Source: Clostridia bacterium (lineage in GTDB: Bacteria > Bacillota > Clostridia > Oscillospirales > Acutalibacteraceae). From it: DNA of 64,000 bases. The notes under the pieces were generated by a model. The model was not told where the DNA came from. It saw only the letters and a list, made by a program, of their open reading frames with translations, and made no database searches. The stretch spans positions 2,261 through 66,260 of the forward strand of contig JAILMJ010000002.1 of assembly GCA_024692685.1 (NCBI GenBank), given 5' to 3'. This document shows, piece by piece, positions 1-64,000 of the stretch; positions within the stretch are counted from its first letter, which is position 1, and each line of letters begins with the position of its first letter. The translations under genes were made by a program, and so were the position numbers.

Positions 1-1
1 A

Positions 2-862
2 GTACGGATCCGCCCAGTTATCCATTATAGCTGAGCCGATAAGAACTCTTCGCGGAGCAATGGCTCCCAGCAGAAAATGCTGGTCAAACGGCATCGGCAG
101 ACTTCTGTCGGCGTATTTTTGTCTGTTTTCGCAGAACCAGAAGGGGAAATTCCTGTTCATATCCGCAATGGTTTCCGCGCCTTTACGCTTAATCTGTTCA
201 AATGACGCTCCGCCGCAACCCGAGCAGCTTGATATTGAATACTTGAATCTCTCATCATTGGCTCCGCACCACAGGGCGGTTTTTCCGAGGCGTGAGTGGC
301 CTATGACGGCAACATTGTCAAAGTCAATATCGTTTCTGCCTGTGAGGCAGTCGAGAGCGCGGCTTATTCCGAATGCCCATAGAGATATTTTTCCGTATCC
401 TGTGCCGTCGGACGGTCTTACGTACATTCCCGACAGGCCGTTGCCCATATCGCCGTCATCCGATGTCACATCTTTATAACATATAAGAGCAAGCGCAAAC
501 CCGTTGGCGATTATCTCTTCAAGCGGAAGGTATCTGCCGTAAAGATTGTCAGTGAAATTCATAAACATAAAAAGAAGGTGTTTGCCTTCGGTTGCAGGAG
601 TTATGAGGGAAAAAGGAAAAGAGAAGGTTCCTTTTTCCGTAGGGAAGGACACCTCATATATTTCGTGCTTGGCAAAAGCGGCGCAGCAGCGGTCATCCCC
701 GTCCTTGACATTAAAGACAGTTTCTCCCATCTTTGCCGGCATATAGCCGTATTCTTCCCTTGAAAGGATATCAAGCAGTTCCTTTCGCCTTTCCGGCCAC
801 AGGGAAGTGTCGGTTACCGTCCTGCCGTCATTCATTTTTAATAAACCCGGGTTAAATATCAT
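2..862 (-). CDS. CE15 glucuronoyl esterase-like alpha/beta hydrolase, truncated by the window edge
   Basis: Not in the ORF track; translated by hand from ATG 862 (GGAGTGA upstream): MIFNPGLLKMNDGRTV...GKISLWAFGISRALDCL...VAVIGHSRLGKTALWCGANDERF...SCSGCGG...PFDQHFLLGAIAPR...DNWRDP. GHSRxGK is the CE15 nucleophile motif. Confidence 0.8.
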   Translation of the reverse strand, partial: MIFNPGLLKMNDGRTVTDTSLWPERRKELLDILSREEYGYMPAKMGETVFNVKDGDDRCCAAFAKHEIYEVSFPTEKGTFSFPFSLITPATEGKHLLFMFMNFTDNLYGRYLPLEEIIANGFALALICYKDVTSDDGDMGNGLSGMYVRPSDGTGYGKISLWAFGISRALDCLTGRNDIDFDNVAVIGHSRLGKTALWCGANDERFKYSISSCSGCGGASFEQIKRKGAETIADMNRNFPFWFCENRQKYADRSLPMPFDQHFLLGAIAPRRVLIGSAIMDNWADPY

Positions 863-891
863 AATTCATCACTCCGAACAGGTAAAAATAA

Positions 892-919
892 AGCCTGCCA
901 CCATAAATGACAGCAGGCT
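892..919 (-). terminator. Intrinsic terminator after the 935..1606 gene
   Basis: AGCCTGC-N14-GCAGGCT stem followed by TTATTTTT on the minus strand. Confidence 0.55.
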
Positions 920-934
920 CAGTGTTAATAATAA

Positions 935-1606
935 TTAAAGGCTGATGCCGAGAGCGCCGAGAATCGAGGAACCGATGTCTTTGAGAGCGCCAAGGTCGAA
1001 ACCGGCGAAGATAGCTTTGAGTCCGCCGAGAACTCCGCCCCAGTCGATACCCTTGAACATATTGCCTACCAGATCTTTAACCTGGGAAACAAGAAGATGG
1101 AGATAACCGATTGTGCTGTACTGATCCTTGTAGGGGCACTGTGCTTTGTGAGCATCATACTCAGCCTTGGTGTTGAATGTGCAGGGGCAGCCGGGTACGC
1201 CGTCACCGTCAAGATCAAGATAATCTTCTCCGCTGTAGGGGCAGGCGGCTACGTGATCCTTAACATTTACGTAAGTTGCGCAATGAAGGTTAAAGTTCTT
1301 TTCGTTTTTGAATTTAGCGCCGCAGTAGTAGCAAACAAGGTTTGCTGCGCCTGCATTGCCCATAAACTTTGAATACTGATCGCAGGAAACAAGATGAGCG
1401 GCGTAATCAGCTGAATCGGCGCAGACCTTTCCGCAGTATTCGCAGGTTTTGTTGGTGTTGTAGTTTACATTGATGGTGTCGGGTAAAGTGTTGACCACCT
1501 GAACATTGTTTTCGTTTGCTTCGGCATTTGCATCTGCCGCATTAACGGCTACCATACAGGAGAGAGCAAACAGCACTGCAAACATTACAGCAAGAGTCTT
1601 TTTCAT
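935..1606 (-). CDS. Exported hypothetical protein with three zinc-finger-like motifs
   Basis: Signal peptide MKKTLAVMFAVLFALSCMVAVNA; two CxxC-x12-H motifs and one C-x17-C-x12-H-x3-C motif; Gly/Leu-rich amphipathic C-terminus; AAGGA RBS. Confidence 0.8.
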   Translation of the reverse strand: MKKTLAVMFAVLFALSCMVAVNAADANAEANENNVQVVNTLPDTINVNYNTNKTCEYCGKVCADSADYAAHLVSCDQYSKFMGNAGAANLVCYYCGAKFKNEKNFNLHCATYVNVKDHVAACPYSGEDYLDLDGDGVPGCPCTFNTKAEYDAHKAQCPYKDQYSTIGYLHLLVSQVKDLVGNMFKGIDWGGVLGGLKAIFAGFDLGALKDIGSSILGALGISL

Positions 1607-1665
1607 AGATATTGACCGTCCTTCTCAAAATATTGCATCGCTTTTTTGATGCTGTTACGAAATAA

Positions 1666-1694
1666 ATAATATCACTTATAATTAAGGATGTCAA
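1666..1694 (-). promoter_or_regulatory. SigA-type promoter for the 935..1606 gene
   Basis: Minus strand TTGACA (1694-1689), 17 bp, TATTAT (1671-1666). Confidence 0.65.
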
Positions 1695-1782
1695 CACAAT
1701 TTGTTCAAAAACTATATTATTTTTCTTAAAATTTATACGATATTTAGTGGTCGCGGGTTGTTTCGGGCCATAAATGTGCGCA

Positions 1783-3984
1783 TCATTCAAATGCTTTGAA
1801 CCTGTTCAGACGCAGAGCATTTGTGACCACAAAGAAGCTGGACAGGCTCATGGCGGCCGCGCCTATCGCCGGGCTCAATTCCCAACCCGTGAAGGGAATG
1901 AAAACTCCTGCTGCGAGAGGAATGCAGATGCTGTTATAAAGAAAAGCCCAGAACAGGTTTTGTTTTATGATTTTCAGCACGGCTTTTCCGAGCTTGACGG
2001 CAGTGGCGGCATCGTTGAGACTTGAATTCATAAGAACGGCGTCTGCGGAGTCTATAGCAATATCTGTGCCCGCTCCTATGGCCATACCCACATCTGCGCT
2101 TGCAAGCGCGGGGGCATCGTTTATTCCGTCGCCTATCATAACAACTTTTCCTTCTTTTCGCATGGCTGAAATGCGGCTTTCCTTGTCATCGGGAAGCACT
2201 TCCGATATAACAGTGTCAATACCTGTTGCTTCGGCAACCGCCGCAGCGGTTTCCTTTTTATCTCCGGTAAGCAATACTGTTTTAAGGCCCATGGCTTTAA
2301 GCCTGTCAATCGCTTCGGCGCTGTCGCGCTTTACAGTATCGGAAACTGCAATCATACCGAGGAGTTTTGCCTCTTTTGACACCCAGATTACGGTTTTTCC
2401 CTGCGAGGCAAAGGCGTTTGCGCGGGAGATTAATTCATCGGGAATACTTGCGATTTCGCTTATATATGAACTGTTTCCGGCTCTGAGCGGAGCACCGTTA
2501 AGCCTTCCTTTAAGTCCTTTTCCGGGTTCCACGGTAAAGCCGTCTATTTCCTTTGTTTCGATTTCTCTTTCAATGCAACAGTCGATTATCGCCCTTGAAA
2601 TCGGATGCTCGCTCATTTTTTCCAGGGCAAACGCATCGGAAAGAAGGTCGTTTTCGCTTTCATTTTCTACGGGTATAATATCTGTGACGGATGGCTTTCC
2701 CTCGGTTACCGTTCCCGTTTTATCCAGCACGGCAATCTGCGCACGGCCTGTTTCTTCAATTGCCGCCGCTGTTTTGAACAGTATCCCCAGTTTTGCACCT
2801 GTTCCGGAGCCTGCCGTAACTGCAACCGGCGTGGCAAGACCGAGCGCGCACGGGCAGCTGATTACAAGCACGCATATTCCTCTTGTCAGCGCATCGGCAA
2901 ACGAGGCACCGATTGCGAGCCAGATTATAAATGTTATAAGGGCAATGATCATAACGCATGGAACAAAAACAGCCGCAACCTTGTCTGCGGTTTTTGAAAT
3001 AGGAGCTTTTCCGCTGCTCGCGTCTTCAACGAGACGGATTATTTTTGACAGGGTCGTGTTTTCTGCTGTCCGTGTGGCGCGGCATTCGAAATAGCCCGCT
3101 TTGATTATTGTGCCCGCAAAGACTTTCTCACCTTCGGCTTTATCCGCAGGGACGCTCTCGCCTGTAAGCGCGGACTCGTCAATACTCCCGTTACCTTTGA
3201 GTATTTCTCCGTCTGTCGGAATGCTTTCACCGGATCTTATCGCAAAGATGTCTCCTTCAGCAAGTTCCGCGGCAGGGATGCATATCTCTTCACCGTCCCG
3301 GATTACATTTGCAGTTTTCGGCGTCAGGTCGATCAGGGCGTTGACCGCGTTTGTGGTTTTGCCTTTTGACCGGGCTTCCAGGAATTTACCGAGAGTTACG
3401 AGAGTAATTGCCATGGCAGCAGACTCAAAATAGAAGTCGCCGGCTTTTTCACCGGTTGCCAAAGATGTAATGAGAATGTATGTGCTGTATAAAAATGCAG
3501 CTCCCGAACCGATAGCTATCAGAGTATCCATATTCGGGGAAAAATGTATAAGGCCCTTTGTGCCGCTTATGAAATACCTTCTGTTGACAATTATTACGCA
3601 AAGGGCAAGAACGGCTTGAATAACTCCTCCGGTTAAAACCCCGGGCTGCGGAAGACCGATCATACCGCCCATTGAGAAATACATCAGCACTGCAAGAAAA
3701 GAAAGGGAAACCGCCAGACGCCTGAGGATTTTCCTTGATTCCGCTTTATATGTATCATCTCTTTTCGGAGTTTCGATTCTTGATGCGAGTGATGCACCGT
3801 AGCCGATGGATTTAACTGCGGATACAATCTGTTCCTCACTTGCGGTTCCGTCTACTGTCATTGAATTGGCAAGCAGGTTTACCGCGCAGTAGTCCACTCC
3901 TTTAAGACCGGATATTTTCTTTTCAATTCTTGCACTGCACGCAGCGCACGCCATGCCGGTTATATCATACTTTTCCATTTGCAT
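1783..3984 (-). CDS. copA: Copper-translocating P1B-type ATPase
   Basis: N-terminal HMA motif GMACAAC, TGES, CPCALGLA, DKTGT, EHP, GDGINDAP, YN and MSLSS transmembrane motifs typical of Cu(I) exporters. Confidence 0.93.
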   Translation of the reverse strand: MQMEKYDITGMACAACSARIEKKISGLKGVDYCAVNLLANSMTVDGTASEEQIVSAVKSIGYGASLASRIETPKRDDTYKAESRKILRRLAVSLSFLAVLMYFSMGGMIGLPQPGVLTGGVIQAVLALCVIIVNRRYFISGTKGLIHFSPNMDTLIAIGSGAAFLYSTYILITSLATGEKAGDFYFESAAMAITLVTLGKFLEARSKGKTTNAVNALIDLTPKTANVIRDGEEICIPAAELAEGDIFAIRSGESIPTDGEILKGNGSIDESALTGESVPADKAEGEKVFAGTIIKAGYFECRATRTAENTTLSKIIRLVEDASSGKAPISKTADKVAAVFVPCVMIIALITFIIWLAIGASFADALTRGICVLVISCPCALGLATPVAVTAGSGTGAKLGILFKTAAAIEETGRAQIAVLDKTGTVTEGKPSVTDIIPVENESENDLLSDAFALEKMSEHPISRAIIDCCIEREIETKEIDGFTVEPGKGLKGRLNGAPLRAGNSSYISEIASIPDELISRANAFASQGKTVIWVSKEAKLLGMIAVSDTVKRDSAEAIDRLKAMGLKTVLLTGDKKETAAAVAEATGIDTVISEVLPDDKESRISAMRKEGKVVMIGDGINDAPALASADVGMAIGAGTDIAIDSADAVLMNSSLNDAATAVKLGKAVLKIIKQNLFWAFLYNSICIPLAAGVFIPFTGWELSPAIGAAAMSLSSFFVVTNALRLNRFKAFE

Positions 3985-3997
3985 ACCTCATCGTAAA

Positions 3998-4017
3998 ATG
4001 TTATACATGTCTAACAT
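3998..4017. promoter_or_regulatory. Candidate palindromic operator just downstream of the copA -10 box
   Basis: ATGTTATACATGTCTAACAT is a 20-bp inverted repeat with one mismatched pair. Confidence 0.5.
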
Positions 4018-4044
4018 TATAGATTTCCGGCAAGCCTGTGTCAA
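4016..4044 (-). promoter_or_regulatory. Consensus SigA promoter of copA
   Basis: Minus strand TTGACA (4044-4039), 17 bp, TATAAT (4021-4016). Confidence 0.85.
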
Positions 4045-4146
4045 GTGAAGCGTAAGGCGCAAAACCGACAATTTACAAATTGTTCACTTATTTTTGCAGG
4101 GATTTTGAAAAACCGTGTGTATTAATATAGTGAAAGGAGTGAAGAT

Positions 4147-5154
4147 ATGTCTTTCGGAAAGGAATTTACCTATGAAGTAGAGAGAACCATTTTTTCTCCG
4201 TTTGCGGCTTTCTCCGAAAATACAAAGGGCAGAGCAAAGCCCGAAGCTAGAACGGATGAATACCGCACGGATTATCAGCGTGACAGAGACAGGATAATTC
4301 ACTCCGGTGCATTTCGAAGATTAAAGCATAAAACACAGGTTTTTCTTTCACCCGAGGGGGATCATTACCGCACCCGTCTGACCCATACCCTTGAAGTCTC
4401 CCAGATAGCCAGGACCATTGCGAGGGCGCTCAGGCTCAACGAAGACCTGACTGAAGCGATTGCCCTCGGCCACGATCTCGGCCACACTCCCTTCGGTCAC
4501 GCAGGGGAGAGAGCGCTTGCAGGTGTCTGCCCATACGGTTTCAAGCATTACGAGCAGAGTCTGAGGGTAGTTGATAAAATTGAAAAAAACGGCGAAGGGT
4601 TAAACCTGACCTATGAAGTGCGTAACGGAATTGAGAGACACACAAGCGGCGATGACGCATGTACGCTTGAGGGCAGAATTGTACGCCTGGCTGACAGAAT
4701 AGCATATATCAATCATGATATTGACGATGCAGAAAGCGCCGGAATACTCTGCGAGGATGATATACCTACGGAAATACGCGATGTTCTCGGCTATTCCAAG
4801 AGTGAGAGAATAAACACCCTTGTTATGGACTGTATATTGAACAGCAAAGAAAACATCGGGCTTTCCCCGGGAATTCATATGGTTTTTGATATGCTTCATA
4901 ACTTTATGTTTGACAACGTCTATACCAACCCCATCTGTAAGAGCGAAGAAGCAAAGGCGGATTTAATGCTTAAATCGCTTTACGGTTATTTTACCAAGTA
5001 TCCGGAAAAGATGCCCGGTCAGTTTGTCAGAATAGCGAGAACGGAAGGCAGCGAGCTTGCCGCCTGCGATTACATCGCCGGAATGACCGACAGATATGCC
5101 GTTAAGACCTTTAATGACATATATGTCCCCAGGGGCTGGAGCTATACCGATTAA
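4147..5154 (+). CDS. dgt: Deoxyguanosinetriphosphate triphosphohydrolase (HD domain)
   Basis: RDRDRIIHSGAFRRLKHKTQVF, RTRLTHTLEV, ALGHDLGHTPFGHAGE, CDYIAGMTDRYA; usual position upstream of dnaG. Confidence 0.93.
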   Translation: MSFGKEFTYEVERTIFSPFAAFSENTKGRAKPEARTDEYRTDYQRDRDRIIHSGAFRRLKHKTQVFLSPEGDHYRTRLTHTLEVSQIARTIARALRLNEDLTEAIALGHDLGHTPFGHAGERALAGVCPYGFKHYEQSLRVVDKIEKNGEGLNLTYEVRNGIERHTSGDDACTLEGRIVRLADRIAYINHDIDDAESAGILCEDDIPTEIRDVLGYSKSERINTLVMDCILNSKENIGLSPGIHMVFDMLHNFMFDNVYTNPICKSEEAKADLMLKSLYGYFTKYPEKMPGQFVRIARTEGSELAACDYIAGMTDRYAVKTFNDIYVPRGWSYTD

Positions 5155-5165
5155 AGAGGTTCATT

Positions 5166-5924
5166 ATGAAAAGATTGACAATGACAGTAACGGCGCTATG
5201 TATAACAGCCGTTTTGATGACATTTTTCCTGTTGCCCATCGGAGCGGTAACAACTACTTCCCGCCAGTCCAGGGAAACGGAAAGCGCTTCGCAGGAAAGC
5301 GTTTCGCAGGAAAGCACAGAATCAACTGCCGCAAGTGACAGCACGGCAGAGAGCCTTACGCCGTCGAATAACCGGCAGTCGGGCAGAACCCCTCCCACTG
5401 CCGCACCCCGTGAACCCCATACGGCGATAAACCCCTCCGATGCCGTCACCTCTACAACGGGTAATGAGGACAGCAGTACTTCACAGACCGATACCTCAAC
5501 CACACAGGCGGATTCAAGTACAACTTCCGGTGATTTGTCTTCGACAACTGCTCCCAGTGTGCCCACGACAACCAAGGCGTACGATATGACAACTTACAGG
5601 TCCCAGGAAGAACCCTTAACAGGTGACAGACCGTCTTATACCACCGTTTCGGAAACATACGAGGATATTCCTGTTTACACAGATGATGTTCAGATAACTT
5701 ACGAAACCTATCCGGATTCTGATACAAGCAGTATGCAGGACACCGGTGTTTATGTCGACCCCGGTTACTACTCCGGTGATGAGAGCTCGTCTCAGGATGT
5801 AATTCAGCCGGAGAAGCCTGTCAGGGAGAGCAAAACCCTTTATGCCATACTCGGCTCGGCTGTGGGCATTCTTCTTCTGGTTTCCGCATCTTCATTCATC
5901 TACTACAGAAAATCCTTAAAATAA
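5166..5924 (+). CDS. Ser/Thr-rich surface protein with signal peptide and C-terminal membrane anchor
   Basis: Hydrophobic N-terminus, long S/T/E/D low-complexity body, C-terminal hydrophobic helix then YYRKSLK; GAGG RBS. Confidence 0.75.
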   Translation: MKRLTMTVTALCITAVLMTFFLLPIGAVTTTSRQSRETESASQESVSQESTESTAASDSTAESLTPSNNRQSGRTPPTAAPREPHTAINPSDAVTSTTGNEDSSTSQTDTSTTQADSSTTSGDLSSTTAPSVPTTTKAYDMTTYRSQEEPLTGDRPSYTTVSETYEDIPVYTDDVQITYETYPDSDTSSMQDTGVYVDPGYYSGDESSSQDVIQPEKPVRESKTLYAILGSAVGILLLVSASSFIYYRKSLK

Positions 5925-5963
5925 TATATCCTTGCACCGGGCTTTATAAGTGAGGTGAAGCCA

Positions 5964-7703
5964 ATGGCCGTAAGCAAGGCGTTCATCCAGGATCTGCACG
6001 ACAGACTCAGAATAGAGGATGTTGTATCATCCTATGTCAATCTGACCCGAGCGGGTAAAAATATGAAGGGACTTTGCCCCTTCCACAATGAAAAGACAGC
6101 GTCTTTCACCATATTTCCCGATACCAATTCTTTTTATTGTTTTGGCTGTGGTGCCGGGGGAGATGTGATTAACTTCATAATGAGGATGGAAAATCTTGAT
6201 TATGTTGAGGCGCTCAAACGCGGAGCGGACCTCGCGGGCATCTCAATGCCGGATGACGGTTACGATGATTCCTACGCAAAGATAAGGCTGAGAATTCTGA
6301 GCGCCAACAGAGAGGCGGCAAGGTTCTTCAATTCCGAACTGTATAAAAAAGAAAATGCGCACGCACTGGAGTATTACGCGAAGCGCGGGCTCAGTGTAAA
6401 AACCATAACTCACTTTGGTCTGGGTTATGCGCCGGATGACTGGCACGCTCTTACGAATTACCTGAAAAGCAAGGGCTATACGGAGCAGGATCTGGTTCTC
6501 GCCAATCTTGCCAGACGGCGCGACGGAAAATCAGGCTGCTATGACAATTTCAGAAACAGAATTATGTTTCCGATTATAGACCTGCGCGGCAATGTCGTAG
6601 CTTTCAGCGGAAGAGTGCTTGACGATTCAAAACCCAAATATGTCAACACTTCCGATACCCCGGTTTACAAGAAAGGTAACGTAATTTTCGGGCTGAATTT
6701 TGCAAAAAACAATTCCGAAAAAAAGCTGATAGTCGTTGAAGGTCAGATGGATGTCATTGCGCTTCATCAGGCAGGTTTCACGAACGCAGTTGCCTGTCTC
6801 GGCACAGCGTTTACTTCGGAGCAGGCAAACATCCTGTCAAGATATGCGGATGAGGTTCTGATTTGCTATGATAACGATGAAGCGGGAAAAAAGGCAACGG
6901 CGAGAGTGCTTTCCATCCTGAATAACACCGGCATCAGAACCAAGGTTATCAATATGGAGGGCGGTAAGGATCCCGATGAGATAATCCGTAATTACGGCAG
7001 AGAGAGATTTATTTCCCTGATTGAAGGAGCGGCAAACAGAGTTGAATATGCCCTCAATGAGCAGATGAGGCATTTTGATATCAGAACCGATGACGGTAAA
7101 GCCAAATTCCTGTCGTCTGCCGCGGAAATTCTTGCAGGCTGTTCTCCGGTTGAAAGGGATATATATTCATTGCGCCTTTCAAATGAATTCGGCATCAGCA
7201 AAGAGGCGCTTGAAGGTCAAATCAAGATGGCCTACGGAAAATTGAGAAAGCGGCGGAAAGCCGAACGCGAAAGAGACGAGTTCGAAGTAATAACGAACAG
7301 CTTTGAGGATAAAAACAATCCTCAGAAAGCCGGTAATCTGAGGGCGGCAAAAGCGGAAGAAAGGCTTATAACTTCCCTGATGAAAAACCCGGCTTTCTAC
7401 AAAGACATCAAAGATAAATTCACCCCGGATGATTTCATTACCGACTTCAACAAAAGAGTAATAACACATTTGATATACCTTATCGAAAACAATTATGCCA
7501 CGACTCCTGCGATGTTCGCATCGGAGTTTTCGGCAGACGAGATGGGTACAATATCGCTTCTTGAAGTAAACGGTGAATTAATCGGAAATACGGTTAAAGA
7601 GTGTGAAGACTGTATCGCCGTCCTAAAGCAGGAGGCGGCAAAAGGAACTGCAAATCCTGCGGAAATGAGCGACGCAGAGTTTCTCAATTCATTTAAGAAA
7701 TAA
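5964..7703 (+). CDS. dnaG: DNA primase
   Basis: CPFHNEKTASF...CFGC zinc domain, TOPRIM VEGQMDV and CYDNDEAG, KDPDE; ATG 5964 chosen for GAGGTG RBS spacing. Confidence 0.97.
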   Translation: MAVSKAFIQDLHDRLRIEDVVSSYVNLTRAGKNMKGLCPFHNEKTASFTIFPDTNSFYCFGCGAGGDVINFIMRMENLDYVEALKRGADLAGISMPDDGYDDSYAKIRLRILSANREAARFFNSELYKKENAHALEYYAKRGLSVKTITHFGLGYAPDDWHALTNYLKSKGYTEQDLVLANLARRRDGKSGCYDNFRNRIMFPIIDLRGNVVAFSGRVLDDSKPKYVNTSDTPVYKKGNVIFGLNFAKNNSEKKLIVVEGQMDVIALHQAGFTNAVACLGTAFTSEQANILSRYADEVLICYDNDEAGKKATARVLSILNNTGIRTKVINMEGGKDPDEIIRNYGRERFISLIEGAANRVEYALNEQMRHFDIRTDDGKAKFLSSAAEILAGCSPVERDIYSLRLSNEFGISKEALEGQIKMAYGKLRKRRKAERERDEFEVITNSFEDKNNPQKAGNLRAAKAEERLITSLMKNPAFYKDIKDKFTPDDFITDFNKRVITHLIYLIENNYATTPAMFASEFSADEMGTISLLEVNGELIGNTVKECEDCIAVLKQEAAKGTANPAEMSDAEFLNSFKK

Positions 7704-7754
7704 TCGGGACGTCGGCGGTAAAATGTGCCGGTCCCGTAAGGTACGGAGGAGAAT

Positions 7755-8840
7755 ATGGAAGAAAATGAAAAAAGGGTAAATCCGTTCAAAATGCTGATTG
7801 AAAAAGGCAAGGCAAACGGCAGACTTACAACTCAGGATATCGATACCGCTATGCTCGAAATGAATATCGAGGTTGAAGCGCTTGATAAGCTCTATGAAAC
7901 CCTCGAGGCCGAAAACATTGAGGTTCTTGACGATATGGCGAGCGGCGACATCGAAAATTTTGATATCGATATCCCCAAGACATCCGAAATGGGTGTGATT
8001 GACGAAAAGAATGTCAACATTGATGACCCCGTCAAGGTTTACCTCAAAGAGATAGGCAAGGTTCCGCTTTTGACCCCCGAGGAAGAAATTGAGCTTGCCA
8101 TAAGAATAGCAGATGACGACAGGCAGGCGAAAAAACGCCTTGCGGAGGCGAACCTGCGCCTTGTTGTCAGCATCGCAAAACGCTATGTGGGCAGGGGAAT
8201 GCAGTTTCTTGATCTTATTCAGGAAGGAAATCTCGGTCTTATCAAAGCGGTTGACAAATTCGATTATACCAAGGGCTTTAAGTTTTCAACATATGCAACC
8301 TGGTGGATAAGGCAGGCAATCACAAGGGCCATAGCCGACCAGGCAAGGACCATAAGAATACCCGTTCATATGGTTGAAACGATAAACAAAGTCAAGAAGA
8401 CTAGCAGTCAGCTTCTCCATAAAAACGGCAGAGATCCCACAGCGGAAGAAATTGCCGAGGAACTCGGAATGACTGCGGAGAAGGTACGCGATATTATGCG
8501 TGTTGCCCAGGAGCCTGTTTCGCTTGAAACTCCCATAGGCGAAGAGGAAGACAGTCACCTCGGTGATTTCATCCCGGACGAAGATGCCCCCTCGCCCTCC
8601 GAGGCAGCCTCAATGATGCTTCTCAAAGAGCAGCTTGATGATGTATTCAAAACTCTCACGCCCAGGGAGGCGCAGGTGCTCAAACTCAGATTCGGTCTTG
8701 AAGGAGGCCATTCGCATACTCTTGAAGAGGTTGGAGCGGAGTTTAATGTAACCCGTGAACGTATCCGTCAGATTGAGGCAAAGGCGCTGCGCAAACTGCG
8801 TCATCCTTCAAGAAGCAAAAAACTCAAGGATTATCTTTGA
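7755..8840 (+). CDS. rpoD: Primary sigma factor SigA/RpoD
   Basis: [68 protein letters not shown]. Confidence 0.98.
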
Positions 8841-8865
8841 TAATTAATTTACGGGAGATACAGCA

Positions 8866-9867
8866 ATGAAAAGATTAAATATGGCGGTTTGCCTTTTGCT
8901 GGCCGCTGTGATGATACTTTCCGTGACCGCCTGCGGTAAGGATGATGATTTGCACCTGATTACCTCGCAGGAGGAAACATCCTCAATAGAGAAAGAGGTT
9001 AAGACAAAGGTTGCCGCCCTTTCCGGGCCGGTCGGTCTCGGCCTTGCAAAGATGAAAGAGGACAGAGCCTACGGTTACGATGTGACCTATTATGACTCGC
9101 CCGAAAAGATATCTTCCCTCATTGAAAACGGTGAAGCCGATATAGCAACAGTTCCGTTGGAAACCGCCGCAAGTCTGTGGAATAAAAACGGAGGAAAAAT
9201 AAAAGTTCTTGCGGTCGTCTCGCTCGGTTATCTGCAGGTTGTTGAGAACGGAGACAGTATTGAAAGCATATCCGATTTAAAGGGTAAAACTGTTTATTCC
9301 TGCGGTGAAGGTACTGCCGCGGAATGCATATTTGATTATATTCTCTCCGAGAATGATCTTGACCCTGAAAAAGATGTTAAGGCTGAATATGTTGCCTCTG
9401 CTTCGGAGCTTGAAACTATGATAAAAGAAGGGAAGGCAGAGGTTTGCATTCTTCCGCAGCCCGATGCTGCAAAAACTGCCTCGGAAAATGAGAAATACAG
9501 AATTGCTCTTGACCTTGAGGATGAAATTGAGAAGATTTCCGATTCCGGTCTTGCTATGGGCTGCATTATTGCCCGCTCGGATTATATTGAAGCAAATCCC
9601 GATATCATCAGTGAGTTTATTACATTTGCAGAAGTGTCAAGTAATTTTGCAAATCTTTTTGAAATCGGAAGCAATACCCTTTATTCACTGGGATATTTTG
9701 AGACAAAGGAGCTTGCTGCTGCAACCGTTCCGGGTTGCCATCTGGTTTTCATTTACGGAGAAGATATGAATAAAATCTGTGACAAAACCATGGAAGTTTT
9801 AAATGAAGCGAATCCCGACGTAATCGGAAACGCCGTTCCCGGTCCTGATTTTTATTTTGCGGAATAA
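8866..9867 (+). CDS. ABC transporter substrate-binding lipoprotein (NMT1/SsuA-like)
   Basis: Lipobox VTAC; ALSGPVGLG, SISDLKGKTVYS, ILPQP resemble periplasmic-binding fold II proteins. Confidence 0.7.
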   Translation: MKRLNMAVCLLLAAVMILSVTACGKDDDLHLITSQEETSSIEKEVKTKVAALSGPVGLGLAKMKEDRAYGYDVTYYDSPEKISSLIENGEADIATVPLETAASLWNKNGGKIKVLAVVSLGYLQVVENGDSIESISDLKGKTVYSCGEGTAAECIFDYILSENDLDPEKDVKAEYVASASELETMIKEGKAEVCILPQPDAAKTASENEKYRIALDLEDEIEKISDSGLAMGCIIARSDYIEANPDIISEFITFAEVSSNFANLFEIGSNTLYSLGYFETKELAAATVPGCHLVFIYGEDMNKICDKTMEVLNEANPDVIGNAVPGPDFYFAE

Positions 9868-10015
9868 ATACTGTGCCGGATAAAACTGACATAAGCGTCA
9901 ATACGGAATTTTGTTTGATTTTTACTATTGCATTTTTTTATAATATATAATATAATTTCTCTAAAGTCGGCAAATATGCCGGCAAAACCAACTATTTATT
10001 TGAAGGAGTATTGTT

Positions 10016-10945
10016 ATGAAGAAAATTATCGCTGTTATGATGGCTCTTGCCATTGTTCTTTCCTTTGCCGCCTGCGGTGCGAAAGAAAATGCCGAAACGA
10101 CAGCTGCTACTGAAGCAACCGAACCCGAAATCGCAACAGAAGCAACTGAGGCTACCGAGACCGCTTCTCAGACAGAAGAATCTTTAACGGATGAGTCTGC
10201 AGCAAGTGAAGAGGCAACCGAGGCCTCAACAGCTGCTGAAAGCGAATCCTCAACAGAGGCTACCGAAGCAGAAACAACCACAGAAAAAGAAACAGAGTCA
10301 ACAACCGAAGCAAAGAAAGCTCCGGAAGGCAAGGCAGAGATAGTTAAATATTTCAATGAATCCATAAATAAAGTTAAACCCGATGCAAAGTCGATTACCC
10401 AGAACTACTCCAAGATCACTCTTGCAGGAAGCATGACTCTTCCCAGCGCAATCAACGGCGTTCTGAGATTGCTCGGCGGCGCTGACAAATTTATCGGCGA
10501 TCAGCTTGCCAAGAACAGCAAGGGTAAGGAAGTCCTTTCCGATAAAAAAGCATTCCCGGTTGAGAATGAAACCTGGTCCTCAAAGCTCACAGAGGGTGAC
10601 GTTAAGAGCGCAACCTGCACCGAAAAAGACGGCGTTTATACCATTACCATCACCACTGTTGCAGACGGCAAATCTTCATCCGTTACTCACGGTCAGGGTC
10701 ATGCTCCCAAGGCATTCAACGTAGTTCTTCCCGGCGTTGTCAATGATAATATCCCCGGTGTTGCCGCAGGTATAGTCGGCACCGCAGCAATGAACTATCC
10801 TTCAAGCACAGTCAAGGTTACGGTAGATGCCGAAACCGGTCATGTTCTTACCGCTGTTTATGATTCCTACTGGACAATTAACTTTGATAAGGCCGGAGTA
10901 GTAATTCCGTTCCTTACCTCCACTTCTTATAATATTGCCTGGTAA
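10016..10945 (+). CDS. Lipoprotein with Thr/Glu/Ala-rich linker, function unknown
   Basis: Lipobox FAAC; about 70 aa TEAT-like low-complexity stalk; globular C-terminal domain; GAAGGAG RBS. Confidence 0.8.
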   Translation: MKKIIAVMMALAIVLSFAACGAKENAETTAATEATEPEIATEATEATETASQTEESLTDESAASEEATEASTAAESESSTEATEAETTTEKETESTTEAKKAPEGKAEIVKYFNESINKVKPDAKSITQNYSKITLAGSMTLPSAINGVLRLLGGADKFIGDQLAKNSKGKEVLSDKKAFPVENETWSSKLTEGDVKSATCTEKDGVYTITITTVADGKSSSVTHGQGHAPKAFNVVLPGVVNDNIPGVAAGIVGTAAMNYPSSTVKVTVDAETGHVLTAVYDSYWTINFDKAGVVIPFLTSTSYNIAW

Positions 10946-10969
10946 TTACCGTAAAGGAGTCAAAGTTAA

Positions 10970-11545
10970 ATGAAAAAAGAAGTCCTTATTGAAACATCAG
11001 CCAGACATGTTCACGTAACACAGGAAGCGCTTGAAATTCTTTTCGGCAAGGGCTATGAACTTACCGTCAAGAAGATGCTTTCACAGCCCGGTCAGTTTGC
11101 GAGTAACGAGAGAGTTGCGGTTATCGGCACAAAGAGCCAGTTTCCCGCAGTTTCAATTCTCGGTCCCGTACGTCCGGAGTGTCAGGTTGAATTATCCCTT
11201 ACCGATGCTCGTTCAATAGGCGTTGAAGCCCCCATCAGGGAGAGCGGAGATGTAGCAGGCAGCGGTGCTTGTAAACTTGTAGGTCCCAACGGAGAAGTTG
11301 AACTCAAGGAAGGCGTCATTGCCGCCAAGAGGCATATTCACGCCACTCCCGAGGATGCCGAAAAATACGGTCTTAAAGATAAGCAGATTGTTTCCGTCAG
11401 GATTGATTCGGAAGGCCGTTCACTTATCTTTGATGACGTTGTTGTAAGAGTCAGTCCCAAGTATGCGCTCGCCATGCATATTGATACAGATGAATCAAAT
11501 GCGGCAGGCGCAACGCCGGGCCTCATAGGCGAAATACTTGATTGA
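10970..11545 (+). CDS. pduL: PduL-family phosphate propanoyl/acetyltransferase
   Basis: ETSARHVH, LSQPGQFA, LGPVRPECQVELS, AKRHIH, MHIDTDE. Confidence 0.92.
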   Translation: MKKEVLIETSARHVHVTQEALEILFGKGYELTVKKMLSQPGQFASNERVAVIGTKSQFPAVSILGPVRPECQVELSLTDARSIGVEAPIRESGDVAGSGACKLVGPNGEVELKEGVIAAKRHIHATPEDAEKYGLKDKQIVSVRIDSEGRSLIFDDVVVRVSPKYALAMHIDTDESNAAGATPGLIGEILD

Positions 11546-11599
11546 TGATGTAAACTCAGGGCAGTTTTTACTGCCCTTTTATATTTGGAGTTATAAAAT

Positions 11600-12925
11600 A
11601 TGTTTTCATTTATGAATGCTGCAAGAACCTTGCTTGCAAAAACAGTCGCGGGACTGTATGTGATTCTGTCAATGTTCAGCGCCGGGATTCCCTCCGGAGA
11701 TGCGGAACCTACCAAAACCCCGGCAGATTTTACTCCTGTTGTCCGTTTTGCGGTTTGCAGCGACGTTCATCTTAACGGAGAAGAAGAACAGGAAGAGGCA
11801 AAGCGTCTTGAAAAGCTCATAAGCTTTATGTATGACTATTCTGCGGCTCAGGATTACAAAGGTTTTGACGCTCTTGCCCTTGCTGGCGATGTTGCCACAA
11901 CGGGATACGAAAAGGAATACGACATATTCAATAAAATAATAGCGGAGAATCTCAGAAGCGAAACCGAGATGCTGATATGCACGGGCAATCATGAATATAT
12001 TGCCACACGTGACGTTGACGCATCCGAAGGCGCAAGACTCTGGGAGAAGAAAATGGGCAGGTCGCTTGATACTCACGCGGTCATCAACGGTTATCATTTC
12101 ATACTTGCCTCGTATTGCGATGACGGTAAAACTTTCAAGGCCAAACTTGACTGGATTGATTCACAGATAAGGGAAGCAATAGCCGATACCGGTGATAAGC
12201 CCGTTTTCGTTTTTCAGCATCCGGCACCGTTTGCTACCGTTTACGGCAGTGTTAACTGGGGAGATTTTGATATAACCAAGGTGTTGAGGAAGTATCCCCA
12301 GGTAATAGATTTTTCCGGTCACTCCCATTACCCGGTCAATGATCCCCGTTCCATTTGGCAGGGGAGTTATACCGCTTTGGGCTGCGGCACTCTGAGCTAT
12401 TTTGAAACAGAGCTTGACGCTATTGCGGGCAATTTCCCCTACGAAACGGAAAAAGCCGCTCAGTTTTATATTGTTGAGGCGGACGCGGAAGGTAATGTAA
12501 GGATAATGCCTTACGATCTGATTACCGACACGTTCTTCTCAAACGAATATTATCTTACAGGTCTTGCCGATAAGAACTACGAGTATTCTTATGCCCGTAT
12601 GAAAAAAAGAGATATGCCCCCCGAATGGGGAGATAATACCGAGTTTTCAACCGCTGTTGACGAAAGCGGAAACACTGTGCTTACTTTTACCGGAGCAAGC
12701 GACAAATATGTTGTCGAAAGCTATAAGGTCAGCGTTACAAGGAACGGTATGCCTTTCGCAAGCGATAACTTCTCGGGCAAGTATATGTATCTTTTTGAAG
12801 AAGACAAATACGATGTTAATTTAGGCAAACTTGACAGCGGCTCATATAAGGTACAGGTTGTGGCGCTTAATGCATATGCCGAAACTTCAAAACCTGCAAC
12901 ATATAGTTTTACGGTTCAGAACTGA
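11600..12925 (+). CDS. Exported calcineurin-like metallophosphoesterase with C-terminal beta-sandwich domain
   Basis: SDVH, AGDV, GNHE, FQHP, SGHSH; hydrophobic N-terminus; C-terminal FnIII-like [11 protein letters not shown]. Confidence 0.8.
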
Positions 12926-12945
12926 GAACTCACAGGAGAATATAT

Positions 12946-13602
12946 ATGGAACTTAAAGAGATTCTCTCAAAATGCGACCATACACTGCTCTCTCCCGCGG
13001 CTACGTGGAGTGAAATACGCACTGTCTGTGATGACGGTATCAGATACGGCACGGCAAGCGTCTGTATTCCCGCGTCGTTCGTCAGGCGGGCGAAGGAATA
13101 TGTGGGTGACAGAATTGCCGTATGCACCGTTATCGGTTTTCCGAACGGTTATGATACAACCGCATCGAAAGTTTTTCAGACGGAGGATGCGGTATCAAAC
13201 GGAGCGGATGAAATAGATATGGTGATAAATATCGGCGCTCTCAAAGACGGCGACTTTGACTTTGTGCTAAATGAGATAAAAGCGGTCAGGCTGGCCTGTG
13301 AGGGCAAAATCCTTAAAGTCATAATTGAAACCTGTCTGCTTACCGAAGAAGAAAAAATAAAGATGTGCCGCATAGTAAGCGAATCGGGAGCGGATTACAT
13401 CAAGACTTCAACCGGTTTTTCAACTTCGAGCGCAACCTTTGACGATATCCGGCTTTTTGCTGAAAATGTCAGCCCGCACGTAAAAATAAAGGCTGCAGGC
13501 GGCATATCCTCATTGGATGACGCGGAAAGGTTTATTAAACTCGGAGCTTCACGCCTCGGCACAAGCAGAATAGTAAGAATAGCAAAAACACTGGAGGGAT
13601 AA
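12946..13602 (+). CDS. deoC: Deoxyribose-phosphate aldolase
   Basis: [47 protein letters not shown]. Confidence 0.96.
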
Positions 13603-13604
13603 CC

Positions 13605-14360
13605 TTGGCAAAGATTGAAACACCTCATATCAAGCTGATGAATGATACGGGTTTCGGCAAGACCGTTCTTATGCCGGGCGACCCTGTCAGGGCAGAGTTT
13701 ACGGCTGAGAGATTTCTTGAAAATCCGGTTCCCGTCAACAATGTCAGAGGCGTAAAGGGCTATACAGGCACATATAACGGAGTTAAAGTGTCAGTTATGG
13801 CAAGCGGTATGGGTATGCCGTCAATAGGAATTTACAGTTACGAGCTTTTTAAATTTTTTGATGTTCAGAATATAATCAGGATAGGCAGCGCCGGATCGAT
13901 TTCCCCTGAGTGCAAACTGATGGATCTTGTGGCGGGGACAGGCGCCTGCACCGATTCGGACTTTGCAAGCCAGTACGGGCTGAGCGGAACCGTTGCCCCA
14001 GTGTGCGATTTTGATTTGCTCTCACTTGCAAAGGCGGCATCAGCAGAGAAGAATATTGAACTTAAAACAGGAAGTCTGTTTTCCACGGATGTTTTCTATA
14101 ACGATACCCGCAAGTCGACCGACTGGGCAAAAATGGGCTGCCTTGCGGTTGAGATGGAGGCTGCCGCACTCTATATGAACGCCATGAGACTCGGCAAAAG
14201 GGCGCTTGCTATCTGCACAATATCCGATTTGTGTTATGAGCCATTTGACGAACTTTCTCCTGATGAGAGGAGCACCGGCTTTACCGCTATGATGGAGGTT
14301 GCTCTTCTGACTGCTGCAAAAGCAGAAACACTTGATGACCTAAAATGCAGGGAGAACTGA
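13605..14360 (+). CDS. deoD: Purine nucleoside phosphorylase, DeoD type
   Basis: VLMPGDPVRA, NNVRG, GMGMPSIGIY, IIRIGSAG, VEMEAAALY; TTG start after GGAGG. Confidence 0.92.
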   Translation: MAKIETPHIKLMNDTGFGKTVLMPGDPVRAEFTAERFLENPVPVNNVRGVKGYTGTYNGVKVSVMASGMGMPSIGIYSYELFKFFDVQNIIRIGSAGSISPECKLMDLVAGTGACTDSDFASQYGLSGTVAPVCDFDLLSLAKAASAEKNIELKTGSLFSTDVFYNDTRKSTDWAKMGCLAVEMEAAALYMNAMRLGKRALAICTISDLCYEPFDELSPDERSTGFTAMMEVALLTAAKAETLDDLKCREN

Positions 14361-14361
14361 A

Positions 14362-14769
14362 ATGACAGATACCGAACTTATCAGGTCGGCTGTTGAAGCA
14401 AGCCGGAGAGCCTATGCGCCCTATTCAGGCTGTAATGTCGGGGCGGCATTGTTTACGGCAAGCGGAAAAGTATATACCGGTTGTAATATTGAAAATGCCT
14501 CTTTTTCTCTGACTGTCTGTGCCGAAAGAACTGCCTTTTTCAAGGCTGTTGCCGACGGAGAAAAAGAGTTCGTGAAAATAGCTGTGACAGGCAATAAAGG
14601 CGGAAAAAGCGAAGAATACTTTTATCCGTGCGGAGCGTGCAGACAGGTTATGGCTGAATTCTGCGGCGAAGATTTCGTAATAATAACGGCAAAGGGCGAA
14701 ACAGATTATTTAAAAACGACCTTGAAAGAGTTTTTACCCGATGCATTCAATAAATCAAAAATGAGGTAA
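14362..14769 (+). CDS. cdd: Cytidine deaminase
   Basis: AYAPYS, GCNIENAS, CAERTA, PCGACRQ. Confidence 0.95.
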   Translation: MTDTELIRSAVEASRRAYAPYSGCNVGAALFTASGKVYTGCNIENASFSLTVCAERTAFFKAVADGEKEFVKIAVTGNKGGKSEEYFYPCGACRQVMAEFCGEDFVIITAKGETDYLKTTLKEFLPDAFNKSKMR

Positions 14770-14779
14770 AACTAAGACT

Positions 14780-16132
14780 ATGGTCAGGGATTTGACTCAG
14801 GGAAATACGCTCAAAAGAATACTGTCTTTCTGTCTGCCGCTTATGACGGGGCAGATTTTTCAGCAGCTTTATAATATGGTGGACAGTGTCATTGTGGGCA
14901 GATTTGCCGGTACGGCGGAGCTTTCCGCTGTCGGCTCCACAGGGGCACTGAGTTTTATGGTTATCGGCTTTGTGCTGGGGCTTTGCACCGGCTTTTCAAT
15001 CCCCATTTCACACGCCTTCGGCGAAAAAGTGTTTTCAAAACTTCGCGCTTTCTATATCAATTCAATTTACCTGACCGTATTTCTTTCGGCTGTTTTAACG
15101 CTGATAACCGTAATTCTTACAGGCAGAATTCTTAAAGCGATGAATACACCCGATGATATCTATAATCTCGCTTATGATTATATATCAATAGTTTTTTACG
15201 GTCTTACGGCAACTTTTTTTTATAATCTGTTTGCATGCGTGATGAGGTCTCTTGGGGACAGCAGGACACCCCTTATACTGCTCATAATATCTTCTGTATT
15301 GAATATAATACTTGATTTGCTCTTTGTAATTTCTTTCAAGATGGCAGTCAGAGGTGTTGCGATAGCGACGGTTATGGCCCAGTTGTTTTCCGCAGTGCTT
15401 GCATTCATAATCATCAGAAAGAAGTTTGATATTTTGCGGCTCGAGAAAGGGGAGGCAAGGCCGGATATCCGCAAATGCGGTCATCTGCTGTTTAACGGTC
15501 TGCCCATGGCACTTCAGGTATCTGTGACGGCAACAGGTTCTATTATGCTTCAATCTGCCGTGAACCGTCTGGGCAGCACTGTAATAGCGGCTGTCACTGT
15601 TGCAAGCAAGATTCAGCTTATGCTTGTTTTACCCTCGGAGTCCATCGGCATTACCATGGCAACATTCTGCGGTCAGAATGTCGGAGCGTGCAGAATTGAC
15701 AGGATTAAAGACGGAATGGTCAAAGCTGTGATGGTAGGGCTTGTTTACAGTTTGTTTGCTATAAGTATTGCGGGATTCTTCGGCAATGAACTGGCGGCAC
15801 TTTTTGTTTCAAAGAGTCAGACACAGGTAATAAACTATGTTGTCCGTTTTCTGAATACCTGCATCTGGTTTTATCCGATTCTTTCCGTTCTGTTTACACT
15901 CAGAAACGCCGTCCAGGGAATGGGTTACAGTTTCCCGGCTATGTTTGCGGGAGTGTTTGAGCTTGCCGCAAGAGGAATAATGGGGTTCATCTTCATCCCT
16001 GTTTACGGATATTCTGCCGTATGTATCGCCCATCCCATGGCGTGGTCTGCAGCAGTTGTATTCCTTGTTCCCACTTTTTTTGCGACATATTATTTCACAA
16101 AGAAAAAGATAATAGGGGAAATAAAAATTTGA
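14780..16132 (+). CDS. MATE family efflux transporter
   Basis: QQLYNMVDSVIVGRF, GDSRTPL, LNIILD, GVAIAT; about 12 hydrophobic segments. Confidence 0.92.
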   Translation: MVRDLTQGNTLKRILSFCLPLMTGQIFQQLYNMVDSVIVGRFAGTAELSAVGSTGALSFMVIGFVLGLCTGFSIPISHAFGEKVFSKLRAFYINSIYLTVFLSAVLTLITVILTGRILKAMNTPDDIYNLAYDYISIVFYGLTATFFYNLFACVMRSLGDSRTPLILLIISSVLNIILDLLFVISFKMAVRGVAIATVMAQLFSAVLAFIIIRKKFDILRLEKGEARPDIRKCGHLLFNGLPMALQVSVTATGSIMLQSAVNRLGSTVIAAVTVASKIQLMLVLPSESIGITMATFCGQNVGACRIDRIKDGMVKAVMVGLVYSLFAISIAGFFGNELAALFVSKSQTQVINYVVRFLNTCIWFYPILSVLFTLRNAVQGMGYSFPAMFAGVFELAARGIMGFIFIPVYGYSAVCIAHPMAWSAAVVFLVPTFFATYYFTKKKIIGEIKI

Positions 16133-16159
16133 CAAATTTTTTTACCCTGTGTATAATAT
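16129..16159 (+). promoter_or_regulatory. SigA-type promoter for gltA, overlapping the MATE stop codon
   Basis: TTGACA at 16129; TATATA at 17 bp spacing and TATAAT at 16154. Confidence 0.6.
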
Positions 16160-16235
16160 AATATCTATATTATATAGCAATTTATTATCCCGGTGAGGCA
16201 ACATACTCTCATTCGGGCAGGCAGAGGTATTTTTT

Positions 16236-17600
16236 ATGTCTATTATTGAATCTAAACTCTCTGTGGACGAAAGAGAAATGTTCAGAGAGCAGGTAATCAA
16301 GTACAATCAGATCGATTCCTCTCTGTTTACAAAATACAATGTAAAAAAAGGACTGAGAAACTCTGACGGTACAGGCGTTATGGCCGGTATAACAAGAGTT
16401 TGTTCGGTTGAGGGATATTATATCCAGGACGGCGAAAAAGTCCCCGCTGAGGGCAGACTTACCTACCGCGGAATAAATATGGAAGATATCGTTTCCGCCT
16501 GTGAAAAGGAAAACCGTTTCGGATTTGAAGAGGTGGCGTGGCTGCTGCTTTTCGGTTCCCTTCCCACGGCTTCACAGCTTTCGTCATTCACAAATATTCT
16601 TGCCTCATGCAGAGAGTTGCCTGAGGATTTCATCGAGGATATGATAATGAAAGCGCCCTCTCCCGATGTAATGAATAAAATGGCACGCTCCGTGCTGGCG
16701 CTTTATTCGTATGACAATAATCCGGACAGCACCGAAATCGGTAATGTCATAGGCCAGTGTATAAACCTTATTGCCCAGCTTCCCGCCATTATGGGCTATG
16801 CTTATCAGGTCAAAAGAAGGCATTACTACCATAAGAGTATGTATATTCACACCATTAAGCCGGAGTACGGCACAGCCCAGACCATTCTCCGGTCAATCAG
16901 GGCTGACAAAACATTTACCGATGAAGAGGCAAAGCTTCTTGACACCTGCCTTATGGTTCATGCAGAGCACGGCGGCGGCAACAACTCCACTTTTGCCACA
17001 AGAGTTCTTACCTCAAGCGGCACGGACACATACTCAGCGGTGGCGGCAGGTATAGGCGCTCTCAAAGGCCCGAAGCACGGCGGCGCCAACCGCAAGGTTA
17101 CCGAAATGATTGACTACATTAAAGCCGGTGTCGGCGATATTACCGATGAAAGCGCCGTCAAAGATTTCCTTGTCAAAATAATCAGGAAGGAAGCCGGAGA
17201 CAGAACGGGGCTTATTTACGGTATGGGTCACGCCGTCTATACACTTTCAGATCCCAGAGCAAGGATGTTAAAGCATAAGGCAAGTGAGTTTGCCTGCGGC
17301 ACGGAATTTGAAAAGGATCTGCAGCTCCTGAACATAATTGAAAAATACACTCCGGAGATTTTTGCTGCCGAAAAAGACAGCGCTAAGTTTATCTGCGCAA
17401 ATGTTGATCTTTACTCCGGTTTGGTTTACAGAATGCTCAGAGTTCCCGAGGACCTTTATACTCCTCTTTTCACCTCCGCCAGGATAGCCGGATGGTCGGC
17501 TCACAGAATTGAGGAATTGCTCACAGGCGGCAGAATAATCAGACCGGCTTATAAGAACGCCAACGTAGCAGTTGACTATTTACCTATTTCCGAAAGATAA
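16236..17600 (+). CDS. gltA: Citrate synthase (GltA/PrpC family)
   Basis: HAEHGGGNNST, GPKHGGAN, IYGMGHAVY, DPRA, ANVDLYSG, RIAGWSAH. Confidence 0.93.
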   Translation: MSIIESKLSVDEREMFREQVIKYNQIDSSLFTKYNVKKGLRNSDGTGVMAGITRVCSVEGYYIQDGEKVPAEGRLTYRGINMEDIVSACEKENRFGFEEVAWLLLFGSLPTASQLSSFTNILASCRELPEDFIEDMIMKAPSPDVMNKMARSVLALYSYDNNPDSTEIGNVIGQCINLIAQLPAIMGYAYQVKRRHYYHKSMYIHTIKPEYGTAQTILRSIRADKTFTDEEAKLLDTCLMVHAEHGGGNNSTFATRVLTSSGTDTYSAVAAGIGALKGPKHGGANRKVTEMIDYIKAGVGDITDESAVKDFLVKIIRKEAGDRTGLIYGMGHAVYTLSDPRARMLKHKASEFACGTEFEKDLQLLNIIEKYTPEIFAAEKDSAKFICANVDLYSGLVYRMLRVPEDLYTPLFTSARIAGWSAHRIEELLTGGRIIRPAYKNANVAVDYLPISER

Positions 17601-17613
17601 AGAGGCGAAAGAG

Positions 17614-18477
17614 ATGAAAGCTAAACTTCCTTTCTTCATTGATGCAATTGTTCTCGCATCCGCAGTTATAATCTGTCTGCCGCTCAGAATGCTTCAATAC
17701 GGAGACGGCATTGAGGTCTACACCGGTTTTTATACGAATTTCGGTATAAACTTCATCATTTTCTATGCGGTTCTGGCGGCTGCCATAATATATTTTATTG
17801 TTTCTTCGCTGTTGAAAAGGAACAAATTCCATCTTGATACCTCCGCTGCAAAGTTTCCGGGTTGCGGTGTGTTTTCGGCGCTTACTTCCCTTGCCGTTCT
17901 TTACAGCGCATTTCAGTCCTATTCATTAAAGGAGAGGGAAACAGCGGCTTATGTGGTATCTTCAAAGGTGCCCGAAATAGTTTTTCTGCTGCAGGAATTC
18001 TTTGCAATATTGAGCGCGGTATTTTTCCTTATTCTTGCCATATCTCTGCTTACCGGTAAGGATTCTTCCCGTTTCAGAATTCTTGCTCTTTGTCCCGTAG
18101 TTTGGAACATTCTCAGACTGGTGCTTCATTTCACCGTGACTGTCAGTTACACAAGGGTGTCGGATTTAATGCTCGACATGCTTGCTCTCGCTTTTTACAG
18201 CGTGTTCTTTATGGCGTTTGCCCAGTCAAACTCCGGAATCAATTCCGAAGGAGCTGTTTGGAGACTGACTGTTTTCGGCCTCGGCGGCGCATTGCTGGGT
18301 CTTATCTGTTTTATTCCCAGGGCAGTTTTGCTTGTTATGGGCAGGGGAACGCAGATATTTGTGCTTTCAACAGCTGATGTCAGTGACCTTGCCATAGCGC
18401 TGTTCTGTGTTTCAACCGTACTTACAAGACTTGTCCCCGGAAAAACCGATGAACGTGTAGAAGAAAAAACGGAGTAA
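17614..18477 (+). CDS. Multi-pass membrane protein, unknown function
   Basis: About 8 hydrophobic segments; ATG 17614 follows GAGG; tightly packed between gltA and the AEC transporter. Confidence 0.75.
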   Translation: MKAKLPFFIDAIVLASAVIICLPLRMLQYGDGIEVYTGFYTNFGINFIIFYAVLAAAIIYFIVSSLLKRNKFHLDTSAAKFPGCGVFSALTSLAVLYSAFQSYSLKERETAAYVVSSKVPEIVFLLQEFFAILSAVFFLILAISLLTGKDSSRFRILALCPVVWNILRLVLHFTVTVSYTRVSDLMLDMLALAFYSVFFMAFAQSNSGINSEGAVWRLTVFGLGGALLGLICFIPRAVLLVMGRGTQIFVLSTADVSDLAIALFCVSTVLTRLVPGKTDERVEEKTE

Positions 18478-18483
18478 GCTCCT

Positions 18484-19431
18484 ATGTTTTTAAAAAATGT
18501 CGGCATTGCGGCCGAGCAGGTTGCCATACTGTATTTAATGGCAGTAATAGGTGCGATTTGCGAAAAAACCGGTATTTTTACGGAATCTACGGCAAAAAAA
18601 TGCACCGACCTTCTTTTCTACGTAGTTACTACCGCAAAAATCCTTGAAAGCTTTATTTCTCTGGAATACAGTAAGCAGACAGCCAAAAACCTGTTTATCG
18701 CAATCGGCTGCGGTCTTGCAATGCACGCAGTTGCTTCTCTCGGAGTTGCTCCGCTGTTCAATCGCTCCGAACCTAAAAAGGCATCGGTGTATAAATTCGC
18801 CGCTATGTTCGGCAATTGCGGATATATGGGTCTTCCTCTTGTTGATGCTGTAGTCGGCAGAGAAGGAGTGTTCTACTGTTCGGCTGTGATAATATCTTTT
18901 CAGATATTCAATTTCACTTATGGTGTACGCCTTATGACTATAGGTGAAGGGGACGGAAAGAGCAAAATCGATTTTAAGAAGCTGATATTGAATCCCGGGG
19001 TGCTGCCTGTTTTTGCCGGTCTGCCCGTATTTTTGCTTTCGCTTAAGCTGCCCGGGCTCATAACAGTTCCGGTAACTTCACTTGCAAGCATGAATTCTCC
19101 TCTTGCCATGCTCATCTTCGGCACCTTTATTGCCAACACAGATTTTAAGTCCGTGTTTAAGCAATGGAGAATGCTTTGCGTGGCCTTGTTCAAGCTCGTT
19201 CTGATGCCTGCATGTATGATGGCCGCCGTAAAGCTCATCGGTCTGACGGGTCCTCTTGCACTCACTTTGATAGTTGCTTCGGCCACTCCTCCCGCAAATA
19301 ACACAATTATGTTTTCGGCTAAATATGACAGGGATACCGGGCTTGCCTCGCAGATGGTTGCCGTCATCAGTTTTCTGTCGATACTTACCCTTCCCGTTGT
19401 CATAGCTTTGTCAAAAGTATGGATAGTATAA
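18484..19431 (+). CDS. AEC (auxin efflux carrier/malate permease) family transporter
   Basis: FGNCGYMGLP, LILNP, NSPLAMLIFG, TPPANNT; about 10 TM. Confidence 0.88.
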   Translation: MFLKNVGIAAEQVAILYLMAVIGAICEKTGIFTESTAKKCTDLLFYVVTTAKILESFISLEYSKQTAKNLFIAIGCGLAMHAVASLGVAPLFNRSEPKKASVYKFAAMFGNCGYMGLPLVDAVVGREGVFYCSAVIISFQIFNFTYGVRLMTIGEGDGKSKIDFKKLILNPGVLPVFAGLPVFLLSLKLPGLITVPVTSLASMNSPLAMLIFGTFIANTDFKSVFKQWRMLCVALFKLVLMPACMMAAVKLIGLTGPLALTLIVASATPPANNTIMFSAKYDRDTGLASQMVAVISFLSILTLPVVIALSKVWIV

Positions 19432-20225
19432 ACAATGTGATGAACTCAATCGCTCCCGTATGGGGCATCTGTTCATTTGATGATATAAAGGACAATATTC
19501 TGGAATGCAGAGCAAAGCTCAGACTTCCCGCCGGTGCGCGAAGTGTTGCGGTCTTTGCTTTTCCGTATCTTCTGCCCGATGAAAAATATGAGGGTCTGAA
19601 TATTTCAAAATATGCGGTTTCATCGGATTATCACGATATTCTCTCCGAAAGACTCAAAGAGGGAACGGAAATACTGAAAGAAATGTATCCCGGTGATGAT
19701 TTTGTCTATTTTATTGATAATTCACCGATTCCCGAAGTCGAGGCGGCTTGCAGGGCGGGAGTAGGTGTCAAGGGCAGAAACTCCCTGCTGATAACAGAAA
19801 AATACGGCTCTTTTGTTTTTCTCGGCGAGATTGTCACAACTCTTGCGATAGAGCACCCGAATATCACACCCGGAGTGTGTTGCGGCTGCAACAGGTGTGT
19901 TGAAGCCTGCCCGGCAGGCGCACTCATTGACGGAAAGATTGATACAGACAGGTGCCTTTCCCATATCACGCAGAAAAAAGGCGAACTGTCCGAAGAGGAA
20001 AAGAAATACATCAGGGACAGCGGCTGCGCCTGGGGCTGTGATATCTGTCAGGATGTTTGCCCGATGAATAAGGCCGCCGATTATACAGAGTTTGAAAAAT
20101 TTCTTTCAACCGCCAACGCCTCCGTAAATGAAGACACCCCTCTGGAAGGCCGTGCCTATGCCTGGAGAGGTGAAAAGGTTATCAGAAGAAATCTGAGAAT
20201 ATTGAGGAATGATTATGAAGATTAA
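19419..20225 (+). CDS. queG: Epoxyqueuosine reductase QueG-like 4Fe-4S protein
   Basis: ISKYAVSSDYH, GRNSLLITEKYGSFVFLGEI, CxxCxxCxxxCP, RCLSHITQ, WGCDICQDVCP. Confidence 0.85.
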   Translation: MDSINNVMNSIAPVWGICSFDDIKDNILECRAKLRLPAGARSVAVFAFPYLLPDEKYEGLNISKYAVSSDYHDILSERLKEGTEILKEMYPGDDFVYFIDNSPIPEVEAACRAGVGVKGRNSLLITEKYGSFVFLGEIVTTLAIEHPNITPGVCCGCNRCVEACPAGALIDGKIDTDRCLSHITQKKGELSEEEKKYIRDSGCAWGCDICQDVCPMNKAADYTEFEKFLSTANASVNEDTPLEGRAYAWRGEKVIRRNLRILRNDYED

Positions 20226-21108
20226 CGGATTTGATTTATCGGATCACGCCGAAAATCAGATAGCCGCAGCTCTGAATTCCGGCAGATTTCCTCATGCCGT
20301 TATTATAGACGGAGGTTCGCTTGAGGAAAGGGAAGGGCTTGCCTTAAAAACTGCAAAAGCCCTTGTCTGCGAAAGTGAAGACGAGAAGCCCTGCAACGAG
20401 TGCAACCACTGCAGAAAGACTGCTTTGGGTATGCATCCGGATGTTATTATGTATCATCCCCGCAAGGAAAAGAACAACAAGAATCTCAGTTATGCTGTTG
20501 ACTATATAAGAGAAATCAGGGATACTGCTTTTGTTATTCCCAACGAGGCGGATACCAAGGTTATGATTCTCTCGCAGGCGGAACTGATGAACGATAACGC
20601 CGAAAACGCTTTTCTCAAGATTCTTGAAGAGCCTCCGAAGTTTACGGAGTTCATTCTTCTGTGCCCGTCAAAGTCCTTTTTCCTGCCGACTGTGCTTTCA
20701 AGAGTTATGGTTTATTCCCTGGGAGAAGCGGCAGACGACGTAAGCGCAAATATACCTTATGAGGATATAGAGAATGCTGCAACTTCCGTTGTTCTTGCCC
20801 TTATAAACAGCAAAGAATTTGAAATAGTCAGGGCGGCGGGCGCCTTTTCGGCTGATGATAAGCTCTTCAAGCCTGCGCTTGGCGTTATGCAGGATATTTT
20901 TTCCCAGGCGCTGAGGGTTAAATATTCCGCCCTTGACGGCGAAGCTTCACCGATTGCCTCAAAAGCAGCGGCCAGATTGTCGGTCAAAGCATTGCTTAAG
21001 CTTACTGATAATATATATGAGCTTCTGAGCGCCCTTGACGCAAGGGGCAACATGAATCTTACAATCACAAGAATGTGCACTCTTTTCAGAGCTGCAATTA
21101 ATGAATAA
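20209..21108 (+). CDS. holB: DNA polymerase III subunit delta-prime
   Basis: PHAVII, CNECNHC, HPDV, NAFLKILEEPP, LPTVLSR; precedes yaaT as in Firmicutes; start may be ATG 20215. Confidence 0.88.
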   Translation: MIMKINGFDLSDHAENQIAAALNSGRFPHAVIIDGGSLEEREGLALKTAKALVCESEDEKPCNECNHCRKTALGMHPDVIMYHPRKEKNNKNLSYAVDYIREIRDTAFVIPNEADTKVMILSQAELMNDNAENAFLKILEEPPKFTEFILLCPSKSFFLPTVLSRVMVYSLGEAADDVSANIPYEDIENAATSVVLALINSKEFEIVRAAGAFSADDKLFKPALGVMQDIFSQALRVKYSALDGEASPIASKAAARLSVKALLKLTDNIYELLSALDARGNMNLTITRMCTLFRAAINE

Positions 21109-21158
21109 ATTTTCAGAAAGGATTGATAACGGGTACGCCCGTTTCTCAGGTTGATTAT

Positions 21159-22019
21159 ATGTCTGAAATAGTCGGAATTCGCTTTAAAGAGGTTGGTAAG
21201 GTTTACTACTTCGATCCCGACGGCGCAAAGTTTAACAAAGGCGATTTTGCCATTGTTGAAACCGTGAGGGGAGTTGAATGCGGTGAAGTTGCCATTGATA
21301 ATAAAGAAGTCAGCGAAGATGAAATAGTAAAACCCCTTAAAAAGATTATCCGTCCCGCAAACAATGAGGATGTAAAGAGATACAGGGAAAACAGGCAAAA
21401 AGAGAAGGAAGCCGCAGAGATTTGCAGAAAAAGAATAGAGTATCATAAACTCGATATGAATCTCGTTGACGCCGAATATACTTTTGACGGAGCCAAAATC
21501 CTCTTCTATTTTACTGCCGATGGCAGAGTGGATTTCAGGGAACTTGTCAAGGATCTTGCCGGCACTTTCAGAACGCGTATAGAGTTAAGGCAGATAGGCG
21601 TAAGAGATGAGGCAAAGATGCTGGGTGGCCTCGGTATATGCGGCAGACCTTTCTGTTGCAGCAGTTTTCTTGGGGATTTTCAGCCGGTGTCTATCAAAAT
21701 GGCAAAGGAGCAGGGCCTTTCACTTAACCCGGAGAAAATCAGCGGAACCTGCGGCAGACTTATGTGCTGCCTAAAATATGAACAAAACGCCTATGAGTAT
21801 CTGATGAAGGTTACCCCAAAGCCGGGTGCTCTCGTAAAAACTCCCGACGGTCGGGGAAAAGTTGTAGAAACAAGTCTTCTTACAGGGAAACTCAAGGTGC
21901 TGCTTGACAATCAGGCAACCGAAATTCCCAGAATCTATTTTAAAAAAGACGTTGAACTTATCAAGGACGGCAAAATCATTGAGGATACAGAGGAAGATAT
22001 AATCGCAGAGACTGAATAA
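21159..22019 (+). CDS. yaaT: PSP1-domain protein RicT/YaaT
   Basis: FYFTADGRVDFRELVKDLA, RIELRQIGVRDEAK, GICGRPFCC, KISGTCGRLMCCLKYE. Confidence 0.93.
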   Translation: MSEIVGIRFKEVGKVYYFDPDGAKFNKGDFAIVETVRGVECGEVAIDNKEVSEDEIVKPLKKIIRPANNEDVKRYRENRQKEKEAAEICRKRIEYHKLDMNLVDAEYTFDGAKILFYFTADGRVDFRELVKDLAGTFRTRIELRQIGVRDEAKMLGGLGICGRPFCCSSFLGDFQPVSIKMAKEQGLSLNPEKISGTCGRLMCCLKYEQNAYEYLMKVTPKPGALVKTPDGRGKVVETSLLTGKLKVLLDNQATEIPRIYFKKDVELIKDGKIIEDTEEDIIAETE

Positions 22020-22035
22020 TCAACTTATAAAGATA

Positions 22036-22067
22036 CCCCGGAACGGTTAAGTACCGTCCGGGGTTTT
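22036..22067. terminator. Terminator between convergent yaaT and the hydrolase gene
   Basis: CCCCGGAACGGT-taagt-ACCGTCCGGGG followed by TTTT. Confidence 0.7.
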
Positions 22068-22075
22068 GCTTGTTC

Positions 22076-23002
22076 TTAACTGTTTTTTTCGAGAAAATCA
22101 AGTGTTAAATCCGCAAGTTCATCGGCTCTGTCCTCAATACACTGATGGCCTGCGCCTTGCAGAATATGTTGCTCTGCATCAGGAAAAGCTTCCTTGATTT
22201 CGCCTTTTTGGCTGTCATTGAGAATAATGTCTTTTTCGGCGTTGCACAGGAGTACGGGGCAGGTGATTTTTGAAGTATTATCAAGGTCGGTTGCCCTGAC
22301 GTTATACATCATCTCACACATACCTGCTCCGAAGCCGTCGTACTGAACTGCGTGAGTAACTCCCGAAACGTCATAGTTACGGGCAAAATCCGGGTTGTTG
22401 GTTGCCATTAGAATAATGAGCTTCACAAGCGGTGTTATCCTTGTGCCGTAATTGAAAAAGGCGTTCATTATCATTTTCATCGGTACGCATTTTACTATCT
22501 TTTCGGCAAAAGGAGGAAAGGTTTTCTGAGCGCAGGGACAGTAGAGCAGAAGCGCTTCGGCTTCGATTTCTTCGGCAATATTGATTGCAACGCCTCCACC
22601 CATGGAGTGCCCTGCCAATATCCATTTTTCACCGGGCGCGAGATATTCCGTCAGCGCAATTATGATTTTTTCTCTCTCAATAATGTCCATATCTTCGTTT
22701 TCCCTGGTGCTGAAACCGAAGTCCGGAAGGTCTGCCATAACGCACTCATAGCCGTTTCTGCTCATAATTTCGGACATATTGCGCCACGAATATGTTGAGC
22801 ACAAAAAACCGTGAATCATTATAATCCGGCCCTTTATTTCGCCTTGGGCAGGAGAAATACGGTAGTGAATGCTGTAATCACCGTATTCAAAAAAACGGCT
22901 GTTTTCGTATGGCATAAATTCACCCGCTGCAGAGCAAACGGAAGAGCAGAGCGATACTGAAAGAGCAATCGCAAGAAGTAAGGAAATAAGTTTTTTCATC
23001 AC
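22076..23002 (-). CDS. Exported alpha/beta hydrolase (esterase/lipase-like)
   Basis: Signal peptide, HGF oxyanion motif, GHSMGG nucleophile, AEKD acid, GAGH histidine. Confidence 0.85.
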   Translation of the reverse strand: MMKKLISLLLAIALSVSLCSSVCSAAGEFMPYENSRFFEYGDYSIHYRISPAQGEIKGRIIMIHGFLCSTYSWRNMSEIMSRNGYECVMADLPDFGFSTRENEDMDIIEREKIIIALTEYLAPGEKWILAGHSMGGGVAINIAEEIEAEALLLYCPCAQKTFPPFAEKIVKCVPMKMIMNAFFNYGTRITPLVKLIILMATNNPDFARNYDVSGVTHAVQYDGFGAGMCEMMYNVRATDLDNTSKITCPVLLCNAEKDIILNDSQKGEIKEAFPDAEQHILQGAGHQCIEDRADELADLTLDFLEKNS

Positions 23003-23442
23003 TGTTTACCCGTTGATCCAAAGCCGCCGCTGCCTCTCTCAGTCTCATCAAGCTTATCGACTTCTTCAATCTGAGGAAGCTTTACGGGCATAATTACCAT
23101 CTGGGCTATCCTTTCATATGGGTTTATTATATATGATTCTTGAAACTGGTTTATAACGCCGACACAAACTTCTCCCGTGTAGTCGCTGTCAATTACTCCA
23201 ACGGAGTTTAATAGCCCTATTCCGTGTTTTATGGCAAGTCCGCTTCTCGCAAAGATAAAAGCGGCGTATTCCGGTCCGGGAAGAGATATTGCTATGCCTG
23301 TCGGTATGACTGCTGTGCCGCCGGGTATAAGCTCAATAGGTTCATCTATGCACGCGTATAAGTCCATTCCGGCGGAGCCGGCGGTGGCTCTGAAGGGTAA
23401 TCTGGCATTTTCCCTGACCTTTTTTATTTTCAGTTTTTCCAT
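22999..23442 (-). CDS. dut: Trimeric dUTP diphosphatase
   Basis: AGMDL, RSGLA, GVIDSDYTGE, ERIAQMV, RGSGGFGSTG. Confidence 0.97.
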   Translation of the reverse strand: MEKLKIKKVRENARLPFRATAGSAGMDLYACIDEPIELIPGGTAVIPTGIAISLPGPEYAAFIFARSGLAIKHGIGLLNSVGVIDSDYTGEVCVGVINQFQESYIINPYERIAQMVIMPVKLPQIEEVDKLDETERGSGGFGSTGKQ

Positions 23443-23459
23443 ATTTGTTCTCCGTTGTT

Positions 23460-24494
23460 TTATTTTAATTTCTTAACAATGTCCTGAGAAAACTTGACAA
23501 GTTTTGCTGCCCGAGGTTTGAGAATCAGTTCCATTTCACCCATAAGCTCCTCCGGATATGCGCCGAATTTATTTTTGAAACGGTAAAGTCCGTCGTCCTC
23601 ATCAAATCTTGCCACGCCTCTGAAATCGTATATCCTGCTGCCTCTTTCAACTGCCCAGCGTATCATCTCCCATTGCAGCAGGTAGTTAGGCATAACGTTT
23701 CTGTAAACATTCCTTGAAGCGCCGTAAAAATACCATGTTTTATCACCGTATGTGACCGCAAGCGCTCCGGCAATTGCCGTTTTTTCACCATCCTCGGGGG
23801 TATAATATGCCATATATAATCTTGCGTTTTCACCGAAATTATCGAGGATTGAGGCAAAGTAATCCGCGCTTCTCAAATCAAAGCCGTCTCTTTCTGTGGT
23901 TTCTTTCATGATTTCATAGAATTCATTTGCCTTTTCGCTTGAACAGATTTCAATCTGTACATTGTTTTTCTGCGCCACTCTGACCTTCCTGCGGTGACCT
24001 GAATCAAATGCGGCAAAAACCTCATCTTCCGTTTTTCCTTCAAGGTTTATTCTCATTATTCTTGTGCACTGATAGCCGTGAAATCCATCGGTCACCGGTT
24101 TTATATCAAAGCCCGCGTCTGTTACTGCCTTACGGTATATCTCATCCCGGGTATCAACATCTTTGTCAATTTTAAGGGCATAGGCTTCGTATTTTTCGCC
24201 TTCCTTTTTTGCTCTGTCAATCAACGCGTTAAAGGTTTCAACATCGTGAATATCACAGACCGGGCCTCTGGGCGCATACATAAGATGATATTTCAGGCCC
24301 TTTATTTTTCTCGCGAGCAATGCCATTGTACCTCTGATAACTTCATTTTCATCTCTGCAAATTATTCCGCACCATTCCCAGTCGTTTTTGACACGCCCCC
24401 AGTAAGAGGTTTGCATAAAGTGGCCGTATTCGCTTGAGGCAACGAAACTGTCAAGCTCACCTGCAGTCAATAAAGATACTACTTCGGTCTTCAT
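23460..24494 (-). CDS. FemABX/MurM-family peptidoglycan bridge aminoacyltransferase
   Basis: HFMQTSYWGRVK, YAPRGP, PNYLLQWEMIRWA, YDFRG, GLYRFKNKF. Confidence 0.9.
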   Translation of the reverse strand: MKTEVVSLLTAGELDSFVASSEYGHFMQTSYWGRVKNDWEWCGIICRDENEVIRGTMALLARKIKGLKYHLMYAPRGPVCDIHDVETFNALIDRAKKEGEKYEAYALKIDKDVDTRDEIYRKAVTDAGFDIKPVTDGFHGYQCTRIMRINLEGKTEDEVFAAFDSGHRRKVRVAQKNNVQIEICSSEKANEFYEIMKETTERDGFDLRSADYFASILDNFGENARLYMAYYTPEDGEKTAIAGALAVTYGDKTWYFYGASRNVYRNVMPNYLLQWEMIRWAVERGSRIYDFRGVARFDEDDGLYRFKNKFGAYPEELMGEMELILKPRAAKLVKFSQDIVKKLK

Positions 24495-24531
24495 AAATTC
24501 TATTCTCCCGTTCCGTATGGCTTACCTGATA

Positions 24532-24560
24532 ATTATACAATATTGTCATTTTAAATGCAA
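24532..24560 (-). promoter_or_regulatory. SigA-type promoter for the FemABX gene
   Basis: Minus strand TTGCAT, 17 bp, TATAAT; contains the palindrome ACAATATTGT. Confidence 0.6.
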
Positions 24561-24589
24561 TATTTGGCCTTTTATTTTTAAGTGACAGC

Positions 24590-24620
24590 AAAAAAGAGCA
24601 ACCGAAAGGCTGCTCTTTTT
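24590..24620. terminator. Intrinsic terminator after the glycerophosphodiesterase gene
   Basis: AAAAAAGAGCA-N10-TGCTCTTTTT, A/T tracts on both sides. Confidence 0.75.
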
Positions 24621-24643
24621 GAAGGTTAAAACCGCTGATATAA

Positions 24644-25411
24644 TCAGTCCTGCTCAAATTCACTGACTATTTTGTTCATAACATCGGGGCAGTTTGTGAT
24701 GATGCCGTCAACACCGTAACCGAGAAGCTTGGTTGCGGTTTCGGGTGAATCCACGGTCCAGGGATTAACTCCTATGCCTGCTTCGTGAAGCTTTTTGACA
24801 TAGTTTGAATTGACAAGTGAATAATGGGGGTGAAGAAAATCGGCCTGAATTTCTTTTGCATAATCCACATAACCGAAAAGCATATTGCTGTATGTTATCC
24901 TTTTGTCCGGGCTGTAAAGGAATCCCGTCTTGCAGTTCTTATCCAATTCTTTGCACCTGATGAGGATTTCAGGGTCAAAGCTCGATATGAGAAGTTCGTC
25001 AAAAAGCCCGAACTCTTTTACTGCGGCAATGGTTTTGTCGGCAATGTCCTTTTCTCCGTTTTTAGGCTCTTTGATTTCGATATTCATAACCTTTATGCCT
25101 GCTTTTTTGCAAAGGTCAAGGAACTCTTCCAAAGTAGGAAGCTGGGTTCCTCTGAATTTTTCGGAATAATATGAACCGAAGTCGAGATCCCTGAGTCTTT
25201 CAAGCGTCATATCGGATATATTACCGGTGCCGTTCGATGTTTCATCAACAGTATAGTTGTGGCATATTACCACATAGCCGTCGGCCGTACAGTGAACATC
25301 GGTTTCAAAACCGTCCACTCCTATTTCAACCGACTTTTCGAATGCCGGCATAGTGTTCTGAGGCGCATACTGATTAGCTCCTCTGTGTGAAATAACGTTG
25401 CAATGAACCAT
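24644..25411 (-). CDS. Glycerophosphodiester phosphodiesterase
   Basis: SHRGA, PQNT, FETDVH, HNYTVDET, NIEIK, ISSF, WTVD, DGIITN. Confidence 0.93.
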   Translation of the reverse strand: MVHCNVISHRGANQYAPQNTMPAFEKSVEIGVDGFETDVHCTADGYVVICHNYTVDETSNGTGNISDMTLERLRDLDFGSYYSEKFRGTQLPTLEEFLDLCKKAGIKVMNIEIKEPKNGEKDIADKTIAAVKEFGLFDELLISSFDPEILIRCKELDKNCKTGFLYSPDKRITYSNMLFGYVDYAKEIQADFLHPHYSLVNSNYVKKLHEAGIGVNPWTVDSPETATKLLGYGVDGIITNCPDVMNKIVSEFEQD

Positions 25412-25469
25412 ATAAATCCTCCTTAACCGGTAATACCGCTGAACTATTATTACCGCAGGCAGACTTTGT

Positions 25470-25661
25470 TCAGCTGAACAAAGAGCAACCCGCCCTTTTA
25501 AAACCGGATATCATTTTTTCTGCCTTTTCCCTGGTCAGGCCGAAATAATCGCAAAGACAGTCTATGCACATAAACTCCTCTGCACCTCTGCTGACCATTT
25601 TTTTGTGAAAGCCGATGTCGTCGTGGGTTAAATCACGCCCGCATTTAATGCATTTGAACAT
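25470..25661 (-). CDS. Small Cys-rich hypothetical protein
   Basis: CIKC...CIDCLC...GCSLF; ATG directly follows the GH27 stop (TAAATG). Confidence 0.75.
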   Translation of the reverse strand: MFKCIKCGRDLTHDDIGFHKKMVSRGAEEFMCIDCLCDYFGLTREKAEKMISGFKRAGCSLFS

Positions 25662-26828
25662 TTATTTGGACAGCTTGCAAATATAGCACTCACAGTCATG
25701 AGGAGCTATTCTGCGGCTCATATACTCTTTCTTTACTCCGATAGACCTGCCGTTGAAAACATCCGTCATTTTAAGTCCGTATCCGCTTTCAATCGGGAGT
25801 CCGGCATCGGTCATGTAGAAGCAGATTTCCCGTTCGCGCTCGTCAAAGTTAACGAAAAGTACGGCAAACTCATTATCCGAAAGAACTCTGAAATAAACCT
25901 TTGCGAGGTCGTTGCTCACAACGGTCTTGATTTCGCCGTCGGCATTCTTTTCCGTTCTCATACTGACGTCAAATGCAGGCCTGCCTTCAATATCCTGGTT
26001 TATTCTTATCAAACGTTTGTTTGTAACGAGTTTTAAAGTCTTGTTGCTGAATGTCCTGATGTCTCCGCCGAGCATAAGAGGGGAGGCAAACATACACCAG
26101 AGAGCAAACTGTGTTTTGTAATCGGTATCGTTGCAACCGCTTGAGCCGACATTTCCTTTGCCGTACATGCCTATTGTGAGCATATCTATGTCGTTGTAGC
26201 ATCCCGGGGCAGCATATGGGAGATTGAGGACCTGACTGAGCGCAATATCTCTCATTGAGGGGAAGGAATCGTTTATATCTCCTGTTGAGCGGTAAATGTG
26301 AACGCCTGTTGAGCGTATCCAGTTGTGAACGTCATCACAGCCCCAGTTGCAGGCTGAGAAAAGAATATCGCGGCCGCTTGCCTTCAATGCAAGGCTCATC
26401 CTGCGGTACATTATGTCACCGTCGTAGTGGGCGGGTTTATAACAATAATCATATTTGAGATAGTCTGCGCCATACTCGGCAAAGGTCTTTGCGTCAAGAA
26501 ATTCATGACCGTATGATGAGGGATAGTCCGCGCAGGTTCTTGTGCCGGCACAGGAATACATACCGAATTTAAGGCCCTGAGAGTGAACATAATCGCTTAC
26601 GGATTTCATTCCTTTGGGGAACTTTTTGCGGCTGGGAACAATTTTACCGGTCTTCGGGTCTCTTTCCTTTTCGCTCCAGCAGTCATCGATAACAAGATAT
26701 TCGTACCCTGCATCGCGCAACCCTGTTTTAACCATGGCATCTGCGGTTTCACGGATAACAGTATCATTGATTTCTTCGCCGAAGGTATTCCAGGTGTTAA
26801 ACCCCATCGGAGGTGTCTTTGCAAGCAT
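25662..26828 (-). CDS. Alpha-galactosidase, GH27
   Basis: TPPMGFNTWN, VIDDCW, YLKYDYC, YRSTGDI, YNDIDML; no signal peptide; ATG 26828 after AGGAG. Confidence 0.93.
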   Translation of the reverse strand: MLAKTPPMGFNTWNTFGEEINDTVIRETADAMVKTGLRDAGYEYLVIDDCWSEKERDPKTGKIVPSRKKFPKGMKSVSDYVHSQGLKFGMYSCAGTRTCADYPSSYGHEFLDAKTFAEYGADYLKYDYCYKPAHYDGDIMYRRMSLALKASGRDILFSACNWGCDDVHNWIRSTGVHIYRSTGDINDSFPSMRDIALSQVLNLPYAAPGCYNDIDMLTIGMYGKGNVGSSGCNDTDYKTQFALWCMFASPLMLGGDIRTFSNKTLKLVTNKRLIRINQDIEGRPAFDVSMRTEKNADGEIKTVVSNDLAKVYFRVLSDNEFAVLFVNFDEREREICFYMTDAGLPIESGYGLKMTDVFNGRSIGVKKEYMSRRIAPHDCECYICKLSK

Positions 26829-26999
26829 AATATCACTCCTCATAGTTTTTATTCAGTTTAGCAGAAATATATATAAAATTCAAGAGAAACGGGTAAACAT
26901 TTTTATCTTTCTTACGAAAAATAATTGTTTATATATATTTACTTACAGAAATCCGTTGTGCTATAATATATTTAATTTTAAAAGGGAGTACTCTGATAT

Positions 27000-27914
27000 A
27001 TGACAGTTAAAAAAGTTTCCCATTTCGGAATACAGAGAAAGATAATTGCCACCACCACTCTTCACAGTTGGCAGACAGTGCCTCATATCGGCTACAGCTA
27101 TGAACCCGACGTTTCAAAATTTGTGGATACAGTCAAGGAACTCAATGCCTCCGGCAAATTTGAGTCAAAAATTACAGTCAACACAATTATGCTGAAAGCC
27201 ATAACCGAGGGCCTGAAAGCGGCCCCCAGGCTCAATGCCCATATCAAATTCGACCCCAAGAGAGTCAAGGGAACAGTCACGGAATATGAGGATATTCATG
27301 TTTCGATGACCTGGGAACTTCCCAACAATCAGATGATGACCATCAACCTTCATGATCTGGGCAACAAATCCCTTACCGAACTCAACGATTACATTAAAGA
27401 AACAGCCGAAAAAATCGGCAACACAAATCTCGATGAGGTTATGTATTCCATCTCTATTGACGACACCCTCGGTGCTCTTAAACACGGTCATATCGGGCTT
27501 GCAATCAACAGACTCATCGGCGGCAAACTCGGTAAATATAAAGTTACTTCGCTCAAAGGTAAGGAGAAGAAAGAGTATTACAGTATTCCCGAAACCAAAC
27601 GCCTTAGCAAGGAAGACATCAGGCAGGGCACGGTATGTGTTTCCAATATCGGCTCAACGACAAGGGGCATACCCGGCAGGGTTACCCTGCTTGCCATCAT
27701 TCCTCCCCAGGTATTTGTGCTTTGTATGGGTACTATTCAGAAGATACCAATGGTTTATCAGAACGAAAACGGTGAGGATGAAATCAGAGTCGGCAGGATG
27801 CTCCCGATGTGTCTGGTATTTGACCACCGCGCAGTGGATTTTGATGAAATCGTTCCTTTCCTTAACAGGATGGAAGAAATCTTCAAGAATCCCGAAGAAA
27901 TGTATAACTGGTAA
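27000..27914 (+). CDS. Stand-alone 2-oxoacid dehydrogenase E2-like acyltransferase catalytic domain
   Basis: RKIIA...PH, APRLNA, GTVCVSNIGS, IIPPQVFVL, LVFDHRAVD; no lipoyl or subunit-binding domain. Confidence 0.8.
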   Translation: MTVKKVSHFGIQRKIIATTTLHSWQTVPHIGYSYEPDVSKFVDTVKELNASGKFESKITVNTIMLKAITEGLKAAPRLNAHIKFDPKRVKGTVTEYEDIHVSMTWELPNNQMMTINLHDLGNKSLTELNDYIKETAEKIGNTNLDEVMYSISIDDTLGALKHGHIGLAINRLIGGKLGKYKVTSLKGKEKKEYYSIPETKRLSKEDIRQGTVCVSNIGSTTRGIPGRVTLLAIIPPQVFVLCMGTIQKIPMVYQNENGEDEIRVGRMLPMCLVFDHRAVDFDEIVPFLNRMEEIFKNPEEMYNW

Positions 27915-28025
27915 AAGCAATTATTGCCTCGGCTCTCCTTAAGCGGACAGTCGGGGTAGTGTACTTAAAAGAACCGGCCGGATTGCTCGGGCATATCCGG
28001 ATTAACGAAAATGGAAGGAGAAAAA

Positions 28026-28853
28026 ATGAGTAAAAAGCGAAGAATTGTAAGCATTGTCGTTTTCGCTGTCATTTTTGCCGCGCTGCTCGTTGGAATAGTC
28101 CTGACTTCCGGTGCGTCCCCGGCTTCCGAGGAGCCGATAGGCGAGGTGATGAAGGATGCAGTCCTTCACGAAACCGGGAAGATAAATCTGCTCGGTATCA
28201 GAATCAATCCCGGTCTTGTGTCCGCATTTTCAGTATCGGGAATAATGATACTTTTTGCGTTGATTATCAGGATTTTTGTGATACCTAAGTTTAAACTGAA
28301 GCCCGGCAGATTTCAATTTCTTCTTGAAAAGGCAGTGGGACTCTTTGACGGACTTGCAAAGGAAAACAGTCCGCACAAATCACATTTTATAGGCGGGTAT
28401 ATCTTTTCTGCCGGGGCGTATATTTTTTTCAGCACTTTATTTGAACTCTTCGGTTTTCAGGCTGTTACCGTCACAGGCCGGCCTATATCTCTTCCCGCAC
28501 CGCTTTCGGATATAAACGGAGCGATTGCAATGGGTGTATTTTCCTACGGAGTGATTCTTATCGGGGGTCTGATTAATAACGGATTCAAAGGAATGTTCAA
28601 TGCGCTCAAGGATTTTTCTCTTCCGATTTCAATGAGTTTCAGGCTTTTCGGAGCTCTGCTCTCGGGCGCTCTCGTTACAGAACTCGTTTATTACTATTCT
28701 TTGACCAGCTATGTTATTCCCGTTCTGGTCGGAGTGCTGTTCACCCTTCTTCACGCAGTTATTCAGGCATATGTTCTTACAATGCTTGTTTCAATTTTTT
28801 ACGGGGAGTCTTCAGAACCTTCACGCAAAAAGAAAAGAGGAAAAAAGATATGA
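28026..28853 (+). CDS. atpB: F-type ATP synthase subunit a
   Basis: PGRFQFLLE, PAPLSDIN, SMSFRLFG (essential Arg), IQAYVLTML; first gene of the atp block. Confidence 0.88.
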   Translation: MSKKRRIVSIVVFAVIFAALLVGIVLTSGASPASEEPIGEVMKDAVLHETGKINLLGIRINPGLVSAFSVSGIMILFALIIRIFVIPKFKLKPGRFQFLLEKAVGLFDGLAKENSPHKSHFIGGYIFSAGAYIFFSTLFELFGFQAVTVTGRPISLPAPLSDINGAIAMGVFSYGVILIGGLINNGFKGMFNALKDFSLPISMSFRLFGALLSGALVTELVYYYSLTSYVIPVLVGVLFTLLHAVIQAYVLTMLVSIFYGESSEPSRKKKRGKKI

Positions 28854-29224
28854 AAAAAACATTAAGTATAGTTTTGACATTATTTGCCGTTATGCTTCTG
28901 ATTTCGGCTGTCTGCGTTCCGGCCTTTGCCGCAGGTGAAACGGCGGAGACTCTTGCTGCAGCTGAAAATGAAAACGCAGCGGAAAGCACAGCCGACAGCA
29001 CCGTAAATGTTAAAGCAAAGACCGCTGCTATCCTTGTTGCCGTTGTTGCCGGAATCGGTGCCGCGGCAATGAGTTTTGCGATAGTCAGCGCCTCAAACGG
29101 TATCTCGCGTCAGCCGGAAGCAGCCGGCAACATCAGGACCAATGTTATGCTCGGCCTTGTATTCATTGAAACGGCGATAATCTATGCCCTGATAGTTGCA
29201 ATTCTGATTATCTTCGTACTTTAA
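28850..29224 (+). CDS. atpE: F-type ATP synthase subunit c with N-terminal extension
   Basis: RQPEA loop and FIETAIIY carboxylate helix; about 50 extra N-terminal residues. Confidence 0.92.
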   Translation: MKKTLSIVLTLFAVMLLISAVCVPAFAAGETAETLAAAENENAAESTADSTVNVKAKTAAILVAVVAGIGAAAMSFAIVSASNGISRQPEAAGNIRTNVMLGLVFIETAIIYALIVAILIIFVL

Positions 29225-29239
29225 TCGGAGGAATATGAT

Positions 29240-29731
29240 ATGCCTCTAAATATAGACATACAGCAGATTCTCCTCCATATGCTTAATTTCGTGATCCTTT
29301 TTGCGGTAGGATATTTTCTTCTCTACAATCCAATAAAGAAGTTTATGGACAAGAGAGAAAAGTATTACAGCGATATGGATGAAGAAGCTGAGAAAAAACT
29401 GTCGGATTCCGAAAAACTCAGAGCCGACTATGAAGAAAAACTGAAAGAACTTAACAGTGAAACCGAGCGGATAAAGAGCGATACACTAACCGAAGCAAGG
29501 GCAAAAGCGGATGAAATGATAAAAGACGCAAAGGCGGAGGCATCGGACATTATCTCATCTGCCAGAGCACAGGGTGAGGCGGAAAAGAATGATATCATAA
29601 GATCCGCATCCGATGAAATCCGTGAACTTGCCAGGTCAACCGCAGAAAAACTTATCACGAGCGAGAATGAAGACGAATACAATAAATTTCTTAAATCTGT
29701 CGAAGAGGCAGATAACGGAGAGAATGAATAA
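29240..29731 (+). CDS. atpF: F-type ATP synthase subunit b
   Basis: [12 protein letters not shown]...[14 protein letters not shown] membrane anchor then long charged coiled coil. Confidence 0.9.
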
Positions 29732-29733
29732 TA

Positions 29734-31449
29734 ATGATTCGAAGAAAAGTTTACGCGACTCTTCTTGCTCAGAAACTGCCGGATGAAAAGCAGAAGCAGG
29801 AGATACTTGCGTTTTTGAAGAAAAAGCACGGCATAGAAGATATGGTGTGCAAGTATGACGAGACCATAACCGACGGCTTCAAAATCATCTTCGATAACAA
29901 GGTGTATGATTGGACAAAGGAGGGTTTTCTCCGCCGTTTCAGAAATACTCTTGAATCCGCTGCGGACAGCAGAGAAATCATCCCCATATTCAAACAGGCA
30001 ATGGATGATTTCGGCTCCTTTTCCGCACCCGAGGAAATCGGAACAGTCAAAACCGTAGGTGACGGAATTGCAATTATTGAAGGGCTTGAATCTGCGAAAT
30101 ACGGTGAAATTCTTGCGTTTGAAAACGGCGTCAAAGGCCAGGTTCTTGATCTTAGAGAAAAAGAAATAGGCTGCATGCTCTTCGATGACAGCGAGAAAGT
30201 TTTCCAGGGAGATACTGTCATAAGAACAGGCAAAGTGGCAGGTATACCCGTGGGTGAGAAGTTCATAGGCAGGGTTATTGATGCGCTGGGCAATCCGATT
30301 GACGGAAAAGGCGATATTGAGGCCGACGATTACAGACCGGTTGAGTCGCCTGCCCCCTCTATTGTTGACAGACAGCCCGTCAATATTCCTCTGGAAACCG
30401 GTATTCTCACCATAGATTCGATGTTCCCCATTGGCAGAGGTCAGAGAGAGCTCATTATAGGAGACAGACAGATTGGCAAAACTACCATAGCGATAGATAC
30501 AATAATTAATCAAAAGGGCAAAAATGTGATTTGTATCTATGTTGCAATAGGTCAGAAAGCTAGCTCCGTTGCGAACACGGTCGATACTCTTGAGACTTTC
30601 GGTGCCATGGATTATACGGTTGTAATTTCATCAACCGCAGGCGATCCCGCTTCCCTTCAGTATATTGCTCCGTATGCAGGATGTTCGCTCGGTGAATATT
30701 TTATGTATAAGGGCCGGGATGTCCTGATTGTTTATGACGACCTTTCGAAGCACTCCGTTGCTTACAGAAGTATCAGCTTGCTGCTTGGCAGATTTCCGGG
30801 CAGAGAAGCTTTTCCGGGCGATATATTCTATCTTCACTCCCGTCTGCTTGAAAGAGCGGCTCATCTGAGCGAGGAGTGCGGAGGCGGAAGTATGACAGCC
30901 CTTCCCATAGTTGAAACTCAGGCCGGCGATGTTTCCGCATATATTCCCACGAATGTTATATCCATAACCGATGGTCAGATTTTTCTTGAAACCGACCTGT
31001 TTTTCAGCGGGCAGAGGCCTGCTGTGAATATAGGTCTTTCGGTTTCCAGAGTCGGCGGTGACGCACAATCACCGGCAGTTAAGAAAGCGTGCGGCTCTTT
31101 CAGACTTGAACTTGCCCAGTACAGAGAGATGGCGGCATTTATGCAGTTTTCCGGTGATATTGATGATGAAGCAAAGTCCCGTCTTGATTACGGCAGAAAG
31201 CTTATGCTGACCTTGCGTCAGAATCGGCATTCACCTTTATCCGCACACAGGCAGGTTGTTATTCTGACTGTCATACTCAACGGAAAACTTAAAAACGTTG
31301 AAGACAATAATATTCATGCCTTCCTTGATTCGGTCTGCGAAAAAGCGGAGGGAAACAGAGACATCTGTTATGAGATAGACAATAATCTGGCACTCTCGGA
31401 AAAGAGTAAAGCGGCGATTCTGGAAATCGCGGATAATACGGAGTTGTGA
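29734..31449 (+). CDS. atpA: F-type ATP synthase subunit alpha with N-terminal delta-C-terminal-like domain
   Basis: [62 protein letters not shown]; about 75 extra N-terminal residues. Confidence 0.93.
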
Positions 31450-31450
31450 T

Positions 31451-33674
<2,224 letters not shown>

Positions 33675-33675
<1 letters not shown>

Positions 33676-33929
33676 TGTCATCATTTGCATTGAAAATAGT
33701 TACGCCCGTTGGGACCGTTTATGACGGAAAGTGCGACTCTGTAGTTTTTCCGGGTCCGGACGGGCTCTATGGAATTCAGGCTAATCATTCGCCGATGGCT
33801 GCTCTTGTTTCGCCGGGTGATATAAAGATAACCGTTGACGGCAAAACCGTCATAAGGAAAACGGAAAGCGGTTTTCTGAAATGCAAGGATAATTCAGTCA
33901 TAATATGCTCGGGCAGCATAACAGAATAA
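33675..33929 (+). CDS. atpC: F-type ATP synthase subunit epsilon, N-terminal domain only
   Basis: LKIVTP, GIQANHSP, SGFL; 84 aa ending right after the beta-sandwich. Confidence 0.88.
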
Positions 33930-33957
33930 AAAACGGAGGTCGTCAGACCTCCGTTTT
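33930..33957. terminator. Bidirectional terminator ending the atp operon and the convergent sugar-redox operon
   Basis: AAAACGGAGGTC-gtca-GACCTCCGTTTT, perfect 12-bp stem. Confidence 0.85.
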
Positions 33958-33972
33958 AAGTTATCGTCATAA

Positions 33973-34521
33973 TCAATATTCAAAGCAAAAATTCTCTATC
34001 AAATCCATCACCTTGGCCTCAACCTTGCCGTAAATCTCTTTACCCAGAGCAATCAGGAATTCGTTGTCATCTCTGTCGCACAGCATGGCATAATTTCTGC
34101 CGATTTCCTCTTCGGTGTTTTCTCCCTTGCGAACGGAGAGATAATAAAAGCTGAACGAGGAACCGTCTGAAATATTTGCAAAAAACCCCGGGGATGTCTG
34201 CTCAATCTTGGCATACATTGCATTAACCGACTGTGTTGAAAGCATGGTATTTGGCAGATATTTGTGAAGGGCAATCTGCGCCGAAAACACCATAAGCGCT
34301 CTCAGCTGGGTAAGCTCGTTGTTGCTCAGCTTTTTTGCTTCGTCCGGGCAAATGATTTCAGGAGTCATATCGGCAAGATGTTCTCCGAGCATACCCGCTT
34401 TTGAAATGTTGCCGTTTGCTCTGTGCTTATCCATTATTCCGGCTAAACTTGTCAGGTCTGAAGCAATCCCGTCTTTTTTCTTTGGGTGAAAGATTTTAAT
34501 ATCGTCATCGTTGTTTCGCAT
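33973..34521 (-). CDS. Hypothetical protein, last gene of the oxidoreductase/TIM-barrel operon
   Basis: 182 aa ORF starting 2 bp after the upstream stop, AAGGA RBS inside the upstream gene. Confidence 0.75.
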   Translation of the reverse strand: MRNNDDDIKIFHPKKKDGIASDLTSLAGIMDKHRANGNISKAGMLGEHLADMTPEIICPDEAKKLSNNELTQLRALMVFSAQIALHKYLPNTMLSTQSVNAMYAKIEQTSPGFFANISDGSSFSFYYLSVRKGENTEEEIGRNYAMLCDRDDNEFLIALGKEIYGKVEAKVMDLIENFCFEY

Positions 34522-34523
34522 AA

Positions 34524-35594
34524 TCAGATAATATCCTTAAATTCAATAACTTTGTTTGTTTTTCCCGATTCAAAAATCGCCTCAACCAGTTTTATAAGTC
34601 TGCGCTGCTGATCATGAGTGACGATGGCGGTCTGTTCGCCTCTGAGGGTGGAATAGATGTTTTTATAGTATTCGCCCCAGTCAGCTTTCTGGACCGGAAG
34701 AGGATATTCCTTTATGGTGTCATCGGTTCTCGGTGCCATTGTCTTCGTTATGCCGGCCCCTGCAACGATAGGAACACATTCTCTGTTCTCCCAGTCGGAA
34801 ACCATTACTGTTTTTCCTTCACAGTCCCAGTTGTTAATAACAGACGAACCGTTTTCACCGAGCATATACCACAGCGGCAGTTCAATGAAATTGCTGGTTG
34901 TTACCTCAACATAAAATGAAAGTCCGTCATCAAAAATAAGTGTTGTTCTGAAGCCGTCGTCGCACTTTTCGTTTGTGACGAAAGTGAGCTCTGCATAGAC
35001 TGTTTTGAGCTTTCGCGGAAGCGTCATCATAAGAGCCTGGTCAAGAAGGTGAATTCCCCAATCGTATACCATACCTCCGCCGTGCTCAGGCTGGTTTCTC
35101 CAATCGCCGGGAACGCCTCTTGAACCCTGAACCCTTGACTCAATCCTGAATACCTTGCCGAGGGTATTGTCGTCAAGGAGCTTTTTCATGGTGAGATAGT
35201 CCTCATCCCAGCGCCTGTTCTGATGTACAGTGAAAAGCTTGCCTGTTTCCTTTGCAACGGCTATCATTTCCTCAAGATCGGAAGAACTGAGGGTAACAGG
35301 CTTTTCGCTGATAACGTTTTTCCCGTGCCTGAGAGCGTCTATAACAATTTCCTTGTGATAATCATTTGGGGTCGCGACGGTTACAAGATCTATCCTTTCA
35401 TCCGACAGAAGTTCTTCACGTGAAGAGAAAACGTGAAGACCGTCGTTTTCGGCTCTTTTTGAGCTGTCAGGGGAGATGTCGTAAATGCCGATTACTTCGG
35501 CGTAATTCTGCATTTCATTACGATTCTTCCTGATATGCCAGCTTCCCATTCCGCCGTATCCTATTACTGCAAAACCGAATTTTCCGTTTACCAT
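34524..35594 (-). CDS. Gfo/Idh/MocA family NAD(P)-dependent oxidoreductase
   Basis: GYGGMG, VATPNDYH, ISEKP, HQNRRWD, GGGMVYDWGIHLLD. Confidence 0.93.
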   Translation of the reverse strand: MVNGKFGFAVIGYGGMGSWHIRKNRNEMQNYAEVIGIYDISPDSSKRAENDGLHVFSSREELLSDERIDLVTVATPNDYHKEIVIDALRHGKNVISEKPVTLSSSDLEEMIAVAKETGKLFTVHQNRRWDEDYLTMKKLLDDNTLGKVFRIESRVQGSRGVPGDWRNQPEHGGGMVYDWGIHLLDQALMMTLPRKLKTVYAELTFVTNEKCDDGFRTTLIFDDGLSFYVEVTTSNFIELPLWYMLGENGSSVINNWDCEGKTVMVSDWENRECVPIVAGAGITKTMAPRTDDTIKEYPLPVQKADWGEYYKNIYSTLRGEQTAIVTHDQQRRLIKLVEAIFESGKTNKVIEFKDII

Positions 35595-35619
35595 TTTTAT
35601 CCTCTTCCTTCGTTGTTTA

Positions 35620-36585
35620 TCAGAACCACCACGCAGCGCCGGTCGGTTCCTTTACAATAACATCTTTAAGGAAAGATACCGCCTTTGAGAGTCCTTCATT
35701 CTGGCTCATAAGGCTGTCCTCATGCTCAATGCTGATTGCATAGTCATAGCCGACCATTCGCAGAGCGGAAATCATATCCTTCCAATAAGAATAATCGTTG
35801 CCGTAGCCGACAGAACGGAAAATCCATGAACGATGTATTTCGTCTCCGTAGGACTTGGTGTCCAGTACTCCGTTAACCGCGGTATTTATTCTGTCAATTT
35901 TAGTGTCTTTTGCGTGGAAATGGAAAACGGCGTCTCCCATTTCGCGTATGCAGGCAACAGGATCCATTCCCTGCCAGATAAGGTGGCTCGGATCAAAATT
36001 TGCGCCTATTTCGGGGCCGACTGCATTCCTGAGTTTAAGCAGCGACTCTGTGTTATAAACACAGAAGCCGGGGTGAAGCTCAAGACCGATTTTATCAACG
36101 CCGTGGTTTCTTGCAAAGGCAACCAGGTCCTTCCAATAGGGGATGAGAACCTCGTTCCACTGCCAGTTAAGCACCTCGGTAAAATCGTCCGGCCAGGGGC
36201 AGACTACCCAGTTCGGATGTTTTGAAGTTTCGCAGTCACCCGGGCAGCCCGAGAAGGTGTTAATGTTATGCAGACCGAGTTTTTCGGCAAGCAGGATGGT
36301 GTTTCTTATTGTTTTGTCATATTCGGCGGCAATTTTTTTATCGGGATGAACCGGGTTTCCGTGGCAGGAAAGAGCACTGATTTCCATGCCGTAGTTTTTG
36401 ACAAGGGCTTTGAAGTCCTCAAGTTTTCCGCTGTCGGAAAGCAGAACTTCAGGGTCGGCATGTGCATTTCCCGGGAAACCGCCGCATCCGATTTCAACCA
36501 TTTCAAGTCCGAGGGATTTGAAATACTTGAGAGCATCCTCAAATGGTACATTTGAAAGTAAAGTTGTAAATACACCGAGTTTCAT
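35620..36585 (-). CDS. Xylose isomerase-like TIM barrel (sugar phosphate isomerase/epimerase family)
   Basis: Metal-ligand motifs LELHPG, NFDPSHL, HFHAKD, IEHED. Confidence 0.9.
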   Translation of the reverse strand: MKLGVFTTLLSNVPFEDALKYFKSLGLEMVEIGCGGFPGNAHADPEVLLSDSGKLEDFKALVKNYGMEISALSCHGNPVHPDKKIAAEYDKTIRNTILLAEKLGLHNINTFSGCPGDCETSKHPNWVVCPWPDDFTEVLNWQWNEVLIPYWKDLVAFARNHGVDKIGLELHPGFCVYNTESLLKLRNAVGPEIGANFDPSHLIWQGMDPVACIREMGDAVFHFHAKDTKIDRINTAVNGVLDTKSYGDEIHRSWIFRSVGYGNDYSYWKDMISALRMVGYDYAISIEHEDSLMSQNEGLSKAVSFLKDVIVKEPTGAAWWF

Positions 36586-36597
36586 TTGTCAGTCTCC

Positions 36598-37332
36598 TCA
36601 GATAATTGATTCAAGGTATTTTAAACTTCTGGCTATGTCGTCAAAGCCGTTCGGAACGGGGTCGTCGTTTTCAACCACAACCCATTCAATATCCAGAGCC
36701 TTGGCAGCCTTTATAACGGCTTTAACATCGCAGTCGCCTTCGCCCAGTGCTTTGGGCTTTCCGTCAACTCCGTCCTTCAGGTGAAGGAGGATTATTTTAT
36801 CGGAGTGCGAAGTGATGAATTTATAGTTGTCGATACCGGCGTGATAACTCCAGTAGGTATCAATTTCAAGATCGCAGTAGCTGGAAATAACTTCAATGGG
36901 CAGACGCTTGTTGCGAAGAGGTTTGAACTCCTCGGTGTGGTTGTGATAATAGGTGGTGATGCCGTAATTCTGCATGGCGTATTCCTTGGCTCTGCCGAGA
37001 ATTTTACCTGTGTGGACACAGTCTGCCATTGTGCCGTGAGGCGCGCCTCCTACTCCTATCGCCTTTGTGCCGAGGGCTTTCTGGAATTTAAGAGTTTCTT
37101 CAAGTTTGTCTTTTTCAAAATCTTCAAGACCGATGTGGCCTCCGACACAGACAAGTCCGGTTTCATCAAGCTTTTTTCTTATTTTTTCCGCACTTGTATT
37201 GAAATAGCCGGCGAATTCAACTCCGTCATATCCGATTTCCTTAACCTTTTCAAGTGCCTTCAGAAGTGTTTTGCTGTCCTTTATCTGGTCTCTGACTGAA
37301 TACATCTGAACTGCAATTTTCATATTATTCAC
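36598..37332 (-). CDS. Xylose isomerase-like TIM barrel (sugar phosphate isomerase/epimerase family)
   Basis: QMYSVRD, GVEFAG, YHNHTEEF, EIDTYW, LHLKD, VVEND. Confidence 0.9.
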   Translation of the reverse strand: MNNMKIAVQMYSVRDQIKDSKTLLKALEKVKEIGYDGVEFAGYFNTSAEKIRKKLDETGLVCVGGHIGLEDFEKDKLEETLKFQKALGTKAIGVGGAPHGTMADCVHTGKILGRAKEYAMQNYGITTYYHNHTEEFKPLRNKRLPIEVISSYCDLEIDTYWSYHAGIDNYKFITSHSDKIILLHLKDGVDGKPKALGEGDCDVKAVIKAAKALDIEWVVVENDDPVPNGFDDIARSLKYLESII

Positions 37333-38425
37333 CTTCGTTAAAATAATACGGTTTGCCGCTTTCGGCAGACTTGTAAATTCCTTCGAGAATCTGGGTTACA
37401 ACCATTGCCTGCTCAGGCTTTGTCGAAACTTCTTTGTTGTTTATGACCGCATCGTAAAAGGCAAGGTTTTCGAGGTCTTCTGCTCTGTCGCTTGCTCCGT
37501 CAAAGAATGCGACGCCGCCGCAGTCAAAGTTGGGCATTTCAATAACCTGGCGGTTGTTCTTAACATAGTTAATCCTGAGTCCGTCAAGCATATCGGCTCC
37601 GCCCTTGTCGCCGCAAACGAGGGTTATTGCCTCTCTGGGATCGGCTATGTTGAGAGCCCAGCTCGATTCAACGCTGACCGTTGCTCCGTTTTCCATAACG
37701 ACAAAGCCAAAGGCGGAATCTTCAACCGTATATTGCTTTGGATCCCAGTCTCCCCAGGCATTTGCAGTGCCGTTTGCCTCGCCGAGTTTCTTGTATTTAG
37801 TGCCGACACAGAATTTGGGCTTGTAGTTATTCATCATCCAGAGGGTGAGATCGAGAGCGTGGGTTCCTATGTCGATGAGAGGACCGCCTCCCTGCTCGTA
37901 TTCATTGAGAAATACGCCCCAGGTGGGTACGGCTCTGCGCCTTAAAGCAATTGCTCTGGCATAGTATATTTCGCCGAGTTCTCCTTTTTCGCAGCAGGCT
38001 TTCAGATACTGCGAATCGCCTCTCCAGCGCGACTGATATCCTATTGAGAGTTTCTTGCCCGTTCTGACGGACGCCTCATACATCGCCTTTGCTTCGGCAT
38101 AGGTCTTCGCCATCGGCTTTTCGCAAAGAACGTGTTTCCCTGCTTCGAGAGAATCTATGGTAATGAACGAATGGGAGCGGTTGGGTGTGCAAACATGGAT
38201 TACCGCAATGTCTTTCTCTTTTTCGAGAAGGTCCTTATAATCAACATAAACTCTTGCGTCTTCAGTGCCGAATTTCTCTTTTGAGTTAACGGCTCTTTCC
38301 TCGATAATATCGCAAAATGCAACAACCTCAACGTTTGGATTTCTTGAAAGCGCAGGCAGATGTTTTCCGTTGGCTATACCGCCGCATCCTATTACGCCGA
38401 CTTTAAGTTTTTCACTCATTTCCAT
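37325..38425 (-). CDS. Gfo/Idh/MocA family NAD(P)-dependent oxidoreductase
   Basis: IGCGGIA, VCTPNRSH, LCEKP, GGGPLIDIGTHALD. Confidence 0.93.
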   Translation of the reverse strand: MEMSEKLKVGVIGCGGIANGKHLPALSRNPNVEVVAFCDIIEERAVNSKEKFGTEDARVYVDYKDLLEKEKDIAVIHVCTPNRSHSFITIDSLEAGKHVLCEKPMAKTYAEAKAMYEASVRTGKKLSIGYQSRWRGDSQYLKACCEKGELGEIYYARAIALRRRAVPTWGVFLNEYEQGGGPLIDIGTHALDLTLWMMNNYKPKFCVGTKYKKLGEANGTANAWGDWDPKQYTVEDSAFGFVVMENGATVSVESSWALNIADPREAITLVCGDKGGADMLDGLRINYVKNNRQVIEMPNFDCGGVAFFDGASDRAEDLENLAFYDAVINNKEVSTKPEQAMVVTQILEGIYKSAESGKPYYFNEGE

Positions 38426-38519
38426 TTTCCCCTTTATTCATTTAGTACTTCGGATACGACTGTTTATGCCTTTGAAATCAGCTCAGATTAAGGCATTTTA
38501 CAACAGTCATATTTATTTT

Positions 38520-38547
38520 ATTATACAATAGAGCGAAATATTTTCAA
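38520..38547 (-). promoter_or_regulatory. SigA-type promoter for the oxidoreductase/TIM-barrel operon
   Basis: Minus strand TTGAAA, 16 bp, TATAAT. Confidence 0.55.
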
Positions 38548-38607
38548 GATTAATTTTAGCAAATTTTACCTGTGTTTTTTTGTTAAAAATATCAATTCAA
38601 AAAACGG

Positions 38608-39420
38608 TTAGCGAAGCCCCTTCGGATTCAGGCTTCCGGTCCTGTATCCGTCAAGGTCAAGCGTCACGAAGTCAAGCCCGAGTCCATGCAGATACGCTGA
38701 AATATTGTTTCGTAAGGCGGTATCGGAAAACCTGTCAAAATCTTCCGGTGCAATCTCTATTCGGGCAATATTTCCGTGAATACGCAAACGCAGCTGACCG
38801 AAACCTTGTTCGCGCAGAAAACGTTCACCCTTCTCCGCTTTTTCAAGTTTATCTTCCGTAATCCTGTCTCCGTAGGGTATTCTTGAAGCGAGGCAGGCGA
38901 GTGACGGCTTGTCTGCAGTATCAAGTCCCATCTCCGCCGAAAGTGCTCTTATTTCGCTTTTTCTTATGCCTAATCTGAGCAGAGGGCTTTCAATTCCGAG
39001 CTCTTCAAGGGCTTTCATTCCGGGTCTGAAATCGCTTATATCATCGAAATTAGTGCCGTCGTATATTACGGATATTCCTTTTTCCTCTGCCTTCTCCCTG
39101 ACTTTTTCAAAGATTGCCTTTTTGCAGTGATAACATCTGTCGTATGGGTTGGCGATAATCTCATCTTTACCCATAACATCAAAGTCAATTATTATCTGCT
39201 CGATGTTTTCCTTTTTGCAAAACTCTGAGGCCCGATCGGCTTCTTCCTGCGGGAAAAATGCCGAACGAACCGTTATCGCAAGCGCCGTGACTCCGGGTAT
39301 ATTACTTGCGGTTTTCAGCAGAAATGTGGAGTCAACGCCGGCGGAATATGCTACGGCAATCTTACCGGCGGAGCTTATGTAATTCTCAAGCAGTTTCTTT
39401 TTATTGTGTAAATCATCCAT
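38608..39420 (-). CDS. larE: ATP-dependent sulfur transferase LarE
   Basis: PP-loop AYSAGVDS, RCYHCK, DGTNFDD, RPGMKA, ACLASRIPYG, GYRTGSLN. Confidence 0.92.
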   Translation of the reverse strand: MDDLHNKKKLLENYISSAGKIAVAYSAGVDSTFLLKTASNIPGVTALAITVRSAFFPQEEADRASEFCKKENIEQIIIDFDVMGKDEIIANPYDRCYHCKKAIFEKVREKAEEKGISVIYDGTNFDDISDFRPGMKALEELGIESPLLRLGIRKSEIRALSAEMGLDTADKPSLACLASRIPYGDRITEDKLEKAEKGERFLREQGFGQLRLRIHGNIARIEIAPEDFDRFSDTALRNNISAYLHGLGLDFVTLDLDGYRTGSLNPKGLR

Positions 39421-39424
39421 TGCT

Positions 39425-40633
39425 TTACCATTTGTCTGCTTTATTGAGCGCTTCTTTTACCTGTGCAAGGCTCATGCCGTTTTCATTGGCAATGCGGGCT
39501 ATGTCGTCATATTCGGGCTTATATTTTACTGAGCCGTAGCCCTCCGAACACTTCACTCTTATCTCGCCGAGATCTGAGCGGAGTGTTTTTATTTCCCTGT
39601 TCAGGACATATCTGTTAAAACCGCTTTCACGTATTCCGATTGTTGTTGTATGCTTAAAAATCAATGAGACGAATTTATCTCTGTCCTCAGCTTTGCATAT
39701 AACTTTTATAAGTGTACCGGGGCGTCCTTTTTTCATATTTATCGGAATTGTATATGCTTCCGGGCAACCGTTTTCAAAGAATTTTTCAACTGCAAACGAT
39801 ATTTCTTCTCCGGTCATATCGTCGACGTTGCAGGAAAGCTCAATTATTTTATCGGTTTTGCCGTTTTCTTCTCCGATAAAGGAACGGACGCAGTTGGCAA
39901 CCGGGAAGTCTTTTTTGCCCATGCCGTAGCCGACGGCATTAACTGTCATAACAGGCATTTCACCGAATTTACTGACGAAATGTTTCAGCAATGCTGCTCC
40001 GGTGGGAGTGCAGAGTTCGCTTTTGATTTCGCCCGAATAAACAGGTATACCTCTGAGAATATCCGCAGTCGCGGGTGCGGGAACGGGAAGAATACCGTGC
40101 GCGCAGATAACCTGACCGCTTCCCGTGCAGACAGGGGAGGCCATGATATAATCCGGAGAGATTTTATTTATCAGCAGGCAGACCGCAGTAATATCTGCAA
40201 CCGCATCTATTGAGCCAACTTCGTGAAAATGGATGTTTTCAATGTCGGTACCGTGTATATTGCTTTCCGCGTGAGCTATCAGGTCATAAACGGATATGAT
40301 GTCATCTTTAATCCTGCTGTCAATATCGAATGAGTTTACAAGCTGTTTTATATACGAAATGCTTGTGTGTTGATGGTAGTGATCATCATCATTATGATGA
40401 TGCCCGTGGGCGTGTATGTTTTCGTCTTCTTCGATTCCTTGCGCAAGAACGGAAAAATGAGTTCCCGTTATGCCGCATTTTACGGCCTTCTCCGCGGAAA
40501 CGCTTGCCATTCCGTCAAACAACGAGTTGATTTCAGAAAGAATATCTTCTTTGTTCGGTATCAATCCAAGAAGCGAAGCAGCTAGCATATCTCCTGCCGC
40601 ACCCATACTGCAGTCAAGGTAAAGTATACTCAT
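39425..40633 (-). CDS. larC: Nickel insertion protein LarC (single ORF)
   Basis: LDCSMGAAGDM, His-rich HAHGHHHNDDDHYHQH, IHFHEVG, PVPAPAT, TPTGAA, MKKGRPG, KPEYDD. Confidence 0.93.
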   Translation of the reverse strand: MSILYLDCSMGAAGDMLAASLLGLIPNKEDILSEINSLFDGMASVSAEKAVKCGITGTHFSVLAQGIEEDENIHAHGHHHNDDDHYHQHTSISYIKQLVNSFDIDSRIKDDIISVYDLIAHAESNIHGTDIENIHFHEVGSIDAVADITAVCLLINKISPDYIMASPVCTGSGQVICAHGILPVPAPATADILRGIPVYSGEIKSELCTPTGAALLKHFVSKFGEMPVMTVNAVGYGMGKKDFPVANCVRSFIGEENGKTDKIIELSCNVDDMTGEEISFAVEKFFENGCPEAYTIPINMKKGRPGTLIKVICKAEDRDKFVSLIFKHTTTIGIRESGFNRYVLNREIKTLRSDLGEIRVKCSEGYGSVKYKPEYDDIARIANENGMSLAQVKEALNKADKW

Positions 40634-41385
40634 TTTCGTCCCTCCGTGTGATTGATTTTTGAAGCAAGAAAAGCGGCACCGAAGCCGTTGTCTATATTGA
40701 CGACACCGATTCCCGCTGAACAGGAATTGAGCATTGATAAAAGTGCGGTAACGCCTTCAAAGGCGGAGCCGTAACCTACTGAAGTGGGAACGGCTATTAC
40801 AGGGCAATGGGCAAGCCCGCCGACAACGCCGGCAAGAGCTCCCTCCATACCGGCAATTACAATTATTACCGATGCTGTCATTATTTCATCAATATGTGAA
40901 AAAAGACGGTGAATTCCGGCTACGCCGACATCGCAGATAAGAGTTGTCTCATTTCCGAGAGCTTTTGCCGTAATCTCCGCCTCATCTGCAACGGGAAGGT
41001 CGCCCGTTCCTCCGGTAAGGATAAGAATCTTACCGTTCCCGTCTGCTTCCGGGAAAGTGCCTGTCATTCCGATTTTCCCTTCGGCAAAATATGTAAAGGC
41101 CGTCTTTTCTTTTATTTCTGCTGCTTTTTCAGGTGAAAGCCTTGTGACAAGGATGTTATTCTGGCCGTTTGCTTTCATTGTCTCGGCTATCTGAATGATT
41201 TGTCCGGCGGTTTTGCATTCTCCGTATATCACTTCAGCGACTCCCTGACGGAGTTCCCTGTGGGAGTCGATTTTCGCGAAATCAATATCAGTATAGGGAG
41301 CTGTTTTTAATTTTAAAAGCGCTTCATCGACGGATATTTCTCCCGTTTTGATTTTCCCCAGTAACTCTTTTGTTTTATCTTTCAT
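40630..41385 (-). CDS. larB: Nickel pincer cofactor biosynthesis protein LarB
   Basis: EVIYGECKT, DVGVAGIHRL, AGMEGAL, AVPTSVGYG, VVNIDNGFGAA. Confidence 0.94.
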   Translation of the reverse strand: MKDKTKELLGKIKTGEISVDEALLKLKTAPYTDIDFAKIDSHRELRQGVAEVIYGECKTAGQIIQIAETMKANGQNNILVTRLSPEKAAEIKEKTAFTYFAEGKIGMTGTFPEADGNGKILILTGGTGDLPVADEAEITAKALGNETTLICDVGVAGIHRLFSHIDEIMTASVIIVIAGMEGALAGVVGGLAHCPVIAVPTSVGYGSAFEGVTALLSMLNSCSAGIGVVNIDNGFGAAFLASKINHTEGRK

Positions 41386-41408
41386 ATGTCACACCGCATT
41401 TCATTTTC

Positions 41409-41441
41409 AAAAAGCGGTTCCGCTGCATCGCAGAACCGCTT
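41409..41441 (-). terminator. Probable intrinsic terminator between the small membrane-protein pair and larB
   Basis: AAGCGGTTC-N12-GAACCGCTT, T-run on the minus strand. Confidence 0.6.
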
Positions 41442-41449
41442 AAAAACAG

Positions 41450-41752
41450 TTATTTGTCTTTCCTGAGCACCTTTTTGGGATCCTTTATGAGCAGGATTGC
41501 AATCCAGATTACCAGAGCAAGTGCTATAACGGAAAGCCCGAGGAATGTATCGTTGAGCATATCTTCCGGAGCGGGAGTGAAATACGCAGCTTTAAGCTCC
41601 GCATATTCAAACACGGCATCGACAAACCACATAAGAGACGCACCCCAGAACATAAAGCAAAGAGTGCTGACCTTAAACTTATCGTCCGGAGCATTCTTAT
41701 ACCAGATTACAGTGCATACAGCAGCCGCAATAACAGTAATAAGTAAAGTCAT
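41450..41752 (-). CDS. Small 3-TM membrane protein, unknown function
   Basis: 100 aa, three hydrophobic segments, FWGASLMWFVD and DMLND motifs. Confidence 0.8.
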   Translation of the reverse strand: MTLLITVIAAAVCTVIWYKNAPDDKFKVSTLCFMFWGASLMWFVDAVFEYAELKAAYFTPAPEDMLNDTFLGLSVIALALVIWIAILLIKDPKKVLRKDK

Positions 41753-41754
41753 TA

Positions 41755-42165
41755 TTATTTCTCCCTTGCACGTTTGGAAGCAGCGTTCTTTTTTTCAACT
41801 GCCGTAGATACAGCAACCATAATAATCCAGGCAACAGTTACAACAATTGCCATTGTTACGCCGACTGTGGCCATTTCGTGAAGCATCTCCGATTTCGCAA
41901 CGGGATCTCCTGCTGCGGTAAGAAACGGGAACCACGGGACTATTTCACCGTGCCAGAGATGTTCAAAGGTGAGAAGTATGCAACCGCCCCAAAGCAGATT
42001 GCGGAGCCATTTAAGCTTTGATACAAAGCCGGTTTTTGAAACCTGCTCTGTTTTTTCTTCTCCCGCGGGAAGTTTGACCTGAGCAGATGAGTTCTTCTTT
42101 TCAAGTGCTTTTTCTGCAACTGTTACAACAATTGCTTCAGCAGCCGGTACTATAAAACATGCCAT
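41755..42165 (-). CDS. Small 3-TM membrane protein, unknown function, paralog of the adjacent gene
   Basis: 136 aa, MACF N-terminus, LWGGCILLTFEHLWHGE and EMLHE motifs; GGAGG RBS. Confidence 0.82.
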   Translation of the reverse strand: MACFIVPAAEAIVVTVAEKALEKKNSSAQVKLPAGEEKTEQVSKTGFVSKLKWLRNLLWGGCILLTFEHLWHGEIVPWFPFLTAAGDPVAKSEMLHEMATVGVTMAIVVTVAWIIMVAVSTAVEKKNAASKRAREK

Positions 42166-42191
42166 GACTGTTCCTCCTGATATGTAAAAAA

Positions 42192-42749
42192 TTATTTTTG
42201 GTAAATAAATTCGACGTCGCTGTCTTTGAGCAGCGGTGCATTTTTATCCTTTTCGGATAAAACGGGGGACTGCGTTTCCCAGTCTATACCGAAAGCAGGG
42301 TCATCAAAGCGTATGCTTCTGTCATCTTCACGTGAATAGAGAGCGTCAACCTTATAGGATAACTCAACATTATCACTGAGAGCAACAAAACCATGAAGGC
42401 AGCCCTTCGGTATATAGAGCATTTTTTTGTTGTCACCGGAAAGCTCAACTTTGACAGTTTTCATATAAGTAGGGGAGCCTTTCCGTATGTCGACGGCTAC
42501 ATCCGCTATTGTTCCGCGTGTGCAAGAAACGAGCTTTGACTGGGCACTGGGTTCTTTCTGGCAGTGAAGACCTCTGAGAGTTCCTTTCTTGGCCGAAAAG
42601 GAGCGGTTGTCCTGAACAAAGATATCGTTTATCCCAAGCTTTGAAAAAGCGGCCGATGAATAGCTTTCATAGAACCATCCTCGGTTATCTCCGAAGACAT
42701 CGGGCTCAATAATGAAAACGCCGTCAATCTCCGTTTTTTTAATCGTCAT
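42192..42749 (-). CDS. rfbC: dTDP-4-dehydrorhamnose 3,5-epimerase
   Basis: [35 protein letters not shown]; start reassigned to ATG 42749. Confidence 0.94.
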
Positions 42750-43680
42750 GATATACTCCGTCCTCCGTGCCCCAGACAGGTTGTTCGTCCGGCTTGTCGG
42801 TTGAGTAAAGGATTTTTCCCTCAGCAACAGCCATAAGGTGCTGACCATAGGAAGACTTGCCGTATTTGTTGGCGGAATGAATGAGAGCGTCCTTGCTTAT
42901 CCATCTCATATTGTAAGCAATTTCTTCGGGAGCGGAAATCTGAATGCCCTGAAGCCGCTCAATAGTCCTGATGAAGTTTGAGGCGTCAATTAGATTGTCG
43001 ACTGTTCCCGTGTCAAGCCAGGCATAGCCTCTGCCCAAAAGCTTGACGTCCAGGTCGCCCGCATCAAGATACAGCTGGTTTATATCGGTTATCTCAAGTT
43101 CTCCTCTCTTTGAGGGCTTGAGTGATTTCGCGAAATCCACTATGCGGTTATCATAGAAGTACAGACCGGTAACGGCATAATTTGATTTCGGAACCGCAGG
43201 TTTCTCTTCTATGGAAATAGGCATGCCGTTTTCGTCAAATTCAACAACGCCGAAAGATTGGGGATTTTCGACATAATATCCGAAAATAGTGGCTCTGCCT
43301 TCCTTTTTCGCTGCCTGACGGAGAATGTGACCCAGGCCGCTGCCGTAGAAGATATTGTCCCCGAGCACCATGGCAACACTGTCATTTCCGATGAAATCCT
43401 CGCCTATAAGAAAGGCCTGAGCCAGACCGTCAGGGCTTTCCTGAACGGCATAACTCAAATGAAGGCCAAACTGGGAACCGTCGCCCAGAAGAGTCTCAAA
43501 TTTCGGAGTGTCAGAAGGGGTTGATATGATTAAAATATCCCTGATTCCCGCCAGCATAAGAGTTGACAGAGGATAATAAATCATCGGCTTGTCATAAACC
43601 GGAAGAAGCTGCTTACTGGTTACAAGTGTTAACGGGTAAAGCCTCGTGCCGGAACCGCCGGCAAGGATAATACCTTTCAT
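42739..43680 (-). CDS. rfbA: Glucose-1-phosphate thymidylyltransferase
   Basis: [49 protein letters not shown]. Confidence 0.97.
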
Positions 43681-43790
43681 TTGAGCACTTCCTTGTAAGT
43701 CGTTAAATCACCACTTAATTTTATCATTGTTTAACATAATTGTCAAACCTTATTTATGTGTATTGCGCCGATTCGAAAAAGGCACAGATA

Positions 43791-43825
43791 AACACCGGCG
43801 GAATTCAGAGGGTGCCGCCGGTGTT
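43791..43825. terminator. Strong hairpin (probable terminator) after the DUF4430-like gene
   Basis: AACACCGGCGG-N13-CCGCCGGTGTT, perfect 11-bp stem. Confidence 0.6.
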
Positions 43826-43856
43826 ACATATATACGGTTTTTCGTAATATTGTTTA

Positions 43857-44327
43857 TCAGCCGAAAGAATAAACGCTTCCGTTATTGATTACTGTTTCCG
43901 CAGGTGAATTCGTTGACAGTTTACCGTCAATGAAGAATCTCCAGTCTCTGCCCTCGGGCGGTTCCACACCGAGTATTGAGATAACGGTTTTGACCTGGGA
44001 TGGCTGAGTTTCGCCCTTTTTGTCCGGAGCAAAGGTAACTTCTTGCTCGGTTACATCCGCAAGTCTGTAGTTTGAAAGCGCCTCGGCAACTGTTTTGGCA
44101 TCGGTTGCTATGGTAAAAGAAGCAAGGGTGCCGTCATTTTTGGTGTATTCCCAGGTAAACTCCTTTTCACCCTTTCCGATTATGGTCTTGGGTTGGGAGG
44201 CGTCTGCCGTGGCTATTGTTTCATCTTCGGAAACCGCCTTTTCGATACTTTTTTTGCCGCAGGCTGTGAAAACGCAGGCGGCAATGAGCAGAACGGCAAC
44301 AGCAGGTAATAATTTGCGCATAATCAA
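43857..44327 (-). CDS. DUF4430-like lipoprotein
   Basis: Lipobox FTAC; TDAKTVAEAL and WRFFIDGK...NNGSVYSF resemble the DUF4430 beta-grasp pattern. Confidence 0.65.
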   Translation of the reverse strand: MIMRKLLPAVAVLLIAACVFTACGKKSIEKAVSEDETIATADASQPKTIIGKGEKEFTWEYTKNDGTLASFTIATDAKTVAEALSNYRLADVTEQEVTFAPDKKGETQPSQVKTVISILGVEPPEGRDWRFFIDGKLSTNSPAETVINNGSVYSFG

Positions 44328-44343
44328 ATTGTCCTTTCTCAGT

Positions 44344-45033
44344 TTATTTCATAAGCATAACGCTTAATGCAAGCAAAATCTGTGCGGGATAGTAGGTGGA
44401 TAATTCCACGGTAACAAAGAGATTCTTTCTCTTTATGGGGGTGAAGTACAACAAGCCCAGGCAGGTGTCGCTGATAAGGAACAGCACACAGCCGGCCAGT
44501 ATAAATATGTTTGCCGTTGTAACCTCTGCGATAAGAAGCGAGATTGCCGCTGCTATCTTCCAGAACAGCAAACCGTAATAAATGCTGAGCAAAACCGCAA
44601 ATGCAGGCTTCAACATCATTTTGGCAATTTTAATTATGGCTGCTGCAGCACCGATGCCCGCTATCCCCGCAATAAAGGTATAAAGGTTTATTCCGCCTAT
44701 GGAATGAAAAGCGAGCAGGTAAAATATGTGGCCGACAAGGAAATAAGCGGTTCCCATTATAATCAGTTTTTTTCTGAATGAGGGGGCAACCTCTTTGATA
44801 CCCAGGAATATGTCGCCGCAAAAGCCGAACATCAGGGCGATAGTGATGAAACTGAAGTATTTCAGATTAGCTCCGCCGTTCATCCAGTTGCCGTATACGG
44901 TAATGGCTATAAAGCCGAAGCTTGCCATAAATTTGCAAATCATTCCGTAGAATGATTTGTTCTTGCTTCTGAAAACAACACAGGCAACGGCGAATATGAC
45001 CGTCAGCGCTATGAGAGCCAAGGTATAAATCAT
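44344..45033 (-). CDS. YhhN/lysoplasmalogenase-like membrane protein
   Basis: CKFMASFGF, FCGDIFLG, FLVGHIFY, LFLISDTCL; about 8 TM; ATGA overlap with the upstream gene. Confidence 0.8.
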   Translation of the reverse strand: MIYTLALIALTVIFAVACVVFRSKNKSFYGMICKFMASFGFIAITVYGNWMNGGANLKYFSFITIALMFGFCGDIFLGIKEVAPSFRKKLIIMGTAYFLVGHIFYLLAFHSIGGINLYTFIAGIAGIGAAAAIIKIAKMMLKPAFAVLLSIYYGLLFWKIAAAISLLIAEVTTANIFILAGCVLFLISDTCLGLLYFTPIKRKNLFVTVELSTYYPAQILLALSVMLMK

Positions 45034-45758
45034 TGTTGATTCCCCCTGTGATAGTTGATAGCCCACCGCCCGCAGGGAGTAAAACCGCAGGAAGTGTAAA
45101 AATCAATTAAGCCTTCGTTTCTGCAAAACAGCCGGCACGGTTTGCCGTTGTTTGCCATATACGGCACAAGTTCCGACGCCAGACCGCGTCCCCTGAAATC
45201 CGGGTCTGTGGTGACTGCTCCGAGAAGTGAGCCTCTGCTCCCGTTAAACAGTCTGAATGCACAGGCTCTCAGTCCTCCGTCATAAATACCGCCGAAATCC
45301 GCTGTTCCTTTGTTGAGCCGGAGAATGACATCCTCGCAAAAGGATTCGAAATTTCCCAACTCAAAGCCGCCGGAAACAAGCAGTGAATATATTTCTCTCG
45401 CGTCGCACGAAGAAACAAAATTGCACGGCTTAGGTGCGGCATCGCCCGTATATTCAACGCACGGAGCTGAGTCGTCGACTTCCATTCCCAGGGCTTTCAT
45501 TATCTTTTCGTCACATTTCAGTGATGAATAACCCGAAAAACCGAGGAAGGCTTTTATTTCATCCAGGTCTGCGTTTTCATTTGCCCACAGCACAACGTTT
45601 CCGTCAAGAACAGAAAATGCGGTGTTGTTATCTCCGCGGTAAAAACGTGCGAAATCATATCCGGTTCCGTATGTTTTGCAAACAGCCGTAATTACTGAGC
45701 AATATGCGTCGTCCGGAAGAAAACCGAGTTCAGCGGCTTCCTCAATCAGTTTTATCAT
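45030..45758 (-). CDS. GNAT family N-acetyltransferase
   Basis: C-terminal AVTTDPDFRGRGLAS acetyl-CoA motif and FYTSCGF. Confidence 0.82.
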   Translation of the reverse strand: MIKLIEEAAELGFLPDDAYCSVITAVCKTYGTGYDFARFYRGDNNTAFSVLDGNVVLWANENADLDEIKAFLGFSGYSSLKCDEKIMKALGMEVDDSAPCVEYTGDAAPKPCNFVSSCDAREIYSLLVSGGFELGNFESFCEDVILRLNKGTADFGGIYDGGLRACAFRLFNGSRGSLLGAVTTDPDFRGRGLASELVPYMANNGKPCRLFCRNEGLIDFYTSCGFTPCGRWAINYHRGNQQ

Positions 45759-46774
45759 TTCGCAAACTCCGTTGCAAGGGCTTTCACCAGGTCTCTTGTG
45801 CTTTCAATATCCTCGAGTTTGCAAACACAGCAAGGGGAGTGGAGGTATCTGCAGGGAACGGAAACGGTAATTGTTTTAACTCCGCCGCGGCTTTTGTGGA
45901 TAGCACCGGCGTCGTTGCCTCCAGCCACCCTGGTTTTGGTCTGTGCTTTTATCCCATTGCTTTTTGCTGTTTCAAGCGCTTTTAGATACAGATCACGGTT
46001 ATATACAGTGCTGCGGTCCATAAAGGAAACCGCTCCGCCATCGCCGCAAATGCAAACTCTGTCCGCGCCCTTGATGCCGCTTATATCGGCGGCAGTTGTG
46101 GTTTCAACAACTATTGCATAATCCGGTTCTGAAGAAAACGCCGCCGTCGCTGCGCCTCTTGTCCCTATTTCTTCCTGAACGCTGAAACTGAAACGGCAGT
46201 CATATTCGGTTTCCGACCTGATTATGTCAATAAGAACAGCGCATCCGGCTCTGTCATCCAGAGCCTTTGAAGCAAGAAAGCCTTCTCCGAATACCGAGAA
46301 ATTACTTTCAAAGTTTATTTCATCGCCGGGCATGACGTATTTTTCCGCATCTTCTTTATTCTTTGCTCCGATATCTATGTAGAGATCTTTGTCGGAAGGA
46401 ATATCTCCCTCCTCGCTTTTTTTGATGAGATGAATAGGCTTAATGCCGAGAACACCGGGAACGCAGTTCTCTCCGATGTAAACATTTCTTCCGATGATAA
46501 CTCTGCTGTCAACACCGCCCACCTTGGCGAATCTGATACAGCCGTCGCTGTCAATTCCGGTTACAATCATACCGACCTCGTCCATGTGGGCGTCTATAAG
46601 CACGGTGTGATTAGCGGTTTTCTTCCCTTTTTTAAAAACAAGAAGATTACCGAGCGGGTCTGTTTTGTATTCACAATAACCTGTGATTTTTGAAATAATG
46701 TAATCCCTGATTCTGTTTTCACGCCCGGATATTCCGTTGAGGTTGCAAAGCTCTCTTACTGTTTCAAGCATCAT
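45755..46774 (-). CDS. M42 family aminopeptidase
   Basis: DAHMDEVG, KALDDRAG, VQEEIG, GGNDAG, RYLHS; start reassigned to ATG 46774. Confidence 0.92.
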   Translation of the reverse strand: MMLETVRELCNLNGISGRENRIRDYIISKITGYCEYKTDPLGNLLVFKKGKKTANHTVLIDAHMDEVGMIVTGIDSDGCIRFAKVGGVDSRVIIGRNVYIGENCVPGVLGIKPIHLIKKSEEGDIPSDKDLYIDIGAKNKEDAEKYVMPGDEINFESNFSVFGEGFLASKALDDRAGCAVLIDIIRSETEYDCRFSFSVQEEIGTRGAATAAFSSEPDYAIVVETTTAADISGIKGADRVCICGDGGAVSFMDRSTVYNRDLYLKALETAKSNGIKAQTKTRVAGGNDAGAIHKSRGGVKTITVSVPCRYLHSPCCVCKLEDIESTRDLVKALATEFAK

Positions 46775-47789
46775 TTGCACTCCTTTCGAGAATATAGGCG
46801 GCAAGAAGACGGGCAGTTTCCTCAATGTCAGCAAGGTCAACGACCTCAACTGCCGTATGCATATTTCTGATTGGAATTGAAATCAGCGCCGTTCTGATTC
46901 CTTTGCCGGCTGTCTGGATATCATCACCGTTGGTACCCGTTCTTCCTCCCATAGCTTCGGGAGATGAGGCAATTCCGTTTTCCCGGGCAATACTGCTGAG
47001 TTTTTTTGACATAGCATAATCCAGGGACGGGCCGTAGCCGACAAGAGCGCCGTCGCCGAGGTTTGCGAATATTCCGCTTCCGGTATCGGGAGCTTTGGCA
47101 AAGGTTACATCTATTGCGATAGCTTCATCGCTTTGAGCATTGAAAGCGCCGGTCGCGGCTCCGCTGCCTCCGGTTTCTTCCTGAGCTGAAAACATTACGT
47201 CAAGCTTGCAGGTTTTTTTGCCTTTCAGCAGTTGCAGACATCTGAGTACGGACGCAACTCCGGCACGGTCATCCACACAAGGGGAGGCGATTCTGTTTCC
47301 GGCAAGGCGGATGAAGGAGCCGTTCATCGTAATTCTGTCACCGGGAGAAACAAGGAGATCTGCCTGCTCTTTTGTCATACCGATATCTATTGTAATTTTA
47401 TCAAATGGCGGCACTTTCCCTTCGTCGTCCGGGCCTGCAAGATGAGGAGGCGTTGAGGTTACAACACCGGGTATTTTTTCTTTGCCGTGGATTGTAACAC
47501 GGGCAGCGGGCATAACTCTTCTGTCCGCGCCTCCGACCGCCGCAACTCTGACAAAGCCGTCTTCATCCACAGCGGTAACTATCAGGCCGATTTGATCAAT
47601 GTGGGCATCCAGCAGGATTGAGCGGCCTTCTCCCGAGAAACCGATTATGTTTCCGAGAGCGTCAAACTGTGCAGGCATATATTCATTCAGGAGTTCGCAG
47701 GCAAGCGTTGCCGCATTGCCTTCTGCGCCTGAGGTGCCGTCTGCTCCGCAAAGCTTTCGCAGCAGCACTTCAACTTCTTCGTAACTCAT
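46764..47789 (-). CDS. M42 family aminopeptidase
   Basis: DAHIDQIG, VDDRAG, AQEETG, AIDVT, RNMHT. Confidence 0.92.
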   Translation of the reverse strand: MSYEEVEVLLRKLCGADGTSGAEGNAATLACELLNEYMPAQFDALGNIIGFSGEGRSILLDAHIDQIGLIVTAVDEDGFVRVAAVGGADRRVMPAARVTIHGKEKIPGVVTSTPPHLAGPDDEGKVPPFDKITIDIGMTKEQADLLVSPGDRITMNGSFIRLAGNRIASPCVDDRAGVASVLRCLQLLKGKKTCKLDVMFSAQEETGGSGAATGAFNAQSDEAIAIDVTFAKAPDTGSGIFANLGDGALVGYGPSLDYAMSKKLSSIARENGIASSPEAMGGRTGTNGDDIQTAGKGIRTALISIPIRNMHTAVEVVDLADIEETARLLAAYILERSANDA

Positions 47790-47790
47790 T

Positions 47791-49077
47791 TTATTCTCCT
47801 ATTACCATTGTTCCGCCGACCGGACGGATATTGAGTATATAGCAGGAATTTTTGCCGAAAACGGCGGTAATCTTTTCCGTAAACTCATTGAGCATATCGT
47901 TTGGCACAAAGGCCTGAATTGTCCCGGCAAAGCCGCCTCCGTGAACTCTCCACGCACCTTTTCCCTTCAGGATGTCATGGCACATTGCAAGAGCAACCGA
48001 TACCGCTTGCGAGAGGGGAGCCTTGCAGGTGAAAACATTCTGGTTGTACATATATGATGAGAAACCGCTCTCAATAATCAGCTCTTTGAACTTTTTAAAA
48101 TCGCCGTTTTCCAAAGCTTTGACCTGCGCGTCCACACGTTCGTTTTCGTTGAAGAAGTGTTTTGCGCGCAGAACGGCTCTGTCATTGACCAGACTGCGGA
48201 CTTTTGCGATGTTATTTTCAAATTCTTCCCTGTCGGTGTCGCGCAGGACTTTTTTGCCGAAGGATTCGGCGACCTGCTCCATTTCTCTTCTTACAGCTGC
48301 GTAATCATCGGTAAGGTCTGAGTGATCTGCGCCGGAATCAATTATGCAGAGCGAATGGCCGCAGGAGGAAAAATCAAAATTCACTTTGTGAATGATGGGA
48401 GAGGCAGGGTCGTTGAAATCTATCTGTACAAAACCGCCTACCGAGCAGGCCATCTGGTCCATAAGCCCGCAGGGTTTACCGAAATAAACATTCTCAGCAT
48501 ATTGGGATATCTGTGCTATTTCAACGGGACTGATTTTGCCTTCGTTGTAGAGATAATTCATGATTGTGCCTACAAGCACCTCAAAAGCTGCGGATGACGA
48601 AAGCCCGGAACCGGAGAAGACATCCGACGCAGTTGCAGCGTCGAAACCTCCGATTTTATATCCGCGCTCTTTGAAAGCGGCACATATTCCTCTTACAAGT
48701 GAAGCGGAGTGGCCCGTTTCTTCATTCCTGATTGCAAGGTCGTCAAGAACGGCAGTGTCCATTTCGTAGTTTTCAGATTTAACTCTGACTGTGTTTTCAC
48801 TGTTTTTTGAAACAACGGCAACCGCATCAAGGTCAACACTTGCCGCAAGAACCTTTCCGTGATTGTGGTCGGTGTGGTTTCCTCCGACTTCGGTTCTTCC
48901 GGGCGCGCTGAATACACTGACCGTGCGTCCTTCTCCGTATATTTCGTCAAATTCGTTTGAAATCCTGATGTATCTTTTTTTCTGATTTTCTACATCTGAT
49001 TCTTTATAGAGTCTTGCAAAACTGTCGTCATAAAGACCGTCAGCGATATTTTCTCTCAGTGTTTTGTTATCGGGCAT
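47791..49077 (-). CDS. galK: Galactokinase-family GHMP kinase
   Basis: APGRTEVGGNHTDH, GSGLSSSAA, PCGLMDQ, RVHGGGFAG. Confidence 0.85.
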   Translation of the reverse strand: MPDNKTLRENIADGLYDDSFARLYKESDVENQKKRYIRISNEFDEIYGEGRTVSVFSAPGRTEVGGNHTDHNHGKVLAASVDLDAVAVVSKNSENTVRVKSENYEMDTAVLDDLAIRNEETGHSASLVRGICAAFKERGYKIGGFDAATASDVFSGSGLSSSAAFEVLVGTIMNYLYNEGKISPVEIAQISQYAENVYFGKPCGLMDQMACSVGGFVQIDFNDPASPIIHKVNFDFSSCGHSLCIIDSGADHSDLTDDYAAVRREMEQVAESFGKKVLRDTDREEFENNIAKVRSLVNDRAVLRAKHFFNENERVDAQVKALENGDFKKFKELIIESGFSSYMYNQNVFTCKAPLSQAVSVALAMCHDILKGKGAWRVHGGGFAGTIQAFVPNDMLNEFTEKITAVFGKNSCYILNIRPVGGTMVIGE

Positions 49078-49083
49078 AATGAT

Positions 49084-49839
49084 TTATCCTTTCTCTTTTT
49101 CAGCTTTGCTTTTGTCATACTCTCTGACCAACTGCTCTATAAGATTCCATACTCCGTTTACGCTCAGCCCCGATATTGCGGTGAATAGCGATATTACCAT
49201 TACCGGAATGAGGAAACCGGCTGAAAGCGGGTCAAACAGATTGTTGCCTACAAGGCAGAACGAAATCAGTTTCGGAAGGAATGCGGCTAAAGAGATGCCG
49301 AGATATTTGGGGTATCCGAAATCAAAAGAACCGTAAATTGATGAAAACGTGTTGACAGGCATCCACGGAACCATTCTCAGCAAGGCAAGCAGAATGGGGT
49401 TGCCTTTTCCGTCGGACTGTATCAGCGTTCTCAGGTCATCGTTTTTGCTCACGAGTTTCCACGCGTATCCCGCTCCGAATCTCCTGCCCCAGAAATATTT
49501 GACGGTGAATTGAATTGCAAGGCCGAGCAAATTTACCGGAAGACCTATGTATATCGGAAAGACAACACCGGTCAGGAAGCAGACCGTGGACGTAGGGTAA
49601 ATAGGAAAAATGCTTTTGATGAGATAAAGTGCCAGAATAGCCGCAATGAAGTACGATGTTTTATCAAGAGAGGTGATGTAGTATTCAATTCTGAGCAGCA
49701 TCTCTCTCAGATCGGCATACCAGGTCCACAGGAAATCATATCTGAGCAAAAAAAGAAGGAGGGTAGCTGCAAAGAAAACAATAAGCGAAATCAATCCTAC
49801 GAAAAGCAGAAGTTTTTTCGGCTTTCTGTATTTTTCCAA
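49084..49839 (-). CDS. TVP38/TMEM64 (VTT/DedA-like) membrane protein
   Basis: LLRMVPWMPVNTFS, YLGISLAAFLP; re-entrant helix pattern. Confidence 0.75.
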   Translation of the reverse strand: MEKYRKPKKLLLFVGLISLIVFFAATLLLFLLRYDFLWTWYADLREMLLRIEYYITSLDKTSYFIAAILALYLIKSIFPIYPTSTVCFLTGVVFPIYIGLPVNLLGLAIQFTVKYFWGRRFGAGYAWKLVSKNDDLRTLIQSDGKGNPILLALLRMVPWMPVNTFSSIYGSFDFGYPKYLGISLAAFLPKLISFCLVGNNLFDPLSAGFLIPVMVISLFTAISGLSVNGVWNLIEQLVREYDKSKAEKEKG

Positions 49840-50045
49840 AATATCCCTCCCCGTTACACATATTTTTACATTTTACTATTATATATTACGTTTTAAGAAT
49901 AATCAACAGTTTTTTTCGGTGGCTCCGTCCTTGAGGTTCCTCTGCTGTTTTGCTCTTTTGCGGCGCCTGAAACCGGGTTTTCAGTGCTAAAAATATGAAA
50001 TAAACATAAAATTCAAAAAAAATTTAAATTTTATGAAAAAAACAC

Positions 50046-50074
50046 TTGATTTTATCCGTAATTGAATGTATAAT
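50046..50074 (+). promoter_or_regulatory. SigA promoter of the dcw cluster (Pmra)
   Basis: TTGATT (50046), 17 bp, TATAAT (50069). Confidence 0.8.
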
Positions 50075-50082
50075 CAGCGTAC

Positions 50083-50109
50083 AAGGGAGCGAAAGGGGAT
50101 GTAAGGGGA
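50083..50109 (+). repeat. Three direct repeats at 10-bp period, MraZ-box-like
   Basis: AAGGGAG (50083), AAGGGGA (50093), AAGGGGA (50103), directly after the Pmra -10 box. Confidence 0.7.
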
Positions 50110-50154
50110 TTTTACCCGTTTAGCTTAAAATTGCTTCGGAAGGAGGTAAACTGC

Positions 50155-50634
50155 ATGTCGGAAGGCGTAATCACTTCTTGTATAGGCGGCTGCGAAAACC
50201 GCAAATTTGACCAGGGCAACAGAATAACAATTCCAAACGCTTTCCGTGAAAGATTCCAGGCAAAGCAGGTTTACCTTTTAAAGAACATCCAAAGCAGGAG
50301 CAAGGCAAATAACTGCATTATCGCCTACACTCCCGAGGAATATCTTGCTTTTTATGAAAGACTGGAGACCATTTTTGAGGGCGAAATGCTTGATAAGGCG
50401 CAGAGAAAGATAGCCGGCAGCACAGACAGGGCGATAATAGACAAGGACGGCAGAATTTCTCTTAAACCCGATTTTATGGAGTTTGCCCAGCTTACCGATG
50501 AGGCGGTCATTTCCTGTCAGCCCAAGAAAATCGAAATATGGAATCCCGAAAAGTGGAGTGCCCTTCAGGTATTTGATGAGCAGACCGAAACAGATGAAGG
50601 AGAGCAGCCCGATTTCTCCAGGGTTCAATTCTGA
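50155..50634 (+). CDS. mraZ: Division/cell wall cluster repressor MraZ (divergent)
   Basis: Duplicated AbrB-like motifs FDQGNRITIP and IDKDGRISL, KIEIWNPEKW; first gene before rsmH; AGGAGGT RBS. Confidence 0.85.
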   Translation: MSEGVITSCIGGCENRKFDQGNRITIPNAFRERFQAKQVYLLKNIQSRSKANNCIIAYTPEEYLAFYERLETIFEGEMLDKAQRKIAGSTDRAIIDKDGRISLKPDFMEFAQLTDEAVISCQPKKIEIWNPEKWSALQVFDEQTETDEGEQPDFSRVQF

Positions 50635-50646
50635 CGGAGCTTCAAT

Positions 50647-51585
50647 ATGGATACTATCGCTTTTAATCATATACCGGTGCTGTTTGACAAGACGATAAAC
50701 GCGCTCAACATAAAAAGCGACGGGATATATATTGACTGCACGGCAGGCGGCGGGGGCCATTCCGCTGCAATAGCCGCAAGATTAACCACAGGCAGACTGA
50801 TAGCCGTTGACAGAGACCCTCAGGCGATTGAAGTCCTGACCGGGCGTTTCGGCAAATCGGAAAATATAAGTATTGTTCACGATAATTTCTTTAATATAAA
50901 ATCCATAACAGAGAGTTTGGGCATCGGCTTAGCAGACGGTATACTTGCCGATTTGGGAGTAAGCTCACACCAGCTTGATGACGCCTCGCGCGGCTTCAGT
51001 TACAGAAAGGACGCCCCTCTTGATATGCGTATGAGCCTTGAGGGAACAAGCGCGGCAGATGTTGTAAACAGTCTCGGTGAGAATGAGCTTTCAAAGATTC
51101 TCTTTGATTACGGAGAAGAAAAATTCGCCCGCCGTATCGCAGGAGCGATAACGGAAGCAAGAAAAAACGGACCGATAACCACAACCCTTCAGCTTGCCGA
51201 TATAGTTTCCGGGGCATATCCCGCGGCGGCAAGACGTGACGGCCACCCCGCAAGAAAAACGTTTCAGGCTCTGAGAATATATGTCAATTCCGAACTCAGC
51301 GGCCTGACGGAAGCCGTTAATGATATGTTTGATTGCCTCAAACCCGGCGGAAGACTTTGTATTATTTCTTTTCATTCTCTGGAAGACAGGGCGGTTAAGC
51401 AGGCGCTCACCCCGCTTACGAAGGGCTGTACGTGTCCGAAAAGCTTTCCCGTTTGTGTATGCGGCAATAAACCTAAAGCAAAACTCTTCAAGCCGGTTAC
51501 TCCGGATGAAGATGAACTGAGCAAAAATCCCAGAAGCAGATCGGCTAAACTCAGAACAGCCGAAAAGCTTATCTGTAATAACTAA
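50647..51585 (+). CDS. rsmH: 16S rRNA m4C1402 methyltransferase
   Basis: HIPVL, DCTAGGGGHS, DLGVSSHQLD, RGFSY, PLDMRM, ISFHSLEDR, NPRSRSAKLR. Confidence 0.97.
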   Translation: MDTIAFNHIPVLFDKTINALNIKSDGIYIDCTAGGGGHSAAIAARLTTGRLIAVDRDPQAIEVLTGRFGKSENISIVHDNFFNIKSITESLGIGLADGILADLGVSSHQLDDASRGFSYRKDAPLDMRMSLEGTSAADVVNSLGENELSKILFDYGEEKFARRIAGAITEARKNGPITTTLQLADIVSGAYPAAARRDGHPARKTFQALRIYVNSELSGLTEAVNDMFDCLKPGGRLCIISFHSLEDRAVKQALTPLTKGCTCPKSFPVCVCGNKPKAKLFKPVTPDEDELSKNPRSRSAKLRTAEKLICNN

Positions 51586-51613
51586 TTTTTGAAGAAGGAG
51601 AGTCGGGACAATA

Positions 51614-52096
51614 ATGGATGACTTTGATTTTATTCCCAGCTTTGTTCCGGCACCGAGCACATCAACCGCGGCTCCGAAAATCGGCGGCTATGAGTTACCG
51701 GATAGAAAGAGAGCCGGCAGGCCGAATGCCCGTCCTTCTGCCAGACCCGCACCCGAGCGCAAAGTTTCATTAAAAACCGTTGCGATAGTGTTTGCGTTAG
51801 GGGTATTGATTTTGGGCATGCTGTCTTCCAAGATTTATCTTGATAAGAAGATTGTTAAAAATAACCGCACAATTGCAAATCTTACTGAGGAAATAGATCA
51901 GGCGAAGGCCGAGAATGTCAGGCTCACGGCAGCTCTCAGCTGCGTGATTTCCTCGGAGAAAGTTCAGGATTATGCAACAAATGTGTTGGGCATGCAAAAA
52001 GCTGAGCGTTACCAGATACACTACTTTGATGACAGGGATGGCGACAAGGTAGTAATAGCCGGTGGCAAAGCTCTCAATGCAGATGCGCAGAGGTAA
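51614..52096 (+). CDS. ftsL: Cell division protein FtsL-like
   Basis: Single TM then coiled coil (IANLTEEIDQAKAENVRL...YATNVLGM); canonical position after rsmH. Confidence 0.72.
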   Translation: MDDFDFIPSFVPAPSTSTAAPKIGGYELPDRKRAGRPNARPSARPAPERKVSLKTVAIVFALGVLILGMLSSKIYLDKKIVKNNRTIANLTEEIDQAKAENVRLTAALSCVISSEKVQDYATNVLGMQKAERYQIHYFDDRDGDKVVIAGGKALNADAQR

Positions 52097-52105
52097 CTGC
52101 GCCGG

Positions 52106-52136
52106 GCTGTCTCGTTTTTACAGGGGCAGCTTTTTT
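52106..52136 (+). terminator. Terminator-like hairpin inside the dcw cluster
   Basis: GCTGTCTC-N9-GGGGCAGC (two G:U pairs) then TTTTTT. Confidence 0.55.
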
Positions 52137-52227
52137 GACTTTATTACAGCGCTGACAATACACGACGCTGTTTCGGATATACGGCATAAAAGCCGGTAAA
52201 ACTGATTTTTCAGAATTGGAGGAATGC

Positions 52228-54657
52228 GTGACAATGAGTGGCCGGAGTCTTTCAAAATCCGATATGAAGGCGAATGCAAGATTTGTGGCCGTTTTACTTG
52301 TCATAGCTATTCTCACTGTTATTGTCAGGCTTGCCGATATTCAGATTCTGAATGCCGACAAATACAAAAGAAGCGCAAACTCAGCCCAGTGGGATGTCGA
52401 GATGATACCTGCAAGAAGGGGAAGTATATATGATGCTGAAGGCTCGATTATAGCCCAAAGTGCGCAAACCTGGCAGCTGTATCTCATACCCGAAAATTTT
52501 GAAAGTGAAAACTTCAGGTCGGATGTTTGCAAACATGTTGCCGATACTCTTGGCCTCGATTACGATGAGCTCATTGAACAGACCCGCATAAATAAGAGCG
52601 TTGCCGACGATGAACTTGTTATTGCTCATAAAAAAGTTGTCAAATCCCAGATGGAATTGTCGGAAAAGCGTCTGATTGACTGCGGAGAATCCGGTGAATA
52701 CATCACGGATTCCGATGGAAAATCGGTACCCAATCCCAATCCGAATTGCCTCATACACAGATTTTATAAAGATCCGGAGACCGGCAAAACATACTATTAC
52801 AGTAATGTTATGGGCCTTGATAAGGACAGCAAGCGCTATTACCCGATGGGTGATTTCTGTTCCGGAGCTGTCGGTTTTATAAATGCCGACGGTGACGGCG
52901 CAAGCGGTATAGAAAGATATTACAATACACTTCTTTCGGGAACCGACGGCAGAAAGGTGTCTTACGGCAGCAATGTCAGAGCCGACAGTTCCGATATCGA
53001 CGAGGTTAAAAACGGCGTAAACCTCAAGCTCACTATCAGTGAAGCAGTTCAGCTTGACCTGGATAAGAATCTGAAAGAGGTTTATGAAAGAAGCGGAGGC
53101 CTAGGTGCATACGGTATTGTGATGGATGTCAATACCGGCGCAATACTTGCCATGGATGCAATCGGTTACAAGGGCAACTACGACCTTTCCGATCCCGACA
53201 AACTCAACGGTTATTACTCCGTAGCTCTTGACAGGGCGGTCTCAAACGAAGACTACGATGAGCTTGATTACTACCTGGGCAAAGTCGAGAACGGCGAGGA
53301 ACAGATGAATGAGATAACCTCCGTGGAAGACTACGAAAGCAGAATGAAGCTGTTCAGAAAGAAACTTGCTTATTTTTATAAGCTGGAGCAGTGGAATAAC
53401 TACTGTGTATCCGAAACCTATCATCCGGGTTCGGTATTCAAAATTTTTCTTACAGCCGCCGCGCTTGAGGAAAATATACTCCCGGCGGATTACACATACA
53501 CCTGCGTAGGCTCCGTAAGTGTTGAGGACAGAATATTCAATTGCCACGTTTCCGGCCACGGTACCCAGGACCTCAGACACGGCCTGATGAATTCCTGCAA
53601 CCCGTTTTTCATAAAACTCGGTCTGACGCTCGGAGCGGAAAAATTCTTCAAGTACTTTGAGGCTTTCGGCTTTACCGAGAAGACGGGAATTGAAAGTATA
53701 GAAGAGTCCAACTCTATTTACTATAAACGTGATGAACTGACCAGAGTTTCTCTCGCCAGTGAATCTTTCGGTCAGACTTTCAGCATAACCCCCATTCAGC
53801 TTATTACCGCAATTTCATCCATAGCAAACGGCGGAAAACTTATGCAGCCCTACATAGTTGCCGAGCAGCTTGACGATAACGGAAATGTTGTCAGCAAGAC
53901 AAAGCCGACTGTCAAACGGCAGGTTATTTCTGAAGAAACCGCCGCTACGGTTGCATCCATGATGGAGGATGTTGTCAAGAGCGGCACCGGTAAAAACGGC
54001 TATGTTGCCGGATACAGAGTGGCGGGAAAAACGGGTACAACCCAGAAATATCAGTTAAAAGGAACTTATATTGCTTCCTTCGGATGCTTTGCTCCTGCAG
54101 ACGACCCGCAGATAGCGGTACTTATTATTGTTGATGAGCCGCAGGGCGAAATAAACGGAAGCACCGTTTGCGCTCCTGTTGCTGCAAAGGTTGTTGAAAA
54201 TACTCTTGAACGTCTCGGCGTTGAAAGACAGTATACAGATGAAGAAATAGAGAAACTTGATACCAATACTCCGGGCGTCATAGGCAGAGATGCCTACGAA
54301 GCGGGCGATGAACTTGAAGAAGCCGGTTTTGAGGTAAGAATAATCGGCGGAGGAAGCAAGGTAATCAGTCAAAGTCCCGCAGGCGGTCAGACGATACCCA
54401 AGGGCGGTGTCATAGCGCTCTATACGACAGACGAAGAGGAAGAAAGAGTTAAGGTCACGGTGCCCGATCTTTCCGGCCTCGGCGTCAGCGGTGTGAAGAA
54501 GTACGCCGCATCGGAAGGCATTAACGTGAGGACCTCCGGCAACTCGGGAAGCGGTGTCGTTTCCTACGATCAGAGTATAGCGGCCGGGACTCAGGTTGAA
54601 TACGGTACTATAGTAACTGTATATTTCAAATCATACGAAAATATTTCGGACGGATAA
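52228..54657 (+). CDS. Class B penicillin-binding protein FtsI/SpoVD with two PASTA domains
   Basis: ARRGSIYD, SxxK (PGSVFK), SxN (SCN), KTG, two C-terminal PASTA repeats; start GTG 52228 or ATG 52234. Confidence 0.92.
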   Translation: MTMSGRSLSKSDMKANARFVAVLLVIAILTVIVRLADIQILNADKYKRSANSAQWDVEMIPARRGSIYDAEGSIIAQSAQTWQLYLIPENFESENFRSDVCKHVADTLGLDYDELIEQTRINKSVADDELVIAHKKVVKSQMELSEKRLIDCGESGEYITDSDGKSVPNPNPNCLIHRFYKDPETGKTYYYSNVMGLDKDSKRYYPMGDFCSGAVGFINADGDGASGIERYYNTLLSGTDGRKVSYGSNVRADSSDIDEVKNGVNLKLTISEAVQLDLDKNLKEVYERSGGLGAYGIVMDVNTGAILAMDAIGYKGNYDLSDPDKLNGYYSVALDRAVSNEDYDELDYYLGKVENGEEQMNEITSVEDYESRMKLFRKKLAYFYKLEQWNNYCVSETYHPGSVFKIFLTAAALEENILPADYTYTCVGSVSVEDRIFNCHVSGHGTQDLRHGLMNSCNPFFIKLGLTLGAEKFFKYFEAFGFTEKTGIESIEESNSIYYKRDELTRVSLASESFGQTFSITPIQLITAISSIANGGKLMQPYIVAEQLDDNGNVVSKTKPTVKRQVISEETAATVASMMEDVVKSGTGKNGYVAGYRVAGKTGTTQKYQLKGTYIASFGCFAPADDPQIAVLIIVDEPQGEINGSTVCAPVAAKVVENTLERLGVERQYTDEEIEKLDTNTPGVIGRDAYEAGDELEEAGFEVRIIGGGSKVISQSPAGGQTIPKGGVIALYTTDEEEERVKVTVPDLSGLGVSGVKKYAASEGINVRTSGNSGSGVVSYDQSIAAGTQVEYGTIVTVYFKSYENISDG

Positions 54658-54690
54658 GTTAAAAGCCGCCCAATCTCCCCGGAGGATAAA

Positions 54691-56121
54691 ATGAAACTGT
54701 CTGCCATTCTTTCCGAAATTGAATATAAAGGTGCATTTACAGAATGCGAAGTCACAGGTATAACCGATAATTCCGACAGGGTAAAACCGGGATTCATATT
54801 TGTATGCATAAACGGCAAACATTTTGACGGTCATACCAAGGCGGCGGAAGTGCTCGGAAAAGGTGCCGCGGCAGTTGTTGCAGAGAGGGATCTCGGGCTT
54901 GAAGGCCAGATACTTGTTGCCGATTCCAGAAGAGCGTACGCTCTGATGAGCGCCGCATATTTCTCACACCCGGAGAAGAACCTGAAAATAATCGGAATAA
55001 CCGGCACAAACGGCAAAACCACGACAGCTTTTATTCTGAGATCTGCGCTCGAAAAACTCGGCCACAAAACGGGAATGATAGGTACGGTTAAAGTAGTTGT
55101 GGGAGACAGGGAGTTTCCTGCCTCCTTGACGACTCCGGATCCGTTCACTCTTTTCGGCTTGCTTGCAATGATGTGCGCAGACTCCTGTGAATACTGCGTT
55201 ATGGAGACCTCGTCCCAGGCGCTTGATCAGCACAGGGTTGACGGTATTCATTTCACCGCAGCCGTTTTTACAAACCTTACGGTTGACCATCTTGACTATC
55301 ATGAAACGATTGAAAAATATAAAAAAGCAAAGCATTTGCTTTTTGAGAACACCGACCTGGGCGTCTATAACATAGATGACGAAGCCGGTGAATATATGAT
55401 GGAAAATACAGCCTGCCGAAAGGTGACATATTCACTCGACAGGGATGATTGCAATTATTCGGCGAAAAACATCCGTTTTGATGCCTCGGGCGTAAAATAT
55501 GAAATAGTCAGCAATGACGATATTGGCAGGGTTTCATTTAAAGTGCCCGGCAGATTCAATGTTTATAATTCAATGGGCGCGGTGGTTTGTCTTCTTGAAC
55601 TCGGAATGAATTTCAAGGACACTCTTGAAGCGGTTTCGGAGTTTCCGGGAGTACCGGGCCGAATGGAAGTAGTCCCCACCGGGAAGCCCTATACAGTAAT
55701 AATAGACTATGCCCATACACCCGATGGTCTTCAAAATGTTCTTTCTTCAGTTAAGGAAGTTGCCCGTGGCAGGGTAATAGCGGTATTCGGATGCGGAGGA
55801 GACAGAGACAAAACCAAGCGCCCGATTATGGGCAAAATAGGCTCCGAACTTGCCGATATGGCGATAATAACCTCAGATAATCCCAGGACGGAAGATCCGG
55901 AAGAGATAATAAATGAAATTCTTACCGGAGTCGGTAAACATTCCCATGCCAAGATTATTGTTGAATGTGACAGAACAAAGGCAATCAAAAAAGCTCTTTC
56001 CGTTGCGGAGGAAGGCGATGTCATAGTCCTTGCAGGTAAAGGCCACGAAACATATCAGATTCTTGCAAGCGGCAAGATTCATTACGACGAAAGAGAGATA
56101 GTCGCAGAGCTGTTGAAATGA
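54691..56121 (+). CDS. murE: UDP-MurNAc-dipeptide:diaminopimelate ligase
   Basis: GITGTNGKTT, LTTPD, METSSQ, IDYAHTPD, SDNPR, LAGKGHE. Confidence 0.96.
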   Translation: MKLSAILSEIEYKGAFTECEVTGITDNSDRVKPGFIFVCINGKHFDGHTKAAEVLGKGAAAVVAERDLGLEGQILVADSRRAYALMSAAYFSHPEKNLKIIGITGTNGKTTTAFILRSALEKLGHKTGMIGTVKVVVGDREFPASLTTPDPFTLFGLLAMMCADSCEYCVMETSSQALDQHRVDGIHFTAAVFTNLTVDHLDYHETIEKYKKAKHLLFENTDLGVYNIDDEAGEYMMENTACRKVTYSLDRDDCNYSAKNIRFDASGVKYEIVSNDDIGRVSFKVPGRFNVYNSMGAVVCLLELGMNFKDTLEAVSEFPGVPGRMEVVPTGKPYTVIIDYAHTPDGLQNVLSSVKEVARGRVIAVFGCGGDRDKTKRPIMGKIGSELADMAIITSDNPRTEDPEEIINEILTGVGKHSHAKIIVECDRTKAIKKALSVAEEGDVIVLAGKGHETYQILASGKIHYDEREIVAELLK

Positions 56122-56130
56122 GGAATTCCG

Positions 56131-57486
56131 ATGATACCCATATCATTTAAGGACGCTGCAAAGGCTGTCGGATCGACGACGGTTCTCAACGGCAGTTTTG
56201 ATAACATATGCACGGATTCGAGAAAAATAATTCCTGGCTGCCTGTTTATAGCCATTCCGGGTGAAAGGTTTGACGGTCACGATTACGCCCGGAACGCAAT
56301 CGAAGACGGCGCCGCTGCAGTTCTGGTTGAAAGAGACTGCGGCCTCGGTGATAAACAGATTACGGTCGGAAGCACGAGAAAAGCTCTGCTCGACCTCGCA
56401 GGATATTACAGAAGTCTTTTCAATATTCCCGTAGTCGGAGTCACGGGTTCAGTGGGCAAAACCACAACAAAAGAAATGATATATTCAGTCCTCAGCTCCG
56501 AATACAAAACCCTAAAAAATGAAGGCAATCTCAACAATGAAATCGGAGTTCCGCTCACACTTTTCCGCCTTGACTCATCTTATGAAGCGGCGGTTATCGA
56601 AATGGGAATGAGCGGCTTCGGTGAAATATCAAGAATGACAAAAGCGGTTAAACCCTGTATAGGCGTTATTTCGAATATCGGGGTTTCACATATAGAAAAA
56701 CTCGGTTCAAGGGAAGGAATACTCAAGGCCAAACTCGAGATTACGGACGGTATGACGCCGGGTACTCCCTTGATTTTAAACGGTGATGATGATATGCTTT
56801 CCGGCATAACTGCGCCGGATTATGAAATAATCACCTTCGGTTTGAATAACAGCTGCGCTTACAAAGCGCTTGATATTACCTCCAAAGATGACACAACTGT
56901 TTTCACCTGCAGTTGTGTCGGCGGCCCGGTACAAGGGCGCCTTCCCTTTACGGGCCGCCACAACGTTTATAATGCTTTGTCCGCAATAGCTGTGGGCGAA
57001 GCGGTACATATACCGGCATCAAAAGCAATGAAAGCCCTTGAAAACTATAAAACCACGGGCCTGAGGCAAAAGATTGAGAGGATTGACGGAATAACCCTTA
57101 TCGAAGATTGCTACAACGCAAGCCCGGACTCTCAGAAAGCGGCAATGACCGTGCTCGGAAATATGGCCGCACAGAGAAGGATAGCTGTCGTCGGCGATAT
57201 GCTTGAACTCGGCGATTACAGCGAAAAAGCTCACAGTCTTGTCGGGAGATATGCTTTTGAAAACGATGTGGATATCCTTTTCACTTACGGCGGGCAGTCG
57301 GAGATTACAGCCCGTGTTGCAAAAGAGTGCGGAGTCGGGGATGTGAGAATTTTTGACGACAAATCCACGCTTACGGCTGACCTTGCTCATACTGTGAGAG
57401 AAGGGGATGCGGTGCTGTTTAAAGCGAGCAGAGGCATGAAACTCGAAGATGTTATAGACGGTTTAATTAATTCATTACATAAATAA
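56131..57486 (+). CDS. murF: UDP-MurNAc-tripeptide:D-Ala-D-Ala ligase
   Basis: VTGSVGKTTTKE, NLNNEIGVP, VIEMGM, DCYNASP, GDMLELG, KASRGM. Confidence 0.96.
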   Translation: MIPISFKDAAKAVGSTTVLNGSFDNICTDSRKIIPGCLFIAIPGERFDGHDYARNAIEDGAAAVLVERDCGLGDKQITVGSTRKALLDLAGYYRSLFNIPVVGVTGSVGKTTTKEMIYSVLSSEYKTLKNEGNLNNEIGVPLTLFRLDSSYEAAVIEMGMSGFGEISRMTKAVKPCIGVISNIGVSHIEKLGSREGILKAKLEITDGMTPGTPLILNGDDDMLSGITAPDYEIITFGLNNSCAYKALDITSKDDTTVFTCSCVGGPVQGRLPFTGRHNVYNALSAIAVGEAVHIPASKAMKALENYKTTGLRQKIERIDGITLIEDCYNASPDSQKAAMTVLGNMAAQRRIAVVGDMLELGDYSEKAHSLVGRYAFENDVDILFTYGGQSEITARVAKECGVGDVRIFDDKSTLTADLAHTVREGDAVLFKASRGMKLEDVIDGLINSLHK

Positions 57487-57506
57487 TACAGAAAGGGGGA
57501 AGTGAA

Positions 57507-58793
57507 TTGCCCGAAGGGAATAAAAAGACGGCAGAGGAACTGTTTGTCGCACCAGCCGCAAGAGCCGGGTCTCTGAAGGAATTGTGGTCCCTCTATATTG
57601 TTCCGGAACTGCAACTGATTTTAAAAGGTGCCCTGACATTAATCGGGAAGTTCATAACTTCACCGCGTGAGGTGTTTTCCCCCGGAATGGTTGATGTTAA
57701 TTACCTTTGTTATATCATTGTGCTGACGGTCAGCGGTCTTGCCGTTCATTATTCCGCAAGTTACAGGTCGTTCAAACAGGTGATATATGCTGTGGGCGGT
57801 CTTGTGCTTATGCTACTTGTCTCCCAGTTCAGGATTAAGGCTTACAAACTGATTTCCTGTACGATTATGGGCATTGCAACCGCTTTTCTGTTTATTGTTT
57901 TTGCAGCCCCCGAAATAAACGGAACAAACAGATGGTTTTTCGGCAAACTGTTTCAGCCATCCGAATTCGGAAAAGTTGCGCTCATAATGTTCTTTGCCTA
58001 TCTTATCGAAAAGTATAAAGACAGGCGCACTGAGGAAAAAACATTTTTTTCTTTCTTTATGATAACACTGGTTTATGCTGCCCTGATTCTGGCGGAAAAG
58101 CATCTTTCCGGCGCCATTCTTTTTTTCTGCATTGGCTATGCGATGATGTGGTACGGAGGATTGAACAAAAGATTTTTTGCTGTTGCAACCTGTATAATTA
58201 TCATAGGTGTACTGTTTGCGGTCTGGAAGCCGGAAATATTTTCATTCATACTTAAGGATTATCAGATTGACAGAGTTGTTATCTGGAAAAAGATTCTTTT
58301 CAACGGTGAAATAACAGCAAAAGAAAAACTGAATAATGCGCGCCAGGTTTTACAATCGCTTTACGGCATAGGTTCCGGCGGGCTCTTCGGTGTCGGATTC
58401 GGAAAGTCCGGCCAGAAGGTCAGCAATCTTTCCGAAAAAGCCAATGACTTTATTTTTGCCGTCATCGGTGAGGAGTTCGGCTTTATCGGAAGTATGGTTA
58501 TGATTGCTGCTTTTGCCGCACTGGTTATCAGAGGTTTCAGAATTGCCTTCAGATCGAATTCATACTACGGCGCGCTGCTCGTTCTCGGTATCAGCACACA
58601 GATAGCCCTTCAGGTGATAATAAATATTGCCGTCACAACGTCGATACTCCCCAACACGGGTATCAGCCTTCCGTTTTTCAGTGAAGGCGGCTCATCAATG
58701 ATATTTACGATGATAAGCATGGGGCTTGTTCTGGGCGTATCAAAAGACAGCGAAAAAAAGGTAAAGAAAAACAATAAAAAATCGGGGAGTTGA
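57507..58793 (+). CDS. ftsW: SEDS peptidoglycan glycosyltransferase FtsW/SpoVE
   Basis: NRW, FQPSEFGK, IGSGGLFG, NDFIFAVIGEEFG, PNTGISLPFFSEGGSS; TTG start. Confidence 0.92.
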   Translation: MPEGNKKTAEELFVAPAARAGSLKELWSLYIVPELQLILKGALTLIGKFITSPREVFSPGMVDVNYLCYIIVLTVSGLAVHYSASYRSFKQVIYAVGGLVLMLLVSQFRIKAYKLISCTIMGIATAFLFIVFAAPEINGTNRWFFGKLFQPSEFGKVALIMFFAYLIEKYKDRRTEEKTFFSFFMITLVYAALILAEKHLSGAILFFCIGYAMMWYGGLNKRFFAVATCIIIIGVLFAVWKPEIFSFILKDYQIDRVVIWKKILFNGEITAKEKLNNARQVLQSLYGIGSGGLFGVGFGKSGQKVSNLSEKANDFIFAVIGEEFGFIGSMVMIAAFAALVIRGFRIAFRSNSYYGALLVLGISTQIALQVIINIAVTTSILPNTGISLPFFSEGGSSMIFTMISMGLVLGVSKDSEKKVKKNNKKSGS

Positions 58794-59929
58794 ACGGGTT
58801 GAGTGAGAAACTGAAAGCTAAGAGAATACTTATAGCCGCAGGAGGCACAGGCGGGCATATTAATCCTGCCCTCGGAACTGCGGGATACATAAAAGAGCAA
58901 AATCCGGATGCGGAAATAGTTTTTGTAGGTACTGCCGAAAAAATGGAGTCCAGGCTCGTTCCCGCCGCCGGTTACGAATTAAAAACAATTTCAATTCAGG
59001 GATTTTACCGCTCATTCAAATGGGAGGATATAAAGCATAATATAGTGACCGTGATAAAACTCCTCAAATCCTCTTCAAAGGTCAAAAAAATAATCAGGGA
59101 GTTTAATCCGGATCTCGTAATCGGTTTCGGCGGTTACGTCAGCGGTCCTGTCCTGAGAGCGGCTGCCAAGATGAAAATACCCACCGCAATTCACGAGCAG
59201 AATGCCTTTCCCGGAGTTACAAACAAGGCGCTTGCAGGCAGAGTTGACAGAGTTATGCTCACAAACGGCAGGGCCGAGAAGTATATGAAGCCCAAAAATC
59301 CGCCTGTTATTACCGGTTTACCCATACGCGGTGACCTTCTTAAAGCCGACAGGGAAGAATCTGTAAAAGAACTCAATCTCAACGGCAAGCCACTCGTTCT
59401 CTCAATGGGAGGCTCTCTCGGCGCAAAACCAATAAACGATGCTGTTTCCGGCCTTATTCTCAACAAGTATAAAGATAATGATTGCATTTTTCTTCACGCA
59501 ACAGGAAAAAATGGCACGGATATGATAGAGAAGCTTAAGAACTGCGGCGTTGAAATCAGTGAAGACGGAAATGTCCGCGTCTGCGAATATATCGATATAC
59601 CCAAATGTCTTCCCGCTGCCGATATAGTTATTTGCAGGTCCGGAGCAAGCACCCTCAGTGAGTTGCAGGCGCTCGGTAAAACATCGATTCTTATCCCTTC
59701 GCCTTATGTTGCCGAGAATCACCAGTATCACAACGCTATGGCTCTTGTTAACAATGACGCAGCCCTGATAATTGAGGAAAAAGACCTGACGGCAGATAAA
59801 CTTACGGAAACCGTTAACAACCTCCTTGCAGACAAATTAAAACTTGCCGGAATCGGCGAAAACGCTAAGAAAATGGCTGTGCTTGATTCAACACAAAGGA
59901 TATATAAAACTCTGTGCGAGATAGCATAA
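58790..59929 (+). CDS. murG: Undecaprenyl-PP-MurNAc-pentapeptide GlcNAc transferase
   Basis: AGGTGGHINP, GFGGYVS, HEQN, GGSLGA, RSGAST, HQYHNA; start TTG 58790 or 58799. Confidence 0.96.
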   Translation: MNGLSEKLKAKRILIAAGGTGGHINPALGTAGYIKEQNPDAEIVFVGTAEKMESRLVPAAGYELKTISIQGFYRSFKWEDIKHNIVTVIKLLKSSSKVKKIIREFNPDLVIGFGGYVSGPVLRAAAKMKIPTAIHEQNAFPGVTNKALAGRVDRVMLTNGRAEKYMKPKNPPVITGLPIRGDLLKADREESVKELNLNGKPLVLSMGGSLGAKPINDAVSGLILNKYKDNDCIFLHATGKNGTDMIEKLKNCGVEISEDGNVRVCEYIDIPKCLPAADIVICRSGASTLSELQALGKTSILIPSPYVAENHQYHNAMALVNNDAALIIEEKDLTADKLTETVNNLLADKLKLAGIGENAKKMAVLDSTQRIYKTLCEIA

Positions 59930-59948
59930 CATTAAATACGGAGAAAAT

Positions 59949-60977
59949 ATGGAAAAAGGAAAAAGCGCAAACGGTCAGGCACCGGTTGAAAATAAAAAGG
60001 GACACGGAAAAAAGTCCTTCAGAAGAAAACTTATACTCGGTGCAGGGGCTTTTATAATTGTAGTTGCCGTTCTCGTAACGGCTTTTTGGTTTCTTTTCCG
60101 CATAAGTTCGTTTTCGGTTATCGGCTCGGTTCCGTATACTTCACAACAAGTTATTGAAGCAACCGGCCTTAAATCAGGTACGAATATTTATTTTGCGGAT
60201 TACGGTAAAGCGGGGGACAGCGCGAAATTTCTTCTGCCCTATATAGGAAAGATTGAGTTCCGGAAAAAATTCCCCGCGAAAGTTGTTATAACAGTGACGA
60301 AGGCAGTGCCGGCCTTCTCTGTCAAAGCGGCCGACAGTCTTTTTGTGCTGGCGGATAAAGATCTGAAAGCGCTTGAAGTTGTTGCTGAACCCGCCGAAGG
60401 AACGGTGAATGTTGCAACCGCAGCCGGAGGTATCAAATATGAGCCCGGCAAAAAAATAGAATTTATCACTCAGGGGACCGAGGACCTGTATCGCAAGGCT
60501 CTTTCGGAGATAAAAGAACTTGAGGACGAGTTCTCATCAAAGATTAATCTTATTGGCCTTGAAGATGAAGACAATATTTATCTGATTTACGATAACAGGC
60601 TTGTGATAAGGACGGGCAGTCTTGACGATTTTTCAAATAAACTCACTCTTGCCCAGAAAGCGATAAATGAAGAAAACAAACTTTCAAGCACTCAGTTCGG
60701 TGAACTGGATGTCCGGGTTGCCGGAAAGGCGGTCTTCGCTCCGAAGGACTATAAGGACATGACCGAGCTTATCCTTTTCCTTGAGGGCAGTTTACCGGAA
60801 GAGGAAACTGAAAACGAGGACGAAGAAGTTGAAACCGCAGAAGGTGAAGACGAAACAGAAGCAAGCGAAGAAGATGAAACTTCAGTAAGCGGGGATAATA
60901 CGGAAGAAACGGATGAAAACGTCTCGGAAGAGGATTATTCCGGAGAAAACAGTAACAGCGAAGATGAAGAGCAATAG
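59949..60977 (+). CDS. divIB: Cell division protein FtsQ/DivIB with acidic C-terminal tail
   Basis: Basic cytoplasmic N-terminus, one TM, POTRA-like segment, GELDVR near the C-terminus; position between murG and ftsZ. Confidence 0.82.
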   Translation: MEKGKSANGQAPVENKKGHGKKSFRRKLILGAGAFIIVVAVLVTAFWFLFRISSFSVIGSVPYTSQQVIEATGLKSGTNIYFADYGKAGDSAKFLLPYIGKIEFRKKFPAKVVITVTKAVPAFSVKAADSLFVLADKDLKALEVVAEPAEGTVNVATAAGGIKYEPGKKIEFITQGTEDLYRKALSEIKELEDEFSSKINLIGLEDEDNIYLIYDNRLVIRTGSLDDFSNKLTLAQKAINEENKLSSTQFGELDVRVAGKAVFAPKDYKDMTELILFLEGSLPEEETENEDEEVETAEGEDETEASEEDETSVSGDNTEETDENVSEEDYSGENSNSEDEEQ

Positions 60978-61041
60978 GCAGGATAAACACGATTTCAGAG
61001 CCATATAATTGCCTTATTTTCCGAAAAAATAGACTAAACAC

Positions 61042-61090
61042 TTGACAATATGAAAAAAATCTTGTAAATTGATTGCGACTATGATATTAT
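61042..61090 (+). promoter_or_regulatory. Two overlapping SigA-type promoters for ftsZ
   Basis: TTGACA (61042)-17-TAAATT (61065); TTGTAA (61062)-17-TATTAT (61085). Confidence 0.6.
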
Positions 61091-61129
61091 AACAAGGGTA
61101 ATATTCATTAAACTTTGGAGGAAGTAAAA

Positions 61130-62386
61130 ATGGCGTTTGAAATTGACAATGACTTTGAAAGTGCCGTACAGATAAAGGTAATAGGTGTCGGCGGCGGTGG
61201 CGGAAATGCAGTAAACAGAATGATAGATTGCGGCATTCAGGGCGCAGAGTTTATTGCCGTTAATACAGATAAACAGGTTCTTGTTCAGTCCAAAGCGACA
61301 CATAAAATTCAGATAGGTGAAAAATCCACCCACGGCCAGGGTGCAGGCGGTAAGCCTGAGGTCGGCGCAAGAGCAGCTGAAGAAAGTGCCGATGCTATTT
61401 CCGAGGCCATCAAGGGTACTGATATGGTATTTGTAACCACAGGTATGGGCGGAGGCACGGGCACCGGCGCAGCTCCCATCATTGCCGGTATAGCCAGAGA
61501 TCTCGGCTGCCTTACCATCGGTGTTGTTACAAAGCCCTTCAATTTTGAAGGTAAGAGAAAGATGAAGGAAGCCGTTGCCGGTATCAATGAGCTTTCCAAA
61601 AACGTTGACAGCCTCGTTGTTATTCCCAATCAGAAACTGCTTGTCGGCGAGAATAAGACTACCCATTTCAAAGAAGCTTTTGCTATGGCTGATGAAGTCC
61701 TTCTTCAGGGCGTCAAGAGCATTTCAGAGCTTATCACTGTTCCCGGCTTCATCAACCTCGATTTTGCCGATGTTACCAGTGTAATGAAAGACGCCGGTTA
61801 TGCCCATATGGGCGTCGGCAGAGCAAAGGGCAAGGATAAAGCTGAGGCAGCCGCCACTGCCGCAATCACCAGTCCTCTCCTCGAGACATCCATTGCCGGT
61901 GCAAAGGGCGTTATCATTTCCTTCACAGCTTCTGAGGATATCGACATTGAAGATATTGAAAAGGCCGCTGAGCTTATTACAAACAACGCTCATGAAGACG
62001 CAAACATCACCTGGGGTATCGCATTTGATCCCTCGCTTGATGACGAACTCGTGATTACCGTTATAGCAACAGGCTTCGATTCGGCAGTTAATGCTCCCAA
62101 AGCAGACGAGGCTCCCAAGCCCTTCTTCACTGCTTCAAAGCCCGAGCAAAAGAAAGAAGAAAAAGCTGACACTTCCAAGGCTTCGGCTCCCGCAGTTCCG
62201 GCTTCCTCCTCAACTCCGAGCATCCCCAAGTTTGATGCTCCTGCGGATAATGTTTCTTCATTCTCAACTCCTTCACAGTCGGCTGCACCTGCAAACGCTT
62301 CCAAGTCTCCTGACGGAAGTTATGATGATGACGAATTTTATCTGATGATAAATGACATTATCAATGATAAGGATAAGAATAACTGA
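61130..62386 (+). CDS. ftsZ: Cell division protein FtsZ
   Basis: [34 protein letters not shown]; ATG 61130 after GGAGG. Confidence 0.98.
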
Positions 62387-62391
62387 TAACA

Positions 62392-62417
62392 AAAAGGGGC
62401 TGATATCAGCCCCTTTT
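62392..62417. terminator. Intrinsic terminator after ftsZ
   Basis: Perfect palindrome AAAAGGGGCTGATATCAGCCCCTTTT. Confidence 0.85.
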
Positions 62418-62516
62418 AAGTTTATTTCTTCTACGCGACAAGGTTTCTGAGCCTGTCGCTTTTTGTTTTCGTTTATGACTTATTGTTACGCACTGAAAAT
62501 TTATTTTTTAATGCTC

Positions 62517-62545
62517 TTGATTTAATGGCAGTTAAGCAATAAAAT
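62517..62545 (+). promoter_or_regulatory. SigA-type promoter after the ftsZ terminator
   Basis: TTGATT (62517), 17 bp, TAAAAT (62540). Confidence 0.5.
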
Positions 62546-62831
62546 TATAAAGGATGATTTGTGTTTCCTGAAAGATTGTATAATGAATACTGTCAATCGG
62601 GGAATTGTATCGAGAATAACCGAAAGTTTCTTTTTGTATCGGTTCTGAACTTCAATCTGTACCGATGAAAACGGGGATATTTGTGATGACGGGTTTCCCT
62701 TGCCGCCTGCGATGACTCAAATATTTACTATCCTGCCACTGCCGTTCTTCAGGGCGGGACACTGTTTACCGTGCAAAATACAAAGGCGTTAAAAACGCTT
62801 CAATTCTAAATAAAATGGACGTTGAATTAAA

Positions 62832-63065
62832 ATGGAAAGAGTAAGATTGGCAGAATTAAAAATGAATTCACGCTCCGAGGTTCTTCGTTTCCTGAAAAGA
62901 CTGTGGAGCGAAGAAAAATGCCCCTGTCCTTTATGCGGAAATGAGCTGGAGCCGCTGCACAAAGGAGCCAAAAAAGATAATTGTGACTGGCAATGCAGGA
63001 CCTGTGATAAAACCTTTAAAACCATCCACCTTCTGGATGAACTGAACGAACAAATGCCGGATTGA
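62832..63065 (+). CDS. Small zinc-ribbon protein
   Basis: CPLCG...WQCRTC; GAGGT RBS of the next gene follows its stop; start may be ATG 62862. Confidence 0.72.
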   Translation: MERVRLAELKMNSRSEVLRFLKRLWSEEKCPCPLCGNELEPLHKGAKKDNCDWQCRTCDKTFKTIHLLDELNEQMPD

Positions 63066-63075
63066 GAGGTGCAAT

Positions 63076-63867
63076 ATGAATTCTGTTCCTCCGGTGACGG
63101 AGCTTATGAAGGATGTATATCTTATAAATGAATTTGACGGCACAAACTGTTACCTGGTAACCGGCAGTGACTGCGCTCTTCTTATTGATTGCGGCACCGG
63201 TTTCTGCGATATTCGGTCAGCTGTTGAAAACGTTACAAACCTGCCTGTTGTCCTTGTTGCCACCCACGGTCATGTTGACCATATCGGCGGCGCCGGGCAG
63301 TTTAAGGAGATGTATATTCACCGGGCTGATACCGCCTTAATAAATAGAATTCAGAAGAGCTTTCCTGCTCGCAGGATTTTTACGGCAGGGAATGAAGCGG
63401 TAAAGAGAAACGGTTTCGGCGCAAAGAATGTAAAAAAAGATGAATACAAGACCAAGTGGATTCCCATTGACGGCGGTCACGCTTTTGACCTTGGAAACAA
63501 GGAAATAATCGCTGTTCATACTCCCGGCCACACAAAGGGAAGTATAGCTCTCGTTGACAAAAAAGACAGAGTTATCTTCAGCGGCGACAATGTGTGCGAT
63601 GCGCTGTGGCTTCACCTTCCCGGCAGGACAAGTGTTGAGGAATGGCTCCCGTCTGCCGAGTGGCTTCTTGAAGCAAGCCGTGAGAATAAAGTATATTGGG
63701 GGCACCGCGTCCCTATGCTGACAAGCGAATATATCTCCAAAGTTGTGGGATGGGGAAGAGAAATATTGCAAATGCACACCAAAAACTCGCTTCTTCCCGT
63801 TACCGCACAGTACCCGGAACAAATTGACGGTATACTTTATAAGACAAACACCGTATTCAAAAAATAA
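63076..63867 (+). CDS. Metallo-beta-lactamase fold hydrolase
   Basis: LLIDCG, THGHVDHIGG, HTPGHT, FSGD, WGH. Confidence 0.92.
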   Translation: MNSVPPVTELMKDVYLINEFDGTNCYLVTGSDCALLIDCGTGFCDIRSAVENVTNLPVVLVATHGHVDHIGGAGQFKEMYIHRADTALINRIQKSFPARRIFTAGNEAVKRNGFGAKNVKKDEYKTKWIPIDGGHAFDLGNKEIIAVHTPGHTKGSIALVDKKDRVIFSGDNVCDALWLHLPGRTSVEEWLPSAEWLLEASRENKVYWGHRVPMLTSEYISKVVGWGREILQMHTKNSLLPVTAQYPEQIDGILYKTNTVFKK

Positions 63868-63904
63868 TCAATTAAAACGAATTCGGATAAACGGAGACGA
63901 TATA

Positions 63905-64000
63905 ATGGCAAAATACCTGATAGTCAACGCCGATGATTTCGGTATGTGCAAGGCGGCAAACGAGGCCGTATTTGACCTTTTTAAAAGCGGAAAACTTCTT
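63905..64000 (+). CDS. ChbG/YdjC family carbohydrate deacetylase, partial (runs off the window)
   Basis: Not in the ORF track; hand translation MAKYLIVNADDFGMCKAANEAVFDLFKSGKLL; NADDFG is the family hallmark; GGAG RBS. Confidence 0.85.
   Translation, partial: MAKYLIVNADDFGMCKAANEAVFDLFKSGKLL

Follow-up and report, generated by a model that had tools for sequence, protein, structure and literature searches.

Described enzymes with altered stator attachment

The ion/ATP ratio of F-type ATP synthases has long been treated as set by the size of the c-ring alone, on the premise that each enzyme has one peripheral stalk and one a-subunit. The δ subunit's N-terminal domain normally sits on the pseudo-threefold axis, where it limits the enzyme to one stalk. 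Two studies published in 2025 broke the one-stalk assumption, one of them with an engineered fusion in the Bacillus PS3 enzyme (PMC12229609), the other with the natural two-stalk enzyme of Chloroflexus (PMC12002316).

In the PS3 study, Ueno et al. (Nat Commun 2025; PDB 9JC1) deleted δ residues 2–104 and joined residues 105–178 to the N-terminus of α, yielding a δΔN-α fused FoF1. The content of a and b approximately doubled, and cryo-EM revealed up to three b2 stalks and up to three a-subunits with canonical contacts between the δ C-terminal domain and b. The average enzyme had two stalks and two a-subunits, with no other change made; the H+/ATP ratio was 5.8 as compared with 3.0, and the equilibrium pmf was halved. 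The stalks were labile, many particles being without some of them, and activity was lower. The authors concluded that the δ N-terminal domain restricts the enzyme to one stalk (PMC12229609). In their Discussion and Supplementary Fig. 9, they point to natural fusions in the operon of Acidaminococcus fermentans (UniProt D2RLW6) and in G4Q3K6 and A0A1I2C5T3, state, on the evidence of its atp operon, that A. fermentans lacks the δ N-terminal domain, and predict the existence of natural multi-stalk enzymes (PMC12229609). In the literature searched by us, natural δ-α fusions are described by no other paper, and none of them has been characterised.

The F-type enzyme of Chloroflexus has two stalks and two a-subunits. 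Its δ is a free protein of 157 amino acids whose shortened N-terminal domain dimerises atop F1, which results in exactly two stalks (PMC12002316).

The fused α subunit and its operon

The window, i.e., the whole 64-kb stretch of DNA analysed here, contains an F-type ATP synthase operon on the + strand (~28.0–33.9 kb) in which the genes follow the canonical order BEFAGDC minus atpH. Its features are as follows.

28026–28853, + strand: atpB (Fo subunit a); Pfam ATP-synt_A, E = 1.3e-19
28850–29224, + strand: atpE (Fo subunit c), 124 aa; Pfam ATP-synt_C over residues 59–120
29240–29731, + strand: atpF (subunit b), 163 aa, of normal length; Pfam ATP-synt_B, E = 2.4e-22
29734–31449, + strand: atpA, coding for the δΔN-α fusion, 571 aa; TIGR00962, Pfam OSCP and three α/β domains
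29746–29964, + strand: δ/OSCP C-terminal domain within atpA (α residues ~5–77), presumed b2-docking module; profile and fold evidence
29965–30012, + strand: short linker (residues 78–81) and canonical α N-terminal helix (residues 82–93, [14 protein letters not shown]); AlphaFold and alignments with ordinary α subunits
31451–32269, + strand: atpG (γ), 272 aa; 294–314 aa in relatives
32266–33675, + strand: atpD (β), 469 aa; ORF call
33675–33929, + strand: atpC (ε), 84 aa; Pfam ATP-synt_DE_N over residues 4–79
33930–33957, strand not given: 12-bp palindromic hairpin, terminator-like, immediately 3' of atpC

All seven genes of the operon are intact; a, c, b, γ, β and ε were each recognised, and Pfam detected no OSCP domain on the b subunit. 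Apart from the fusion in atpA, the F1Fo operon is thus complete, and its b is ordinary. The atpB reading frame is open from position 28011, and ATG 28026 is taken as its probable start because of a GGAGG box at 28014–28020. The operon probably ends at the hairpin downstream of atpC; an Rfam scan of the window gave no match. As judged from Pfam and alignment, ε consists of the β-sandwich domain alone and its C-terminal helical (inhibitory) domain is missing. The short ε and the short γ are peculiar to the window and are not found in its relatives.

The stop codon of atpF (29729–29731) and the start codon of atpA (ATG, 29734–29736) are separated by 2 bases, and the α frame is shut upstream by an in-frame TGA at 29725–29727. 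Therefore, this position offers no room for atpH or for a hidden in-frame δ N-terminal domain. The same conclusion had been drawn in a first-pass annotation of this DNA, which saw no space for δ between the end of atpF at 29731 and the start of atpA at 29734, and whose quoted residues correspond to the translation of the ORF. A δ profile built from the free δ proteins of relatives and run on six-frame translations of the 64 kb matched α residues 6–76 only, and these aligned with profile positions 98–170 of 173; the δ N-terminal domain had no match anywhere in the window. Accordingly, the window does not encode a free full-length δ by an atpH gene as in the canonical atpIBEFHAGDC layout. Likewise, the flanking sequence available for eight related fusion loci contains no other δ-like ORF. 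No α or β paralogue is present elsewhere in the 64-kb window, which hence contains no second rotary ATPase operon. Thus, neither atpH nor another F- or V-type operon, both of which the annotation had proposed to look for, was found in the window.

TIGR00962 (atpA) covers α residues 79–566 with 694 bits (cut-off 484), which leaves ~78 N-terminal residues over. When an isolated 89-aa fragment was used as query, Pfam OSCP (PF00213) aligned α residues 14–73 with profile positions 111–172 of 172, a match confined to the C-terminal third of that profile, at E = 4.9e-5 and 23.9 bits (cut-off 22.3 bits). TIGR01145 (δ) matched across the same part of the extension with E = 1.7e-4. In a word-indexed protein search the extension alone found no match, being too divergent to share 5-mers, and a single-sequence phmmer search against PDB sequences yielded nothing beyond noise (dCTP deaminase and other proteins, E ≥ 0.08), so that a family profile was needed. 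Such a profile, made from nine homologous N-extensions, matched residues 105–176 of PS3 δ among PDB sequences with E = 4.3e-8. Further matches were to δ of E. coli, Chloroflexus, Pseudomonas, Acinetobacter and chloroplasts, mitochondrial OSCPs and the mycobacterial b-δ fusion, and every one of these matches fell on the δ/OSCP C-terminal domain.

Structure prediction led to the same assignment. The AlphaFold2 model calculated from the nine-sequence alignment has a pLDDT of ~90 over residues 10–60, followed by a short linker of low confidence and by the α helix at residues 82–93; the β-barrel of α begins at about residue 100. The predicted order of elements is β-α-β-β-β-α (strand 7–12, helix 18–32, strands 36–41, 50–53 and 56–59, helix 62–77). 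In a Foldseek search against the PDB, the best 44 matches were all δ/OSCP chains, with probabilities of 0.96–1.00 and a TM-score of ~0.6 normalised to the 95-residue query. The first 73 residues of α had previously been described as resembling the C-terminal part of δ/OSCP, with the usual α N-terminus following. Pfam, TIGR01145, the family profile and Foldseek agree on the former point, and the helix at residues 82–93, seen in the AlphaFold model as well as in alignments, bears out the latter. We are therefore virtually certain that the N-extension is a δ/OSCP C-terminal domain carried on the same polypeptide as α, and that δ is absent from the operon.

The closest counterpart of known structure is the PS3 construct. 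Chain I of 9jc1 ("ATP synthase delta subunit, ATP synthase subunit alpha") was the top PDB match of the family profile (E = 4e-10), and when the whole α of the window was compared with the PDB, 9jc1_I was the sole α chain to be aligned into the N-extension (query 40–530, chain 40–534). Both proteins consist of a δ C-terminal domain, a short linker and α from its N-terminal helix onwards, colinear and in register, with chain lengths of 580 aa (PS3) and 571 aa, and in both cases the δ N-terminal domain and free δ are missing. By coincidence, the C-terminal domain of ε, naturally missing in the window, had also been removed in the PS3 construct. The two differ in that the linker in the window is a natural one of six to ten residues as opposed to GGSGGS, in that the domain is only ~20% identical to that of the PS3 fusion, and in the divergent Fo of the window. 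Moreover, it is only for the PS3 fusion that stoichiometry and coupling ratio have been determined. The A. fermentans type, compared by its published description, resembles the window by the absence of atpH from the operon and by the presence on α of a δ C-terminal domain that is not accompanied by the N-terminal one. A. fermentans belongs to the Negativicutes, whereas the closest relatives of the window are Lachnospiraceae/Clostridia MAGs and its sequence occurs in gut and bovine-gut metagenomes. The earlier remark that no enzyme of such a design had been characterised is out of date, given that the PS3 fusion has been solved and characterised (PMC12229609). The δ-α design is thus already known, as it was engineered, solved and noted in a few natural genomes in 2025, and the window represents a further natural example, which comes from an uncultured bacterium of the gut or bovine gut.

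Other variants of the stator agree with the locus in some traits. In Chloroflexus, whose δ (9itj_S) was the second-best fold match, the δ C-terminal domain is the b-docking module, as is presumed for the window; however, Chloroflexus has a free δ with a shortened, dimerising N-terminal domain, and the window operon has neither. In mycobacteria, full-length δ is fused to b and present in one copy per enzyme. This is likewise a covalent attachment of δ to a neighbouring subunit, and the fold of the δ C-terminal domain in the mycobacterial protein was matched (7jg5_d). In the window, by contrast, only the C-terminal domain is attached, it is attached to α and hence present in three copies, and b has 163 aa without OSCP; the b/δ model NF009961 scored 23 bits (cut-off 328). 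The N-ATPases (alternate F1Fo) have the gene order atpDCQRBEFAG and, like the window, no δ gene; to our knowledge, they do not carry a δ domain on α. The window differs from them by its canonical BEFAGDC order. Its α scored 607.7 with TIGR03324 (cut-off 750.5), TIGR03323 and TIGR03166 also remained below their cut-offs, and TIGR00962 passed. In V/A-type ATPases, two or three EG peripheral stalks are docked separately on the catalytic head, the axis is free, and there is a single a-subunit. Separate docking of this kind is how the enzyme of the window may work, yet the stalk proteins are unrelated and no homology is implied.

Spread of the fusion and a divergent Fo

The δΔN-α layout was found in independent genomes at only 42–50% identity, namely in Lachnospiraceae MAGs from the rumen (L002, L003), in Clostridia MAGs from rabbit-labelled ("Lapin") samples (L004, L005), in a cluster with a Christensenellaceae-labelled MAG (P0165, L015) and in two more metagenomic contigs (L017, L018). 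The few relatives with names all carry Clostridia-type MAG labels. Their fused α proteins comprise 579–595 aa, each encoded immediately after atpF, and the N-extensions of all six relatives tested scored above the cut-off of Pfam OSCP, matching no more than profile positions ~98–172. An exhaustive profile search of 1.84 billion representatives yielded 403 proteins at E ≤ 1e-10; among the best 150 of these (50%-identity representatives), 136 open with the C-terminal domain and lead from it into the α helix. There are at least 69 mutually dissimilar N-extensions, while cluster counts of the family are inflated by fragments. P16, G48 and W60 are fully conserved, F49 and D59 almost fully. To judge from these sequences, the fusion family is clearly large, diverse and under selection. 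As a check of its phylogenetic spread, which the annotation had called for, these searches show the fusion to recur across diverged lineages of Clostridia. What is new is how frequent and how varied the fusion, as predicted from gene sequences, is among gut and rumen metagenomes of Clostridia.

Other relatives have either a full-length δ-α fusion of 670 aa (L007, L008, L001), which matches OSCP at profile positions 24–171, or a free δ of 167–188 aa (L006, L009, L010, L011). The full-length δ-α fusions among the relatives are likewise a new observation. In a neighbour-joining tree of the α cores, all lineages are 61–65% identical to the window, and the branching is compatible with a single origin as well as with several. 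Matches of ~100 aa could have represented free δΔN proteins, but most of the eight that we read turned out to be frameshifted or truncated gene calls and lend such proteins no support. An internal start that would release free α likewise found no support: no start codon precedes the α helix, and Met89, itself part of the helix, is not preceded by a Shine-Dalgarno box, nor is the conserved Met within the full-length fusions. The α N-terminal helix is strongly conserved despite the absence of its usual partner, the δ N-terminal domain, which tells against the model proposed below.

Alignments revealed a distinct type of Fo in six of the fusion lineages (the window, L003, L004, L005, L015 and L018). 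Its c subunit has 116–127 aa; the N-terminus resembles a signal peptide, contains an (A/V)xA site that is conserved, and is followed by an acidic tail. The glycines of the GxGxGxG motif in helix 1 are mostly replaced by Ala and Ser, and FIETAIIYA is found in helix 2. The AtpE protein of the window conforms to this pattern, with an N-terminal extension of ~55 aa that resembles a signal peptide and has a cleavage-like site (AFA|A), an acidic tail, and Ala and Ser in place of most of the helix 1 motif. The a subunit of this Fo type begins with KKRR and a hydrophobic segment, and has a 12-residue insertion, a 13-residue deletion and a Lys-rich C-terminal tail. In AtpB of the window, alignment with relatives shows KKRR followed by a hydrophobic helix, and this N-terminus is signal- or anchor-like. 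The b subunit starts with PLNIDxQQILLH. Relatives with a free δ or a full-length fusion have an ordinary c of 70–76 aa. An exception is L017, which combines the δΔN-α fusion with an ordinary Fo and a canonical c of 70 aa; the association between the fusion and the long c is thus a tendency and not a rule. With this proviso, the usual co-occurrence of the fusion with a divergent Fo is a further new trait of the family.

In alkaliphilic Bacillus, Ala in place of Gly in helix 1 of c goes along with larger c-rings. It is tempting to speculate that the Ala-rich helix 1 is relevant to housing several a-subunits. A joint reading, in which the cleavable signal peptide of c, its acidic external tail and Ala-rich helix 1, and the signal-like N-terminus of a make up a divergent Fo that co-varies with the fused architecture as an adaptation to it, strikes us as possible, though we stop short of favouring it. 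Within this reading, the ring could be larger, for example, or insertion of Fo could be Sec-dependent.

Stator attachment, stalk number and competing explanations

The arrangement of the locus suggests the following model. The δ gene would have been reduced to its C-terminal domain, which clamps the C-termini of b2 and is translated as the N-terminus of α. Since every α carries the domain, each F1 head would bear three covalently attached stalk-docking domains. The stator would be held to F1 via the fused domain, which would take the place of the contact between the δ N-terminal domain and the α helix. Given the equivalence of the three sites, anything from one to three b2 stalks might be recruited, each with its own a-subunit. 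Several a-subunits would translocate more ions per turn of the c-ring (N_c × N_a), and the ion-motive force needed for ATP synthesis would be lower. The proposal of the first-pass annotation that the capping domain has been replaced by a covalent fusion to α is in line with the profile and fold evidence and with the absence of a δ N-terminal domain from the 64 kb. Its inference that more than one stalk could be bound appears well founded by the precedent of PS3, although the natural enzyme need not use all three sites. That the fused domain is the docking site of b2 is very probable in our view. By analogy with PS3, more than one stalk and a-subunit may be present in vivo, which we propose tentatively and without quite regarding it as the likelier outcome. 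Taken as a whole, a natural δΔN-α F-type ATP synthase is the explanation that we consider best, with moderate confidence.

A simpler possibility is that the enzyme has a single stalk and that the fusion is a tether: one of the three domains would bind b2-a and two would be idle, assembly would be simplified, and the ion/ATP ratio would be c/3. This would be compatible with the single atpB and the single atpF in an ordinary operon order. It is also compatible with the full-length δ-α fusions of L007, L008 and L001, which retain the symmetry-breaking N-terminal domain and thus demonstrate that fusion does not require multi-stalk function; the fusion as such may have arisen for reasons of assembly or tethering. 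Moreover, many particles of the PS3 fusion had lost stalks, and activity was lower (PMC12229609). On the other hand, removal of the N-terminal domain and fusion of the C-terminal domain sufficed in PS3 for about two and up to three stalks (PMC12229609), and no feature that would restrict occupancy to one site was seen in the window operon. We regard the single-stalk enzyme as a serious contender, albeit less probable than not. It is improbable, by contrast, that a δ encoded outside the window caps the stator in the normal way, with the N-extension of α being a redundant or repurposed remnant. The 64 kb are the part of the genome that was inspected, and ectopic atp genes occur in some bacteria (PMC4154653). 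However, neither the window nor the flanks of the eight related fusion loci contain a δ-like ORF, A. fermentans is devoid of the N-terminal domain according to the authors (PMC12229609), and three fused C-terminal domains would compete with a free δ for b2. In addition, the signature of the δ C-terminal domain is kept in the N-extension across very diverged lineages, and this conservation argues for a working domain.

A further explanation invokes an artefact or a decaying operon, in which atpH would have lost its 5' half through a deletion or misassembly, the remainder being joined to atpA by chance. Unitigs from two runs do break near 29706–29718, and the γ and ε subunits of the window are unusually short. 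Against this, a contig from an independent run crosses the junction (29596–29909) without indels, and no indel in the N-extension was seen in any run examined. At least 14 studies of gut and bovine-gut metagenomes have assemblies in which the stretch 29200–30400 is present; the ~6% of run X22 whose raw reads were scanned contained no match to it. The seven genes are all intact, and the fused layout exists at 42–50% identity in other Clostridia MAGs and in hundreds of metagenomic proteins. Finally, a few fragments identical or almost identical to parts of atpE, atpG and atpD turned up in bovine-gut metatranscriptome assemblies, a weak indication that the operon is expressed. The concern that the fusion is an assembly artefact, raised when the locus was first annotated, is effectively refuted by the spanning contig and by recurrence in diverged assemblies, and we consider an explanation of this type extremely unlikely.

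Our analysis shows that the δΔN-α design is not confined to one genus but occurs in a large and diverse family in anaerobic gut Clostridia, mostly together with a distinct Fo. Its members are concrete candidates in which a natural F-ATP synthase with several stalks could for the first time be tested by structure and thermodynamics. A low ion-motive threshold would plausibly suit a fermentative anaerobe of the gut or rumen, and the design thus bears on how fermenters may harvest small ion gradients, e.g., those from Rnf- or decarboxylase-type pumps.

Long subunit c in lineages with the C-terminal-domain-only fusion

Fusion of only the delta C-terminal domain to alpha and a long subunit c were found together in six lineages, namely the window and the related loci L003, L004, L005, L015 (Christensenellaceae-type) and L018.

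Window 28850-29224 (+ strand), atpE, subunit c
L003 5106-5471, subunit c gene
L004 5133-5483, subunit c gene
L005 5100-5480, subunit c gene
L015 931-1308, subunit c gene
L018 1259-1642, subunit c gene

These proteins comprise 116-127 amino acids. Their N-terminus resembles a signal peptide with an (A/V)xA cleavage-like site that is conserved across the six lineages; the acidic tail that follows it measures roughly 25-30 residues. In helix 1 most glycines of the GxGxGxG motif are replaced by alanine or serine. Relatives with a free delta or a full-length delta-alpha fusion do not possess a long, signal-peptide-like subunit c; a long c is also absent from L017, another locus with the C-terminal-domain-only fusion.

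Subunits a, gamma and epsilon of the window

Window 28011-28853 (+ strand), atpB, subunit a
Window 31451-32269 (+ strand), atpG, gamma
Window 33675-33929 (+ strand), atpC, epsilon

Subunit a carries an additional N-terminal segment (KKRR plus hydrophobic residues) that is signal- or anchor-like. Compared with canonical relatives it has 12 residues inserted, lacks a block of 13 and ends in a lysine-rich C-terminus; the essential arginine (FRLFG) is retained. The GGAGG box at 28014-28020, located 5' of an ATG at 28026, indicates that the true atpB start is this ATG rather than position 28011. Gamma is 272 amino acids long, as opposed to 294-314 in relatives, and has several short deletions in its middle part, near aligned residues 57-72 and 190-210. 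Epsilon consists of only 84 amino acids (136-139 in fusion-bearing relatives), comprising the beta-sandwich domain without the C-terminal helical, inhibitory domain. The latter is likewise missing from epsilon of the engineered PS3 enzyme, a Bacillus PS3 FoF1 with a deltaΔN-alpha fusion (PDB 9JC1).

Genomic surroundings and assembly

Window 27000-27914, 2-oxoacid dehydrogenase acyltransferase catalytic-domain gene (PF00198, E = 2e-35)
L015 8713-9555, similar gene, 280 amino acids

The acyltransferase gene adjoins atpB on its upstream side, and its 304-amino-acid product contains the catalytic domain only, without a lipoyl domain. A promoter-like site is present at 26938-26967. In L015, the 280-amino-acid acyltransferase-like gene is also close to the atp operon. 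At the atpF 3' end (29706-29718) the unitig breaks in sequencing runs X3 and X4; X4 shows there a 21-base loose end unlike the window and a change in depth from 8 to 41. Strain differences in the C-terminal end of atpF are the probable cause of this pattern.

Alpha N-terminal helix and full-length fusions

Window 29977-30012 (+ strand), alpha N-terminal helix (alpha residues 82-93)
L007 5719-7731, full-length delta-alpha fusion
L008 5725-7737, full-length delta-alpha fusion
L001 1591-2652, full-length delta-alpha fusion

The usual partner of the alpha N-terminal helix is the delta N-terminal domain. Nevertheless, the helix is still strongly conserved in the window and in the family of fusions devoid of that domain, many of which display an IIPL..E....W.P pattern in this region. 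P0240, a 189-amino-acid metagenomic protein fragment on a 63.5-kb JGI contig, appears to contain the module of delta C-terminal domain plus alpha N-terminal helix twice in tandem.

The full-length fusions (P0006, P0007) comprise 670 amino acids, match OSCP profile positions 24-171, and stem from MAGs that bear the label uncultured Eubacterium sp. or Clostridia. Subunits a, c and b of their operons are ordinary. An internal methionine at the old alpha start is conserved, with no Shine-Dalgarno box 5' of it. Full-length fusion would provide each F1 with three complete deltas, which would clash on the F1 axis.

Follow-up and report, generated by a model that had tools for sequence, protein, structure and literature searches.

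The region studied here lies in a window of 64 kb (the whole stretch of DNA that was analysed) and has at its centre three contiguous genes on the minus strand, larB, larC and larE. The initial annotation had already called them contiguous, and this holds: the positions of the three ORFs agree exactly with the coordinates first noted, and each scores above the cut-off of its NCBIfam equivalog model. The first gene, larB (40630..41385, minus strand), encodes a NaAD carboxylase/hydrolase of 251 aa, the enzyme for the first step in the synthesis of the nickel-pincer nucleotide (NPN). The protein matches the LarB equivalog NF033503 with 273 bits (cut-off 175) over profile positions 1-208 of 209, and a Pfam AIRC match (61 bits) identifies a PurE-like AIRC fold. 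The second gene, larC (39425..40633, minus strand), encodes a CTP-dependent nickel insertase of 402 aa that matches Pfam Ni_insertion (PF01969) with 446 bits over positions 1-374 of 375. It also matches both TIGR00299 (LarC1, 200 bits, cut-off 90) and NF052512 (LarC2, 137 bits, cut-off 50), the two parts being fused in a single ORF without a frameshift. The third gene, larE (38608..39420, minus strand), encodes an ATP-dependent sulfur insertase of 270 aa (TIGR00268, 301 bits, cut-off 150). Its PP-loop reads SAGVDS (residues S26-S31), a variant of SGGxDS, and it contains a CxxC-C motif formed by C96-x-x-C99 and C176. This motif defines the [4Fe-4S]-type enzymes (PMC9283937), and LarE is therefore probably of the [4Fe-4S] catalytic type. 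As each of the three proteins matches a curated equivalog model over its full length, these identities are far above chance. The 4-bp overlap of larB and larC and the 4-nt spacing between larC and larE make the three genes look translationally coupled. The search for a regulatory RNA near the lar genes, for example a NiCo riboswitch, gave no Rfam match in the window at gathering thresholds, and a search of the 91%-complete assembly for a CbiM-type nickel transporter was likewise negative.

Two genes for small membrane proteins, both on the minus strand and both without a match in Pfam or NCBIfam, precede larB. The nearest (41450..41752, 100 aa) lies 64 bp upstream of larB, and the second (41755..42165, 136 aa) lies 2 bp further upstream. 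The two were considered as possible paralogs, but this was rejected since their similarity is weak (E 0.1). The 100-aa protein co-localises with lar genes in relatives: a homolog with 69% identity is found directly upstream of larB in genome G018, and in G014 and G009 the distance between a homolog and larC is at most about 1.1 kb. Genomes that are negative for lar lack a homolog, except for a remnant containing stop codons in G002. The larBCE operon may be co-transcribed with both upstream genes.

On the other side, larE is separated by an intergenic gap of 182 bp (38426..38607) from a sugar-redox cassette on the same strand. A sequence in this gap (38547..38520, minus strand) is a strong match to a sigma-70-like promoter, with TTGAAA-16-TATAAT agreeing at 11/12 positions, and the cassette appears to have its own promoter; both the distance and the separate promoter had been noted at first. 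The first cassette gene, GFO1 (37325..38425, minus strand), encodes a DgpA-like Gfo/Idh/MocA glycoside 3-oxidoreductase that matches, over its full length, DgpA1 (PDB 9M3D, E 3e-129, residues 5-360) and DgpA (7XR9, E 2e-116). Pfam identified the next three genes, all on the minus strand, as two xylose-isomerase-like TIM barrels (36598-37332 and 35620-36585) and a second GFO oxidoreductase (34524-35594). The last gene (33973-34521, minus strand) encodes a protein of 182 aa and is followed by a terminator-like hairpin (33957..33930). PDB matches for the part downstream of GFO1 (33973..37332) were 8RO4, a 2-hydroxy-3-keto-glucal hydratase, 8BVK and 8TCS/8TCD, and the TIM barrels are distant relatives of solved lyases/hydratases (E 1e-8 to 1e-21). 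Judged from these similarities, the cassette is a predicted DgpA-like NAD-dependent operon for 3-keto-glycoside cleavage, and not a part of the lar system.

A functional link between the lar genes and these carbohydrate enzymes had been put forward as a speculation, and it did not survive comparison with related genomes. The TIM-barrel gene that served as marker of the cassette is core to the genus: it was present in 25 of the 25 genus genomes regardless of lar and on contigs other than those with lar, and 19 of these genomes had no LarC. In the three relatives whose loci were read (G008, G018 and G001) the cassette is conserved as a unit without lar. The synteny did not recur in other species: the junction of larE and GFO1 was repeated only in one contig of the same species with 99% identity. 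None of the five further genus members with lar had it, nor did any of 16 more distant LarE loci, which were mostly short contigs. Elsewhere in the genus, the neighbours of lar are a NERD nuclease, cbiMN, an ABC transporter or an ECF S-component. For many of the other genomes, synteny was read from ORF lists and Pfam matches.

The initial annotation had also stated that there is no LarA-family gene in the 64 kb. A search of the whole genome with LarA/DUF2088 profiles bore this out, because the single Lar_N match of the genome was found on a different contig, C59. This match is a LarA-superfamily protein of 422 aa (G000:C59:11512-12780(-)) from the same assembly as the window. Its Lar_N (DUF2088) score is modest (57.1 bits, Pfam gathering score 23.3). 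The score against NF052594, 'nickel-dependent putative hexonate epimerase' (LarAH group 18), was 640.3 bits (cut-off 500) over profile positions 4-410 of 411, so that the protein is a full-length member of this family, and nothing sets it apart from it. No match to LarA_C (PF21113) was obtained at E<=0.01 in the genome, the C59 protein included. The control genome of Thermotoga maritima, which encodes GntE2, was likewise without a PF21113 match, showing that this model does not cover groups 18-20; the C-terminal half of the C59 protein is covered by the full-length, group-specific model NF052594. Neither the Pfam search nor a lenient tblastn revealed a second LarA paralog in the genome.

The C59 protein retains counterparts of the NPN-binding and catalytic residues of LarA. 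Its D44/R47, H78, H156, K166 and H182 fall on DxTR, GxH, PH, K and H in both LarA (2YJG) and GntE2 (4NAR), and in the HMMER alignment to 2YJG the motifs DxTR, GxH, PH and K-x16-H all align. By the roles assigned in published LarA work, these positions correspond to the Lys that tethers NPN, the His that is a ligand of Ni, the two catalytic His and the D/R that bind phosphate. The NPN-binding residues are kept in all LarAH groups analysed, and all characterised LarA homologs require NPN (PMC7583248). Among solved structures, the C59 protein is best matched by 4NAR (E 1e-34, residues 19-372), which is GntE2/LarAH20, a D-gluconate 2-epimerase (PMC7583248). Group 18 itself is predicted to be a hexonate epimerase (PMC7583248), and its substrate is likewise a prediction.

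On C59, the LarAH18 gene heads a block that continues with a PHP phosphatase, 6-phosphogluconate dehydrogenase (gnd) and a PfkB kinase. The same block is conserved in G016, G008, G002 and G034, and the LarAH18 operon was present in eight other genus members. Among LarAH18 loci from 80 species, gnd was found in 64, PfkB in 54 and PHP in 52. The C59 protein is a putative NPN-dependent hexonate epimerase, an activity predicted in the literature and supported by the conserved gnd/PfkB synteny. Lar genes were located within 10 kb of LarAH18 in none of the 80 loci, and separation of the two is therefore normal for the clade. A recurrent association of LarAH18 with the sugar-redox cassette was considered as well. 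The cassette lies 1–3 kb from LarAH18 in two loci (L074 and L079), but this rate (2/80) equals that of the unrelated ATP synthase beta control (2/80), so the association was rejected and the adjacency treated as chance.

Within the genus, LarAH18 was present in 9 of the 25 genomes overall and in 5 of the 6 that were LarC positive (Fisher one-sided p=0.012). Five genomes that are 89–97% complete (G002, G003, G005, G008 and G034) contained LarAH18 without a detected LarC, and in two others (G009 and G014) larC was present and larB was not detected over the cut-off. The genomes compared are MAGs in which the lar genes are often on contigs of 4–7 kb, and the absences of LarC or LarAH18 may be binning losses. 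Relatives with lar and no LarA, next to others with LarAH18 and no lar, form a residual puzzle.

Taken together, we consider it highly probable (about 0.85) that this is an ordinary, apparently intact larBCE operon with the LarAH18 on C59 as its client, and that the downstream cassette is independent and adjoins lar only in this species. The analysis shows which genes these are, that a LarA homolog is present and that its residues are conserved, together with the patterns of synteny and co-occurrence; the enzyme activities, the substrate and the delivery of NPN from the larBCE cluster to LarAH18 are inferred. Following established Lar biochemistry, LarB would convert nicotinic acid adenine dinucleotide to pyridinium-3,5-biscarboxylate mononucleotide, LarE (CxxC-C, probably of the [4Fe-4S] type) would convert both carboxylates to thiocarboxylates, and LarC would insert nickel to give NPN. 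The NPN would then be supplied to LarAH18 on C59, which is predicted to epimerise a hexonate (D-mannonate-like) at C2 to D-gluconate. The PfkB sugar-acid kinase would phosphorylate the D-gluconate and Gnd would feed the product into the pentose-phosphate pathway. Such a route mirrors that of GntE2 of Thermotoga maritima.

The first interpretation of the locus is hereby divided. It offered two options, a client encoded elsewhere or a non-LarA enzyme, and the first of these agrees with the LarAH18 on C59. The link to the neighbouring carbohydrate enzymes is not supported, as these belong to an independent DgpA-like operon. The reading of larBCE as an orphan pathway, in a genome without a LarA homolog, is refuted, since one clear homolog lies elsewhere in the genome and the adjacency to the cassette is not conserved; this homolog is of the hexonate-epimerase type, however, rather than a lactate racemase.

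It is unlikely that the cluster of membrane-protein genes and larBCE in this Oscillospirales genus provides NPN for a client that is not a LarA homolog. The idea stems from G018 and G033, which carry lar genes without a LarA homolog. In G018, whose marker genes indicate 100% completeness, the membrane-protein-larBCE cluster recurs, but the genome encodes neither a Lar_N nor a DUF362 protein and lacks the LarAH18 block. In G033, which belongs to the same order and is a single contig (apparently a closed genome), larB and larC are present. If the idea were true, the genome of the window may hold a second, unrecognised NPN client. Slightly less probable still is the form of it in which NPN from this larBCE serves, also or instead, a non-LarA client, possibly including a DgpA-like enzyme of the adjacent cassette. 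About 15% of the lar-containing genomes are reportedly without any LarA homolog (PMC11796402), and within the order LarC was found without a Lar_N match over the cut-off in G018, G025, G029, G030, G033 and G037. The cassette, moreover, adjoins lar here and lies close to LarAH18 in L074 and L079. However, a bona fide LarA homolog is present in the same genome. A cassette client is further opposed by the occurrence of the TIM-barrel gene in all genus genomes, most without LarC, by the close homology of GFO1 to the NAD-dependent DgpA, by the resemblance of the TIM barrels to known metal-dependent lyases/hydratases that need no NPN, by the control rate of adjacency to LarAH18 and by the restriction of the lar-cassette junction to this species. 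DUF362, the sister family of LarA, was considered as alternative NPN client and rejected: it does not track lar, being frequent in genomes without lar and missing from G018. The weak Lar_N matches in G033, G037, G005 and G040 are DUF362 proteins.

That the lar cluster and LarAH18 are uncoupled, either because LarAH18 is NPN independent or because lar is a decaying accessory island without a current client, seems more doubtful again. It would fit the five LarAH18-positive relatives without detectable LarC, the stop-containing remnant of the lar-associated membrane protein in G002 and the variable lar gene content of the genus, with larB below the cut-off in larC-positive G009 and G014. Here, though, none of the three lar ORFs is interrupted or truncated and they are closely spaced, the Lys and His that bind NPN in LarA have aligned counterparts in LarAH18, LarC and LarAH18 show a significant positive association in the genus, and the NPN requirement of the characterised homologs (PMC7583248) also speaks against it. 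Least credible of all is that C59 is a binning contaminant and that the window comes from an organism with truly no LarA homolog. In favour of this, the assembly is a MAG of 118 contigs with 3.35% estimated contamination and the GC of C59 is slightly above that of C6 (0.481 vs 0.458), but their tetranucleotide correlation is 0.961 (median among large contigs 0.968), C59 genes are about 76–90% identical to genus orthologs, the same distance as the genes of the window, and the other eight genus members hold the same LarAH18 operon.

With a LarA-family client on another contig and an unrelated cassette, the finding is ordinary. The system is already known, a standard NPN-biosynthesis operon of an uncultured Oscillospirales bacterium from the gut or rumen, and a client on another contig is the rule for the clade, so that the finding matters little as it stands. 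It does provide a concrete pairing of larBCE with LarAH18-gnd-PfkB for assigning the substrate of LarAH group 18 in gut/rumen Oscillospirales. The close relatives with lar and without LarA are leads to the long-postulated non-LarA NPN enzymes; this genome is no such case.

Compared with the Lactiplantibacillus plantarum lar locus (larA-larB-larC-larD-larE, larR and lar(MN)QO), LarB, LarC and LarE are common to both. Here, however, larA is outside the cluster, no larD, larR or lar(MN)QO is nearby, larC is one ORF without a frameshift, LarE has the CxxC-C ([4Fe-4S]-type) motif instead of a single sacrificial Cys, and the client is a hexonate-epimerase-type homolog instead of a lactate racemase. 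The closest solved relative of the C59 protein, the NPN-dependent D-gluconate 2-epimerase GntE2 of T. maritima (LarAH20, 4NAR), shares with it the PHE(V/S) loop and W signature described for groups 18-20 (PMC7583248), and in both cases the gene is linked in the genome to those for 6-phosphogluconate dehydrogenase and a sugar-acid kinase. They differ in that the C59 protein belongs to group 18 and GntE2 to group 20, with the T. maritima control below the NF052594 cut-off, and in that the kinase of the C59 block is of the PfkB type and a PHP phosphatase is conserved there. Within LarAH group 18/NF052594, the C59 protein is a full-length member of a family whose function is a prediction (PMC7583248). 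The cassette, finally, resembles the DgpA/DgpB/DgpC 3-keto-glycoside pathways of gut and soil bacteria (7XR9, 9M3D, 8RO4, 8TCD/8TCS) in opening with a close DgpA homolog and in its two xylose-isomerase-like TIM barrels and second GFO oxidoreductase, and differs from them in that the TIM barrels are only distantly related to the solved lyases and hydratases.

The genes larB (41385..40630; 251 aa), larC (40633..39425; 402 aa) and larE (39420..38608; 270 aa) are contiguous on the minus strand, as stated in the initial annotation; the ORF listing and scores above the equivalog cut-offs confirmed this. LarB scored 273 bits with its NCBIfam equivalog (cut-off 175) and 61 bits with Pfam AIRC, and LarE scored 301 bits with its NCBIfam equivalog (cut-off 150). 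Both halves of LarC, LarC1 (NCBIfam, 200 bits, cut-off 90) and LarC2 (137 bits, cut-off 50), are within a single ORF, which scored 446 bits with Pfam Ni_insertion. In the ORF listing, larB overlaps larC by 4 bp, and a 4-nt gap separates larC from larE. LarE contains a PP-loop (SAGVDS, residues 26-31) and a CxxC-C motif formed by C96, C99 and C176 (window 38608-39420, minus strand). In Thermotoga maritima LarE this motif binds a [4Fe-4S] cluster, and the enzyme is catalytic, not sacrificial (Chatterjee et al. 2022, PMC9283937). Given the motif, the NCBIfam model name 'sacrificial sulfur transferase' probably does not fit the LarE of the window. No Rfam elements were detected in the window.

The absence of a LarA-family gene from the window was also confirmed. 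The window corresponds to C6:2261-66260 of the assembly (G000; 2.27 Mb, 118 contigs, 91% complete). A genome-wide search of G000 with Lar_N gave a single match, which is on a different contig: a 422-aa ORF at C59:11512-12780 (minus strand), with 57 bits (cut-off 23.3). Over its full length this protein matched NF052594 (NPN_18_hexonate), the NCBIfam model 'nickel-dependent putative hexonate epimerase' for LarA-superfamily group 18 (LarAH18), with 640 bits versus a cut-off of 500. Its top solved relative is 4NAR (E 1e-34), the GntE2/LarAH20 protein of T. maritima, an NPN (nickel-pincer nucleotide)-dependent D-gluconate 2-epimerase; LarAH18, 19 and 20 were grouped through common signatures (Desguin et al. 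2020, PMC7583248). In HMMER alignments the protein aligns with LarA (2YJG) and GntE2 at DxTR (D44, R47), GTH (H78), PH (H156), K166 and H182, the last two being spaced by 16 residues. Pfam LarA_C was not detected for the C59 protein, nor in the genome of T. maritima, a control that encodes GntE2, and therefore the LarA_C model does not cover these LarAH groups. Lenient tblastn showed no second LarA paralog in G000. The tetranucleotide correlation of C59 with the contig of the window (C6) is 0.961 (median among large contigs 0.968), and the genes of C59 and of the window are equally distant from their genus relatives; as far as can be told, C59 is from the same organism. The probable LarA-family client of the window's larBCE is on another contig, in agreement with the earlier suggestion that it could be encoded elsewhere. 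An ordinary larA elsewhere combined with a non-conserved adjacency had been named as evidence against an unusual client; a homologue elsewhere and a non-conserved adjacency were both found, although the homologue is a LarAH of the hexonate-epimerase type rather than a lactate racemase.

Among 25 genomes of the same genus, LarAH18 was present in 9, LarC in 6 and both in 5 (Fisher one-sided p=0.012). Among the relatives, which are not all of this genus, mismatches were found in both directions: LarAH18 without LarC in G002, G003, G005, G008 and G034, and, within the order, LarC without a LarA homologue in G018, G025, G029, G030, G033 and G037, where G033 is a single-contig assembly with larB and larC. 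The mismatched relatives are high-completeness genomes, and about 15% of lar-containing genomes have been reported to be without LarA (PMC11796402). Since lar genes in these metagenome-assembled genomes are often on 4-7 kb contigs, some of the absences may be binning losses. With this possibility in mind, the mismatched relatives are better candidates than the window for seeking non-LarA NPN clients or NPN cross-feeding.

The initial annotation had also raised a link between lar and the adjoining carbohydrate enzymes. It correctly placed the next gene on the same strand 182 bp from larE, and the gap contains a strong sigma-70-like site (TTGAAA-16-TATAAT, 38547..38520). The five genes following larE (GFO1, TIM1, TIM2, GFO2 and a gene for a 182-aa protein; 33973-38425, minus strand) are closed by a strong terminator-like hairpin at 33957..33930. 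GFO1 is closely related to DgpA over its full length (9M3D, E 3e-129; 7XR9, E 2e-116). DgpA is the NAD-dependent glycoside 3-oxidoreductase in gut-bacterial C-glycoside cleavage. The TIM barrels match 8RO4 (2-hydroxy-3-keto-glucal hydratase) and 8BVK and 8TCS/8TCD (sugar isomerase/lyase-type structures). From these matches it follows that the chemistry of the cassette is complete and of a known type (oxidise C3, eliminate, hydrate, reduce), with no need for NPN; the five genes probably form an operon for oxidative glycoside cleavage in a gut or rumen bacterium of the Oscillospirales. The marker TIM-barrel gene was present in 25/25 genus genomes (78-87% identity), versus 6/25 for LarC and 4/25 for LarB, and the cassette was kept as a unit with other flanks and no lar in G008 (lar-negative), G018 and G001. 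The lar loci of genus relatives read membrane protein-larB-larC-larE followed by a NERD nuclease (G018), larB-larC-cbiMN (G006), larB-larC followed by a convergent ABC transporter (G016) and larC adjoining an ECF S-component (G009). When metagenomes were scanned with LarE, the larE-GFO1 junction turned up only in a contig of 99% identity; it was absent from 16 more distant LarE loci, several with 10-kb flanks. The position of lar next to the sugar cassette is coincidental.

Outside the window's species, the sole hint of a cassette-NPN neighbourhood came from 80 LarAH18 loci (80 species), all from gut or rumen Oscillospirales genomes labelled Acutalibacteraceae, Ruminococcaceae, Oscillospiraceae or Faecousia. 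In two of these (L074 12379-16275 and L079 9783-13678) the cassette is convergent with LarAH18 at 1-3 kb; ATP synthase beta, an unrelated control gene, was near LarAH18 at the same rate (2/80), and this proximity is probably due to chance. DUF362, the sister family of LarA, was rejected as a lar partner, as its distribution does not track lar.

Upstream of larB, separated by short gaps and on the same strand, are genes for two small membrane proteins without family match (100 aa, 41450-41752, directly upstream; 136 aa, 41755-42165), followed by rmlC (dTDP-4-dehydrorhamnose 3,5-epimerase) and rmlA (glucose-1-phosphate thymidylyltransferase) at 42192-43680, with a strong promoter-like site ahead of them (43746..43718). 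Neither rmlB nor rmlD was among the annotated genes nearby. Homologues of the 100-aa protein (59-71% identical) were found within about 1.1 kb of lar genes in G018, G014 and G009; in lar-negative relatives there were none, except for a stop-containing remnant in G002. The protein is a candidate lar-associated membrane component, putative nickel uptake being one possible role. Judged by their similarity (E 0.1), it and the 136-aa protein would be very distant paralogs at best. A CbiM-type Ni/Co transporter was looked for in the 91%-complete assembly and not found. In G006, a fused CbiM-PDGLE (cbiMN-like) gene lies right after larC (L007 2563-3645).

Downstream of LarAH18 on C59 are genes for a PHP-family phosphatase, an NADP-dependent 6-phosphogluconate dehydrogenase (gnd; TIGR00873, 778 bits), a PfkB sugar-acid kinase and a GH130 enzyme. 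The LarAH18-PHP-gnd-PfkB block is kept in 3 genomes of the genus and 1 from another family, and within 10 kb of LarAH18 gnd was found in 64, PfkB in 54 and PHP in 52 of the 80 loci. The phosphatase (L002 7647-8528, minus strand), conserved immediately after LarAH18 in 52/80 species, has 3',5'-nucleoside bisphosphate phosphatase and RNase RNM as nearest models, both below cut-off. In none of the 80 loci were larB, larC or larE within 10 kb of LarAH18; lar genes lying away from this client are therefore the usual arrangement, not an exception. The predicted pathway would run from a hexonate via D-gluconate and 6-phosphogluconate to ribulose-5-phosphate, and the block would thereby fit the route proposed for GntE of T. 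maritima. The larBCE operon is real but ordinary, and belongs to a system that is already known.
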